DNA of 64,000 nt, from the NCBI RefSeq assembly GCF_006345805.1, contig NC_043002.1:23994001-24058000 (forward strand), written 5' to 3'. The notes below the pieces were generated by a model. That model ran no database searches. It worked only from the letters and a program-made list of their open reading frames with translations, and had not been told where the DNA came from. This DNA is from Octopus sinensis. Taxonomy: Eukaryota. This document shows positions 1 through 64,000 of this stretch, in pieces (position 1 is the stretch's first letter; the number at the start of each line of letters is the position of its first letter). Made by a program: the position numbers and the translations under genes.

Positions 1-1250
1 TTAAGAATGAAATGTCTAATTTTGAACTGAAAGTTTATGTTACTTTATCTCAACAAAAAGCAATGCAGTTAATCAAATCATACACCTAAATTATCAACAC
101 AATTTTTCCAGTGAAGAATTCTGGAGAGCAAGAGGTAATGAAATCATGAAAGGCTGTTTTTGCATCTTCTTCAGATTTTAAGTTTTTACCTGGCAATATA
201 TTGTCCAATGCTTGGAAAACATGATAGTCAGCTGGTGCAAGGTCTGGTGAATATGGTGGATGACAGAGTAATTTCAAGTTCACTTCCTGTAACTAGAGTA
301 GTGTTCTTTGCGCAACATGTGGTCGAGCATTGTCTTGCAAGAGAATTGACCTGTCTCTATTTACCAATCTCAGTTGGTTAATTGCAAGTTCACTCATCAT
401 CTCATCCAGTGGTTGATGTATACATCTGCTGTAATTGACTTACCAGGTCTCATGAAGCTGTAGTGGATGACACCAGTGCTGGATCATCAAACAGACACCA
501 TTAGCTTTTTTCGGTGGATATTCTTTTTTGGATTGTATTTTGGCGCTTCGTCTCTATCCAACCACCATGCAGAACACTTGCTATTGTTGATTAGAATCCA
601 TTCTTCATCACATGTAACAATATGATGCAAAAATGGTTCGCTTTTATGCCGTGACAGCAAAGAACAGCAAGTTTCAAGACGACGTGTCATTTGATACTCA
701 CCCTGTTCATGTGGTACCCACTTGTCCAGCTTCGTTACCTTGCTAATTTGTTTCAGATGGTCCAATACAGTTGGAATGGAACTATCAAACCTTGCTGTTA
801 ACTCACACGTAGTCTGACATGTATGTGCTTCCAATACAGTTTCCAGCTCATCATTATCCACCTTGGTTTCAGGTTTACCTCAGGGCTGATTTTCAAGAGT
901 AAAGTCACCAGACTGGAACTTCTCAAGCCATCCATGTACAGTGTGCTCATTCGTCACATCTTCACCAAACACCTCACTGATGTTTCAAGCTGTCTGGGAT
1001 GCATTGGTTCCATGGCAGAACTCGTATTCATAAACAACATGAATTTTTGATCTATCCATGGGTTCACAAAAATTGATTTACAAGAGAAAATTCACAATAT
1101 AATCAGACACCATGAACTGCATTTTGAAAAGTGATGATGTAACTCTTCAATGTCGTAAAACAAAGAATTGAAAAGATAAAACATTAGTGTTAACAACTGT
1201 CAAACTTGGTACATAAGAAAATCGGACATTTCATTCTTAACGACCTGATA
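1..1250 (-). mobile_element. Mariner DNA transposon, about 1.26 kb, decayed; left terminal inverted repeat (TIR) truncated by the window edge
   Basis: Bases 1-22 (ttaagaatgaaatgtctaattt) match the reverse complement of 1218-1240. The right TIR ends ...cgacctgata followed by TA. Transposase remnants lie between the TIRs. Confidence 0.93.
86..1059 (-). pseudogene. Mariner transposase pseudogene (Hsmar1/cecropia-like)
   Basis: Starts MDRSKIHVVYEYEF at 1059. Motifs KLDKWVPHE, IVTCDEEW and HPPYSPDLAPADY are present. In-frame TGA stops and frameshifts interrupt it. Confidence 0.92.
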
Positions 1251-1406
1251 TAAATACGAAAGTAAAGGTACAAAAATGTGTTTTCACATAAATGCTTTCA
1301 TGAAATAGTTTTACTGTAAAAATATTTCAGTTCTATATTTAAGAGGTGAGGAATTATGTACATTGTTTACATTTGACGGATATTTGTCTTCATCTTGTTT
1401 GTTGTT

Positions 1407-1452
1407 AACACAACATTTCAGCTGATATACCCTCCCACCTTCATCAGGTATC
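1407..1452 (-). ncRNA. Minimal type I hammerhead ribozyme motif (family 1, decayed)
   Basis: Minus strand reads GAUAC-CUGAUGA-A-GGUGGGAGGGUAUAUCAGCU-GAAA-UGUU-GUGUU. Stem I is GAUAC/GUGUU. The inverted copy at 6353-6393 has stem II GGCUG/CAGCU and GAAACAUU, so the ancestor was probably GAAACGUU. Confidence 0.75.
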
Positions 1453-1516
1453 TTAGGGAAATTTCAAACCTGGGTTCTCATTCCTAAGGTAATTTTCAAT
1501 ATTATTATTATTATTA

Positions 1517-4500
1517 TTTTTTTTTTTTCTTCTTTCAAATTTGCTTCCATTTCTTGCCGAGTGTCTTCCCGACTCCTAGGGCAAAGAAACTCATAGTATA
1601 CATTGGTAGGCCATTAAACTAAACTCAATAGTTCGTTCATTTAGAAAATTTTTTTTTTTTAAAGTTAAATTAAAATACATGGGTAGTAATAGTTCTCACA
1701 TTGACAATGCTCTTCTCAATACGTGTGATGTACCAGTTAAGACAATCTTTTGCACTTCTTGCAGGGATGGTAAGCCAGGGATCATTCTCATATAATTTTC
1801 GGTTTCCTTCTTGATCATTCCTAGTGCTCCTACAATCACTGGTATTGTAACCGCCTTGAGATGCCACATTTTCTCAATTTCAATGAGCAGGTCTTTATAT
1901 TTTCTGAGCTTGTCAAACTCTTTCGCCGAGATATTATGATCACAGGGGATGCTCATGTCGATCAATAAACAAACTTTATTGTTTTGGTTTTTCACAACAA
2001 TATCTGGTTTATTGGCTTTGATGGTTCGGTCTGTATGTACTGGAAAGTTCCACAGAATCGTTACATTTTCTCCTTCAGTTACAGCTTCAGGGTGGTGATT
2101 ATACCACTTGTCGGCAGTTTTGATATTGTAATGCCGACTTATTAGCCAGTGTAGATATTGGCCAACTCTGTCATATCTTAATTTATACTCCACTGGTGCT
2201 AAGACTTTACATCCAGAGATTAGGTAGTCCACTGTTTCAATCATGTCGTTGCAGAATCGGCATTTTGGGTCTGCTCCAGTTTTCATCACATTGGCCTGGT
2301 AGTTCCGGGTTAATAGGCTTTGATCTTGAGCAGCCAGGATGAAACCTTCGCTCTCTGCTTTTAGCCCTGAGCTCCGTAGCCACTGATGGGTTTGCTTCTG
2401 GTCAACATCAGCTTGTTTGCTGCGGGCCACATATTTGCCGTGCAGAGGTTTCTCCTCCCACCTATCAGCCAATTGCTCGTGCGCTTTTTTCGTTGCCATT
2501 ATTTTCACCTTCTTTGCAACAATAGTTGCCGTACTTCCCTCGGGTTGTTCAGTTTGGGTATCCTGCACGAGATCAATAGCAAATTTTTTGCTTTCCTTTA
2601 TGATAGAATGAAGCTTCTTTCATCTCTCGTGATTTTCCACGAGCTTTAGCATCCAGTCATTCATTATTTCAAGATATTTGGCCAGTCCAATTGTGGTTGT
2701 TTTGTAAGCTAGTTCAAATTGGATCAGGCCTCGACCTCCTTGGGCTCTGGGAAGGTAAAGGCGATCTACGTCTGCCTTTGGATGGTGCATCCTATTACAA
2801 CTCAGCAGCTTGCATATTTTCCTATCTATATTCTTTACTTCACTCATATTCAAGTTCAACACATTGTAGCTATAAGTAACAACTGGAACTGCTAAGGAAT
2901 TTATAGCTAACACCTTGTTACGTGCATTTAGTTCATATTTCAGGACTGCATGAACTCTCCTATAACATTCCTTCCTGATCTTCTCTTTCATGCTTGCATG
3001 CTGAATACCAGAGCCTTCATTTATCCCTAAATATTTGTATGTTTGTTCTTGCTCAAGCTCTCTTATGACTGTGTTAACATCTAACACGACTGAATTTGTG
3101 GTCTTCACTTTCCCTTTGTGGAAAGTGGCCTTGGCACACTTCTCAAGCCCAAACTCCATCCCGATGTCATCGCTGAATGCTTTCACAGTGTGCAATAGGC
3201 CTTCAAGTTCATTATCGTCTTTACCATAGAGTTTTAAGCCATCCATATAAAATAGATGGCTTATTTTTTTATTGGCAATTTTATACCCATACCCTGTTCT
3301 GTTTAATTCACTTGTAAGGGGTATTAGGGCTATGCAGAATATTAAAGGTGAAAGTGAGTCACCTTGAAAAATTCCACAGTTGATGTTTATATTTTCTGAG
3401 GCAAGTACTCCATTAGAGTGGTATAATTGTTGATTCGTATTCCACAACGACATATTGTGCTTCAGGAAGCTTGAAATCACAGGGGAAATTTTGAAGATGT
3501 CCAGCGATCTCAAGATCCATGGATGCGGTATACTGTCGAAGGCCTTTTATAGTCAATCCATGCGGAGCTGAGATTTCTGCGCTTGTGACATTTCTCAAGG
3601 ATCATACGATTAATTAGCAGTTGATCTTTGCATCCGTATGAGCCTCGGTGGCACCCTTTTTGTTCAATGGGGAAAATATCGTTCTTCTCCATGAATGCAT
3701 ATGTTTTCTCCGCCAGGATAGATGTTAGGATTTTATATGTGGTGGATAGACAGGTTATTGGCCGATAGTTTTTTGGAAGATTGGTTTCGTTATTCTTTGG
3801 GAGTAGGTAAGTAATACCACTTGCTAACCATTCAGGTGTTTTCTTTGGGTCTCTCATAATTCCATTGAGCAGCTGAACTAGCTTACTGTGTGCACATGGG
3901 AGCGATGCGAGCCAGAAATTTCGGCACCCTATCTTTACCGGGGGATTTCCAATTATGGGCCTTCATGAGTGCCTTTCTTAGGTCTGCTATTGTGATGTCT
4001 TCCCATGCTTGTTGTTGTAAATTTTGGTAGGATCCTTCGGTTTGTATAATCCAGTTTGCATTTGTGTTGTACGTCTTCTTGTCACTCCAAATCCTTTTCC
4101 AAAAGTTTTGAACTTCTTCCATGGGAGGGGGGTCTTTAATGGTTACTTTCTCCTTCCCTATTTCTCTGTAGAATTTTTTGGCATTGGATGTGAACAGCTT
4201 GTTTTGCTTGTAAAACTTGTTTCTCTTCTCAAATCTTCGTATTCCTTGAGCTTTTGCTTGGAATTTTTGTTTCAGCGTTTCTTTTATTGATATCAGTTCT
4301 TCTCTTGGTGAGGATCCAAATTTTCTCTTCATCTTTCTTCCTGTTCTGGATCTTACATCATTTCCACATATTAAGTTCATTTAATATTGATATTTCCCCT
4401 CTCATAAATTCAATCTCTTTTTCAATTTTACTTCTCCAGGTTTGATTTCTTCCCAGGTTTGGTTTTCTTTGTTTTTTGGGGGGCATACAGCTGGTTTCAA

Positions 4501-6247
4501 TTGCCCTAGCAGAAGCGTAAATAATTTCATTTAACTCAGTAAAATCAGGTTTTAATTCTTGTATTATTTCATTTGTTACATAGTTGCCAATTTGGATTTG
4601 TTTTTTATTTTGGTTTGTATTTGAGAGTTTATGAAGTGGTTCTCTATCATTCATACTTGTATGTCTTACAACTTCAAGCGTATTCAGGATTTTCTGCCTC
4701 ATTTCTGCCATAGACTCTCTGTGTTCTTCAGCAAATGCGAGATCTTCAGTTACTGTTGTTTTATCATTCTCCTGGCTATCTTTAACAGGTCCAATAGAAT
4801 TTCTTGTATCTTCAGGCCTTTGCGTACTTTGGTCAGATGGCAGTCTTTCAATTAAGCATCTGATTCTTCATTTCCTTTGTGTCTTTATGTCATTTTCCGT
4901 TGCGTGCTTGATCGCACTTATTTCACTGTCTGTGAGTCTGTTATTTCTAAGGATATCCCTCCTCACATTTGCCAATTTGTTCTCGTCCAAATAGGGCCTA
5001 CTGTCTTGATTCCGTGTTCTCCATATACTGTAAGAGTTTGCGGTGTGTCTCTCTTGAGATGGCCTACCTAATGCATAGTAATAAGTGTATATTACTTCTT
5101 TATACTCTTCTAGGGTCTATTTGTTCCGCTTACATTTTTCTTTCTGTGGTGGTTGTGGTGGTGAACTTGGAGGGCTCGAGTTGGGGAATTTCCCGTTCAA
5201 GTGACCATCCATGTCCGTATTTGGAGAAGAGTTTGTGCCAGTTGATGACTTTTCGATCCCAGGCTGGCTCTTCCCTGGGGGACGTGCTTCCAGATTAACC
5301 ATAGGACAAGCGATTTGGTATACTGATTTAGTTTTCCTTTTAGTTTCCAAAAACATTTTGGTGCTACGGTAATGTTATCATTTTTGAGCTTTGATTGGCT
5401 CGTGGGGAGACAGTGTCTGTCTGTCTCATTGGCTGGCTGGGTGGTTGGCTGGCTGACTGTCTTCCAAGCCAGAATTCTTGCCTGTCAAATAATACTTTCA
5501 TATTTGGTTAACATCTAAAGAAGGTTTGTGTTGGCTGAACTCTGTGAGTGTGTGTGTGTGTGTAGATAGATAGATAGATAGATTATCAGCACTATTACTA
5601 TCATTATTATCATCATCACCATCAGTGATATTTTAATTTTTTTATTTTTAGGTGGGGTCCTGGTAAAAAAAAGTTCAAATGTCTGCTACTACTAGCCTTA
5701 AGAAAAATTCAGGAAGGGCTGTTCTGTATTGTTTGTGAATAGAGAAGTTGTGTTCCACCAGAGAGAATCTTAGCATCATTATTTTTTTTTTTCCATGTGT
5801 GTTTGTGTTATTGCAATAAAAAGTGTTTGTATATTTCATGTAAGGTAATATTGTGGAGGTTGAAGTTGACTTTTCTAGAGATGTTTGTATGTCCAGTTAG
5901 AAGAACAGGTGTGTTTTTGCAATAAAAAGTATATGTTTACATTTATATTTGAATATTCAGGGAGGAAGCAAAGAAAAGTCAGATTTTCATAGAAAGTTTT
6001 AAGGTTTTGTAAGTCCACAAAAAGAAAAGCGTGATGTTTTTAGAGAGAAGAAAAAGAAAAAGGATGTTTACAGAGGCAGTTGTGTGTATTAAAGTTTTTA
6101 AAGCTGATTGGATGTATGTTTGAAAACTGTAAATATGTAAATTTGTAAATTTCTTAACTTATTTTGAAGAGAATTTTAAATACTCACAAGATATTGTAGA
6201 TGTTCCAATCTTTAAGAGTTATTTTTCCCCGTTGCTAAACTGGGTCA
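1517..6247 (-). mobile_element. Near full-length R4/Dong-clade non-LTR retrotransposon (RT plus restriction-like endonuclease)
   Basis: Flanked on both sides by (TTA)n, with a poly(A) remnant at 1517-1528. Encodes RT, a CxxC zinc knuckle and a C-terminal PD..D..K nuclease, with no APE domain. Confidence 0.88.
1696..5302 (-). pseudogene. Fragmented single ORF of the R4/Dong element
   Basis: ORF pieces carry KSPGKD, NYRPITCL, EQKG, GIFQGDSLSPLIF, HLFYMDGLKLY (YMDD changed to YMDG), YKYLG, CRFC..ETVDYLISGC, KPDIVV, LLIDMSIP and KLRKY. Several frameshifts and stops. Confidence 0.9.
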
Positions 6248-6277
<30 letters not shown>

Positions 6278-6282
<5 letters not shown>

Positions 6283-6353
6283 TCACTGCCTGGAATCGAA
6301 CTTGGAATCTTGGGGTTAGTAGCCCACGCTCTTAACCACTATGCCATATGCCC
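6278..6353 (-). promoter_or_regulatory. tRNA-derived Pol III head of the HHR-SINE
   Basis: Minus strand GGGCATA-TGGCATAGTGG (A box)...GTTCGATTCC (B box). It has an anticodon-like arm GGG-CTACTAA-CCC but no proper acceptor stem. Confidence 0.8.
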
Positions 6354-6590
6354 TAATGAAGGCTGGAGGGTATATCAGCTGAAACATTGTGTTAACAACA
6401 AACAAGATGAGGACAAATATCTGTCAAATGTAAATAATATAAAAATATTTGTTTATGTTTTCACAAGGTGAGTTTTACACTCAAAAGAAAAGAGAGAAAA
6501 TCACACATTATTGAAAAGTTTTTGTGCAAAAAGGAACTGTTCCATATTTTCTTTCTTATTTATTTATTTATTTATATTATTTTTTTTTTC

Positions 6591-6686
6591 TTAGCTACAA
6601 CATGCACTAAAATATATTCAGTAATCCTTTTTTTGTATAAGGAAAAAACAGATTTCTGAATAAATTTTTGTGTATGTTGTAGCCAA
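6591..6686. repeat. Imperfect hairpin within a probable DNA-transposon remnant that hosts the HHR-SINE
   Basis: ttagctacaacatgcactaaaatatattcag pairs with ctgaataaatttttgtgtatgttgtagccaa. Confidence 0.55.
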
Positions 6687-6819
6687 AAAAAAAAGGTTGC
6701 TATAGAAGAAAATCTTATTTTACTGACTTGGATCAGTTTTTGTTGTTGTTCAGCTTATTGAAGTTTAAAATAGATTTTTTCAATACATTTTTAGACTATG
6801 TCATATATACAAATAATAA

Positions 6820-7030
6820 TCCTTTCTACTACAGGTACAAGGCCTGAAATGTGAGGTAGGGGGTCCAGTCAATTACATCGACCCCAGTGTTTCACTCATA
6901 CTTAATTTATCAACCCAGAAAGATGAAAGGTAAAGTCACCTTTGGTGGAATTTGAACACAGAATGTAGCAACAGGGTGAAATACCACTAAGCATTTTGTC
7001 CAGCATGCTAATAATTTTGCCAGCTTACTT
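6820..7030 (-). mobile_element. tRNA-derived SINE family A
   Basis: Reverse complement of the ggcggcgagctggcagaa...gagttcaaattcc...cctttcatcctttcggggtcgataaa repeat seen many times in the window. Confidence 0.8.
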
Positions 7031-7054
7031 ATAATATACTTATAATAATAACAA

Positions 7055-8760
7055 TGATAATAATGAATTTATTGTACACAGTGCTCAGTTGCACTATAGC
7101 TCATTAGAAAAAGTAGCCAAAAAAGTGCATGTGCTTTAGGCTACCTTGAAGTGCATAGAGTAATGCACAAAAAGACAGGAAAAGTTAACAATGAATGAGT
7201 CATTAAAAAAAGGAGGATCAGATGTAGTGTTGGAGAATTTCAAGAAGCATAGAAGTTTTGAAGGATGTAGTGCCCCCGACAGCTATTAACTGATGCAGGT
7301 AATTTATTCCATGCTTCAGCACTTCTGAGAATGAATAAAAGTCATGGGTGCTGTGCTGGTTTCTGATTTTGTAAGGATGTCCATGTGAGTTTGACACATG
7401 CCAAGATTATTGCTTGAAGTGCATAGATGCTAGATGTTGGAGCTTTAATGTGTCCATGCATTGGGAAGCAAGATGTTTAGAGTGTGATAGATGCGTGTTG
7501 GGTATTCATCTGGCGTGTTTCTGAACAGATTGATATTCTGAGTAAGATAAAGTGCGGATATACCACAGCCATATACTGCTTTAAATAGCTAGCTGGAAAG
7601 CAACTGACAAAGGTCTTACTGAGTGATGCTAAGACATTCATAGGCTTCTTGACAATTTTAGAAATATGGTTTGTCCAATGTAAATTGCTGTTGACAATAA
7701 TGCCCAGATCACGTTCACTAGTTATCAAGACTGGTGTTGTGGTGGGAGTATGTGAAAACTGGATTTTTCCTCCCAAAATGTATGGTAGTGCACTTGTCAA
7801 CAGCCAGCTTGAGTTTCCTTGTCATTAATCCATTGCTGCATTGTGTCTAAATCTGATTACAGGAAATATCTATAGTGTATAGGATCTGTTCTTTTTATCT
7901 CAAGGTACAGCTTGATGTCATCAGTTTATTTCAACATTATAGCTACCTTAAAACTGACATCTATATCCTTAATATACATAACAAACAACAGAGGTTGAAG
8001 AACAGATTCCTGTGGTACACCAGATGTCATCTCATATGGTGCAGAACGTTCTCCTAGAATCATGACTAACTCTTTTAAACTTAGAATGAAGGACTTCAAC
8101 CAGTTATAAAGGTAATTTCTCGCAACCATTTCAAAGAATTTTGCCGTAAGTCGTTTGTGTGGTGCACAATTAAAGTCAGTGATTCAGGTGATGTCTTCAA
8201 AAAACTCAATAAGTTGACCATAACAGCTGAAGTTAGAGATATATCCAAATTCTGAGGATGCAATAAGGCTGTGAGAGTTCCAACAAGTTCCAAAGTGTTT
8301 CTCTAATACTGGAAGCCATCATTTTGGCAATGCAGCAAGACTGACTGGACTAGACAGTAATTGACAGTTGACATGTGACACCCTTTTTGAATAGGGGAAT
8401 GATGTTAGCAATTTTCTACTGCCCTGGAGTAACACAGTCATTCCAGAATTGGAAGAATGAAGGCTGGTGTAGAAGAAAGAGCCTGTCACATTTGAGAGTC
8501 ATCACCATTAAGACCAGAAGAGGCATAGTTGTACTTATTCTTGAGATGGCATTGCAACATTGCAGGTGTAAATTCCACAGTTGTTATAGAAATTGATGTC
8601 AGAGGTGGTGAAGGTGATACATTGGGATTTTCGACAGTAAAAATGCCAGCATAGCATTAGCAATGAGTTCAGCGCGTTCTTTGGGATCATCAGTAATCCA
8701 GCCTGTGTGGGGATTGCAAAGAGGGCTGTTTTCATGGATGCAGCTCTGATGATGTCTAAA
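7055..8760 (-). mobile_element. Decayed CR1/L2-like LINE fragment
   Basis: ORF remnants SGVPQESVLQPLLFVMYIKDI and ERDLGIIVNSNLHWTNHISKIV. A (TAA)-like tail lies near 7045-7065. Confidence 0.8.
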
Positions 8761-8960
8761 AGCTGTGTGTTTTGATGGTAATTTTGGAGGATGGTAAATG
8801 ACTCAAATAGAAGTGTTGACTTGCTCATACATATATCACAGAAAAATACCTGTTGTAATTTATTCAAATCATCACAAGAAACTGTTGAAAAGTTTGAATA
8901 AATGTAGACCATCACATCACTCCCATGAAGATTAATTAGTCTTTGTAAAACAAGTTGTAA

Positions 8961-8972
8961 ATATATATATAT

Positions 8973-9040
<68 letters not shown>

Positions 9041-9047
9041 ATATGAA

Positions 9048-9093
<46 letters not shown>

Positions 9094-9189
9094 TATATAT
9101 ATATCGGTATATATGTGTGTGTGTATATGTATATATATATAGGTATATATATATATATATATATATAGGTATATATATATCGGTATATA

Positions 9190-9230
<41 letters not shown>
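8961..9230. repeat. Compound (TA)n/(TG)n microsatellite
   Basis: Seen directly. Similar tracts occur at 11712-11797, 18180-18850, 33585-33670 and 43845-43880. Confidence 0.95.
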
Positions 9231-9232
<2 letters not shown>

Positions 9233-9602
9233 GCACAGGCATGCCTGTGTAATTAGAAGCTTGCTTACCAACCACATGGTTCCAAGTTCAGTCCCACTGC
9301 ATGGCACCTTGGGCAAGTGTCTTCTATTATAGCCTTGGGCCAACCAAAGCCTTGTGAGTGGATTTGGTAGATGGAAACTGAAGAAGACCATAGTATATAT
9401 GTGTGTGTGTGTGTGTTTGTTACCCCCACCATCGCCTGATAACTGATGTTGGTATGTTTACGTCCCTGTAACTTAGTGGTTCAGCAGAAGATATCAATAG
9501 AATAAGTACTAGGTTTAGTCTTGGTGCCAATTTGTTCAACTAAAGGCAGTGCTCCAGCACAGCCGCATTCAAATGACTGAAACAAATAAAAGAATAAAAG
9601 AA
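9231..9602 (+). mobile_element. CORE-type tRNA SINE family B (octopus OR-like)
   Basis: tRNA-like head, caccttgggcaagtgtctt CORE-like motif and tail gactgaaacaaataaaagaataaaag. Matches the copy at 44791. Confidence 0.8.
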
Positions 9603-9802
9603 TATATATATGTAAGTACACACACTCATGCACACACACTAATCATCATCATCATCATCATCGTTTAACGTCCGTTCTACGATGATGATGATGATGATTA
9701 GTGTGTGTGTGTGTGCATGAGTGTGTGTACTTACATATATATATTCTTTTATTCTTTTATTTGTTTCAGTCATTTGAATGCGGCTGTGCTGGAGCACCGC
9801 CT
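9544..9802. repeat. Near-perfect fold-back inverted duplication with arms of about 120 bp
   Basis: Arms 9544-9664 and 9679-9802 flank a 14-nt spacer. They differ by one substitution and by (CA)n length. Confidence 0.92.
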
Positions 9803-10693
9803 ATATAGAAGAATTGGTTTGGGGGTTGAAAATGCACCTGGCTCTTAAAAGAAGTAATTTTTAAAAAATTTATGAAAATACCATATCACTTTTAACATTT
9901 TATTTTGTTAGTTTTTTAAATGGTAAATAAAAAATGAAAATTAAAAAGAACAAGATGATAATAGTAAGAAGAAAAAAAACAGAATGCTCGCTCAGGAAAG
10001 GGAGGTTCTGCAGAAATGAAAACATGTTCAACAATTAATCTTCAATAGGTTTCCTAGCAAAATTACATGCTGAAAATTCAAGTATTCAGTAAGTTTCACA
10101 GCAATAGGAAATGATGGAAGTTTGAATGCTCAATGAATTTTATAACAAGGAAACCAGAAGGAAAGATCCATTAAAAGATGGTAGTGTTTAGGTAGCTGTT
10201 TATATTTGTTGTTGAAATTACAATGAAAAGAATTTTATTTTTGTTTATGATAGGAACCTGATAAATAAGTCCAAATGTCATAAAACAAATTTAAAAGTAG
10301 ATGGCAGAAATCATACCAGTAAACGAACATAATGGAGTGAAGAAAGAAAAAAAATTATCAAAAATAGTAGAATGAAATTAGTAAATAAGAGATGAAAGAA
10401 ATAATAAATAAATAACAAACATCATGGCTACTGAGTGGCAAAATGTTTGTTTCCTAGCTGCATAGTTTCAGGCACAGTCCTACTACATGGCACTTTGGGC
10501 AAGTGACTTCGATGACAGCCCCAAGTTGGCCAAAGGTTTGTGAGTGGATTTAGGAGACTAAACTATAAGAAACCTGTCATGTATTTATATATGCTTTAAA
10601 ATGTAGTTCTATCGATGTGCTGGTTAATCAATGCTTTTCTCCATTTTCTAATTATTTGCATTGGTTCCTGATAAACTTTTGTTTATCTTGTTG

Positions 10694-10740
10694 TTACTTT
10701 TTTGTGGGAAATCATTGTTCGATTTCCCACAAAAAAGTAA
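10694..10740. repeat. Perfect 20-bp hairpin with 7-nt loop
   Basis: ttacttttttgtgggaaatc-attgttc-gatttcccacaaaaaagtaa. Confidence 0.95.
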
Positions 10741-10778
10741 TTGGGAAAATTGAATATTTTCTTCTTTCTAGTGTGTTA

Positions 10779-11277
10779 TTAAAGGATATTAAGTTGCGGT
10801 TTATATTTTTTAATGAACATGCTGTCCTTATTCAATCAGAATTGGGTTGAAATATTTCTGGTGAATTGATAGAGAGGGAAGATTTGGTATTTTGGGTGTA
10901 TGTCTGTGGGACATTTATCTAGGTGTTTGCTTATGGGAATCTTCCTAGTCGTGGGGTCCCAGATTTGTTGCTTGCATACTGCCAGTCTGTCCCTCAAGGT
11001 CAAACTAGTTTGACTTTTGTAGTTTCCATCACACCCACCACATTTGAGGACATAGATTAAGTTCTTTAATGCACAGGTGAAGTGATTTTTTAATGGAAAA
11101 AGTTTGACCTGACTTAAATTTATGTGCTGAGCCCTCTAAGAAGTAGATGCAAGTCCTGCAGTTAGGGCACTTGCATTTTTTGACTAGTGGGGTTGTATTT
11201 TTGGTGGGTAATTTAGCACTGGTAAGTATCCTATTTAGGGTTCACAGTTGTCTTTTACTTTTAATAATTCTATGTTT
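10779..11277 (-). pseudogene. Penelope-like element C-terminus: zinc-knuckle linker plus GIY-YIG endonuclease, decayed
   Basis: Manual translation gives IIKSKRQL*TLNRILTSAKL..VKKCKCPNCRTC..(frameshift)..FTCALKNLIYVLKCGGCDGNYKSQTSLTLRDRL..ISKHLDKC..F*LNKDSMFIKKYKPQLNIL*. It is absent from the ORF track. Confidence 0.85.
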
Positions 11278-11379
11278 CCATTGCTTTTTTTACTGACAGG
11301 TCGTTCATAAGGAGGGGTATGTTTTGATGGATGATATTGTATACTTCCATGTGCTTCGGATTGTGTGTAGAAGAGCACT

Positions 11380-11700
11380 ATGAAAAATTGACAGAAAGCT
11401 AGGTGTTTGAGAATGATTCTAAGAATGTACTGGCGATACCACATAACCAACAAAGATGTTTTAAAGAAATCCAACTCAAGACACTGAGTGAAATCCTCAT
11501 AGAATGAAGATCGAAACTAGGAGGTCTTGTACTTCAATTACCAAAACAATGCCAGTCTAAAATAGCTTTCAAATGGTCACCACCCAATGAAAAACAGAAA
11601 GAGAGAAAACGATATCAGATGAACAGATGTAGAAAAAACTACAACCAACAGAAACCAGTGCCATCAACTTGCTACCTAATGTGCTTGAGAACACAGGAGG
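11380..11700 (+). mobile_element. RTE-like LINE 3' fragment
   Basis: CLRMILRMYWRYHITNKDVL...AFKWSPPNEK resembles the RTE post-RT region. Confidence 0.6.
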
Positions 11701-11732
11701 AACTGATACTGATATATATATATATATATGTG

Positions 11733-11800
<68 letters not shown>

Positions 11801-11888
11801 ATAGTTAATAAGCCATACAAGTTGTAGTATAGAAGAAATAAAAGAAGATGAAAGTGAACTAAGAATGTATAAGAAGACTAATTAATAT

Positions 11889-12097
11889 TGGTTTCAAATT
11901 TTGGTACAAGACCAGTTTTGGGGGGTCTGAGGTAAGTAGATTACATCAATCCTAGGACTCAAATGGTATTATTTTACTGACCCTGAAAGGATGAAAGGCT
12001 AAGTCAACCTTGGCAGAATTTGGACTCAGAGTGTAGATACAAATTGCTGCTCAGTATTTTGCCTGATATGCTAACAATTCTACCATCTTGCTGCCCT
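11889..12097 (-). mobile_element. SINE family A, old CpG-depleted copy
   Basis: Homologous to the other family A copies. Confidence 0.75.
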
Positions 12098-12126
12098 AAG
12101 GCTAATTAACATTAACAGTAATTCTA

Positions 12127-12288
12127 TTAACCAATTTCACCTTTATATAATTTTCAAAAGTGTAAAATTTGAGAGACATGGACCTGGGTCGCAAATGCAT
12201 AATTTGAAAAATAATACAGTGTGAGACGCAGCTCCATATCCCTCAAATCTTACACTATTGAAAATCACAAAAATGTGAAACTGGTTAA
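12127..12288. mobile_element. Palindromic MITE-like element bounded by TTAA
   Basis: Imperfect inverted arms of about 80 bp: TTAA-ccaatttcac...gtgaaactgg-TTAA. Confidence 0.7.
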
Positions 12289-12680
12289 GTGTATTGATAT
12301 TAATAAATAGAAATCCTCTTATACACTCTCAGTGCATTTTCAACTTCTTTTATTTCCTTCCTCTCTCTCTCTCTCTGTACACAGCGATCGTGCTCGAATA
12401 GTGCTTTTTACATGCCACTGGCACGGGAGCCAATCTGAGGCCCTGACAAAGATCACGCTCAGATGTGTTTTTAATGTTCTACTGGCACGAGTGCCAATCA
12501 GGTGGTACTGTCATTGGCAACGTCAGCAATTTTGATTTGATTTAACTTGCCTCAGTAGGTCTTCGCAAGCAAAGTCTATTGTCCAACGACTGAGGGGTAC
12601 ACAGTGGACTGGTTACACCCCATGCTTGGATGTGCTTTCAACGTTCACTGGCCTGATATTAGAACATTTATAGATAGAAG

Positions 12681-12732
12681 GTCTTACTGCTGTTTCCAGG
12701 ATATTTATTAATTATATCCCTTCATCGGAGAC
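12681..12732 (-). ncRNA. Type I hammerhead ribozyme motif (family 2)
   Basis: Minus strand GUCU-CCGAUGA-A-GGGAUAU(aauuaauaa)AUAUCCU-G-GAAAC-AGCA-GUA-AGAC. Stem I is GUCU/AGAC, stem II has 7 bp and the cleavage triplet is GUA. Confidence 0.7.
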
Positions 12733-13006
12733 GGTGTGAGAGGATGTATTTAAATGTATATATATTCACATCTGTCTAACTGTTAAAATTTCTCGATACA
12801 GTGAAACTCAAATGTAAATCTCCCAGCTTAACATCTTATTGTCCCACCTGAGGAGTCTTCTATGCATTGTGAGTTGCATCTGGTGTTATTGCATTTTTCC
12901 ACACCAACAAGGGAGTGGTGCATCTTGAAGATGAAACAATTCTTGAGGTAATATAAATTTTTTTGTTGGTACATTACATCTTCTCTTTTTATCTTTAATA
13001 TATATA

Positions 13007-13260
13007 TGTAAATGTAAAATGTGACAATTATTTGGTAACCATGATAAAACTCCGAGTTTTGGATGCTGGGGTGGAAATCCACTCCGCAATCTCTTCAGTT
13101 ATCTGGCCATTGGAAAAAATGCTATGAAAATTTCCACCCTGGCATCCGAAACTCAGAGTTTTATCATGGCTACCGAATAATTGTCACATATTACATTTAC
13201 AGATAAATTCCTCTATTTACATAATATCGAGGTCTCTTCCATTCTTTGTTTTTTTTACCA
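13007..13260. mobile_element. Penelope-type non-autonomous element with 72-bp inverted arms
   Basis: Arms 13007-13078 and 13130-13201 are reverse complements with a few transitions and overlap an HHR motif. Confidence 0.7.
13043..13103 (-). ncRNA. Type I hammerhead ribozyme motif (family 3)
   Basis: Minus strand GAUAA-CUGAAGA-[GAUUGCGGAGUGGAUUUCCACCCCAGCAUCC]-AAAAC-UCGGA-GUU-UUAUC. Stem I is GAUAA/UUAUC. The inverted arm keeps the intact CCGAAAC at ~13146-13152. Confidence 0.7.
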
Positions 13261-13309
13261 TTTTTATCAATATATATATATGTGTGTGTATATATATATA
13301 TATATCACA

Positions 13310-13885
13310 GTATTGAACAGGCCATCAGAAGCTGTTACACATCACTTGTCACAATGTGGTTCCAATTTTGTCTTGGTTGTGCTATTCTTTACCAACTTGA
13401 CCCAAATTATTTAACCAAATCATCTTCCTATTGTTGTGGAAACCTTCCAAGTGCTTTTTTCTGATCTCTTGGATACCATGCAGTAATTACATGGGTCCAC
13501 CTGTTATCTGTGAATCTTGCAACAGGTCTGACCCAGCAGAACTTGTGCTTTCCATACTCTGCAATCACATCATTCACTCCATTCCATTCTCAAATTATCT
13601 CATTTCGAATGTGCTCTCTTAGTCATATTCCTATCATGGATTTTTCCATGGCCCTTTGCTTTGTAACCAGTCAATGTACTACTGTCCTCTTTGTAGTAGC
13701 CCAAATCTCACTTGCATATAAAAGTGTAGGCAGGATAGTGCTATTGAAGATTCTGACATGTATGACATTGTCTTGCTTTGTTTGGAGCGCATCCTTTATT
13801 AAAGTTAAATGCCTTCCATCTTGCCCTTATCCTCTTTGTGATTTCAGCATCCATATTTTGGTCCTTATATACTGTGTGCCCTAAG
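13310..13885 (-). mobile_element. RTE-clade LINE 3' fragment
   Basis: Minus-strand remnant AGSDLL/ARFTDNRWTHVITAWYPRDQKK resembles the RTE WAGH..R....RW.....W.P motif. Confidence 0.7.
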
Positions 13886-14500
13886 TAAACATACACCTTT
13901 ATCTCCTTGATTTCATTACTTCCTACCTCTATTCATATACATATATAACAATTGGTTTGTATCTTTGTTATTAATTATCATAATTGTTAATTCCATAGCT
14001 TCTAGATTGATTGCAGATTGATTTTTGCCTTTCCATAGTTTGAAAATGCCTAATGATATAGTTGGCAATTTAGCATGTATAATAATGGTGTAATACATTA
14101 AGTGCAAATAAACTGCTATGTTACTGAAACATTTGTGTGTGAGTATGTGTATCACCTCCTCTTCCTGGACCCACTCCTATTTCCTTCACCTTCCTCAAAC
14201 TGATTCTCACCACTGACCCTGCCTCCTTCCCTGCTTGCCGTTCACTGTACCTATATTCCCTATCTCTACCCTTCTGTTACTCACCTCACACTCTCACAAA
14301 CTTGCCTGATCTTCTGTCTCTGTCTTCCTCACCTGTTCCTCTGTCCCCATCCTCCTCACATTCACCCTCTTGTACTTTGAGGGTACATGCTGACTTCTCA
14401 CCACCATCATTTTCTTTCCTGTTCCAGCTGGGGTAGTGATGTATCTCCTTTACAGACAATGTTTTGTCACCAGTTCTTCTGTGAGAAACATGTCTGGTAA

Positions 14501-14735
14501 GGCGGCAAGCTGGCAGAAACATTAGCACGCCAGGCGAAATGCTTAGCAGCATTTCGTTTGCCATTATGTTCTGAGTTCAAATTCCGCCGAAGTTGACTTT
14601 GCCTTTCATCCTCTCGGGGGTCGATAAATTAAGTACCAATTATGCACTGGAGTCGATGTAATCGACTTAATCCATTTGTCTGTCCTTGTTTGTCCCCTCT
14701 ATGTTTAGCCCCTTGTGGGCAATAAAGAAATAAGA
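14501..14735 (+). mobile_element. SINE family A, CpG-rich copy
   Basis: Head ggcggcaagctggcagaaac, B box gagttcaaattcc and tail gggcaataaagaaataag. Confidence 0.85.
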
Positions 14736-14794
14736 ATCATGTCTGGGCAAAGGGAAATATTACGTTGCTTGGAAATAAGTGAGAATTGATTACA

Positions 14795-15197
14795 AGAAGG
14801 GCATCTGGCCATAGAAAAGCTGCCTCAACAAATTCCATCTGACCCATACAAGCATGGAAAAATAGACATTAAACGATGATTTTATATATATGTATTTATA
14901 AACATATATTATGCATATGTATGTATTTTTGATATATATGTCATCATCATCGTTTAACGTCCGTTTTCCATGCTGGCATAGATTGAACGGTTCGACTGGG
15001 GTTTGGGAAGCTAGGAGGCTGTACCAGGCTCCAATCTGATCTAGTAGTGTTTCTACAGCTGGATGCCCTTCCCAACGCCAACCACTCCGAGAGTGTAGCG
15101 AGTGCTTTTTACGTGCCACCGGCACGGAAGCCAGTCAAAGCGGCACTGGTATCGGCCCCGTTCGGATGGTGCTTTTTACGTGCTACCGGCACGGACG
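14795..15197. mobile_element. Tail-to-tail pair of family C repeats with (GAT)n tails
   Basis: The plus copy ends gcatggaaaaatagacattaaacgatgat at 14880 and the minus copy begins catcatcatcgtttaacgtccgttttccatgc at 14942. Related copies lie at ~12380-12650, 58290-58400, 60110-60330 and 62305-62445. Confidence 0.75.
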
Positions 15198-16376
15198 TAA
15201 AACAAAAATGAGCCGAGAGAAATAACTCAGTGGCTGGTGTCATAAGAGTATATTAAATTACATATATGATAACTTCTTTATTCTACATGCATTTATGTAT
15301 GCATGTATGTATTTACGTACGTATGTATGCATGCATGCATGCAAGAGTATGTGTGTGTGAGGAGGGGGGCAAAGCTAGACAACTAAATCTATACATAGCG
15401 AACTGGTAAAGAATCATGATTTTCTGCATGATTTTGTCTTAAGACTCCAGGTTAAATGCTGACAATGAAAGTTAAGAAAACGTGATCAATTAAGTCGATT
15501 TGCGCACCTTAACCATGCATATTTAAAAAGTGATCACATTTTCTTTTTCTGTGGGTATATAATATGATAGCAAAATATTGACTTCAGTTGTCAGTATTCA
15601 TTTTGTACCTACCTATACCTAAATTTATGTTTGACTATGAAACAAGGTAAAATCTGTATGTAATTACTACTCAAAGAGTCGGTTGAATGGACTTGTTCAC
15701 ATTTCCCCGTTTCTAATTCTTTCTGAAGCCTGGTAATATTAAAAACTAAGTCGGTAACGATAGGGTTTCGAGCTCGAAGTCGTGATATATCAAATTTGCT
15801 ACAATAGTTCTGCGTTCTGTATCAGTTATATCTCGAAATTGTATATATACCTACATGTGTTTAATAATTAGTAACCGTGATTACGAGTTACTTAATGACC
15901 TAAAGGTTCCTGACTGAAACTACAAGTCTCCTTAAATATTCCCAGCTACTAAGAACACACAAGCCATATATATATATATATAATATAATATAATATATAT
16001 ATATATACACACACACATACATACCCCCGTTATCTATAAGTCATCTACCCTCTATGTCTATTTCCCTATAGTTTGTTGGTGCTATCTCTTTCTTAGACAT
16101 TTTGTGCATTATAATTATTATTATATCTGTTATTCTCTCCCGTCTTTCCTTCTTCCTCTGCCTCACGCCTCTCTTCTCCTTTATTCTATCCATTCTGTTA
16201 TCCTAAGCTTCGTTCCTCTTTCCTGTTTCCGTTTTCGCCGTCACCACTCCTACATTTTTACTCACCTCTCCTTCGCCTTCAATTGTCATTCCTTCTCTCC
16301 CCACCCTTACAGCTAACTACACTTAACAATTTACACATATATGCGTTGATAAACACACACATATACATATGTTTTT

Positions 16377-16413
<37 letters not shown>

Positions 16414-16589
16414 CTGTATATACCAGAAACATCTGTGTATGTGTGTATACATATTACACAATAAATACAACTGTGTGTGAATGTACAAGCAGTAGTGTGT
16501 ATGTATATCACATTTTAACTGTGTAAACTATAGTCATAGTGTGTATGTATAATATATACACACTGTCAATAATGCGTAAGTTTTTTTTT

Positions 16590-17108
16590 TTACACTTGCG
16601 TCAGTCTACTACTGTTACTGCAACTCTCTCCAACTCCTCATTCTAACCAACCAATTCCCCTTCCTTCTTACTCTTATTCCTACTTCTCATCTCTTGTTGC
16701 CTTGCTGCTGCTACTCATCTCCTACCTCCTGCTACGGTTGTTCTACTACTAGTGACGTCGTCGCTGCTTTCTCTCCCTTCGCCTCTCGTTAGCCTCTTAT
16801 ACAGTCATCTAACGTGTGAAGAGGGAGAAGAGAAAACGAGTGAAAGCGAAAGAGAGGCACGGAGGAAAGAGAGGAGAGAAACAAGAAATTTTCATCTGAC
16901 CTAGATTGTTAACGCTGCAACGAGAATTCGCGAGAGTTAGCAACGAAATATATTGCGTAGGAATACACTGTAGGCCCGCTATCGTTAAGACAGGAGGAAC
17001 TATTTTTTTCTGTCCGGCTGGCCTCCCAGCAATAGTTGAAATTTCTGTAGCAGTTTGTGATTCACTCTTTAATCACTCTAAATCGTCGTCTTCTTTCAAT
17101 CATCAGAA
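16590..17108 (+). promoter_or_regulatory. Putative promoter and 5' UTR of 14-3-3 epsilon
   Basis: CpG-retaining region with CRE-like tgacgtcg (~16753) and tgcgtca (~16597). About 300 ATG-free nt precede the start codon. Confidence 0.55.
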
Positions 17109-17172
17109 ATGTCGGATAGGGAGCAAATGGTTTACAAGGCCAAATTGGCTGAACAGGCTGAAAGATATGACG
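17109..17172 (+). CDS. YWHAE: 14-3-3 epsilon coding exon 1
   Basis: MSDREQMVYKAKLAEQAERYD+G followed by GT donor; 64 nt. Confidence 0.96.
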
Positions 17173-18175
17173 GTATTTAAATTTCTTTTGTCTCAACATA
17201 ACAAAAAAAGAAAATACATAATTTCAGTTTTTAATATGGATGACTGTAAAATTGAGAGCAGTTGAACTCTCACTCCCTCTCTAAATGTCTATGTATTCCG
17301 TTTCTCACGATCTAATTCTCTCTATATTTCAGTCTTTCATATATCTCTATATATATATATATAACCATGATCTTTATATAAATCTTTCTGTATGTGTCTA
17401 TTACATCTTATATATTTCACTAACCACCCATTTCTGTGTATATAATATATATATTCACTGATATTCTGTCAGAACATTAGAATATATATTATATTACTTT
17501 CTCTCATATCTATCTTCATATATGTATATATATATATATATATATATAGAAGTAGCCTCATTTTTACTTCATATATTCAGTGGAAACTGCTTATTGTGAT
17601 CGCTTTGTAACAAGAGTTCTTTAAGATAACAATAACCGAATGGCAGAGGGTCCTGATCGTGCTTGAGACCCGCTAATTTTTTTTTTATAACAGTAACCTT
17701 TTCATAACTTCATTTAATTATAATAAGCGGTTTCTACTCTAAACATACATAGAAATTATATATCACTTCCCCCTCTTTGTCCACCACTGAGTCATCTATC
17801 ACTTCGTGTGTGTGTGTATGTATTATATATATATATCTACAAAATTTATTTGATCTACAAAATGTAGTTCAAATAAATTGACCCTAAACTTAAGAAAAAG
17901 TGTTGGTTATTATATATTACCAAAGTAATTCCTTTGTAGATTCTACAGAAAGAAAAGAGATGCTTTAATTTTTTTTTAAATCACTCGATATCTGTCTTGT
18001 TTGTGTTTAATTCCATTTACATTAGAAGTATATTTCATATATACATTATAGTTCTATGTATGTGAGTGTCTACACTAACCAACAGACCTCTGTCTATACG
18101 CCTTGATGACACTATTTCTGAAAGACGTGAATGAACATCACGCCCTCCTCGTTTCTTCCTTGTCTGTGTCGGTGA

Positions 18176-18217
<42 letters not shown>

Positions 18218-18373
18218 ATTTGAATTATTAAATTTGAGGTACCATGCTTCCTGTGTAGACGAGACATATTTCATTGAAATAACTGGCTAAAAAAATTGTT
18301 CTCGTTTCCTTAGGAATCTTATCTTTTCTAAAAAGATGAGAAATTCGTGTCTTAGATATGGGATCGACAGATA

Positions 18374-18415
<42 letters not shown>

Positions 18416-18776
18416 GTGTATATATATATTATATATATATATATATATTATATATAATATATATATATATATATGAGAATTTATTAATTGATGTATATGA
18501 ATTAAGGTGGGTTAGATGTATAAGCATTTAGAAAGAGGCGGTGATCAGTTTTACTATATATTTATTGAATAATGGGAATCGTTTTTTTTTTTTTTTTATG
18601 TTCATACGTTTATAATTTTAAAAAAAATCTAAAATGTCGATGTAGAAACAAGAATTCTTGCTTGGATTTCATTGCTTATTATGAATTTAAAACAGTTTCG
18701 GTGATGTCTAGGTATATATTTTGAAAGATAACGTGTGTGTATGTATGTATATATATATATATATATATAATATATA

Positions 18777-18844
<68 letters not shown>

Positions 18845-21800
18845 GAAAGAGCGATTTATAGATTGATATCGATTTATATATATATATATTGTATTTGTTA
18901 GTGTGAGTGTGTTTATATATGTGTGTATATAATTTTATTTGCATAGGTGTTTTAATGAGAAATGTAATGTAGAAGCTAAGCTGAAGCCAGAGATAACTCC
19001 ATCAGTTGTATGGCCCGCCATGTTGTATATGATAGCTATGACTCACACAGGGACCATGGTACTATATCTATCTATCTCTATATATATATATACACACACA
19101 CACATATAAATGTATGTAGTGTTCAAACAGGATTTTTTTCTACTTTACTCGTTCTTGGCCGATTTAATTTTGATATTAGTTTGTCGTAGTCTTCTTATAG
19201 TATATGGAGTGTTAATGGCAGGCTTTCTCCCCACCACCATTTCACTAGCTTCTTCCACTTCTGTCATGTTAATTACAACGCTGGCGCTATTATGTGTAGA
19301 TAGCGATAGATGGATGAAGCTAGCATTTATGGTGTATATATATATGTATATATGTATAGATAGATATATAAGTAAATGCCTGCTTTTAGTATGTGTATGA
19401 TTTTGTCAACCGTTTGTAACCGCCTACTCTTGTAAGATGGTGCGCGTGGGTCTGTGAGAGCGTCTCTCGTTCTAGATGTGTAGGGGGAGCGTCTATCACT
19501 CTCTCTCTCTCTCTCAGATTTGTTACTCTTTCTTCCTCTTAATCTTTCTTTTACGTGCGTGCGTGTGTGTGTGTGTATGCGTGTAGTGATATTACGATGT
19601 ATATATCTTATTGATTTCTGTTCCCATTTTTTTCAAACGGGAAATATTTTCTGCGTGAAAATAACATTCCCACCACCTTTCTTTCTTATGTTTAATGCAG
19701 CTGATGATCGATTAAAAAGGAAAATAGAAATTTCGTTATAAAAAAGATTTTTCGTTTTATTTAATCTGTCGATTCATTTTGTAGCTAAAATAAATTAAGA
19801 AAAACCTAAAAACCCAGAGTCTTTTACAATGGTTTCCTTGCTTTGGTATGTCGGTATAGCGTCTTGTCCCCATGCTTTTTGCTTGAATTGGAAACATGTC
19901 TCTCTCTTTTACTCTAACAAAGAGGGGGTTGTTTTAAAGCAAATGTCAGCCGCTAATGTTATGTACGTTTGGTGTGTCTATGTGTGATGGTATTTCTGCT
20001 TTAGCTTTGGTTACATGTCTCTTTTTTGTCTCTTACTGCTATCATATATACCATTTTGCTTTCTCTCCTTCCTTTATGCCAATATAACACACATACACAC
20101 ACTTCAATAAATATTTCTAAAATGAATAATTCCCACTATCCTATCGTTGTTTCTCTCTCTTAAATATATGTAAATGTACCTTTTGGATTCCTTTTCAATC
20201 GAGCTAATTAATTTATATTTTCCATATAATTTGTTCATCAGTCCATGTTCCCCCTTTTGTGACATTTTGATTTTAAATGTTTTTGCTCCATTGTCGGTGT
20301 TAATCCACAGGTCAGTTCTGGTTTGGCACACCTATGATCAAAAGCATTCTAGATTGTGGAGTGTGATTGGAGATTTCAGCTGTCATTTCTAGCATGTCGA
20401 TCGATTGCGATTCTTCTTCGTTTTGTTCCATTTGTTTATGTATATATTTCTAAATATGTCCCCTCTCCCCTATAATGAAATAATGTTAAATTAATATTTT
20501 AAAGCACTTAAAAAAAAGAATAACGATTGCCCGATTGGGACTTCATTTATATATATGGCTGTCATTTTACCAATATATATTTACATTTGCGTTTATATAT
20601 ATATATATATATATATAGGCATAACTGCGGATGGTTTGTTTCCCGTGTCTGTGTGTATAGTCATAGACACTCGCTCAACCTTCCTTTAAATTCCTGTATT
20701 TTTTTTTTATATGCCTTGCACCTAACTAGACTCTAGTCATATCCTGCTGTTTGTCTTGATCTACCCCATGCGTCATTATAATATACTTTCTCTTTTTAAC
20801 TCTCAAAACTAAAATAGCCTTCCCCGTTTGAAATACAGAAACTCCCAGTATTCTTGTATTTTGTTTTTATTTCACTCATTTTATATGACATGATCAGCGA
20901 TTGTCTTTGTGCTGTTACTTGGGTTAGTGGCTTCAGTTGGGTTGAAATTAAGACTTTCATAGCAGTGTTTGTTCTCATCATTAAAAGACTTATTGTCTTT
21001 ATTCCTGGAACTTGATTGTACCACGAAACGCTGCTGCTGTCCGGTTTTTCCTCTCATTTCTCCATTTATTTCCTCTTTTATTTTATTTTTCTATAGAGTT
21101 TTTGTTTCAGCCCATCATCCATCTATATAATCTCGTCTCTTTCACTATTGTGCCATAATTTGTCTGCGTCTCTCTCTCTCTCTCTCTCTCTCTACCTCCC
21201 CCCCTTCATGCTGTCATCAACTGTCGACTGAACGAAAATTTAAAAGAATAATTTTCGTGATTAAACTGAAACTACTACAATTACTTACTATCATCATCAT
21301 CATCACCACAACTGTGTTCAAAGAAATGATGCTGTTATGTCTGTTTAACAGTTGTTGCTTCTTCCTCCTCCCCTCCATTTCTCTGTGTAGTATTATATAT
21401 TTATATATAACCACCTTCTCTCAATCATTTTGCGAGATCACATGTTAGTCTTTACGAATGGTCTTTCAAAAATTGCTAGTTTCTTGTACGATAATGTGGT
21501 ATCCCATGGTATTATCAGATTCTATAGAATAAATCCTATTAGGGGTTCATTAAATTGATTGCCCCCACCTTACTGAATTTGAAGTGTGCTATGATAGAAA
21601 TAGCTCTTACTATTACATTGGTGTTTACTTGAAAGGCTTCCATTAAATGTGAGCAATTATGAAAATGTGCTACGTAATGTAATGGTCTTCTATTGTCCAG
21701 ATCGTCTCGTTGCTTCCGATACTCTTCAGCGGAATTTAGTCATTCAGTATTGTTGTTCGATTACGCTGAATCCAGTTTGCTTTCATTCCTCTGGGAGGTG

Positions 21801-22261
21801 GGCGAGGGTAACTTACAAGTACCAATAATATACTTGTGTCGGATATGATTGACTGTATTCATATTTCAATATCCTTATCGTTTCTACATGCTGGCATAGA
21901 TTGACGGGAATTTTTAATGTATGACCGGATGCCCTTCCTGACATCAGACTTTTGATCGTCCAACACGCTAGGAGAAGACGTGTCTGTGAAGACCTGTGTG
22001 CGTGTATGCTTGTGGTAGAAATCATTATCATAATTATTGTTGCAGCGTGACCAAAAAAAAAACAATTTTGAAGTAATTGTTTAATGGTCTTTAGCTTTTT
22101 CTATGACACCCCCACACTCCATTGTGATCAAACTCTGCTGGGTTTGTTAAAATAAGCATCAATCGTGTACTGAGGATCAGTTTAAGTAAGTCAGCTACCC
22201 CACCTCTTTCTGCTGCTATATGTGACCTAACATAGATAGCAGTAGTAGTATTGACCTAGAC

Positions 22262-22412
22262 CAGTGGTTCCCGACCCTTTTAATTAAAATGAGTTTTCCC
22301 ACGGACTCCTTGTAATATACTTATCATCATCATCCTTATGTATTTTGTATCGGTGTGTATTGAAATTTTAAATTTAGTTCTACCACTGCGGAACCCAGGT
22401 TGGGAACCACTG
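22262..22412. mobile_element. hAT (Charlie-like) MITE
   Basis: TIR cagtggttcccgacc / ggttgggaaccactg, with 8-bp target-site duplication acctagac / acctagat. Confidence 0.88.
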
Positions 22413-25400
22413 ACCTAGATGTTTCCAGTCAAGAACTGGGGTAGATGTAATCAACTAACCTTCCCCCAGATTGCACGTCTTCTACCCAGAAACAATTATT
22501 ATTGTGCTGTGGAATTCGAGCAAATAATAAAAAAAAAAGTAAACTAAATGTTTCATTGTCTTTGTTATTTTAATCTAAATGTAGTCAACACGACTTGTTA
22601 AGTTGATAGTAAGAAAAAGGGAGGAAAAAAGCTGGTGTTGAAATTGATGTGATCACTTCAATATAACTAAACCTTCATTATTTTTCTTAAAATTACAAGC
22701 TCTATTTAATGACAATCTCCCGTATAAAATAGTTGCTATACAAGTCGCTCTGAAGTCCTATATCTGCGTTAATATTATATTAAATGTGTGTTAATGTACC
22801 TGCTCTCTTCACGGTTTGGTACAGTAGCTACTAGTGGTGCAGCTACTATTACACTGCTGCAACTAGTAGCAGTTTGACTATTGTCAGTGGAATCATTGAT
22901 ATATCACCGCCACATTATTACTCTCAACATCTTAGGCAAGAGAGGGGGTCGTAACGACCACGATAACACTGATAAAATGTAGAATTCGTTTTCATATCTT
23001 ATACATTATATCTCCTATTTTTTCCCCATCACTTCTCCCTCGCGTCACACAATAGCAATGTAGGCGGGTTCTAATTACAGAAGAAATATGTCTTTAGGAT
23101 GGAAACTGTTCTCGGCACTGCTGAAACATCGTTTCACAATCTTTGTGTCTCTCTCTTCCTCCTGAACCTTCGAGAGAAAAAAAATGGCTGGCTGGAGTGG
23201 AAAGAAACAGTAGTAGTAGTTTTATTTAGTCTCTTCTCTATGACAGTTTCTTGCTTCTGCTGTAAAACTAGCTAATCATGTGGGCAATACTTATTTTCTT
23301 TACAAGGTCCACTCGAGAAGCTTGTCAAGATTTAATTATTCAATCTCTCTCTTGGAAAACATGCAAACTCTTGTTCTAAATTTGAAAAAGCGTTATCTAT
23401 TCAAACCAAATATGTCTGTGGAGGCCTTAAAATATGGGCTGATATGGACACTGCGCTTCAACGATGTAACAAAACAATTATCATTATTATAATTTAAAAT
23501 GGCGGTGGAATGGCAGAAACGGTAGAGCGTCGGACTGCGTTCTGAGTTCAAATCTCGTTTGGGTCGACTTACCCTCGCATTTCTCCCGGGTGATTCAGCC
23601 GACCGTTCTTCTCCCCTGCAGCTTCGCATCTTCCCTCCTTCAAAACTGAGACGCTCGACTCACAAAACTAACTCGCCCGACTCACAAAACCATCTATTTT
23701 AAAGTGTTCGTATATAAATTTAAACCTACTGTCATATTGTAATGTTCCAAAAGCCAGATTAATAATAGCAAGTTATTTTACAAAATCTTTCTTATTTTCA
23801 AAATTTATTGAAATGTGATCAGGAAATGGATTCAGTAATTTCTGAATATTCCCAAATTGATTCCTGAGGTCACTTCCAGATACGTAAACTAATAAATACC
23901 TTCGTTGCTAGAAGGCATCAAATCCTCTAGCTACATTTTTACTGATTTGAGGGATTTTGCCCCCTATTAATTCACTTAAAGACTTATTTAAATAAAATTC
24001 ATTTAAAATTTATACTTTTTTCTTACTTAATGCCGCCTCCCTTAGTGTTTTGCATATAGTTCATAAATTCCGTACTTTTCTCCTAAATTTAAAGGATGGA
24101 ATATATTCATTGAGACGTTTATCTAAAACGCAAAAAGAAAAGAAAAAGTGCTGTATATGGTTTTTAAAATGGTCACTTCGTTTGTAATCACAATCGTGAC
24201 ATGTAGATGTAAACGGCTGGATTTTAGTTGCGTTTATTATTTTACCGAGAAATTGAGATTTTTTATAAATGTTCTAACTCATTTTAGGTCCAAACCTTTT
24301 TTGATAAATTTATTTAATAAAAAAAAAAAGCTTTAGTTTAACTACATGACGTAGACCCAAAAGATAGGTCTATAACACGTATTAAGTTGGTTTTAAGTCG
24401 TCTTCAGTTCCTGTATAAAGAAACAAAACTCTCGAATCATTTCCAACTCTTTGTTGACAGTTGGGGCGCCCCTTAAACATTTTGATCGTTGGGTATTAAC
24501 CCTATCCACCAAAAACATTCAAAAACAAAGGCTTTTAACGACATTTTTTCATCGTTACTTTTTAACGATTTACGAACCAAAAAATCGTTTAATTTGAGGG
24601 TATACTTAGGAACTTTGCTTAGGTTTTTGAATTTAAAAAAGAAGCAAAACTTACAAGATAATGTAATCTTAAGAGGAAGATTTTCCCACTTAACCATAAC
24701 TTTTCCGTTTTATTATTTCTAAATGAAATGCCAAAATGAGATGTAACTTATTACAACTGCTTATGTTGACAATTTCAATCAGTAACTGTTTCCCCCTCCC
24801 CTCTAATTTCACATTTTTATTGATATTACTACATACATTAATGTTAAACTGCGACTGGTGATATAATCTATTCGAAACAACTTCCTACTGCAAACTGAAG
24901 TCACTGTGGAATGTGAAGAGGGAGGGGGGGCACATTCCGAACAATGTTATAAATTGTCTTGCTGTTTGAGCGTACTGGAATCTGTTTAAAGAACATGGGC
25001 GAAACTAGAGCTATTAACCATGCTCAAACCAACCTCTTCTTCATAACACCATTTTTGAGATTGATATAGTGTCAAACGGTATATTTGCATATTAGGCGTC
25101 TTGGGAAATTTGCTATATGATTACTCATGTTCTTAAGATAAGTATTTCACTTGGTTCTGTTGGCTGAAGAGAAATTTTAAGATTAAACTCGATTGTACGG
25201 GTAACCAACCATGAAGTGTACAATTTATATGGAGTTCGTTCATTATCTTTTGGTTTATAGTATTTAATTAATCTTACTGGCAAGGTTTAAAAAAATTCTT
25301 TTATTAAATCACTCATTATGACATGATCGAAGTTGTGGACTAACTATAGTATTTAGTTATGTCATTAAATTATAGACACACAGCTATGGTGGGGGTTGCT

Positions 25401-27354
25401 TTTTATCGTGATTCAGCTTTTGCATATATGAGTTTATTTAGAGAGTAATAAGAGGAGATAGAATTAACATTTCTCTGATCATGTTCAACATCTAACTGTT
25501 TAGTTAACATACACATTATAGCTTAGCTTTTACTCAGACGTTCCATTGTTGGTATTATAGAGACTGCTTTGAGAGACAATGTGGTTATATGTTAAACTGA
25601 GAGAAGAAAACAAATCATTTTGTAGATATTGAATTATGTTTGGCCATCTAAATTTAAAACATGATAAAGCTTAATTTATGTTGCTGTGAATTAGAACAAG
25701 AACATATATTTCTGCCTTGAATATAACAAATACCTTGTTTTATATAGAATGCGTGTGTGTGGTTTTCTTTCATTGGGAGTCTTGAATAAAATATAAATTT
25801 GTGGAATCTGAGTTACATATATAGGTGCTTAGAATTTTAGAAAAAATTGCATTCCAGCTTCGGTTATAAAGAATTCTTAAGTTGCTTTGTTAAATTGATC
25901 ATGTCTTGTTTGCTCGTGCTATAAATTAATATTAGTTTAAATTTTCTCTTGAAAAATAATCTTACATTCTACAAAATATAGTTTTATGTTAATTATTCTC
26001 AACATATTACCATGAAGGGTTGACCTTGAAGTGTAGTTTCACTTCCATAATTATAAAATTTTACAACCTGCTCTAACTTTTAATTAAGCATCGATGTTTT
26101 GAATTAAAAAAAAAAACACTAGCATTTTTATTTGGAATTTGAACTTAGAAAAAAGTAGGCTGGCACAGCCATGTCAGAGACTGCATAATGTTTAGCTTGA
26201 TGGAATTTACCTATGAATCATGGTTAATTTGGCCCTATTTTTGACAGGCTTCTGTAAATATATAGAATAGGCTGATTAGGTCAGCTTGTAACTTAAATAG
26301 TTGGTATTTATTTTTCTGCTCAACTTTTCTTTTTTATGTGAAATTATTTCTGAAGTACTAAATTAATTGTGAAATTTTATGTATTCTAAGTCTCATTTAA
26401 AACATGAAACATTAAGGGAAAGAATTCAGTTTTATCTGAGTGGTTTTTTTTTGGGTTTTTTTTTTGTTCTGTCTGATTGTGTAAATAGTCATGTCACCTA
26501 ATAATATATGAAGAGGTTTCATGTTATAACTTGATGGCTTCATTAAATATTGATCTTGACTACATTTATTATATGACCTGTGTTGAGACATTCGTTTGCT
26601 TCATTTTATGAACTTGTTGCATTTTTGTAAAATATTTAAAAATAAATTGGTTTTTTATCATGAAATATATACTTTGTAGTATTTTCTCAAAATATATTTG
26701 CCAAATATTTTTCTTATATTTGTAATGTGATCCTCCTGATGAATGTTAAACATTTTTGTGTATTTGCTGTGTGTGATTTAATTTTTAAGTAACTTTGTAA
26801 TACTGATTATATTAAAGTAGTTATATCTTCATTATGAGATGATGTAAAGTTTTTTGTAACTACTAAATTGAGGGTATGTTAAACACTTTACTGCAAAGTG
26901 TGATGTGTTGCAGTTGTTTCATTCTTAAAATAATTTGTCATGGATAAAAGATTCATATTTTTGATAATGATTTAATTAAACTAAACGAAGCTTCGTTTAA
27001 TTTTTACAATTTACGAAGCTTAATGTTTCTTAATGATCAATATAATAGTTCTCTTATGGAACTGCTTCAATCAACTTTGTAATGACTTTCGGAAAAGTAT
27101 AGGTATGCATCACAGCTCCAATGTTATATGGTAAAGCAAATCTTACATAAATATGTAGCTTTGTGTCTAATGTGATGTGATGTCCTTGCATGCACACTTA
27201 ATGCTTTCGAGAGTGTACATAACTGGGTATAAATATAAAATTTGGCAGTAATTAATTGCAATGGAAATAGTGGCAGTATGTCATTAAATCTGACATTTGG
27301 TATATAAAAGCTGTGTACAATTTAAAATTTTAATTTTTTTTTTTTTTTTTTCAG

Positions 27355-27554
27355 AAATGGTGGAAAGCATGAAAGAGGTGGCCGACCAGGGGATTGAATT
27401 ATCTGTGGAGGAAAGAAACCTTTTATCAGTTGCATATAAAAATGTGATAGGTGCTCGTCGAGCCTCCTGGAGAATTGTCAGCAGTCTAGAGCAAAAGGAA
27501 GAAGCTAAAGGCAGTGAACAGCGAGTAAATTTGATTAGAGCCTACAGAGAAAAG
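27355..27554 (+). CDS. YWHAE: 14-3-3 epsilon coding exon 2
   Basis: Poly-T CAG acceptor; [40 protein letters not shown]; gtaagc donor; 200 nt. Confidence 0.98.
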
Positions 27555-29009
27555 GTAAGCTGACTAAATTGTTTTGACTATATCACTTTACTAACCAGCT
27601 AATGTACCTGAGTAATTTTGAGATACTCTTGTGGCTTACTATTTTATTGCAGTAGGGTCCAGGTAATAATTTGACAGTGTCCTCTTGAATCTGCAAACTT
27701 AGAAAAAGCAGGTGAAAAATGAATGTGACTTAAGCAAATTTCCTAAATTATTAATAGTCCCGTCCCCCCAAAGATAGTCCATAGTGTCATGTGATTATCA
27801 CAAAATGTTTGGGGTGGAGGGGTTTTGTGAAAGATATAGAAAAGCTTACACTAGTTCTAATATGATTCCTGTCACTCTTTACTCCATTTCTATGACCATA
27901 TGCTGAATTGATTGGAACTTCTCTAAAATAATCAAGTCCAACCCATACCAGTATGGAAAACAAGTGTTATATTGAAATTGAATAAATTCTTTCTTGAGCA
28001 TGTATTAATGTCTGTACTGTGCCTTCTTGATCTCTTCTATTCAAACTGCTTTCTCATATTTACACAATGGTAATCAGAATTTTTATATTCACTCAAGCTT
28101 CTGTCACCACTAACAAAAAAATAAAACAAATTTACTTATTCCAAAGAATTTACTTCAAACAGACATGTGAGGGAAAAGATTCTTAAAAATAAAAACATTT
28201 TCAGACCATGTCTGCCTTTGTTCAAATTAAATCCAAATAACATTTTATCTGTTGATTTATATTAATGTTGACTATAAAATTTACTAAAAGCATTAAACTG
28301 TATTTAGTAGCCTCTGTAATCTACTTGTAAACTTTTTTTAAAACTTTATATTGAATATATTTAGGGAGATAATTATTTTAAAAAATTACCACTCTTAATT
28401 TTTGTTTTAAACAAATTCAGTTTTCAAATTCAGCTATAAAGTTTCAAATCATGTTCATTTGTACACTGGATGCTTATCTTGACTAATTCATAAAGATTAA
28501 CATTTCTTAAAAATCACTGAAATGTGACTGATCTGATTTATTAAGAAAATGTTATTGATATTTTATCTATTAAATTGTGTTTCTATTGCATTGTTCCGCA
28601 AATCTTACTTAGTTTACAGCTATATTGATTAAATATCTCTAAGATAACAGTGAGATATTTAATTGGTGAATAGTTGTTTCATCATCACTTGCTTATTGAA
28701 GTTGGCTGAATCGTTAATATTGATCATATTTAATCATACACTACGCTTCATACTCAGAATTCAACTAGTTCAGCTAGAGTTGACTTTTCATATCATTGCT
28801 CTGGGGCTGTTGATAAAATAAAGCGCCAGTCAGTTGTTTGGGTTAATATAATCAACTCTACACTGCTCTCAAAATTGAAACCTTGTGGTTATTATTGGTT
28901 AGTGAAACACATCTGAAATGCTGTAAAACAGTGCAATCCCAATGTTGACACCAAAATAGTAATGTTAATCTCTGTTTAACAATTGCTTGTTGTAATTGGT
29001 TCATTTCAG

Positions 29010-29116
29010 ATTGAAGGTGAACTTCAAGATATTTGCAATGATGTTTTAGCTGTTTTGGATAAGAAACTTTTAACTAATGCTTCAACTGGAGAATCTAGAG
29101 TGTTTTATTACAAAAT
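29010..29116 (+). CDS. YWHAE: 14-3-3 epsilon coding exon 3
   Basis: tttcag acceptor; [35 protein letters not shown]; gtaagt donor; 107 nt. Confidence 0.97.
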
Positions 29117-29244
29117 GTAAGTATGTCATATTTAGGTTTCTTGATACACACACATGCATGTACACACTTCTTTAACTTAAACAACTTAGTAAACTTGCGG
29201 TAAATAGTAAGGAAATTACTTCTCAATATTAAATCTAAATTTAA

Positions 29245-29435
29245 GGCAGTGAATTGGCAGAATCATTAAGCAGGTTGAAGGCATTTTGCCCTCTGTTTTT
29301 ACATTATGAATTCAAAATCTACCTAGGTCGATTATGCCTTTCAGGGTCAATAAAGTACCGTTGAGCACTAGGGTCAATCTGATTGACTTCACTCCTCCGC
29401 CAGTTGCTGGCCTTGTGTCCAAATTTGAAACCAAT
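29245..29435 (+). mobile_element. SINE family A in 14-3-3 intron 3
   Basis: ggcagtgaattggcagaatc...ggccttgtgtccaaatttgaaacc. Confidence 0.7.
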
Positions 29436-29746
29436 ATTAAATCTATTTTCACTGTTTCTGTGATTTTTTTTCCTTCTTTTTATTGATATGCTTCAGTTTT
29501 CTGCTTTATTGTGGGCATTTTAACATGAAATATTGCATAGTCTATGTGTGGACCCATATGACTATTAACATAGCTATGTTATCAAATAGAGGCAACGATT
29601 AAATCTACTCTAGTACATGAGACACATTCCATTCTGTTTTGATATAACAAAGAAAAAAACTAGTTAATTAGAAAAATATTTTTAATTCTCCACAGCATCT
29701 TGTACATTTTATGCTGTTTCAACTTTGAAAATTTTATCTGTTTTAG

Positions 29747-30090
29747 GAAAGGTGATTACCATCGCTACTTGGCAGAATTTGCCACTGGGGAGGAGAGGAA
29801 GGACGCTGCTGACAATAGTTTACTTGCCTACAAGGCGGCAAGTGAATATGCCTTAAAGGACCTACCTCCCACCCACCCGATACGATTAGGCTTGGCACTC
29901 AATTTCTCTGTCTTCTATTATGAGATCTTCAATACACCTGACCGTGCTTGTCGATTGGCCAAGTGTGCATTTGATGAAGCAATTGCTGAGCTGGATACGC
30001 TGAGTGAAGAGAGCTACAAAGATTCCACCCTTATAATGCAGCTACTGAGAGACAACCTTACTCTCTGGACATCAGATATGCAGGCTGAAG
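29747..30090 (+). CDS. YWHAE: 14-3-3 epsilon coding exon 4
   Basis: [57 protein letters not shown]; 344 nt; phases consistent with neighbouring exons. Confidence 0.98.
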
Positions 30091-30791
30091 GTAAATTTTA
30101 AAATCTTTCTCTAATTTATAACTCTTTTATAGCTAATATTTCTGATGTACAGAAAGATTTTTCTCTTTTTTTTTTTTAACAAAGTTTAGATTTTCATAGA
30201 GCCCAACTATTAAAAACTGGGAGTAATTAGAATAAAATCTTACATCAAAAATAGAAAAAAAAGTGCACGTATAATACTTGTAGTTTAAGGCCTGTCATTC
30301 TAATCATCGTTTAATGTCCGTTATATATATAATTATAGATCTGTTAGACTAAATGTGAGTACATAAGTTTTTCTAGTTTGTAATGTTTTTTCTCAAAATT
30401 GGTACTAAATTGGTTGTAATTTGTAATATATAGACATTTGAAGAAATGAAGTAGTATATCATCTGGTACAAATGTTTTTTAAAACAAGATGTTTGAAATG
30501 CTAAATAGAGTGGCAGCCTTCCATCAAAGATGATGGGAATCCTTAAAATTGCTTTTTGGCATGCTAAATGAAATCTGAAATTAAGTTTTATGCCTCTTAG
30601 ATTTTGAAGTGGTACTTAAAGATAAATGTGACATTTTGATGCTCAAGAAAAGCATAGGTGATTATGAGTTAGGATATAATCATTTTCTTCATCTTTTTGC
30701 TTTGCCATTTCTATTTTTCTTTTCCTTGAGAGGATGGTTTCTTTTTGTTACTGAGATTCCTGTTGTTGCATTGGGTAATTGCTACACACAC

Positions 30792-31048
30792 AGGTGTAGG
30801 CATAGCTGTGCAGTTAAGATGTTTGCTTCTCAACCATGTGGTGGGGAGCAAACACACACACTATATATATATATACATATGTATATTACAAGCTTCTTTC
30901 AATTTCCATCTACTAAATCCACTCACAAGGCTTTGGTTGGCCCTAGGCTATATTGAAGATGCTTGCCCAAGTTGCCATGCAGTGGGACTGAACCTAGAAA
31001 CATGTGGTTGGGAGGCAAGCTTCTTACAACACAACCATATCTGCGCCT
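30792..31048. mobile_element. Inverted pair of family B SINE pieces in the last intron of 14-3-3
   Basis: A plus-strand head fragment at 30792-30842 faces a minus-strand copy at ~30850-31048. Confidence 0.7.
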
Positions 31049-31945
31049 AAATTCAAGCCCCAATATCCCTTGTGACAGGCAGGCATACTTACCACTATAC
31101 TACCGAGGAATGTTAATTTTATTTCCCTTTTTTCTCTCCACTCAATGCATTTAAGATTTTCAACTTTGATATGCACAAGCATGACTGTAGGAACTAATGT
31201 CACTGCACTTAAAAACCATGTATCCAACCCATGCTAGCATAGAAAAATAGTTGTGATGACAGAAACAATGATGATAAGTTCTGGAAGTGTCTTCAAATTT
31301 TCTGTTTCATTGACAAACAAGCTTAATAATTTTCAAATGTCTTCTGTGAGCGAGTCCAGATTGGTAAAAGCATAAGAATGTTTACTCTAATGACCTTTTA
31401 ATATAATATAGAAAAATGTGAAATTTTTGAGAATTCTGCATGAAATATTTTCTCTTAGAAAATTAGATATAATATTCTCTGAGTTTGTATATAATAAAAC
31501 AAAGTGTTCATGTTTCTTGAAGTTTGGTAACTCCTGGTGTAAGGCAAATATTTAGTTAACTATTGTCACAATTGAGTCTTGGCTAAAATAACTGTTTAAT
31601 AGAATGACCAAATACATTTCTCTCATCTTTATATGTCTATTACTACATCTGTGTCCTTTCATTTGAAATATAGAATATAATTAAGGTAAATTTTGCTGTT
31701 ACTATTTCTAGTGAATCCGGTTAGACACTGGTACCATGGCTGTTAGTAGGAGGGTTGTTGATATTATTGTATTGAAGCTGCAGAAATAAAAACTTAACTG
31801 TAATAGGTACAAAAAGGGTTTTGAAATGGACAAGCAACTGGAAATTGCTAGTTGAAAGCTAATGGTAATAACAATGACCAAACAGCAACCTTGTACGGTA
31901 GAGTAAATTTGACTAAACTGCTAATCATTTCATTCTCTTTTTCAG

Positions 31946-32001
31946 ATTGTGAACATAAAGCTGAGGGGCAACCAGAAGGTGAGACAGAGGAAGTGTCATA
32001 A
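31946..32001 (+). CDS. YWHAE: 14-3-3 epsilon terminal coding exon
   Basis: Strong pyrimidine tract plus CAG; phase 1 gives the acidic tail DCEHKAEGQPEGETEEVS*. Total CDS is 771 nt. Confidence 0.88.
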
Positions 32002-33601
32002 ACAGCAACCCATTTAGTTGAATCTATTTGCACATGAAACAGAATAATAATAATAATGATAATATAATAAGAATAATATAATAATAATAATAATATAATA
32101 ATATTGGTCTTCTTGTCACTCTCTCTGGCCATGACTATTATCATTTTTCTCTTGTACATTGTTCTGTATTGATATGTTATCTGTATAAAAGTGACCAACC
32201 AAACCATGTCCATTATTTCATAGCGCTACCAAAGGCCAGTCATGACCATATTATGAGTGGAAGAGACATGCATGCTAGTGCATGCACACACACACACACA
32301 TATGCACACATACACATAGTGAAAAAACAGTGTATTCTCTTATTCTTCTCTGATTTGTTTAGTTGTTTCTCATCTCTCTCTCTTTAGAATCTGTTCAATT
32401 TTGTCTCCTCACTCCCTTCCATTTCATTGTCTTTCACTAAGCTAACTTAGCTCTCTTTTAAGTTTCTTTCTTTCTAATTAAATAATTAAAAGAGAAAAAA
32501 AAAAGTTTGTCAATCATTTCTATTCTGGCTAAATGTGGACCAAACCAGCTCTGTCTTTCAGCCAGTGATAATGTCACACTTTTCCCCTCTATCCTTTTCA
32601 ATAAAACTTTAAAATTAAAAAATAACAATTAGTATTTGTTAAGAAAAGTGGAAAAAATACAATTTTGAATGTGGGAAAAATGGGGGGGAAAATTGAAAAA
32701 GAAAACTTTCTTTGATACATACAAGTCTTGATATTTTATTGGTTTCTGATAGTCCTCTGTAGAAAATTGTTCTCAAATCAGTCAGAAATTTCACATTGAA
32801 ATTTTTTATTATTGTTATTATTATTATTATTTTGTCTTGCCCTTCCCTTGGTCACCGGTGGCAGTGTCAAAAATTTAAGTGAAAAATAAAATTTTGAAAG
32901 CTACTTATTAATTACACCTACAACTAAAATAAAAAAAAAAGTTTTAAAAGTATTGGAAAATTATTTTATTCTTCCTCCTTCCCCCCAGTATGCCTAAACC
33001 TGCTCTTTGCTCTGCATTCATGGATGCTTTTTTTGACTTGACATCCTCAGCATTGAAGTAAAGTTACATTGTTTATATATCACATTGGGTTGATAATATA
33101 GTCCAGTAGCCAGCTGCATTGTTTCTTTGTTTTTTGTGCTGGAATTGTGCTTTCTGACTGACCAGTTGTTGGTGGTGGTGGTGGTGATAGTAGTAGTAAG
33201 GTCTCATGAGGGTTAGGCTGTATCAATCAATTTTTGCTGGTAAGACCTCCCGTGTGTATGTGTGTGTGTGGCTGGCTGATTGAATTAAATTTTTATACCT
33301 TAACATCTCTTTGTGTCTCTTAATTATGAAGCTGTTTTTCATTTCTCTTCTTCATTGCTTTCTTTTGGCTTCCTCTTTCTCTCTCTCTTTCGTATGGCTT
33401 CTCCTGTTTATTTGTACCATCGACATCACCACTACCACTGCCACTTATTTATTTACTCTTATTTTCTTGATTTTTATCTATTAACTGTATTTATGAGGTC
33501 TTGCTTGCTAATTTATGTCAGTCCTCCAATACTAGGTATACATCCCTAGGTATGCACATGTGTATGGTATCTGTCTGTATGTGCGTGTATGTGTATATAT
33601 A

Positions 33602-33638
<37 letters not shown>

Positions 33639-35480
33639 CATATATATCATATATAAAGAGAGAGAGAGAATCAATTTTGTTTTTCAACATTAAAACATTC
33701 ACATTATTATCATGATTTTCCAATTTTCTTTTCCACTCCATATACCTCATCTGGTAAATATACTGCCTCTTTTCAAGCAAATTGCTTTTTATAATGGAAG
33801 GACTCGTCAGAGTTATATATACATATATATATATTTTTCATTTTTATTTATTTATTTTTAAAACATATGCAATGATTTAAAAATCTATTTAGTAAAAAAC
33901 CAAAAAAATTGTCACTATTTGAATAATTTGATTTTCTAGCCGTAGTAATTTGGCTGGGATTCTGTGGCACTGAATCACTTATCTGTTTTTATTTACTTAG
34001 TGGGTTGATGGTAGTGGTTTTGCTGGGGATTTTTTGTCTGTCAAGGCAGAGCTGTTAATTGTTATATTTTTTATTACTTAGCAATAATTAAATATTGTTG
34101 AATTGATACAACTTCAGAAAACCTTTTTCTCATTAAGACAATGAATCTAGGTCTTTATACATGAGCATACACACGCATACATGCACATTCTGTCTAATAG
34201 GGTTCTATTTATCAACTGTGTTCACAATAACTACTGCCTTGCATGTTGAATTTTCATGCAAGAAAAGGCTGGTGAAATGACCTTTGGCCACTATCTTTGA
34301 ATTCATTCTCCAACCAGAAATAAGTTTACTTCGCTGGTTTTATTATTTTGTGATACAAAAACTGTATACTTTCTCCTTCTTTCTGGTTTCCTACATTTCA
34401 TAAACTCTGATCTTGTCGGTATTTCTGTGCATGTCTATCTGTGTTGTCTCTGGCACCAAAATATAGTTGGTGCCACTCTCATTCAACCTTACATGATTTT
34501 AGTATTATTTGTTTTGCTTTGTTAGCTTATTAATTTCATCTGTTTCTGACACCTCCCTATCAGTTGCCACTGTTAATTTATGTGCATGTAATGAAAATAA
34601 AAACTCCCTCTCATCTCCCTTTATTTGAATAGCATTGTTAATGAAATGTAATTTCTAATTCAAGCATGCTGGTTTCTTTATTTTGTCTGACTGAATTCTC
34701 ACCTAATTTTTCAACTTTTGGATACACTTACCCTATAGAGGTGTAGACAAATTGCTTAGCGATGAAATATTATTTGTACACTGTTACTGTCCAATGTGGC
34801 AGTGTAAGCCTGGTGTATGGAGGGGTAACCACCAAACTGAAAAGCTGGGTTACTTTTGATGTCCTAAAATTAAGGAATTTGTGCTGGGAGGAAGTGTGCG
34901 TGTGTGTATGCGAAAGGGAAGCAGCTCTTCTTGTCTGATATTTTTCACTGTTTTCAGTTGTAATCAACTGCTCCCCATTCTTTATTGCTTAGAGAATCGC
35001 GGTCAAATGTTAGAGGAGGAATTAATATCCAAGAAAGTTTTCTCTACCTGCTTCACCTCAAGATTAGCCAATTTTATATTAAAATAAATTCAACAATTTC
35101 CTTAGTGCCAAGATATTGGTCTTGCAAATTGTAATATATATATACATACATATATATATATTAATATAACAGCTTTTTCTTTTCTTTTTTCTTTTTTTTT
35201 TTTTGTAATTTAATCCTTTAAGTTGAGGCTGGGAGCAATAGTGGAGAGAAAGTGTTAGTTTTACTATCAAATGCAATCTGAACTTTCTCGTGTAATGTTT
35301 GTTATTTTATTCTTAAACTTTTTTTTTTTTCCTATTGATCATTTGTCATGGATCTAATAATGCCTGCAAAGTAACCATTCGCTGCCCATGTCTAGGACTT
35401 GACAAAGTTCTGACTGACTCTGTCTCTACTGTATAATCTGTCTCTGTATTGTCCTCCGAAATAAAACTTAAACCTGAAGA
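32002..35480 (+). other. Probable long 3' UTR of 14-3-3 epsilon with several poly(A) signals
   Basis: U-rich and free of recognisable SINEs. AATAAA occurs at 32600, ~32885, ~32928, ~34596 and 35460, and repeats resume immediately after. Confidence 0.55.
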
Positions 35481-37859
35481 ATTATTTGCTCGGCCTTCCT
35501 GCCTGCCTGTCTGCTATAACCAAATCTCCCTCAAATCACACAATCTACCTTTTTTTCTTATATTTTTCCTTTCTAGAAAAGCAAAGGACACATGAGATAA
35601 TGTAGTCCTAAGTACCTCTGAAAGAAGGGGATGGTCACGATTGGAATGCCTTTGGAAAAAGGCCTGCTGGATCATGTTGACTTCAGATTAAACTTTTGCT
35701 ACCACCACCTAGTTGTCTGCACACTCACATATTCAAGAGGACAGGGCATGGAACTAAAAATCTTTCAGCACTTCAAGATTATAGTTTTTTTTTTCTTAGT
35801 AGGCACAGATTTTATTTACAATGATTGATGGGGTGGGGGCAATATAGTTGTGGTTCAGCCTCTAGCTTAATATAGATTGAAGAATGTGGTATGAAAATTA
35901 AATATTACGATGAATATGTATTTACTGAATGTTCGTCATCTCTTACACCCCTAATGTCTATCATCTTCCATCAGGGGTAGAGCATTTGAAAGAAAAGAAA
36001 CTCATGCTTACTATTTAGAAATAAGAAAAAGTAATATAACATCATTTAATTTGATCATATCTCTCTGTTGTGGTATTAAGCTTTGTATCTGATTTTTATT
36101 GTAATAGTAGTTGATTTCAAAAATTTGCCTATTTATCTTTTACTTCTTTCAGTCATAAGACTACAGCCATGTGGGGCACCACCTTCAATTACCCCAGTAG
36201 TTTCCCACCCACCCTCTCTCTTAATCCTGATACTTATTCTGTTGGTCTCTTGTCAACCTGCTAATTTATGGAGGTGTAAACACACCAACACCGGTTCCGA
36301 GCGGTGGTGGGAGATAGACACAAAGATACACACAGATATACATATATGTGAGAGGCTTCTTTCAGTTTTCATCTCCCAAATCCACGGTCAGCCCAACGTA
36401 TCAAGCAGTAGTGCTGAACCTAGAGCAAACTTACCAACCAACTGTGCTTAGTAATATTCTGGGCTCAAATCTTGCAAAAATCCATTTTGAAATCCTTGTG
36501 AGGACAGAAATGATGGAGCAGTACATAAAATGCCTTCTGCCATATTGTTAGATTCTTTTCTATTCTGAGTTCAAATTCTTCTTGGATCAAAAGGATAACT
36601 ACCAAGAATCAATCTAATCAACTATAACTCTTCTGCCTCTCCTACTTGTGTTTGTGTGTTACAAATTTTTAAATGGATAGGGGATTGGCAGAATTGCTGT
36701 AGGACTTAAATTGGTCATTGTTGATTACACATCTGTGCTAGCTGGACATTTTTTTTTTTTGTCTTTCTTGTGCATGCCAGTCTCTCCTTTCAACTGTATC
36801 TATGTTTGAACAAGGGAAAGACTACTGACTTGGGTCAATTTGGGTTGGCATCAGTGCTAGCGCAAAGAGCCTGGACATATACTGCAAAGCATCTTGCTTG
36901 ATTCTAATAGTTTTGTCTTATTTACCACATTGGATTGGTACTTTACTGTTCCAAGCCTAAATGGATGAATGGCAGGATTTGAACTCAAATAGTTGGAACA
37001 AGTAACACGGGGCATTCTATCCCATCTTCTATCAAACAAAATGTGTTTGTAGTATTTAGTTTAAGCTTTTAATGTTCTTAGTTTACATTCAGTCAGTTAG
37101 CTTTACCTTTCATCTTTCTGTAATTTGTATATATTTTATTATAAATGCAAAATACCACCACAGAGGAATTGATATAAGCTTAAATAATAAACCATGATAT
37201 GGTGAGGGATTACTGTAATGTTATAAAAGTCATTGAAATTGCAACTTGTTTTATAAACATCTATCCAGGGAATAATTTGTCTTAATACCATGGAAATTCA
37301 TAATAAACAGCCCAGTGTACTACAACAATTTGTAAATTTAGCTTTTTTGGATAAGATTGTATAAAGTTACCTTACATATAGTTTCTCAAGATCCTTAAGG
37401 AAAATTGTGTTTGAGATCTCACAGTGATTATATATAATCTGTTCTTCCAGTGCAGATCTAAAGAACTGCAGCAGAATACTCCCAAAACCATTTGAAATAC
37501 TCTCCAATACATTGTAACCTCTGGCCCACAGACACCAATCTCTACAGTCTGTCTACTCTTACTGAATATGCCTCTAGAGTATCAACCCTCTAGATTTTTT
37601 TTTTTATGCCACATTCGCTACTTTTGAGTTAAAGAACTATCAGTCTTGCCATGATCAAAGGGGCATATAATGGTTATGATCACTGGCTATACATATCCTA
37701 TTATAAATAGCTACATCCTTGTTTCAAGTCAGTATGACTTTTATCTCTCCTGTACAAGAAACAGTTACATTAATGTTTTGGGGTTCAAATCAGTTGACTG
37801 CATTCTATTCATTCTAATAATGTGGGGAACATCTAATGTTACAAGCACAGCAGTTGTGA

Positions 37860-38635
37860 GGGAGGGTATTAATTGATACCACTGGCCCCTGAAAGATGAA
37901 TTGCTAAGTTGGCTTCAGTGAGATTTGAAGTCAGAATGAAAAAAATTGGAAGCTAATACCACAATGTGTTTTTTTTTTAACAGTTCTGCTAGTCTTCTCC
38001 CCTGTGTGACCTAATATTGGTTTCAAATTTTGGCACAAGGCCAGCAAGTTCAAGGAAGGGGCCCAATGCTTAACTGGTACTTTATCAACCCTGAAAGGCA
38101 GTCAACCTCAGTAGGATTTGAATTCAGAATAGACTAAATGCCACTAAGCATTTTGCCTGGCATGCTTAATGATTCTGCCAGCTTGCCACCTTCTATGTGA
38201 CCTAATAGAATTCACCATTATTGTTGCAAGCTGGTAGTGCAGTGCATAAAATATCCTATTTAGTTAATTTCTGTTTATGTTCTGGGTTTAAATCCTGTCA
38301 GAGTTGACTAAGTTTTTATGTCAGGCCCTTACTTGAATACCAGTCATTAACCCTAACCCCTTAATTACAGAGTTGTACTTATTTACACTTCTCTATATTC
38401 ATTGAGGTCAATATAATTGTATCATTAAGGTGGTGAACTGGTAGAAACATTAGCATGCTTGGTGAAATGCTTAGCGGTATTTCGTCTGCCATTACGTTCT
38501 GAGTTCAAATTCCGCCGAGGTCAACTTTGCCTTTCATCCTTTCGGGGTCAATAAATTAAGTACCAGTTACGCACTGGGGTTGATGTAATCAACTGGCCCC
38601 CTCCCCCAAAATTTTGGGCCTTGTGTTGAGTAGAA
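37860..38635. mobile_element. Cluster of family A SINEs in both orientations
   Basis: Minus copies at ~37860-37990 and 38016-38190; plus copies at ~38230-38340 and 38428-38635. Confidence 0.75.
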
Positions 38636-39693
38636 AAATGTATGTAACTGTATCATCTAAAATTTATGATCTTGTGGCTAAATTAGAAATTATTACTGAT
38701 AGAAGGCAGCTGATATGTTAGAACATTGGACAAAATACTTTTCGTTCTTGAATTTCTCTGAGATTAATATATATATAATTGCAAGTTATACATTAATGCT
38801 CAAAATACAAAGTTAACTCATTAGTGCTGGTGCCACTAAGGAAGTACGAAGTGCATTGTAAAGTGGTTGTTGTTAGGATAAGTATCCAGCTATTGAAACC
38901 AAACACATGGAGTGAGACATCCTCCAAACCATTGGATCTTGTTGAACCCGTTCCAGTACAAAACGATTGAGATATATGACCTGAAAGGAAAGAAAAATTA
39001 TTTATTCTCCTAAATGTATATTAATATTTTAAATATAAATTACATGACATCTACAGACACAAATCAAAGAATAGGAGGATTGAGAAAGAATATTTTATGT
39101 TAAGATTTTTAAAATGAATTGTATACTTGTAAGTTACATACTTTGGTTTAAATACTGTTGTGAACATCGAATTAAAATATGCTTTGTCTGTTAGGCTATC
39201 CCACTACATTTTATGTACTGGAATAAAATGACTGCAAAATTATCTGGTATATAATGAGATAGTACTATTGTTTCGACCACTAACCCCTTTTATATGGACA
39301 TATGATTAAGTGGTGGTAACCTATCATAGTCTGAGAAAGATGGTTTTGCAATTTTTCGCTGAACAACCTACAAAAATGATTTTATAGTGATCAAAATGTT
39401 TGTGCTATTTATGAACTCACTCCCTCCATCAAATCAACATTGCCTGAACAGATGCATGGGGTACCACGTACCAGTGGTGAAGTGATCGCAGAGCAACATG
39501 AAATGAAGAGATTTGTTCAAGACCAATGCAACACCCTAACCACTAAGCCATATACCTTCACATATAATAAGTAGCATTTCATATCATTGTATACTCTCTT
39601 GTAAATGTGTATTATTGCAATCATTTAACATGGTGTGCAGCAGAATCAGTTACAGTACCTGACAAAAATACTTCTCAATATTTAATTACATCA

Positions 39694-39875
39694 AGGTAGT
39701 GAACTGGCAGAATTGTTAGGAGGGAGCATTTCATGCATCTTTACATTCCAAGTTCAAATTCTGCTGAGGTTGACTTTGCCTTTCATCCCTTTCAGGATCA
39801 ATAAAATAAGTACCAGCTGAACTCTGCGGTTGATGTAATCAGCTTAACCTTACCCTGAAATTTCTGGCTTTGTAC
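39694..39875 (+). mobile_element. SINE family A
   Basis: ggtagtgaactggcagaattgttag...gactttgcctttcatccc. Confidence 0.75.
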
Positions 39876-40118
39876 CATTATTTAATTGTATCCCTATATA
39901 TTGCAAGTTCAAATGAGGACAATGAAACCAGTCAAGTAGAGAGATCAAATGACAATCCCTCAGAATATGGTCTTGTGCCAAAGTTATCAAAAATAAGTCC
40001 ATTTTGTGAAGTGATTGTCTTCCCCCCCCCCCCCCCAAAAAAATGATTAGAAATAATTTCCTGGAAATATGGGAGACAACTTTGGACATATTTTAAGTCA
40101 ACTTCCATCTTTCTGGAG

Positions 40119-40281
40119 CAGGGTTTCTCAGTATTTTTTACTTCTAGTATACTGAAGATCCAATAAAAAATATGAAGGCATTCTTCGCATGGGAAAGTTT
40201 AAACAAATCTAAAATTTTACAAAAGAAATAAACTATAGCAGATGAGGCATTTTTCCAGACTTCAGAATTTGAGAATCACTG
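40119..40281. mobile_element. hAT MITE nested in a SINE A remnant
   Basis: TIR cagggtttctca / tgagaatcactg, with degenerate 8-bp duplication ttctggag / ttctaggg. Confidence 0.7.
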
Positions 40282-42489
40282 TTCTAGGGTCAATAAAATA
40301 TATACAAGTAATATGCTGGTATTGATTTGATCACATCCACTTATAAATTTCTGCTTTACACATCAAGACTAAACACTACTATTTGTAGCTTAGTATTATG
40401 TATTTATTGACTATCTAGTGGAATTAATAATAATCCTTTCCGCTCTAGACACAAGGTCTGGAATGATGAACGGTAAAGTCAACCTCGAACACAATGATGG
40501 ATGAAATACTGTTAAGCATTTTGTCCAGTGTGCTAACAATTCTGGCAGCTTTCCACCTTAGAGGAATAGATTTGGTAGTCAAGCATGATGGTGGCTCACT
40601 GGCTGAAAAGTTGAAAATTTGGGACAATGGTCGTGAAGTTAAGATTGTGGACTACTCACGACATCAGAAATTTTAATCCTACCCAGAACCATGTGGTTGA
40701 GAAGCAAGTTTTTTTTTTTACCACACAACCATACCTGTGCTTTAAAATGCTTATAAACGCTTCATTTAAAAACAATACCAATTTCTGATCTGAATCAAAT
40801 GTCCTATTCTGTTTGATTAGGCAATGAAATGAGGAGTGGAGCTTTTTAGTTCCTTTAAATCAGGCTTACTGAACCAAGGTACCTTCTTTCTTCAGCGATA
40901 CAACACAATGATAGTGAAAAAATTACAACATATGCTATGTGGTGTGTAGTCCTCTACCTTAACCTCACAGACATTGTACCAAATTTTTCATTTTTCATAG
41001 GAATTACCTTCTCAGCTAGAGGATTGTGATCATACTGAAGTACCACAATCAAGTAATATTTATTCCATATGTTGGTTAATAAAGACAATGTAAAGTAAGC
41101 TACAAATGCTAATTTTTTAATAATGACATTGTAGGGTAGATGTGAGAGGCCAGATCTGGTCAGTTTGAATATAAAATGCAGAATATTTAGGCCAGATATT
41201 CTACCTGTTTTATGGCCAGTTTAATGCTAAAGGGGTTAAACAAAGTTACATAATAGAGAAACACACTGGTGTATTTTTTCAACTAGAACAAGCTATAGTT
41301 TGTGAAGGATGAAGTAATGAGATATTGTAACAATCATGCCTTTCCAAAGTGTATTAGCAGCATGCATGGAGTAAATCATCTTGAACCAGTACTTCTTATT
41401 CTATAGGAAAAAGTATATGAGTGAAGTAGGAACTCCAGTTGCTTGAACAGTTATTCAAGCTACATTGACTCTCAGCATGATCACAACTCACTGACTGAAT
41501 GAGTAGAAAATTTGTCACAATGGCTATGAGGTTAAGGTAGGGAATTAACAACACGATCATAAGTTATAATCTTACAATTATCATTATGCTGTATCTCTGA
41601 TTCATAAGAACAAAGAAATCGTACTCATTTCATGGAACTAATTAATCAGAATAGAGCTTGTTTGATTTGGACTAGAAATAGTAACAAAATCTCATTCAAG
41701 TTTCCCTTTAGGAAGGTCTGCTCATAAAAGGAAGTTGATCTGGGTTTGCACAATGCCTAAAATATACTTTGCTTAGAAAGAAATTTGCAAAACATCATGA
41801 AAATGTATTTATTGAACGGAAGTAGAATGTGAAGCAAAAAGTTGTCATTCATTTTATTGATGAATTACTGGAAATATCTCGACCAATTATGTTTGTTTCA
41901 CTAATAATGCGTACAGGAATCAGGTCTTATAAACAGTTTGTCCTTAGTTTACTGGACACTATAATATGGAATATTACAGAATTATGTTCTTAAGATTCAT
42001 CGGAGGAAAAACAAGTTAAGGACCAGAAAGACAACAGGCAGTTGATCACATGATATGAGGCAAACAATTAAAATCTTCATTTGCTCCCTCTTAGTTCCAG
42101 GTCTAAACAGGCAACTCTTGTTTAAACCCCAAGGTAATTCTGATCTAAGGTATTACAGATGTGACTGGTAGTTTTAGGTCTATGTTAGCCAGTGTATTTA
42201 AGATAGCAATTGTCTGCTATTTCTAATAGGTTCAGGGTCACATAGTAACTCCCTTATTGGACCACACACACTAGTAGAAACTAGACACATGTTGACACCG
42301 TTTGGAAATGAGGACAGGTAGAAAATCAGGGTTCTTGTAAAATACGGCAGCTTGTAACTGCTAGCATCCAAAAAGTGATATTAGATCAGGTAACATTTAC
42401 CAAAAAATTTGCTTTTATATGCCTTTGACCTAGATATCATCGATAAGTATCAGATCATTTCGGAGTATTATCTGCAAGCCAACAAGGGA

Positions 42490-42810
42490 GTTTATGTATG
42501 TTCACTCAATCTGCTGGAAATAGCAGCCAAATCATGCTATACTACTCGAGGAGAGAAAGGACACACTGAATAATGTAATCATTAATGCATTAATACCTGA
42601 ATAAAAGATAGGATGGTTTGGGTGAGAACACCCTTGATCATTAGCAACTGGATCAGGGCTGACCATGGAACTAAACAAGGAAATACACATTGAATAATTT
42701 AGCCCTAGATACACTATGTCTAAATAAAAGATGTGCTGGTCGTGACTGGAACATTTTTGATCATAAATCAAATGGATTGGGGACCTGAGACTAAATAACA
42801 ACCTGCAACA
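42490..42810 (+). repeat. Dispersed repeat family E (aatagcagccaaatc...gggctgacctgg..ctaaacaac)
   Basis: Related decayed copies lie at ~35515-35700, 43090-43250, 57150-57360 (-), 59055-59230 (-) and 63275-63415. Confidence 0.6.
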
Positions 42811-43842
42811 GACCAGCACCCTATATAGGGAAAGATTTTATTTTATATTTAATGAAAGGGTTAACATCATAAAATAAAAAGAAAAAGTGTTAAGTCTTGG
42901 CCCTTTATGAATCTTCAGAGAACTAATTAAAGCATTTTTATCTACACATGATGTAAACATTATGATACCCTGAAATGCTCTACTACCATGAATCAAAAAG
43001 GAACTTCACTCCATTTTGTCATTAAACTTTATTTCAAGTTATAACAGAATACCTGACTGATGGAAATGAAGGAACCTCTATGCCATTGTTCTACCAGCTA
43101 AAAATAGCAACAAAAATACTTCAAATGAGATCCTACTCATGTCAATAAAGGATTCATTTCATGATGAAATCCCTGATAGACAAAAAGGCAAGATGCTCAC
43201 AACAGGTTTCACTGAGCAGAGCGGATGTATGACTAAACAGGGAACATCACTGTAAGCTATATATATTATATTATATATATCATTGAGGAGATATGACCTG
43301 AAACTTTGAGTGACAACTGTATGAAATCTAAGGTCTGAACTTCAGATTTGAGTTAATTTAAGTAAGTGCAAATTCAGTTTCCCCTGTTTAGTTTAAGCAT
43401 ATGATTACACACCCAGCCACACACACATAGTGTATATGTGTATGTAATGTATGAAACTCTCAGACCTTGAGTCACTGTTACTTCTGCTAAATATTGATAA
43501 AAATATACATATACTCATATTTTAAGTTCTATTTTTCTTGTTTGCATCAACATACCTATATGTATATATATATAGTTCATAGACGAGAATCAGATATTCT
43601 CTGTATAGAATACACTTAGTAGTGCTCAAGCTATTACCAGAAACAGCTGTTGGATTTGTAATACTTTTCTTCAACTCCTGGCCAGTTTGAACATAAAAGA
43701 GGCTGGATATGGCTGGTTTGAATGATGAAGGGTTAATGTCTGCTTTCTCATACTTCTGTGAGTTAGATTCAAAACGTGACAATCTGATAAGTGTGAGGCA
43801 ATATTACCTGTGCATGTTTTGTTAATATGATCATCATTAAAT

Positions 43843-43882
<40 letters not shown>

Positions 43883-44312
43883 TACAAGAAGCCCAAATTC
43901 TACTTTGAACTTTGGATGCTCTATGTTTTAGCAACCGTAAAAGGCTGGTAGTGAAACAACTGTTGGCATCTGATTGAAGTAACAGTACTGACAGTATAGT
44001 TAGAATGTGTTTATCTCAAAAAGTCCAAACATTTCAAGTTACCCTTCATTTCAATTTAAGTCAGTACATGCCTTGTCATATTCATCAACAAATTCTAAGG
44101 GTAAATATCAATGGTAACTGGATTACAATGAAACTATCCCTGCTTCTTCCAGGGTCAGTTTTATGCTACTGTATCTTAAGTCAGAGCACAAAGACAAATG
44201 ATTTTTAAAAAAGCTTTGATATAAATAAAACATAAAAATAGTGTTTCAGTCACTAATAATGAATTTTTACCCAGCTCGCCAGCTATTTATGAGCTGTTTT
44301 ATGTATCAGTAG

Positions 44313-44600
44313 TGGAGGCACATAGCCTAGTGGTTAGAGCAGTGGTCGAGGGATCGCGGGTTCGAATCTCAGACTGGGTGATGTGCATGTTTATGAGTGA
44401 AACACCTAAGCTCCACGCGGCTCTGGCAGAAGGTAATGGTGAACTTCTGCTGACTCTTTTGTCACAATTTTCTCTCACTCTTTCCTACTGCATCTTGCAG
44501 CTCACCTGCGATGGACTGGTGTCCTGTCCAGGTGGGGGACCTACATGCCAAGGAAACCGGCCCTTATGAGCCAGGCGTGGTTCAAGAAGGAACAAACAAT
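44313..44600 (+). mobile_element. tRNA-derived SINE family D
   Basis: A box tagcctagtgg and B box ggttcgaatct, internal cctgcgatggactgg..tgtccagg block and tail gaaggaacaaacaa. Confidence 0.75.
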
Positions 44601-44790
44601 ATATATCAGTTGATGCTTGCTACTGATGATGATTTTAGCAACTGCACCACCTCTATTGGACAGTATTAATCTGTTATTAATACACTTTTATGCTTTTTAA
44701 CACAATATATGTATCTATACTAGAAGCTCTCTCAAGATGACTACTGCAGTTTTGTGGATTTCTGTAAAATACCATGTAAAAGAAGATATA

Positions 44791-44953
44791 GGCGCAGGAG
44801 TGGCTGTGTGGTAAGTAGCTTGCTAACCAACCACATGGTTCTGGGTTCAGTCCCACTGCGTGGCATCTTGGGCAAATGTCTTCTGCTATAGCCCCAGGCC
44901 GACCAATGCCTTGTGAGTGGATTTGGTAGACGGAAACTGAAAGAAGCCTGTCG

Positions 44954-44984
<31 letters not shown>

Positions 44985-45194
44985 TTGTGTGTCTGTGTTT
45001 GTCCCCCTAGCATTGCTTGACAACCGATGCTGATGTGTTTACGTCCCCGTCACTTAGCAGTTCGGCAAAAGAGACCGATAGAATAAGTACTGGGCTTACA
45101 ATGAATAAGTCCCGGGGTCGATTTGCTCGACTAGAGGCGGTGCTCCAGCATGGCCACGGTCAAATGACTGAAACAAGTAAAAGAGTAAAGAGTA
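44791..45194 (+). mobile_element. Full-length CORE-type SINE family B
   Basis: Runs from ggcgcaggagtggctgtgtgg to gaaacaagtaaaagagtaaagagta. Other copies lie at ~10430, 36140 (-), 53000 (-), 54980 (-), 58100 and 62089. Confidence 0.88.
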
Positions 45195-45340
45195 TAACAG
45201 AATGCAAATATACTGTAAGTAAATGTCTTTGTGGCATTCACTCATCGACTCTTTACAGTGGGCAACACCTCATGCATATGCATCTACATACATATGTCCT
45301 GATAAGTTAGGTTTCACAAAACAAGAAAGAATACACTTAC

Positions 45341-45404
45341 TCAACAGATTACAGCTACAAGCTATCAAAGATGCTGTTAAAAAATGTAAAATCTTCATGA
45401 GGTT
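45341..45404 (-). CDS. Candidate exon of an unidentified small minus-strand gene
   Basis: CAG acceptor and GTAAGT donor. Reads NLMKILHFLTASLIACSCNLL+1 nt, which is signal-peptide-like. Confidence 0.4.
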
Positions 45405-45417
45405 CTGCATGTAGTTA

Positions 45418-45792
45418 CTACTTGTACTTGTGGTGACATTCACCCTGGGCGGTTTGAGTCGGCTTCTTCTACTCATGGAAGAAGTTTCATGGGAATATGT
45501 GTATTTCACAAGCAGTCCCCAACAATCCCGCATGTGGAGACATCCTGTTTGCCGCAGATTGTCTGCAGACGCAGGGACAGAACGACCGAGGAGCCTCCAG
45601 TTACCGAAGCAGACACTCCAAGGATTTTCACCAGAGCCCCATCTGCCAGGTTGTGGCCCTAATACCACTCGGTGTCAGACCAATCCACCTTCGGTGACCC
45701 TACCAGGAACCGAAGTTCCCAATGGCATAGCTCTGACACTACCCGTTGCCAGCGTCCCCACCACGGTGAGGAGGAGATGGACTTTGGGGACA
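45418..45792 (-). mobile_element. Short non-autonomous RTE derivative (5' UTR joined to 3' end)
   Basis: Exact 10-bp duplication catgtagtta at 45408-45417 and 45793-45802. Carries the RTE-type 5' motif GAGCTATGCC..GGTAGGGTCACCGAAGGTGGATTGGTC and a caagta repeat tail. Confidence 0.8.
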
Positions 45793-46481
45793 CATGTAGT
45801 TAGCTTCACATAAGCAATGCCATCCATGTCTGCACTCATGTGTGCATGTGCACATTCCTATATACATAAATACATGGAAGACTACCCTGTTGATGCTAAC
45901 ATTCTAATGAAAGTGTTTTGTTTTAAGCTAAAAACTGGCTCTTTCCCCATTGGTGAAACAAATATAACAAGGAAAGCATTCATACATTCACACACACATA
46001 CCTCCCTCCCTCCTGCCATCCATACATACATATGTCTGAATTTATCACCATACCTGCCAAAGACCACTGTCACTCCCATCCAGTATAACTTGATTTTTAG
46101 AAAGTTCTCTCCCTCATCCCTTTTGAGGTGAATTTTAATTAATGCTAATTATTTTAGGTTCACCACCCCAGGTATGTTAGACCTCATACCAGCTGTCCAT
46201 TCATCCATATACACCTGCAGTTTCATACCTATTATTATTGGAGCAATAGGATACATACCACACCCATCTAGAGCAAATTATGGCTGAACTTAAGAAAGAA
46301 TGCAAATCTGTAATTCATACTCTACAAATTACCACGATATCAGGGACTATAAAAATGTGCAACACTAAGATATAAAGGATGATGCTTAAAACAAGATGCT
46401 TTACTTCACAATCTTGCTACTAAGTTAGTGGCTGGTCAAAATTTACTCTAAATGAAAAAGTGAAAGAGAACATAAATATAA

Positions 46482-47610
46482 ACGTGTTCTGATCAATAAG
46501 TACCCGGACTGTTGCCATAGTAACGAAGCTAAAGCACACAGAGTGAAGACACTTGGCACAGATTGACCTTGAACTCTGCTGTGCATGCACGCAAAGTTTT
46601 ACCATTCTAGCTCACTTCTGCTGTTTACAGCAGTGCTTGGAAGGAAGGTGTATAGCATGTGATTGTTGCATTGACCATGACAGAGAAAGTGGAGCTGAGA
46701 ATCTGCATCAAATTTTGCCAAAAGCTTGGTGATATCTGCTCAGAGGCCTACATAAAGGTTTCAAAAAGTTTTCATCGTTTTCATAAAGGCAGTGAGCTGG
46801 CAGAAACGTTTGCACACCAGGCGAAATGCTTAGTGGTATTTCATCTGCCTTTACGTTCTGAGTTCAAATTCCGCCAAGGCTGACTTTGCCTTTCTTCCTT
46901 TCGAGGTTGATAAATTAAATACCAGTTACGCACTGGGGTCAATGTAATCGACTTAATCCCTTTGTCTGTCCTTGTTTGTCCCCTCTATGTATGGCTCCTT
47001 GTGGGCAATAGAGAAAAAAAATGTTTTCATCGTTCTTGACACAATCAAGATCTTGTGCAATTGAAACCCGAGTATCTTTTTGGTAGCTGAAAGCAGTTTT
47101 GGCACAAACTTGGCAGACACGCGTCTCATACCCAAATCTTCAATGATAATGGACTGAACTGAACCGTAACTAATCTGCACATCCTCTGATAACTTACGGA
47201 TAGTGATTCGATAATTTTTCCCTCACACTGCATGCACATCTGTGACATTTTTCTCAGTTCTGCTGGTTGCAGGTCTCCCAGAACGTTTGTCAATATCGAC
47301 ATTTTTTTGCCCATTTTGGAAGTGTCTGAATTACTTGTACACTTGTGTGGAACTCATACACTCCTCTCCATATACTTTTTGCAATTTTGCGTAGGCTTCT
47401 GAGCAGGTGTCGCCACGACAACTTTCTCTGTTATGGTCAATGCGACGATTGCACGCTACACATCTTCCTTCTTGTAAACAGCAGAAGTGAGCGAGAACGT
47501 TAAAATTTGATGTGCATGCACATCAAAGTTTAAGGTCAGTCTGTGTCCAGCGGCTTCACTCTGCGTGCTTTAGGTACGTTACTCTAGCAACACTCCGGCT
47601 ACTTAGTGGT
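46482..47610. mobile_element. Fold-back mariner derivative built from two opposed 5' halves
   Basis: 46494-46765 is the reverse complement of ~47370-47607. The plus arm encodes MTEKVELRICIKFCQKLG and the minus arm extends to EDLGMRRVSAKFVPKLL. Confidence 0.85.
46786..47022 (+). mobile_element. SINE family A inserted in the mariner derivative
   Basis: Direct repeat gttttcatcgtt at 46768-46779 and 47023-47034. Confidence 0.88.
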
Positions 47611-47630
47611 GTGTATATATACATGCATAC

Positions 47631-47639
47631 CTCCGACAT
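47631..47639 (-). CDS. Candidate first coding exon (MSE) of the small minus-strand gene
   Basis: CAAC-ATG TCG GAG followed by GTATGC donor; phase 0, in frame with the exon at 45341-45404. Confidence 0.35.
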
Positions 47640-47799
47640 GTTGCAGGAGCTGGTAGATAAAACTTGAAGTCGGACACAACATTTGATTTTCTCAATAAAT
47701 TTTACTCAAGGTATAAGAGTTATCAGATCAGTAAATGTTTCGTTGTTATTTCAACATACACACACACACACATATTGGTAAAGGTTAACAATGACTTCA

Positions 47800-47850
47800 A
47801 AAATTTTCCCATGATGGCGGGTAAACTGAAACTTCCGTGTCACTGTGAAC
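47800..47850. promoter_or_regulatory. Housekeeping-promoter-like motif cluster
   Basis: ttcccatgatg (ZNF143-like), atggcgg (YY1-like) and acttccg (ETS-like) lie within 40 bp at the edge of a CpG-retaining zone. Confidence 0.4.
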
Positions 47851-48004
47851 CTTTTCTTCATAAAAGTTAATGTCTTCTACTGAAAAGTACTGAGTGGGTT
47901 CTTTAAGTCAATGTTGATTTTTTTCATCTCACACACACCTGAAAGTACAACGATAGTAAACAACAAATCTCCTGCCCCCTACTACGCCCTTAAACTATTC
48001 TGTA

Positions 48005-48390
48005 TTAGCAGTATCGCCCGGCGTTGCTCGGGTTTGTAAGGGAAAATGACTATATAAGCATTTTTAGAGAGTTATAGCCAAAAAATAGTAAAAAAATGCA
48101 TTAAAAATGGAAAAAAAATGATGGTAAATTTTTTTTAAATCGTCGACTCATCGTAGACATTTTTAGAGAGTTACTTCTCTTATATAATAGCGAAAAAATG
48201 CATTAAAATGGAAAAGAATTATGGTAAATTTTTTTTAAATCGTAGACGCGCGCTAATACCCAGAAGGGCTCGATATGAATCACAACTATAAGATACCCGG
48301 TTTTGGTTAAACTGCACCGCAAAATGTGGGAGTAGTTAGGAATCTAAATCGTAGGAGACAGACACACAACTTGACTTTTATATATAAAGA
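48005..48390 (-). mobile_element. Non-autonomous Helitron, 386 bp
   Basis: Minus strand reads A|TCTTTATATATAAAAG...CCCGAGCAACGCCGGG hairpin...CTAA|T, with no target duplication. An internal ~90-bp direct repeat is present. Confidence 0.88.
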
Positions 48391-51300
48391 TATTAGCCTT
48401 TGATGTACACTATCTGTGGCAAGAATATAAGAGACATATAGCTATTTCATCCTTTTTCCTCGCAGGAAATCCAAACACAATCATCACCAACATATCTACT
48501 CTATTTTACGCAGTGCTTCATAATTTATTTTATCGATGAATCAATTTAGTGTTCGTCTGCTTAGTCATCTGAGTGATTAATTGTTTGTTATCGTCACGAC
48601 TATGTTATTTTTAATATCATGGTCGTAGAGATAACAATTAATCATATAACAGTAATGAACAAATAATTATAGTTTAAGGTTTAAAATGCTAAGGTGAAGA
48701 GCATAGCCTAATTGATTACAGTATTTGACTTGTTATTTTATTTTATAAAGATCGGAACGAGGATAGAAAACCCTACTTTGTAAACATTTCGACAAAGCAG
48801 AGTTTCATAAAGGTTAAGTTGTTCATTATTTACATAAACCTAGAAACGACTTGCTACATTCACCTAATTTACAAATAAGTCATCATTTTTTACATAAATG
48901 ACGACTTAGATTAATTAAACCGAGTTATTTATCAGACTAAAAACAACACACTTTTGAACTTATGTGGATATTTGATGATTCCACATGTGTAGAATAAATA
49001 CTTCATGAGTAATGGAAGTGGCTGTGATCACTAAGAATAATTAAACTGACTCAGTTACTGTCATATTATATTTTATAAACAATAAAATATCATGCTTAAG
49101 AATTTTTTGAGACTTTCAGGGATTCTAGTAAGTAGTTTCTATGTGGACCCTTCCTATTTTTGTACGGGGGGGGGGTCATTGTTTACATAACATATTCGAC
49201 AACTCCCCTAAAGAAAATACCAGTCAAGTACTGCGATCAATTAGGCTATACACATTGTGACCCGTAATGAAGTCACAGTAATAAAGTCGCAATTTTGACT
49301 AGGAAAAAAAAAGCCACAATTAATTTATGGTGGCCGGTAATAAAGTTACAGAAAAAAAGTCACAATTAATTTATGGGATCCGGACAACCACCCCAGGACA
49401 AAACCCCTTCGGAAAATCTCCCCCCCCCCCGGACAAAACCCCTGTGACTGTATTACCGTGGCTTTCTTTTTTTCACCTGGATTCATACTCCTTACCCAAA
49501 CATTTTTCAAAGCCTTAAATTACTATTATTTCTACTGAATGCAGTATATTGCAGAATCGGACATATACTCGCGATATTCAGTTATGTCCCACTTTTATAT
49601 TCTGAGTTGAAATTCCGCCGACGTCACGTTTCCACCTTCCTTGAGTCAATTAAATAGTACTCGTCGATTTAATTTTCTTACAAATTATCTGAGATTTTCT
49701 TATTTATTTATTTATATCGCAATTGGCAAATTGCGTCGTTGGTTACACGTTTCCAATAGGACAATCACTGATTTACTGTATTTCTGATGGCGTGAGAAGG
49801 GAGTAATCGTAACTTAGCGCAGGAAAAAAACTAGCCCCAGGACTTCGTTAGTAAAACACAGTTTTCGGTTTTCACATTGGTATTCATATCCTTCGCGGAC
49901 ACAAACACACACACGTAGCAGGCTTCTGCACAGTTGCCACTTATAAGGTGCAGTGTTTCGATATAAAAATCTGTCGAAAGTAAAGAATACGTACACCCGG
50001 TGTTTAAGGTTTAGGATTAGTGTTTTTGTTACGCCGAAAACGGGTGGTGTATGTATTTTTTTTTTTACCTCCACCCAAAATCTTAACCATGTGGTCGCGA
50101 AACGAACTTCAAACTACACAGCCATCATGTGAATGGAATTATCATAAAAGTCTAGACAATGTTTCTGAGGCAGTGTCTCATGGCACTTGAAATACGTTTC
50201 ATTGTTGCCACTGTACCGCCGAAGATCACTCAGCAGTTTCAGATTAGATATTCTTTCCTCATGGGGAAAGAAAAGAGTTAAGTGATGTAGAAATGTAGAA
50301 AAAAAGATTGAAAATTTTGAAAAAGAACTCCATGAAATTCCACCCCACTGCATTTCATCACTTGATTTTAAATTCGGTGCTCTCACTTTTCTTTATTGGA
50401 TATAGTCAATAGAATTACCATTATCTCTTACTCTGGGTATAAATTTAAATTACTTGATTCTTACTCCCCCCACTTGACAGCAGACTTTTTTAAAACCTTT
50501 TTATTGAAGATACTTTCTCTTTCATCTTTTCAGATCCCTAAAATCGAGTACACCCTTCATCGAAGCGCGACCTAGTATTTATGTCAGAAAAAAATTAATA
50601 TTAATTAATGTCAATAGATGGGGGCGGCGAACTGGCAGAAACGTCAGGTCGAGTGAAAAAAAAATTGCCTTGCAGCATGTTACGACACTTTTACGTCCCG
50701 CGACCACAGCCTGTCCCCACTAAAATTATAACACATCCAGGACTACACTTCCTATTTGTCTTTTATTTCTTAAAACAGTAGAATGTGATTTCGTTACTAT
50801 TAGTTTTAAGTTGAACCACCACGTGGAGGCTCCATCATCGTAGGGAGTACTGGGTGTAGTGCAGTTTTTCATTGCTGCCTTATGTTAGACGTGCCAACCA
50901 GCGATGGAGGTTCTATCTTACCATTCCTCCACAAACTTAATCTTGTTAAACTTTCTGCCAGACGAAAGGACAGTGAGTGCTTTGTACTTTGGTACTTATT
51001 AGTCAGGTAGATAAGCGAATAAATACGGAAATCAACACCTAAGTTATTACACGAGCTCAAACCGGAAAGATATGGGCGCTCAACGGCTATACAAATAGAA
51101 ATCAATGATTAATCACTCCACACTGACAAAAAATTAATTCCTGACAGGAAACGAATAAATAAATAAATAAATATATCGTTTACTGGAGTAATGTAATAAG
51201 TATAAGAGGAGAGCGATGTCGTGATAGATTAAACTACACCAAGACATCGTCGCCATTAGCCACATGGTCATCTGCCTTAACTGCGGAGCTCTGATATTCT

Positions 51301-51474
51301 GGTTGTGTTTCCTTTTTTTTAAAAATATTATCATCGGTAATTTTTTTGATAAATAAATATATTATATTTAAAAATATATATAAATATACCGCCTACAAAA
51401 AAAAGTTATCTTGAGTTAATATATCTGAATTCCGAAGTCTGAACATCCCGGTTCCATGTGTTTTATCTGACCAG

Positions 51475-51568
51475 ATGGCATTATCTGCTGTGAAATTACT
51501 GAATCCACGGGTCGTTGCCCAAACAGGTCCTGCTTGCACAGCATCAATTATCTTCCTCCACGGTTCAG
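51475..51568 (+). CDS. LYPLAL1: Lysophospholipase-like 1 coding exon 1
   Basis: MALSAVKLLNPRVVAQTGPACTASIIFLHGS+G; gtaagc donor. Confidence 0.92.
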
Positions 51569-51908
51569 GTAAGCAGGTATTACTTTTTTTTGCGAAGTTC
51601 TTAAATTTTTAATTAATTTAATTGCTTATCCTCCACAAATGCCTAAATGTAACGTACAGAGTTGTCCTTAAATTTTGAACACAAGTCTTGAAGGATAACT
51701 TCAACTCACTTGAATGACTGTAAAATGTTATTTATCGCCGCTGTTTTAATACCATTGTTTGACAGAATAATTTTGAACGTTAAGCCAAAGTCTGTAGCTC
51801 TTAGTATTGAACTTTGAAACTTAATTACAATTTTTTACAAACTATAGTTGTGTAATGTTGGACTGCTTTATCCCATCTGTACTTCTCTTTCATTACTGGA
51901 ATATGTTT

Positions 51909-52170
51909 ATTATTTACATTCGACGGTGTCTTGGGGAAACTTCGAACCTGGGTTCTCATTCCTAAGGTAGTTTTCAATGTTGTTATTATTATTGTTCAGG
52001 TTACTGCTTGGAATCGAACTCAGAATCCTGGGGTTAGTAGCCCGCGCTCTTAACCAGTACCCATATGCCCTGAAGAAAGGGCGAAATGTGTTAACAACAA
52101 ACAAGAAGAGGACAAATATCTGTCGAATGTAAATAATGTACATAATTCCTCATCTCTTAAATATAGAGCT
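51909..52170 (-). mobile_element. tRNA-headed HHR-SINE, copy 2 (no LINE insertion), in LYPLAL1 intron 1
   Basis: Same order as copy 1: tail, short (TTA/TTG)n, tRNA head, then inverted tail starting CCTGAAGA. Approximate flanking duplication ggaatatgttt / agaatatattt. The sense-arm HHR is deleted. Confidence 0.85.
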
Positions 52171-53189
52171 AGAATATATTTGATTTTTAAAATATTCCTT
52201 ATTTAGCGTAATTTCATTTATTTTTGTCTTTAAAATGTCGGTACTTGCATGTTTAAAGAGAAACCGGCATTTAAAAACCGGTGTTTTTTTTATAATTTAC
52301 ATTTGGGCATAACTACAATTTGGTGTATCCGCCTCTTTATTTATTCATAGTTTTCTAAAATACATCTTTTTAATGTTATTATCAAATGCATTTTTCAAAA
52401 TGTTATATAGAACGAAGTCGGAGTAGAGGCAGGGCACAAATTTACTGAGAAAAGGGTTTGTCCATTGAAATAAACCTTGATATATAACTGGTACTTATTT
52501 TATCAATTTGGAAAATACACTATGGATAGATAAAGTCATACGACAAGGAGGGATAGTAGAACATATTGACACGACCACCTGGAACTATATATTGCATACC
52601 TACACGTTGCTAGCTTACAATATTTGTCACTTCTTTTTCCAATGTTGAGTGAAAGGGTAGCCCTTTGCAGTGTCAACACTGCATACCTGTTAATCAGGAA
52701 GAACCTGGCCTAAACAAAACTTGCCTTATGGAACTGACCAGCTAACATATCTGGCTGTTGCCCTCTCTTGGTAAGCTTCCATGGTGACATCAAATTAATC
52801 GTCATACTTGAATACAAATTGGCGCTCACCATATTTAATCGTATTCAATCATATGGCTGGATACTTTTCCTAATACAACCGTTGTTAGTGCTTTATTCTA
52901 GTAGCCTTTATACACTGATTTGCCAAGCAAGACAATTTTATTTATAGGGGTACAAACATCACCACTACCTATGCAGTGTCAATGCAAAGATATATAAAAA
53001 CAAGAGCACATGCACACACAACAGGCTTCCAAACAGCTTGTGCCTACCAAATTTCATCTCAAAATATTGGCCACCACAAGGCTATAACACAAGACATTCA
53101 CTCTAGATGCCATGCTATGCAATGGAATTGAATCCAAAACTGTGGTTGTGAAATTAACTTCTTAACCACACAGATATTCCTGCACTCTT

Positions 53190-54780
53190 TCATCTTCCTC
53201 TTTGTGTCTGTTGTCCATGCATTCATGGCTTGGACTGATCCTCTCCAATACAGCATTTTGCCATCTGATATATTTCTTTGTAATCTTTTGGATTTCTCTT
53301 CCATATGAATTTCCTGGCACTTCTTTAACCCAACTGTCATCATGACTTTGTATTACATGTCTGTATTGGAACTATTTTGTCTCTTGCACACTATATGGCA
53401 CCCCTCCTAGTAGTTTTTCTCCCATTTTACCTGTGCTCCATTGTTCATGCATTCTAACATTACACATCCGATGAATTACGCTCGCTTCATTTTTGTTCAA
53501 CCTTTGCACATCCTCTGTATTCAATGTGCATACCTTGCTGCCATTGCACCTTCTACAGAAGTATCTTACAATCAGTCCTTCACTTGAACAGAAAGCCCTT
53601 TTATTGCCAGTAGAGGTAATAGCTCCCTGAATTCTTTCCTGTTCTTATTCTGACTACTCTGCTTCCCGTAATCCATTGGCAATCAGAGCGTTTAGGTAAC
53701 AGAAGCTATCAACCACATTTGTGTAGCCGTCTAAGCATTGGAAAGAATATATTTCACTTGTGCTCATATAACTCCTGTGTATCTGTCACAGACACAGTTT
53801 TGTTCTCTGCCTACCTGCCTGTGATTCAGCTACACCTCTTGTGCACCCATAGTTTACATGGTTACACTGCATGAAGTTTTTATCTAGTATTTTTCTGAAT
53901 AACAAGTGGAAGAGTCCTGTCTTCTATCCTGTGCAGTGAAACTTTAATCTTTGCTAAGTTCACTTTGATGCCTCTCAATTCTAGGCTTTGCTGCCATGTT
54001 TTGAATCTCTTCTCTAAAGCTTCACCAGATTCAGATATGTGAATCAGGTAATCCATTTACAGGAGTTTCTACAGGCAGCTACTCTTAAACTCCTCTGCTA
54101 TGTCTTGCAGAACTATATAGTAAAAAAGAGTAAGTATAGAACTGAGGCGTTAAATTCATCACTGAACTCATTGCCAATTTTAACTTTGTTGACCGATTCT
54201 ATGTACAAGGCTTGCACAAGTCAAGTGTGGTATTCTTTCAAACCTTTTCTAGATCAATGAATGCTAGCTAGAACAGCTTACTTTTAGCTAAGCACTTTTG
54301 TTGCAATCAGCTTTCTAGGAAGATAGCATCTGTTGTATTTTGGTTTTTCCCAAATCTGAACTATTTCTTATTTAACTAAATTCTCTTCTTAATAACTTTG
54401 TTCATCAGTCTGGCACCTCTGTAGCTGCTTCTTTCTAGAACAGCATATTTGCCCATGTAGCAGATAATGATTATATTGCTCCACCAGTTATCAAGTATGA
54501 AACTTCCTTATACTCTCTGGTTGATTATGTGTGTCACTAGTTTCCGTCTTATTTCACCAGATATTTGCAGTTTTTCAGTGGTCATCTTAAATGACCCAGG
54601 TGCTTTCTGTTTTATATTTATCTTGTATCCTTAATAGCCAATCAACCATATAAGTGTGCCTCTTTTGCATGTGTTGTAAGCCTTTCTTCATTTCCCACAT
54701 TTCTGCAGTCAGTTATTTGTTGCAATAGCATTCCCAAGATTGCCCTTACTGTCACCAATCCTCAACTGTTTCCAAGTATG
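53190..54780 (-). mobile_element. Heavily decayed RTE-like LINE fragment
   Basis: Patchy RT-like remnants with no long ORF, followed by a family C type tail near 54790-54890. Confidence 0.5.
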
Positions 54781-55940
54781 GTAACATTTCCTCATGACCA
54801 TACATGTCACATAAGATTGGAAAGGAAAGGGCACAGCTTGCATTATAGTGTCACTTGCTTACAACTATCATGTGATGTCAAGGTAAGCACACACATATGT
54901 GTGTGTATCATCATCATCGATGATGATGTGTGTATATATATACACACACACACACACATATATATATATATTATATGAACACACAATGAGCTTCTTTCAG
55001 TTTCATTTTACAAAATCCGCTCACAAGGCTTTGGTTGCCCCAGGCAACCAAAGTGCCATGCAGTGAGACTGAATCAAAACCACATGTTTGGGAAGCAAAC
55101 TTCTTACCACACGGCCACACCTGCACTTATCATTCGTATATGTGTGTGTGTGTGTGTAAAAAAAAAAAAGATAGGGTTAGCTCAATACCATTCACACACA
55201 CTAAGGGAGATAAAGCCTGTTATTTTAGATAAATTAAGAGATGTTTTCTAATGACACACAAAATATTTTTAATAAATTGAAATTTTCTTCTTAGTTGAAG
55301 AAAGAAAACAAAAAGCTGGCTATAACTGTAAGCAGCTCTAAAAGAAAAATGAAATAAAGAATTAATTTACAAGTTTAATGGACAGTCTGATCTTTGTAGG
55401 CCTATTTTCAAAATTTTAAAAACAAATAGGCTGTGTATCTTCATTAGAAATGTTATCAGAAAGGAGTTGAGTAATAGTTTACCAGAACAACCTTGTTCAA
55501 AGTAACAGGGGTCATTTCTTTAATGGAAGAGGTGTAAAGTTTAGAGGAAGGGTAAACTGGATGTGATGCAGGTTATTTAAAAAGAAAACTAAGATTAAAA
55601 TGTGATAGAAATGTGTTCACACATACATGCATGTATAGATACATAGGTACAGTTTCTTTCAGATATTGGCATAATAATTTTTAATAATACAAAATATATT
55701 TACATACTGACTACATATGTAATAATTAGTAATGCAAAATATATTTGTATACTAAGATTGTGTCACAAAAACTAAGAGATAAGTCAAGAAAAGGTAGAGA
55801 AAAAGGTGATGAAGAGTCATGACAAATAGAGATGTTGTTTTGAAATTGAGCAATCCAACACGTACCATCATGCAAAAGCAACCATGAAAATGTTGAGAAC
55901 TATGTTTTCACATGTAGATGGCAATACAATGTTAGTTATA

Positions 55941-56756
55941 CAGAGTGATCAGGTGAAGTTTCGCTATTTTATATCTCCTTTTTCATGAACAGCTTGATGT
56001 AAATAGTCAACAACATTGAAGAGGATAAAAATTAAAGTTGTAGTTGAGAAAAAGTTAGCTGACATGGAGGACTGAAAGCCACCTGAATACTGGAAAAGAG
56101 TTACCTGCATCATAATGATTTTTGCCAGGTGTCAAAATGCCAACATCATGACTACTGTGAACAGTGTATGGCTGTAAGATTACGTGGACATCATGAAAAC
56201 CAAGTTCCCCCAAACTGTGATGCTCTTCAGGTGTGTCTCCAATGAGGGTAGCATCACGTCACAGCACATCTTTGAACAAAGTCTTAAACTCAGTTCACTC
56301 AATTCAAATGGCTATATGAAGCTGTTGGTGACTGGTCAAACCATGGTTGGAGAGGGTTGCTGCTGGAAGGCTATATGTGTGGAAGCAGGATTCAGCTCCT
56401 TGCCATACCTCCAGAAAGAAGTGGTTGTCAGAGAATTTCTATGATTCCAGTAGCCCCAATTTCTGGCCCCCTAATTCCTCAGATTGTAATCCCACAGGCA
56501 TCAACTGCCCTGTTTCAAACACCAAATCTGGGAGGTGTTTGAAGATCTTCCTATGAATACAGTAAGGAATGCATGCACCAGGGTCTGGAGCCATCTTGAG
56601 GCAGTGGTAGAAGCTGAGGATGGCTACTTTGAGTAAACTATTATCCCAGCAGCCATAATCTAGTTGATATTTGCTTATTTTTTAAAATACTTTTATTTTG
56701 AGATATTGTTTTCTTTTCCTTTCATGCAAACTGTCAAATTTAGCTGGAACACCCTG
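55941..56756 (+). mobile_element. Internally deleted Tc1/mariner element of maT (DD37D) type
   Basis: TA-cagagtgatcag...ctggaacaccctg-TA ends. Remnants MKTKFPQTVM, WKQDSAPCHTS and FWPPNSSDCNP are present. Confidence 0.8.
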
Positions 56757-56998
56757 TAATAGTCAGTGGTACAGAATATTCATCTAGTGATACTTTTGAG
56801 TAGAAAAAACTATTCTTTCCAATCATTCATTAACACTTCAGTTAATGTTAGGTCGCATGTTTAATCCTATTATGTAACTACAGGTGTCCTAAACTTGGAT
56901 CTACTTGTATTATTTGAGTTTTGTGTAGGGGAAGGGGTTGCATATTTAAATTTATTTTGTTTTCTTTTGTGCATTGATGATTCTGCTGATATTTATAG

Positions 56999-57098
56999 GT
57001 GATACTGGTCAAGGTGTAAGAGAATGGCTCCAAATGGTTATAGGACACGAGTTGGCATTTCCTCATATTCGAGTTGTGTATCCTACAGCCCCTGCCAG
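56999..57098 (+). CDS. LYPLAL1: LYPLAL1 coding exon 2
   Basis: GDTGQGVREWLQMVIGHELAFPHIRVVYPTAPA; tag acceptor and gtaagt donor; 100 nt. Confidence 0.95.
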
Positions 57099-58566
57099 GT
57101 AAGTGTTGGAGCATTGATCAACAGCCTTTCTCCAGCCCCACACTGTACTTCTTGTTTTGTTTCTCTGGTTGTTATTTAACCTCAGGTCATCCCTGAATAA
57201 GAAACTTACAATCAAATCTGTCTTGTCTTTTTAAAAGTATGTAGGATTATATTATTGAGTGTTCTTTATTTAAGATGGTAGAGCTTGATTTGAAGGAGAC
57301 TTGTCTAAAATTATTAGGAAGTTAAGCAATCACACAGGTGTTCTCTCATTGTTTCTCTAGGCTTGCAAATGTAATCAATTAAGTCCCTTCTCTATAATCC
57401 TCACTTTAATTACCAGTTAACAAGGGAGTCTCTATGTAGTCTAGGAGAGCAGAAACTGCAAATAAGAATTGACTCTGTGGTCGCCTGTCCAACTTGTGCC
57501 ATCATGGAAAGCAGACATGATGATAATTCTGTGATTGTCTTGGGATTGAATTAATAATATGCAGTTAGGTGGGAGGTAGATATTGAGCAACTTTTTTCAC
57601 CAGAAGTTCTGCTTTGGGATATGTGGAGCAGTTATGGGCATTATTTTGGTCCAGGTGAACAAGGTCTCAACAAGTTCTTGCTCAGGAACAAAATATTTTT
57701 CAGACCATCCCAGTGTAATGTTAATTGTCATCTACCCTTTCCTATTGACACAGACAATCACTAGAAACTGTCATAACTTTGAAGGTCCTGGGGTGTAAAC
57801 TTTTGCTGATGACCAGCAGCTTACACTTGGGGATTCAGGAAGGTTGAATTCAGCCTAGCCTTGTGATATAATCTTACAATGCTTTATGATCTCTTGGTGA
57901 CTCTGTATCTTCAGTTGTCAGTGCTTTTCTTGGAGTACATCTTCAGTGAAGGGCAGTCTCATCAATATTTGTAGACCTGTTCAGGACTTCATTTTTTTGC
58001 AGAAACTAACTTGGAAAGCTTATTAATAAATGCAGCAGCTGCTTCATTATCCTCTGTAACATGAAACTTTTGTCTGTGTTAATTATGTAGCTTGGGATTT
58101 GGTCCCATTGCACTACCCTGGGTAAGTGTTTTCTACTACAGCCCTGGGCCAGCCAGTGCTATGTGAGGAAATTTGGAAATTGCAGGAAACCCATTGTGTG
58201 TGTGTGTTGCTATTCCTTGTTGACATAACAGTCAGTTGCGTTGCACTTCTGTAGATCTCTGGAATAAAGATATCCCTTACTTGAAAAATATGTAACGGTT
58301 GGCAACAAGAAGAGTAGTCAGTCATAGAAACCTGCTGTAAATCATGCAAATCACTCTTCATCCAAATCCATGTTAGCATTGAAAAACTGACATTAAATGA
58401 ACAAATACATAGGTACACAGACACACTTCAAATCCCACCAAAGTTGACTTTTTATTATATAGTAATATACAAAAATTAAGTCAATTTTCTCCCTTTTTTT
58501 TCTTCTCTTGCTCTTTTTCTCTCTAACCATGGTACCTATCACAGTAAAACTGATGTATCTCTACAG

Positions 58567-58733
58567 GCCCTACACCCCTATGATGGGACACCAGAGTACA
58601 GTATGGTTCAATCGTAAGAAGATCAGTCCATTTGTAGAAGAAGATGAATCTGTTAATCCAATGTGTGAAAAGATCTCTGAACTAATTGACCTTGAGATCA
58701 AAAATGGTATACCTTTCAACAGGATAATCATTG
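58567..58733 (+). CDS. LYPLAL1: LYPLAL1 coding exon 3
   Basis: PYTPMMGHQSTVWFNR..LIDLEIKNGIPFNRIII; cag acceptor and gtgagt donor. Confidence 0.95.
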
Positions 58734-59669
58734 GTGAGTATCATATTGAAATGGCACTTTATTACTCTTTGTTTTCTCTTCATTATCACCACCATTATTA
58801 TTAAAGGGTACATTATTCTGCCGTGGTCAACTTTTTCATCCATTCAGGGTCAAGTACTGGGGTCAATGAGTAGGATTATTAAAAGATACATAATATAGTC
58901 CCAGATGGAGGGGTCAGGGCTGTTCATTTGGGCAGGTGTAGACTAAACATTTACGGTAATCATCATCATTACTGTCATCACTCACTTCTATCAACACTAT
59001 TGTCATCATGATCAATAAAAGCATGAATTCCATTAAAGGCAATATAAGCAGTATTGTTGTTCAGTGCCAGGTCAATCCAGATTAAACAGAGCTTCTTTGG
59101 CCATGATCATCTAGTCTTTTCAAGGGTATCTATAACTATATTTTCCTATATTTTTTTTCTTATTTGAAAGGGTGTAATTTGATGATGCTATTTATAGCAA
59201 GCTGGGTAATCACGAAGAGGTACACTTGTTGGTTTTATGATGATGATAGACCTGCCAACCAATGTTTGTGGTCCTGTTATATTTCAAAAGCTCGTGAATT
59301 TATTCAAGTGTAGTAAATTTTATAATAAACTTCTTGGTACCACTTCATATTGCTCTAAGAATATTTATCTTTGTTGTAGGTATAATGTAATATACATACA
59401 GCCAGCAACAGCACCTGGTCTTGCCCAGGTTCATACATAACATAAACATAACATCATAAATTTGCTGTTTTGGATGATTTGCTTTAAAAAATGCTAAGAA
59501 GCTTCAGCTAATCTAGGATTGTTATTTCATTAAGAATTGTTGCACCTAAGCTATCCAGAAAATGATCCATGTTGAGCTTCATAAAATTTTGCAGAAATAC
59601 TAATATAGAATTTAATATAAAATTCTGCTTTAACATTTTTATCAAAATACTGTATTGATATAATTACTA

Positions 59670-59908
59670 AGGCAGTGAGCTGGCAGAAACATTAGCATGT
59701 GAGCAAAATGCTTAGTGGTATTTTGTCCATTTTTATGTTCTGAGTTCAAATTCCACTGAGGTTGACTTTGCCTTTTGACCGTTTGGGGTTGATAAAATAA
59801 GAGTTGAAAAATAGGGTTAATGTAATAATAAGAGTTTAACACTAGGGTTAATGTAATCAACTTAGCCCCGCCCCCAAAATTGCTGGCCTTGTGCCAAAAT
59901 TTGAAATC
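59670..59908 (+). mobile_element. SINE family A in LYPLAL1 intron 3
   Basis: ggcagtgagctggcagaaac...ggccttgtgccaaaatttgaaa. Another copy lies at 61898-62070. Confidence 0.8.
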
Positions 59909-60415
59909 AGTATTTATAATTACTCTAAACAAATTTTTTTCTCTCAATATCTTTTGCTATGCTTTGCGTATATGGTATTTTAAATTTTTCTATCTGAAGC
60001 GAAAAATATAATTTTTATAACAGTTATATAGCCTGAAAAATGATGTGCTGTTACATAAAATTTTTACTTAGGTACATAACTGTATCACACAATTTGAAAT
60101 ATACATTATCGTTATCATCATTTAACATCTAGTTTCCATGCTGGTATGGAGTGGACAATTTAACAGGATTTGGTGAGAAAGAGAATTGCATCATATTGCA
60201 ATGTCTACTTAGGAAGTGCATTCAGTCATAGAAAACATACCTAACACCAATCAATTTACAAAGTGTACAGGATCCTTTTTTTCATGGTGCCAGTGCTAGT
60301 GATGATTATCTCATAACTTGCAAGACCTAAAGTGGTCTCTGTAACTGAAGAAAAGAGAAGAGATACTGGGTTATGTGTGTGTATGTATATATATATATAC
60401 TTTTTCATTCTCAAG

Positions 60416-60531
60416 GTGGATTTTCCATGGGTGGCTGTGCAGCATTACATGTAGGTTACCGGTTTCGACCATCTGTGGCTGGAGTTTTTGGCATGTCCTG
60501 TTTTCTCAATGAAAAATCATCTGTTTACAAG
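60416..60531 (+). CDS. LYPLAL1: LYPLAL1 coding exon 4 (catalytic Ser)
   Basis: [35 protein letters not shown] with the GxSxG motif; 116 nt. Confidence 0.96.
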
Positions 60532-60617
60532 GTAAGCTACCATCAACAACTGTCTCATCATTAAAATCTGATATATTATTCTCTGCTATTTGTCTCTATC
60601 TAATACATATATCTCTA

Positions 60618-60797
60618 TATAACTTTCACATATCAACACTGTCATTGATTACACTTGGTCACTTTGAATCACCTGGGCCAATCCTATCGCCACAAAAGTG
60701 CTTCCTCTCTGATACTCCATTCCTAACCCTGTCTCTCCTACAGAAATTCAAAGTGACCAAGTGTAATCAATGACAGTGTTGATATGTGAAAGTTATA
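60618..60797. repeat. Perfect 52-bp inverted repeat in LYPLAL1 intron 4
   Basis: 60618-60669 is the exact reverse complement of 60746-60797, with a 76-nt spacer. Confidence 0.95.
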
Positions 60798-61009
60798 GGG
60801 CAATGACTCCTCCTCTGGTCATAGAAACAAATAATGCGCCCTCTTTTTTTGTCTTTCTACCTCTTCCCCTGTAACCATTACCATCACCACCACTTTGACA
60901 TTATTGCCACTGTCCATTACCATAGCTCTCACCACCACTTCTGTAATTCAAAAATTTCATTGAAAAATTGTATTTTAAATCTTTTCTTTTCATATAATCT
61001 GTTCACCAG

Positions 61010-61240
61010 ACTCTCGACACAAGCTCCAACTTGACACAGTGGCCACCATTGTTCATGAGCCATGGGAAGGATGATACCCTTGTCTTGCCTGAATGGGGTC
61101 GTGTTACATACAATGAACTGAAGAGCCGAGGAGTTGACTCCGAACTTCACATGTTTGATAATCTCTACCATGAATTCAACAAGAAAACTTTACACTTGCT
61201 ACGAAGCTGGATTTTGAAGCATCTACCTGAAGAAAGCTAG
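61010..61240 (+). CDS. LYPLAL1: LYPLAL1 terminal coding exon (catalytic Asp and His)
   Basis: ccag acceptor; TLDTSSNLTQWPPLFMSHGKDDTLV..LYHEF..LRSWILKHLPEES*. Total CDS is 708 nt. Confidence 0.95.
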   Translation, partial: TLDTSSNLTQWPPLFMSHGKDDTLVLPEWGRVTYNELKSRGVDSELHMFDNLYHEFNKKTLHLLRSWILKHLPEES

Positions 61241-64000
61241 AAATTATGGTGTTCTTGTTGATAGTAAACTTGTGTAAGAGTTTGTATACTGTGGAAGAAA
61301 CAAGAAATTTTTCTTTATGAACTTGAAATACTGCCACTCGAGTTCAGTGTGACGGTGCAGTAGTCATAGCAGACCCTCCAAACTGGTAACGCAAACCTTT
61401 TTGTAGCCACATTCATTACTTAGAATATCAAACTGATATTATTCTTACATGAAATTCTGATAAAACGTTCTAATTTAAATATGGACAAGCAGTGCTAAAG
61501 CATGGCCTTTGCTATGATCGCTAAAACACTAAAAATCTTTATAATTAATTTTGTACCACAACTAGAAGCAATCTTGGGCAGGTAAATGCATTTACGTTCA
61601 ACTTGAATATGTATATCTAAAATGTTTCAGAATTCTAGTCAGATGTATTTCAGCACGAGGAATATTTTAGTATGAAGAGAATGTGGTTATGTTTAATTTG
61701 AACTACCTTGTGTGTGTGTATCCTTGTAAACTGTCTGTGATGTAGGTTGTATTCCCAGCAACAACTTTGTCATAGCAAGTTTTTGTGATACACAAGTAAT
61801 CTTTATACATTCAAATATATTTACTTTTTTGTATATAGTATTTTAAAATGGTATAAACATATTTTTTCTTGCATGACTGTGTTATTATTGTTATTAAGGT
61901 GGCGAGCTGGCAGAATTGTTCTTGCACTGGGCAAAATGTTTAGTAGCATTTTCTTCTGGCGCTTTACTTTCTGAGTTCAAATTCCACTGAATTAACTTTT
62001 TTATCCTTTCAAGGTTGATATAATAAGCACCAGTTGAAAACTAGGAGTGATGTAACTGACTAACCCCATCTAAAATTATCATTGTAATAGGCACAGGCGT
62101 TTATGTGTGGTTAAGAAGTTCACTTCAGAACCATATGGTTATGGATCCATTCCTACTGCATGATGCTTTTAGCTGGTATCCTGTACTACAGCTATTTGTC
62201 AACAAATCCCTTCAGTGAAATTGGTGCACAGGAACTGAAGTCTGTGTATATGTATATATATATGTATGTGTGTGTGTATGTATATATATATATATATATA
62301 TATGTTGGCATTAGGAAGGGCATCCAGCTGTAGAAACACTGCCAGATCAGACTGGACCTGGTGCAGCCTTCTGGCTTCCCAGACCCCAGTTGAACCGTCC
62401 AACCCATGCCAGCATGGAAAGCAGACGTTAAACGATGATAATGATGTATGTGTATATAAATAATATATACAAACACACGCACACAGTTGAGCACATAAGT
62501 GCAAAACGAGGTGGGAAAATAGTACTCAAATACTGAAGGTAGAGTAATATGCTTTTATTGAAGTTGCAAAATTATCAAGACTTACTCAGTTTCACGTTCC
62601 CATGTATTGGATAGTTATTATATATAAATAATCACTCGCGCATGTGTATGAGTAAGTATATTTTCCCTCATCTTTGTGTATTTGCTGACTGTAAATAAAA
62701 GGCCCGTTCAATGTTGTTTGTTTCCAGTTCTCTGTGTAACCATTCTCAGGCTGTTATTTGATAGACTGGAGTATTATTACCTCGCTTGAAGACAAGTGAA
62801 AGTTGATGTTTGGCCATAGACAGTTCTGACCCAATGTGGTCCTATCTGGCCTGTACAAGTATGGGAAAGTTAATGTTAAAATGATGATTGTAATGGGTAA
62901 GTACTGGCATTTATTTAACTGAACTCCTCAGAAATATTTGGTCTTGTACCTAAATTAGAAATTATCATCAGGGCAGTGAAGTGGTGCAATCGTTTGAGCA
63001 CCAAGTTTTAAAAAATGCCTTGTATTTTCTGGTAGGGACACAACTTCAGGGCTCCTTTTTTTGGCCTGACTTGGTCAGACACAAACAACACCATAAGGAT
63101 GGTGTGCTATGACATTAAATATTACAGGAGCCTGAAGGAGAATCTAAAAATAGGTCATAGTGAACTAGGTGTAGCAAATATACTCATATTATTCTTCATA
63201 GTGTTTGGGTATGCATTGGAAAAGCAGATTTAAAATTATACACATATCTAACATAAGAGCCAATGAGGAAGACTCTACTTGATCAGTCGACTTGCTAGGA
63301 ATAGTAGCCAGATTCCTACAAATAACCCCTTACTATCTTAATAAGGATGATTGAAGTTGGAATGCTTCTTGGTCATAGGTCTACTCAATCAAAACTGACC
63401 TGGAGCTAAACAGTAACATATATAATGTTCATTTTGCCATTTAAAAATGAAAACAATCTGCAGAGTTTATTGTATAAATTCCATATTTATTTAATATCCA
63501 GTGTTAATCTCTTCACCATCCATTCACTCTAGCCATACCAAATTAATTGGTAACATCTTACCATGTTAGTGTTTTGTAGCCACATGTAGATCATAGGTGT
63601 TTATTATGAGATGAAACTATCCCAGTGAAAGACTTGATAATATTGCTGCTGACACTGTTGGTAATCCTGATCATATTTAGTAGGATATGGTACATACATG
63701 ACATGTCCATCAATATTATTACTGCAAGCTGTACAAATGAGTCATTCTTGTGTGTATTGGAAGTGGGTTTTTGTACCTGAGATGGGGGTGGTATTCTTGG
63801 AATTTCAGCTAAATCTGTGTGGATTGGGAATTGATTGCTTTATAAGTGTAAAACCACAAGATGATCAGTGAGGCTTATTTAGCCATTGTAGATAGATGAA
63901 CTAATCTATCATATGAGAGGGAGAGATTGGAAGACATAAGAGAAAAGATAGAGGGAGAAATAAGAGAAAGAGGTATACTATATACAGTACTGCAAAATTT

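What the first reader, a model, noticed from the sequence alone, without database searches (positions are those of the whole stretch)
1328..6439. tRNA-promoter SINE with a hammerhead ribozyme and a Penelope-style inverted tail (candidate Pol III retrozyme family)
Seen: with the LINE removed, the element reads on the minus strand as a tRNA-like A/B-box head, (AAT)n, a short body, then GAYAC-CUGAUGA-A-stem II-GAAA(C)GUU-GUGUU and a tail. An inverted copy of the tail abuts the head, and the whole is bounded by an 11-bp duplication. A second copy at 51909-52170 has the same layout, and in both the inverted arm begins right at the CUGANGA core. The two arms of copy 1 carry reciprocal CpG-type changes (GAAAUGUU and GAAACAUU), which reconstruct a palindromic AACGUU stem III. 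Known: Penelope-like elements carry minimal HHRs that work as dimers and form inverted pseudo-LTRs, and HHR repeats with Pol III features exist (for example schistosome Sm-alpha). Inference: this is a self-cleaving SINE mobilised by Penelope rather than LINE machinery. I do not know whether it has been described in cephalopods.
Basis: partly seen in the sequence, partly recalled or inferred. Interest (0 to 1): 0.9.

Follow-up and report, generated by a model that had tools for sequence, protein, structure and literature searches.

The report
Penelope retrotransposon with a tRNA promoter
This apparent SINE is the end repeat of a protein-coding Penelope-like retrotransposon that carries a tRNA-derived promoter sequence and a hammerhead ribozyme motif; its thousands of short copies were likely made from RNA polymerase III transcripts, and the full-length element was possibly transcribed the same way, which would be unusual for a transposon that encodes its own protein.

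Summary
The repeat is real and abundant (roughly 10-20 thousand head-bearing arms), and its hammerhead motif fits the minimal Penelope type. It is not a separate SINE. Head, (AAT)n, body, hammerhead and tail together are the pseudo-LTR of an autonomous Penelope-like element (PLE) found in the same genome. In that element the tRNA-Arg(ACG)-like A/B-box head lies about 35 nt after the ORF stop, and 'body + ribozyme + tail' encode the first ~52 codons of the ORF. Short copies insert head-to-head with one long and one short arm (34 of 38 pairs) and ~12-nt target duplications (38 of 49), the known PLE signature. About 85% of arms stop just upstream of the tRNA head, 13 nt before the A box and 28 nt after a TATA. 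The ORF has no TTTT (P 0.008-0.04). Pol III transcription is therefore inferred, not shown. The family is about 5% diverged and probably inactive. No paper describing a tRNA-promoter PLE was found in ten searches.

The parts
1317..1327 (.). target-site duplication, left copy (TAAAAATATTT)
   Evidence: family-wide duplications of 10 nt or more in 38 of 49 pairs vs 1.4% of 2,352 control pairs
1328..1411 (-). tail of the long arm, ending at the distal 3' end class (...ATAGAACTG); coding sequence of the PLE ORF N-terminus
1407..1452 (-). minimal type-I hammerhead motif (stem I GAUAC/GUGUU, core 1447-1441, bulged A, stem II with one mismatch here, GAAAU-GUU; predicted cut between 1412 and 1411)
1448..1499 (-). 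'body': 5' leader plus the ORF start codon at 1481-1479 (in frame with the RT ORF; this copy has a stop at codon 6)
1500..1516 (-). (AAT)n tract, 3' half (split by the LINE)
1517..6247 (-). later insertion: frameshifted LINE (RT plus restriction-like endonuclease motifs, R4/Dong-like by recalled motifs) with poly(A), inserted in the (AAT)n tract
   Evidence: (RVT_1 E=2.7e-16)
6248..6278 (-). (AAT)n tract, 5' half
6279..6353 (-). tRNA-Arg(ACG)-like head with A box (6346-6336) and B box (6301-6292); likely Pol III internal promoter; part of the PLE pseudo-LTR
6352..6439 (+). inverted short arm: broken hammerhead (CUAAUGA, GAAACAUU) and tail ending at the proximal 3' end class
6440..6450 (.). target-site duplication, right copy
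51908..52070 (-). copy 2, head-bearing short arm: head, (AAY)n, body, hammerhead deleted, short tail
52069..52172 (+). copy 2, inverted long arm: CUGAAGA, stem II and GUU deleted, full tail; flanks share a 10-nt near-duplication with one mismatch (read by eye)

Best explanation
The element is a solo, head-to-head pseudo-LTR of an autonomous Penelope-like retrotransposon whose repeat unit is tRNA-like head, (AAT)n, start codon, hammerhead motif, tail, RT-endonuclease ORF; the short copies were likely reverse-transcribed from RNA polymerase III transcripts that start just upstream of the tRNA-like head. SHOWN: the unit structure; ORF copies that end in the head and others that begin at it; two 3' end classes about 25-31 nt apart; long+short pairing; ~12-nt duplications; a sharp 5' boundary at -6/-7; no TTTT in the unit. 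INFERRED steps: (1) TFIIIC binds the A/B boxes (helped by a TATA overlapping the ORF stop where the upstream unit survives) and Pol III starts near G(-6). (2) With no T4 terminator it reads on through the ORF into the next pseudo-LTR. (3) The PLE protein nicks both target strands about 12 nt apart and primes cDNA at the two internal sites of the tail, as shown for the anole element in PMC11167929. Priming in the first tail gives the SINE-like copy; priming in the second gives a full-length copy. (4) The two cDNAs run off the RNA 5' end and join by fold-back or annealing at the GCCC-AC-GGGC near-palindrome, or by microhomology. (5) The hammerhead would cut only as a dimer or with protein help, 3' of the start codon, so it likely regulates the RNA rather than producing the insertion template.
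For: Full-length copies L078 and L064 run tail-ORF-stop-35 nt-head-(AAT)n-body-hammerhead-tail; 57 of 147 sampled head arms are linked to the ORF end (sample enriched for them). RT domain RVT_1 E=9e-9; 60 homologs at E<=1e-30 with the same RT architecture. The frame through hammerhead and tail aligns with a relative's N-terminus (42% over 246 aa) and is open from an ATG in the body. 3' ends: 113 of 130 arms in two classes; 34 of 38 pairs long+short. Duplications 38 of 49 vs 1.4%. Both arms share the N7 variant in 39 of 43 pairs (Fisher p=3e-4). Exact pattern counts moving 5': 4,406 / 3,317 / 1,277 / 377 / 595, roughly 19.9k / 13.6k / 6.0k / 2.0k / 2.4k after correcting for mutability: a step down at the head start and flat beyond it. 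In 42 of 43 unlinked arms that reach GCCC, the match to PLE upstream sequence ends within 2 nt of -6. Head matches tRNA-Arg(ACG) best of 10 tRNA types tested, 49 of 68 columns in the best-scoring copy, with both boxes kept. T4 runs: 0 in the 2,458-column majority of 31 ORF copies; the 24 seen in single copies are sporadic; nulls expect 2.6-4.3 (P=0.04, 0.03, 0.008). The window LINE of like composition has 8 in 3.77 kb.
Against: No transcript evidence: RNA reads from a related species cover the repeat equally on both strands, 86-87% run on into unrelated flanks, and no start or end pile-up was found. The T4 signal is modest and rests on one ancestral sequence; G4 runs are also absent (expected 1.07, P=0.28). 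A TATA 28 nt upstream also fits Pol II, and other PLEs have Pol II-type promoters and palindromes at the pseudo-LTR 5' end (PMC2377424, PMC3846280), so the 5' boundary alone does not name the polymerase. An uncapped Pol III RNA would need cap-independent translation; PMC10886601 assumes Pol III is too weakly processive for autonomous elements. No other PLE family was recovered from this genome as a matched control (all 30 loci were this family). The GIY-YIG region had no Pfam hit.
Confidence: 0.6

Rival explanations
1. Ordinary Pol II-transcribed PLE. The tRNA-like piece is a passenger (an old SINE head captured in the 3' UTR), the TATA at the ORF stop drives Pol II from the same start, or the GCCC-AC-GGGC hairpin triggers template switching on a longer RNA. 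The short copies are plain 5'-truncated pseudo-LTRs.
For: TATAA lies 28 nt before the boundary. PLE pseudo-LTRs with TATA/Inr-like motifs and 5' palindromes are described (PMC3846280, passages). Penelope of D. virilis has a TATA-less internal promoter with a DPE-like element (PMC2377424, passages). About 15-20% of head arms do continue into the ORF. No discrete RNA seen.
Against: Both promoter boxes are kept at consensus while the tRNA stems have decayed. The boundary sits 13 nt before the A box, where tRNA genes start (established knowledge). The unit lacks T4. No G at -7 in 43 arms (weak). A 4-bp stem with a 2-nt loop is a weak RT barrier (inference).
Confidence: 0.22
2. One reading: an independent SINE lineage with its own short source copies, mobilised in trans by the PLE protein; ORF-linked heads arose once by recombination.
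For: 80-87% of head arms have no ORF upstream. Short copies keep A and B boxes and meet the SINEBase length, copy-number and tRNA-identity criteria. Some short copies could have acted as secondary sources.
Against: Short copies contain no sequence absent from the PLE. Both N7 variants occur in both classes (head-start 78 T / 13 A; ORF-linked 35 T / 17 A). ORF-bearing copies also begin at the head start (L200, L065, L080, L066, L063). The head is linked to the ORF end in reads of a related species too.
Confidence: 0.13
3. Non-LTR retrozyme: hammerhead cleavage of tandem transcripts gives monomers or circles that are the template for insertion.
For: Minimal hammerhead with palindromic AACGUU stem III. 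A head-less, internally deleted tandem derivative with two hammerheads occurs at several loci. Animal retrozymes derive from PLE pseudo-LTRs (bioRxiv 10.64898/2026.07.22.740005).
Against: Copies span the cut site and end 45-85 nt past it; no end class lies at GUU|GUGUU among 130 arms. The layout is head-to-head, not tandem. Hammerhead mutants did not change insertion for the anole PLE in vitro (PMC11167929). No read-end pile-up at the cut site.
Confidence: 0.05

Closest known systems
Endonuclease-bearing Penelope-like elements of the Penelope/Poseidon type (e.g. anole PAc, PMC11167929; Adineta Pen2, PMC3846280)
   Same: Single RT + C-terminal endonuclease ORF; hammerhead in a pseudo-LTR that overlaps the ORF start; cut site 3' of the start codon; two 3' end classes giving a one-sided tail; inverted 5'-truncated partner; short target duplications; palindrome at the inverted junction.
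   Different: The pseudo-LTR begins with a tRNA-Arg(ACG)-derived A/B-box cassette and an (AAT)n leader; no intron is needed; the unit lacks T4. Described PLE promoters are Pol II-type (PMC2377424). Clade assignment here rests on domain order and recalled motifs, not on a tree.
Minimal PLE hammerheads (Cervera and de la Pena 2014, PMC4209133)
   Same: CUGANGA and GAAAC-GUH with no loop 3, unpaired base before stem II, G10.1-C11.1, short stem I, opposite-strand pairs 100-700 bp apart attributed to truncated PLEs.
   Different: Stem II is 6 bp rather than 7-8; H17 is U. Cleavage was not tested here.
TRIMp3: Cassandra, Helenus, Ajax (Kojima 2024, PMC10886601)
   Same: A small-RNA-derived Pol III promoter inside the terminal repeat of a retroelement, probably from a SINE head captured in the repeat.
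   Different: TRIMp3 are short non-autonomous LTR elements with PBS/PPT and 4-5 bp duplications. Here the cassette sits in an autonomous, protein-coding PLE.
Schistosome Sm-alpha/Sj-alpha hammerhead SINE-like repeats (as reviewed in PMC6765202)
   Same: Pol III-type promoter followed by a hammerhead.
   Different: Sm-alpha units are tandem and processed by cleavage, with the promoter left at the 3' end of the cleaved unit. Here copies are head-to-head, uncleaved and part of the autonomous partner.
Octopus tRNA-derived SINEs OK, OR1, OR2 (Ohshima and Okada 1994; paper not seen)
   Same: Recalled, unverified: some are described as tRNA-Arg-like. The short form may already be catalogued as one of these or as a Repbase SINE.
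   Different: OR2 is listed as a CORE SINE (PMC4758252), and this body is PLE coding sequence. No sequence comparison was possible (SINEBase supplement not readable).

Membership tests
Minimal PLE hammerhead (type I) | CUGANGA core and GAAAC-GUH with palindromic stem III, no loop 3 | tested here: met
   Column majority; core intact in 166 of 216 arms, all five criteria in 74 of 216. N7 is the only core position with a common non-CpG variant (79 T / 25 A of 109).
Minimal PLE hammerhead (type I) | Stem II with G10.1-C11.1 and an unpaired base before it; stem I of 4-5 bp | tested here: met
   GGCUGG/UCAGCC and GACAC/GUGUU; stems I+II at -13.0 kcal/mol vs MFE -13.6 in a natural copy. A distant PLE (L239) has GGUAGG/CCUGCC and UACC/GGUG, i.e. 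changes on both sides of pairs (read by eye).
Minimal PLE hammerhead (type I) | Match to Rfam hammerhead models | tested here: not met
   No hit at E<=10; folding z-scores of the three stem-II-bearing arms folded were -0.7 to -1.3.
Minimal PLE hammerhead (type I) | Self-cleavage as a dimer or with protein | not testable with these tools
   No read-end pile-up in three RNA-seq runs of a related species, which such libraries would not be expected to show.
Endonuclease-bearing PLE (Penelope/Poseidon) | Single ORF with PLE-type RT | tested here: met
   RVT_1 E=9e-9; 60 homologs; a 783-codon open frame in the column majority of 31 copies.
Endonuclease-bearing PLE (Penelope/Poseidon) | C-terminal GIY-YIG endonuclease | tested here: inconclusive
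   CVYSIxCxCGxxYKGET motif visible (family label recalled); no Pfam hit for the 149-aa piece at E<=0.01.
Endonuclease-bearing PLE (Penelope/Poseidon) | Pseudo-LTR with hammerhead, one-sided tail, inverted truncated partner, target duplication | tested here: met
   The tail is mostly 25-31 nt, slightly under the 30-40 nt quoted in PMC8557442.
Endonuclease-bearing PLE (Penelope/Poseidon) | Spliceosomal intron near the 5' end (some members) | tested here: inconclusive
   A 38-nt GT..AG candidate in the tail is not needed (frame open and conserved); no GT..AG joint among the 15 joints shown, 42 not shown.
Endonuclease-bearing PLE (Penelope/Poseidon) | Placement in the Penelope/Poseidon clade by RT tree | not tested
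   No named reference PLE proteins were at hand.
SINE (SINEBase definition, PMC3531059) | Under 1 kb, 100 or more dispersed copies, at least 60% identity to a tRNA over at least 60 nt | tested here: met
   About 280-nt arms; 3,317 exact pattern matches; 49 of 68 columns vs tRNA-Arg(ACG) for the best-scoring of 30 heads.
SINE (SINEBase definition, PMC3531059) | Reverse transcription by a partner LINE; simple-repeat 3' tail | tested here: not met
   3' ends are PLE tail sites inside the PLE ORF, with no simple-repeat tail.
SINE (SINEBase definition, PMC3531059) | Transcribed by Pol III | not testable with these tools
   Indirect only: boxes, start position, no T4.
Non-LTR retrozyme | Head-to-tail tandem units each with a hammerhead; circular RNA | tested here: not met
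   Main family is dispersed and head-to-head. Only a head-less deleted derivative is tandem. Circles were not testable.
TRIMp3 (Cassandra/Helenus/Ajax) | Non-autonomous, two LTRs with PBS/PPT, 4-5 bp duplication | tested here: not met
   Autonomous partner carries the same cassette; duplications are about 12 nt.

The most novel reading that the evidence does not exclude
An autonomous, protein-coding retrotransposon that replaced its Pol II promoter with a captured tRNA-Arg promoter, purged TTTT from its whole 2.7-kb unit, and was transcribed end to end by RNA polymerase III. One transcript served as uncapped mRNA, as full-length template and as the source of a SINE-like family: a retrotransposon that makes its own SINE.
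Probability: 0.4. Interest if true: 0.82.

Novelty: new variant of a known kind. Interest (0 to 1): 0.62.

Why it matters
The usual division is that autonomous retrotransposons use Pol II (R2 uses Pol I) and only short non-autonomous ones use Pol III; SINEBase and Kojima 2024 both state it. A PLE with a tRNA promoter in front of a T4-free ORF would break that rule and would require cap-independent translation of a Pol III RNA. Even if only the short copies are Pol III products, the family shows a direct route from a PLE pseudo-LTR to a tRNA-headed SINE-like repeat. Its thousands of insertions also give rare in-genome statistics on PLE integration: paired priming at two tail sites, both arms from one source, ~12-nt stagger. 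The head-to-head arms would form long double-stranded RNA in host transcripts (inference). Limits: the insertion architecture and the hammerhead type are already known, and the family looks inactive in this genome.

Tried and rejected
Rfam scans gave no hammerhead or tRNA hit. A 38-nt intron in the tail would put an alternative ATG in frame; rejected as unnecessary because the unspliced frame is open and conserved in P0024. Junction at CUGANGA as a family rule: rejected, 2 of 142 arm ends. A separate SINE sharing the head: not seen; of the 30 positional loci, those without a downstream body hit were truncated, deleted or interrupted where inspected. Control PLE families in this genome: all 30 loci fetched with a distant PLE protein were this family; the Pfam family PF26215 was not in the library. 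Relatives with DNA context: none with P0024; nine distant loci with P0001, of which seven were examined (L241 and L244 left out as apparent repeats of L240 and L245); they have 1-15 T4 runs in the matched part, no A/B boxes and higher T content, so they are not matched controls. Sequencing runs: no RNA holder listed; three raw RNA runs of a related species and one contig set were laid and gave no start, end or splice signal. PDB search gave only weak group II-like RT hits. One search had an offset error in its ORF-link filter and was redone. Duplicate or overlapping loci (29 listed in the script) were dropped before the counts, four before and six. The scan's earlier findings held nothing. Papers not held: Lunse 2017 and Ferbeyre 1998; SINEBase supplement unreadable, which leaves open whether the short form is OK or OR1.

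Full report
1. Observation. Copy 1 is as described: with the LINE (1517-6247) set aside, the minus strand reads head (6353-6279), (AAT)n, body, hammerhead motif (1452-1407), tail (to 1328), with an inverted arm at 6352-6439 and an 11-nt duplication at 1317-1327 and 6440-6450. Copy 2 differs: its head-bearing arm has lost the hammerhead and is the short arm, and the inverted arm carries the full tail but lacks stem II and GUU. Only copy 1's left arm keeps a full core. Rfam and ARAGORN see nothing.

2. A large family. The body-to-tail query has 4,350 first-look candidates. A 28-nt head pattern has 3,317 exact matches and its reversed control 0; corrected for decay this is roughly 12-15 thousand arms, and about 20 thousand (8-20 thousand by calibration) for the 3' half of the head. 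ORF-bearing copies differ from the column majority by a median 5.1% outside CpG, minimum 4.1% (31 copies), so the family looks inactive.

3. The autonomous partner contains the whole 'SINE'. In L016 the tail ran into coding sequence. Following it gave full-length copies (L078; L064, with L073 and L074 apparently the same locus): tail, ~2.3-kb ORF, stop, ~35 nt, then the same tRNA-like head, (AAT)n, body, hammerhead and tail. The ORF has an RT (RVT_1 E=9e-9), 60 homologs at E<=1e-30 and a C-terminal CVYSIxCxCGxxYKGET motif that I read as GIY-YIG from memory; Pfam did not hit it. The ORF frame is open from an ATG in the 'body' through hammerhead and tail (window copy), and this stretch aligns with the N-terminus of relative P0024 (42% over 246 aa, starting at PDEG/PDDG). 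So the short element is the PLE's pseudo-LTR, and its 3' part is the first ~52 codons of the ORF. The anole PLE is built the same way: ORF start in the hammerhead, cut site downstream of the start codon, RT initiating inside the ORF (PMC11167929; parts 1-2 of 4 read).

4. Integration signature. In 86 loci not selected on the tail (83 with hits), 113 of 130 arms end in two classes: 61 at unit positions 134-150 and 52 at 170-173. Of 38 head-to-head pairs, 34 are one long plus one short. Target duplications of 10 nt or more (one mismatch allowed) flank 38 of 49 such pairs, against 1.4% of 2,352 mismatched controls; the commonest length is 12. This is the one-sided tail and inverted partner described for PLEs (PMC8557442 and PMC3846280, passages) and explained by two RT start sites (PMC11167929). 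The two arms share the N7 variant in 39 of 43 pairs (5 A/A, 34 T/T, 4 mixed; Fisher p=3.3e-4), so they usually come from one RNA or one source locus. Junctions at the hammerhead core are rare (2 of 142 arm ends).

5. The hammerhead. The column majority reads GACAC CUGAUGA A GGCUGG-AGGGUAUA-UCAGCC GAAAC GUU GUGUU, matching the minimal PLE motif of PMC4209133 (parts 1-2 of 4 read). N7, the free core position, is the only core site with a common non-CpG variant (79 T, 25 A of 109). All five criteria hold in 74 of 216 arms and seven copies equal the majority exactly; stems I+II form at -13.0 kcal/mol (MFE -13.6), and the AACGUU palindrome pairs weakly between molecules (-3.5). A competing hairpin covers the cut site in two of the three stem-II-bearing arms folded. 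A distant PLE (L239, 30% protein identity) has the same motif with changes on both sides of stem I and II pairs (read by eye). No copy class ends at the cut site, and the cut would remove the start codon, so cleavage is more likely regulatory; it was dispensable for insertion in vitro in PMC11167929.

6. The head and the 5' boundary. Among 10 tRNA types recovered from this genome the heads score best against tRNA-Arg(ACG); the best-scoring of 30 heads matches 49 of 68 columns. Not all isoacceptors were sampled. The A box (TGGCGTAGTGG) and B box (GTTCGATTCC) fit the consensus I recall, while the tRNA stems have decayed. Exact counts of five 28-nt patterns starting at +39, +5, -6, -18 and -58 are 4,406, 3,317, 1,277, 377 and 595, roughly 19.9k, 13.6k, 6.0k, 2.0k and 2.4k after correction: about 85% of arms are lost across the head start and none over the next 40 nt. 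In the positional sample 6 of 30 loci by BLAST, or 7 of 36 arms, continue into the ORF; ORF-selected copies have 5' ends spread from -123 to beyond -1,600. Of 43 unlinked arms that reach GCCC(-6), 42 lose the match to PLE upstream sequence within 2 nt, and most continue as a mirror image of the head (29 of 43 at -8, 31 at -9). ORF-bearing copies that start in the pseudo-LTR begin at the same place. The boundary is 13 nt before the A box and 28 nt after a TATAA that overlaps the ORF stop.

7. No Pol III terminator. Three long copies have no run of four or more T on the sense strand. The majority over 2,458 columns has none; the 24 runs in single copies are each shared by 1-3 of 14-28 covering copies. 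Nulls expect 2.6 (synonymous shuffle, P=0.04), 3.0 (codon shuffle, P=0.03) and 4.3 (LINE codon usage, P=0.008); the antisense strand has 29. The window's LINE, of nearly the same composition, has 8 in 3.77 kb. Against over-reading: this is one ancestral sequence, G4 is also absent (P=0.28), and no matched control PLE family was found.

8. RNA. No RNA run of this stretch is on record. Three 2026 RNA-seq runs of a related species gave 9,364, 7,527 and 6,941 reads, equal on both strands, 86-87% running into unrelated flanks, with far lower depth over the ORF, no start or end pile-up and no GT..AG joint among those shown. This is read-through of old copies and says nothing about the polymerase. 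The commonest loose end before the head is the PLE upstream sequence, so the head-ORF link exists in that species too.

9. Mechanism and rivals. Best reading (0.6): transcripts start near -6, likely by Pol III; the PLE protein primes on both target strands at the two tail sites; priming in the first tail gives SINE-like copies and in the second gives long ones; cDNA ends join by fold-back or microhomology. Rivals: a Pol II element with a passenger tRNA piece (0.22), an independent SINE lineage (0.13), a retrozyme (0.05). That the short element is a PLE pseudo-LTR mobilised by PLE machinery is far more secure than the Pol III step.

10. Prior knowledge. PLE hammerheads, tails, inverted insertions and PLE-derived retrozymes are known (papers above; bioRxiv 10.64898/2026.07.22.740005, parts 1-2 of 5 and passages, no mention of tRNA, Pol III or octopus). 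Pol III promoters in terminal repeats are known only for non-autonomous TRIMp3, whose author assumes autonomous partners use Pol II (PMC10886601, passages); SINEBase says the same of LINEs and LTR elements (PMC3531059, passages). Sm-alpha combines Pol III and a hammerhead (PMC6765202, passages). Ten full-text searches found no tRNA-promoter PLE, and passages of four mollusc or octopus repeat papers did not describe one. Repbase, subscription journals, supplements and Ohshima and Okada 1994 were not seen, so the short form may already be catalogued as a SINE. Verdict: new variant of a known kind, interest 0.62; the Pol III autonomous-element reading has probability about 0.4 and would merit about 0.8.

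Noticed in passing
window 1517-6247; L026 and L028 upstream of the body: R4/Dong-like LINEs (label from recalled motifs) sit in or against this element's (AAT)n tract in at least three loci, so the tract appears to be a repeated target for them.
   Followed up: partly
L016/L031, L032, L037/L040, L051, L052 (all contig C27); similar junction in L035 (C3): A head-less derivative in which the tail plus 118 nt of ORF joins straight back to the body, giving ~290-nt direct tandem units with two hammerheads; this subfamily looks more like a true retrozyme than the finding itself.
   Followed up: partly
G000:C2:3121910-3157893: Tandem array of about 90 tRNA-Arg(ACG) motif matches, mostly at ~206-nt spacing; 109 matches genome-wide. 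This is the likely donor tRNA type of the head.
   Followed up: no
L239:2383-2427: A distant PLE in a metagenome contig (30% protein identity) has a very similar hammerhead just after its ORF, with compensatory stem changes, but no tRNA head and 15 T4 runs in the matched region.
   Followed up: partly
window 14494-14666, 38422-38594, 46781-46953, 59661-59800 and others: A second, unrelated abundant interspersed repeat (families D12-D20), SINE-like; not examined.
   Followed up: no
tail, window 1359-1367 region: A 9-nt unit (GTAAATAAT) varies in copy number between copies, which keeps the ORF frame, and it coincides with the proximal 3' end class.
   Followed up: no
window 9541-9805 and 13000-13208: Local inverted repeats with 122-nt and 79-nt arms (I1, I12); the first is rich in simple repeats.
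   Followed up: no
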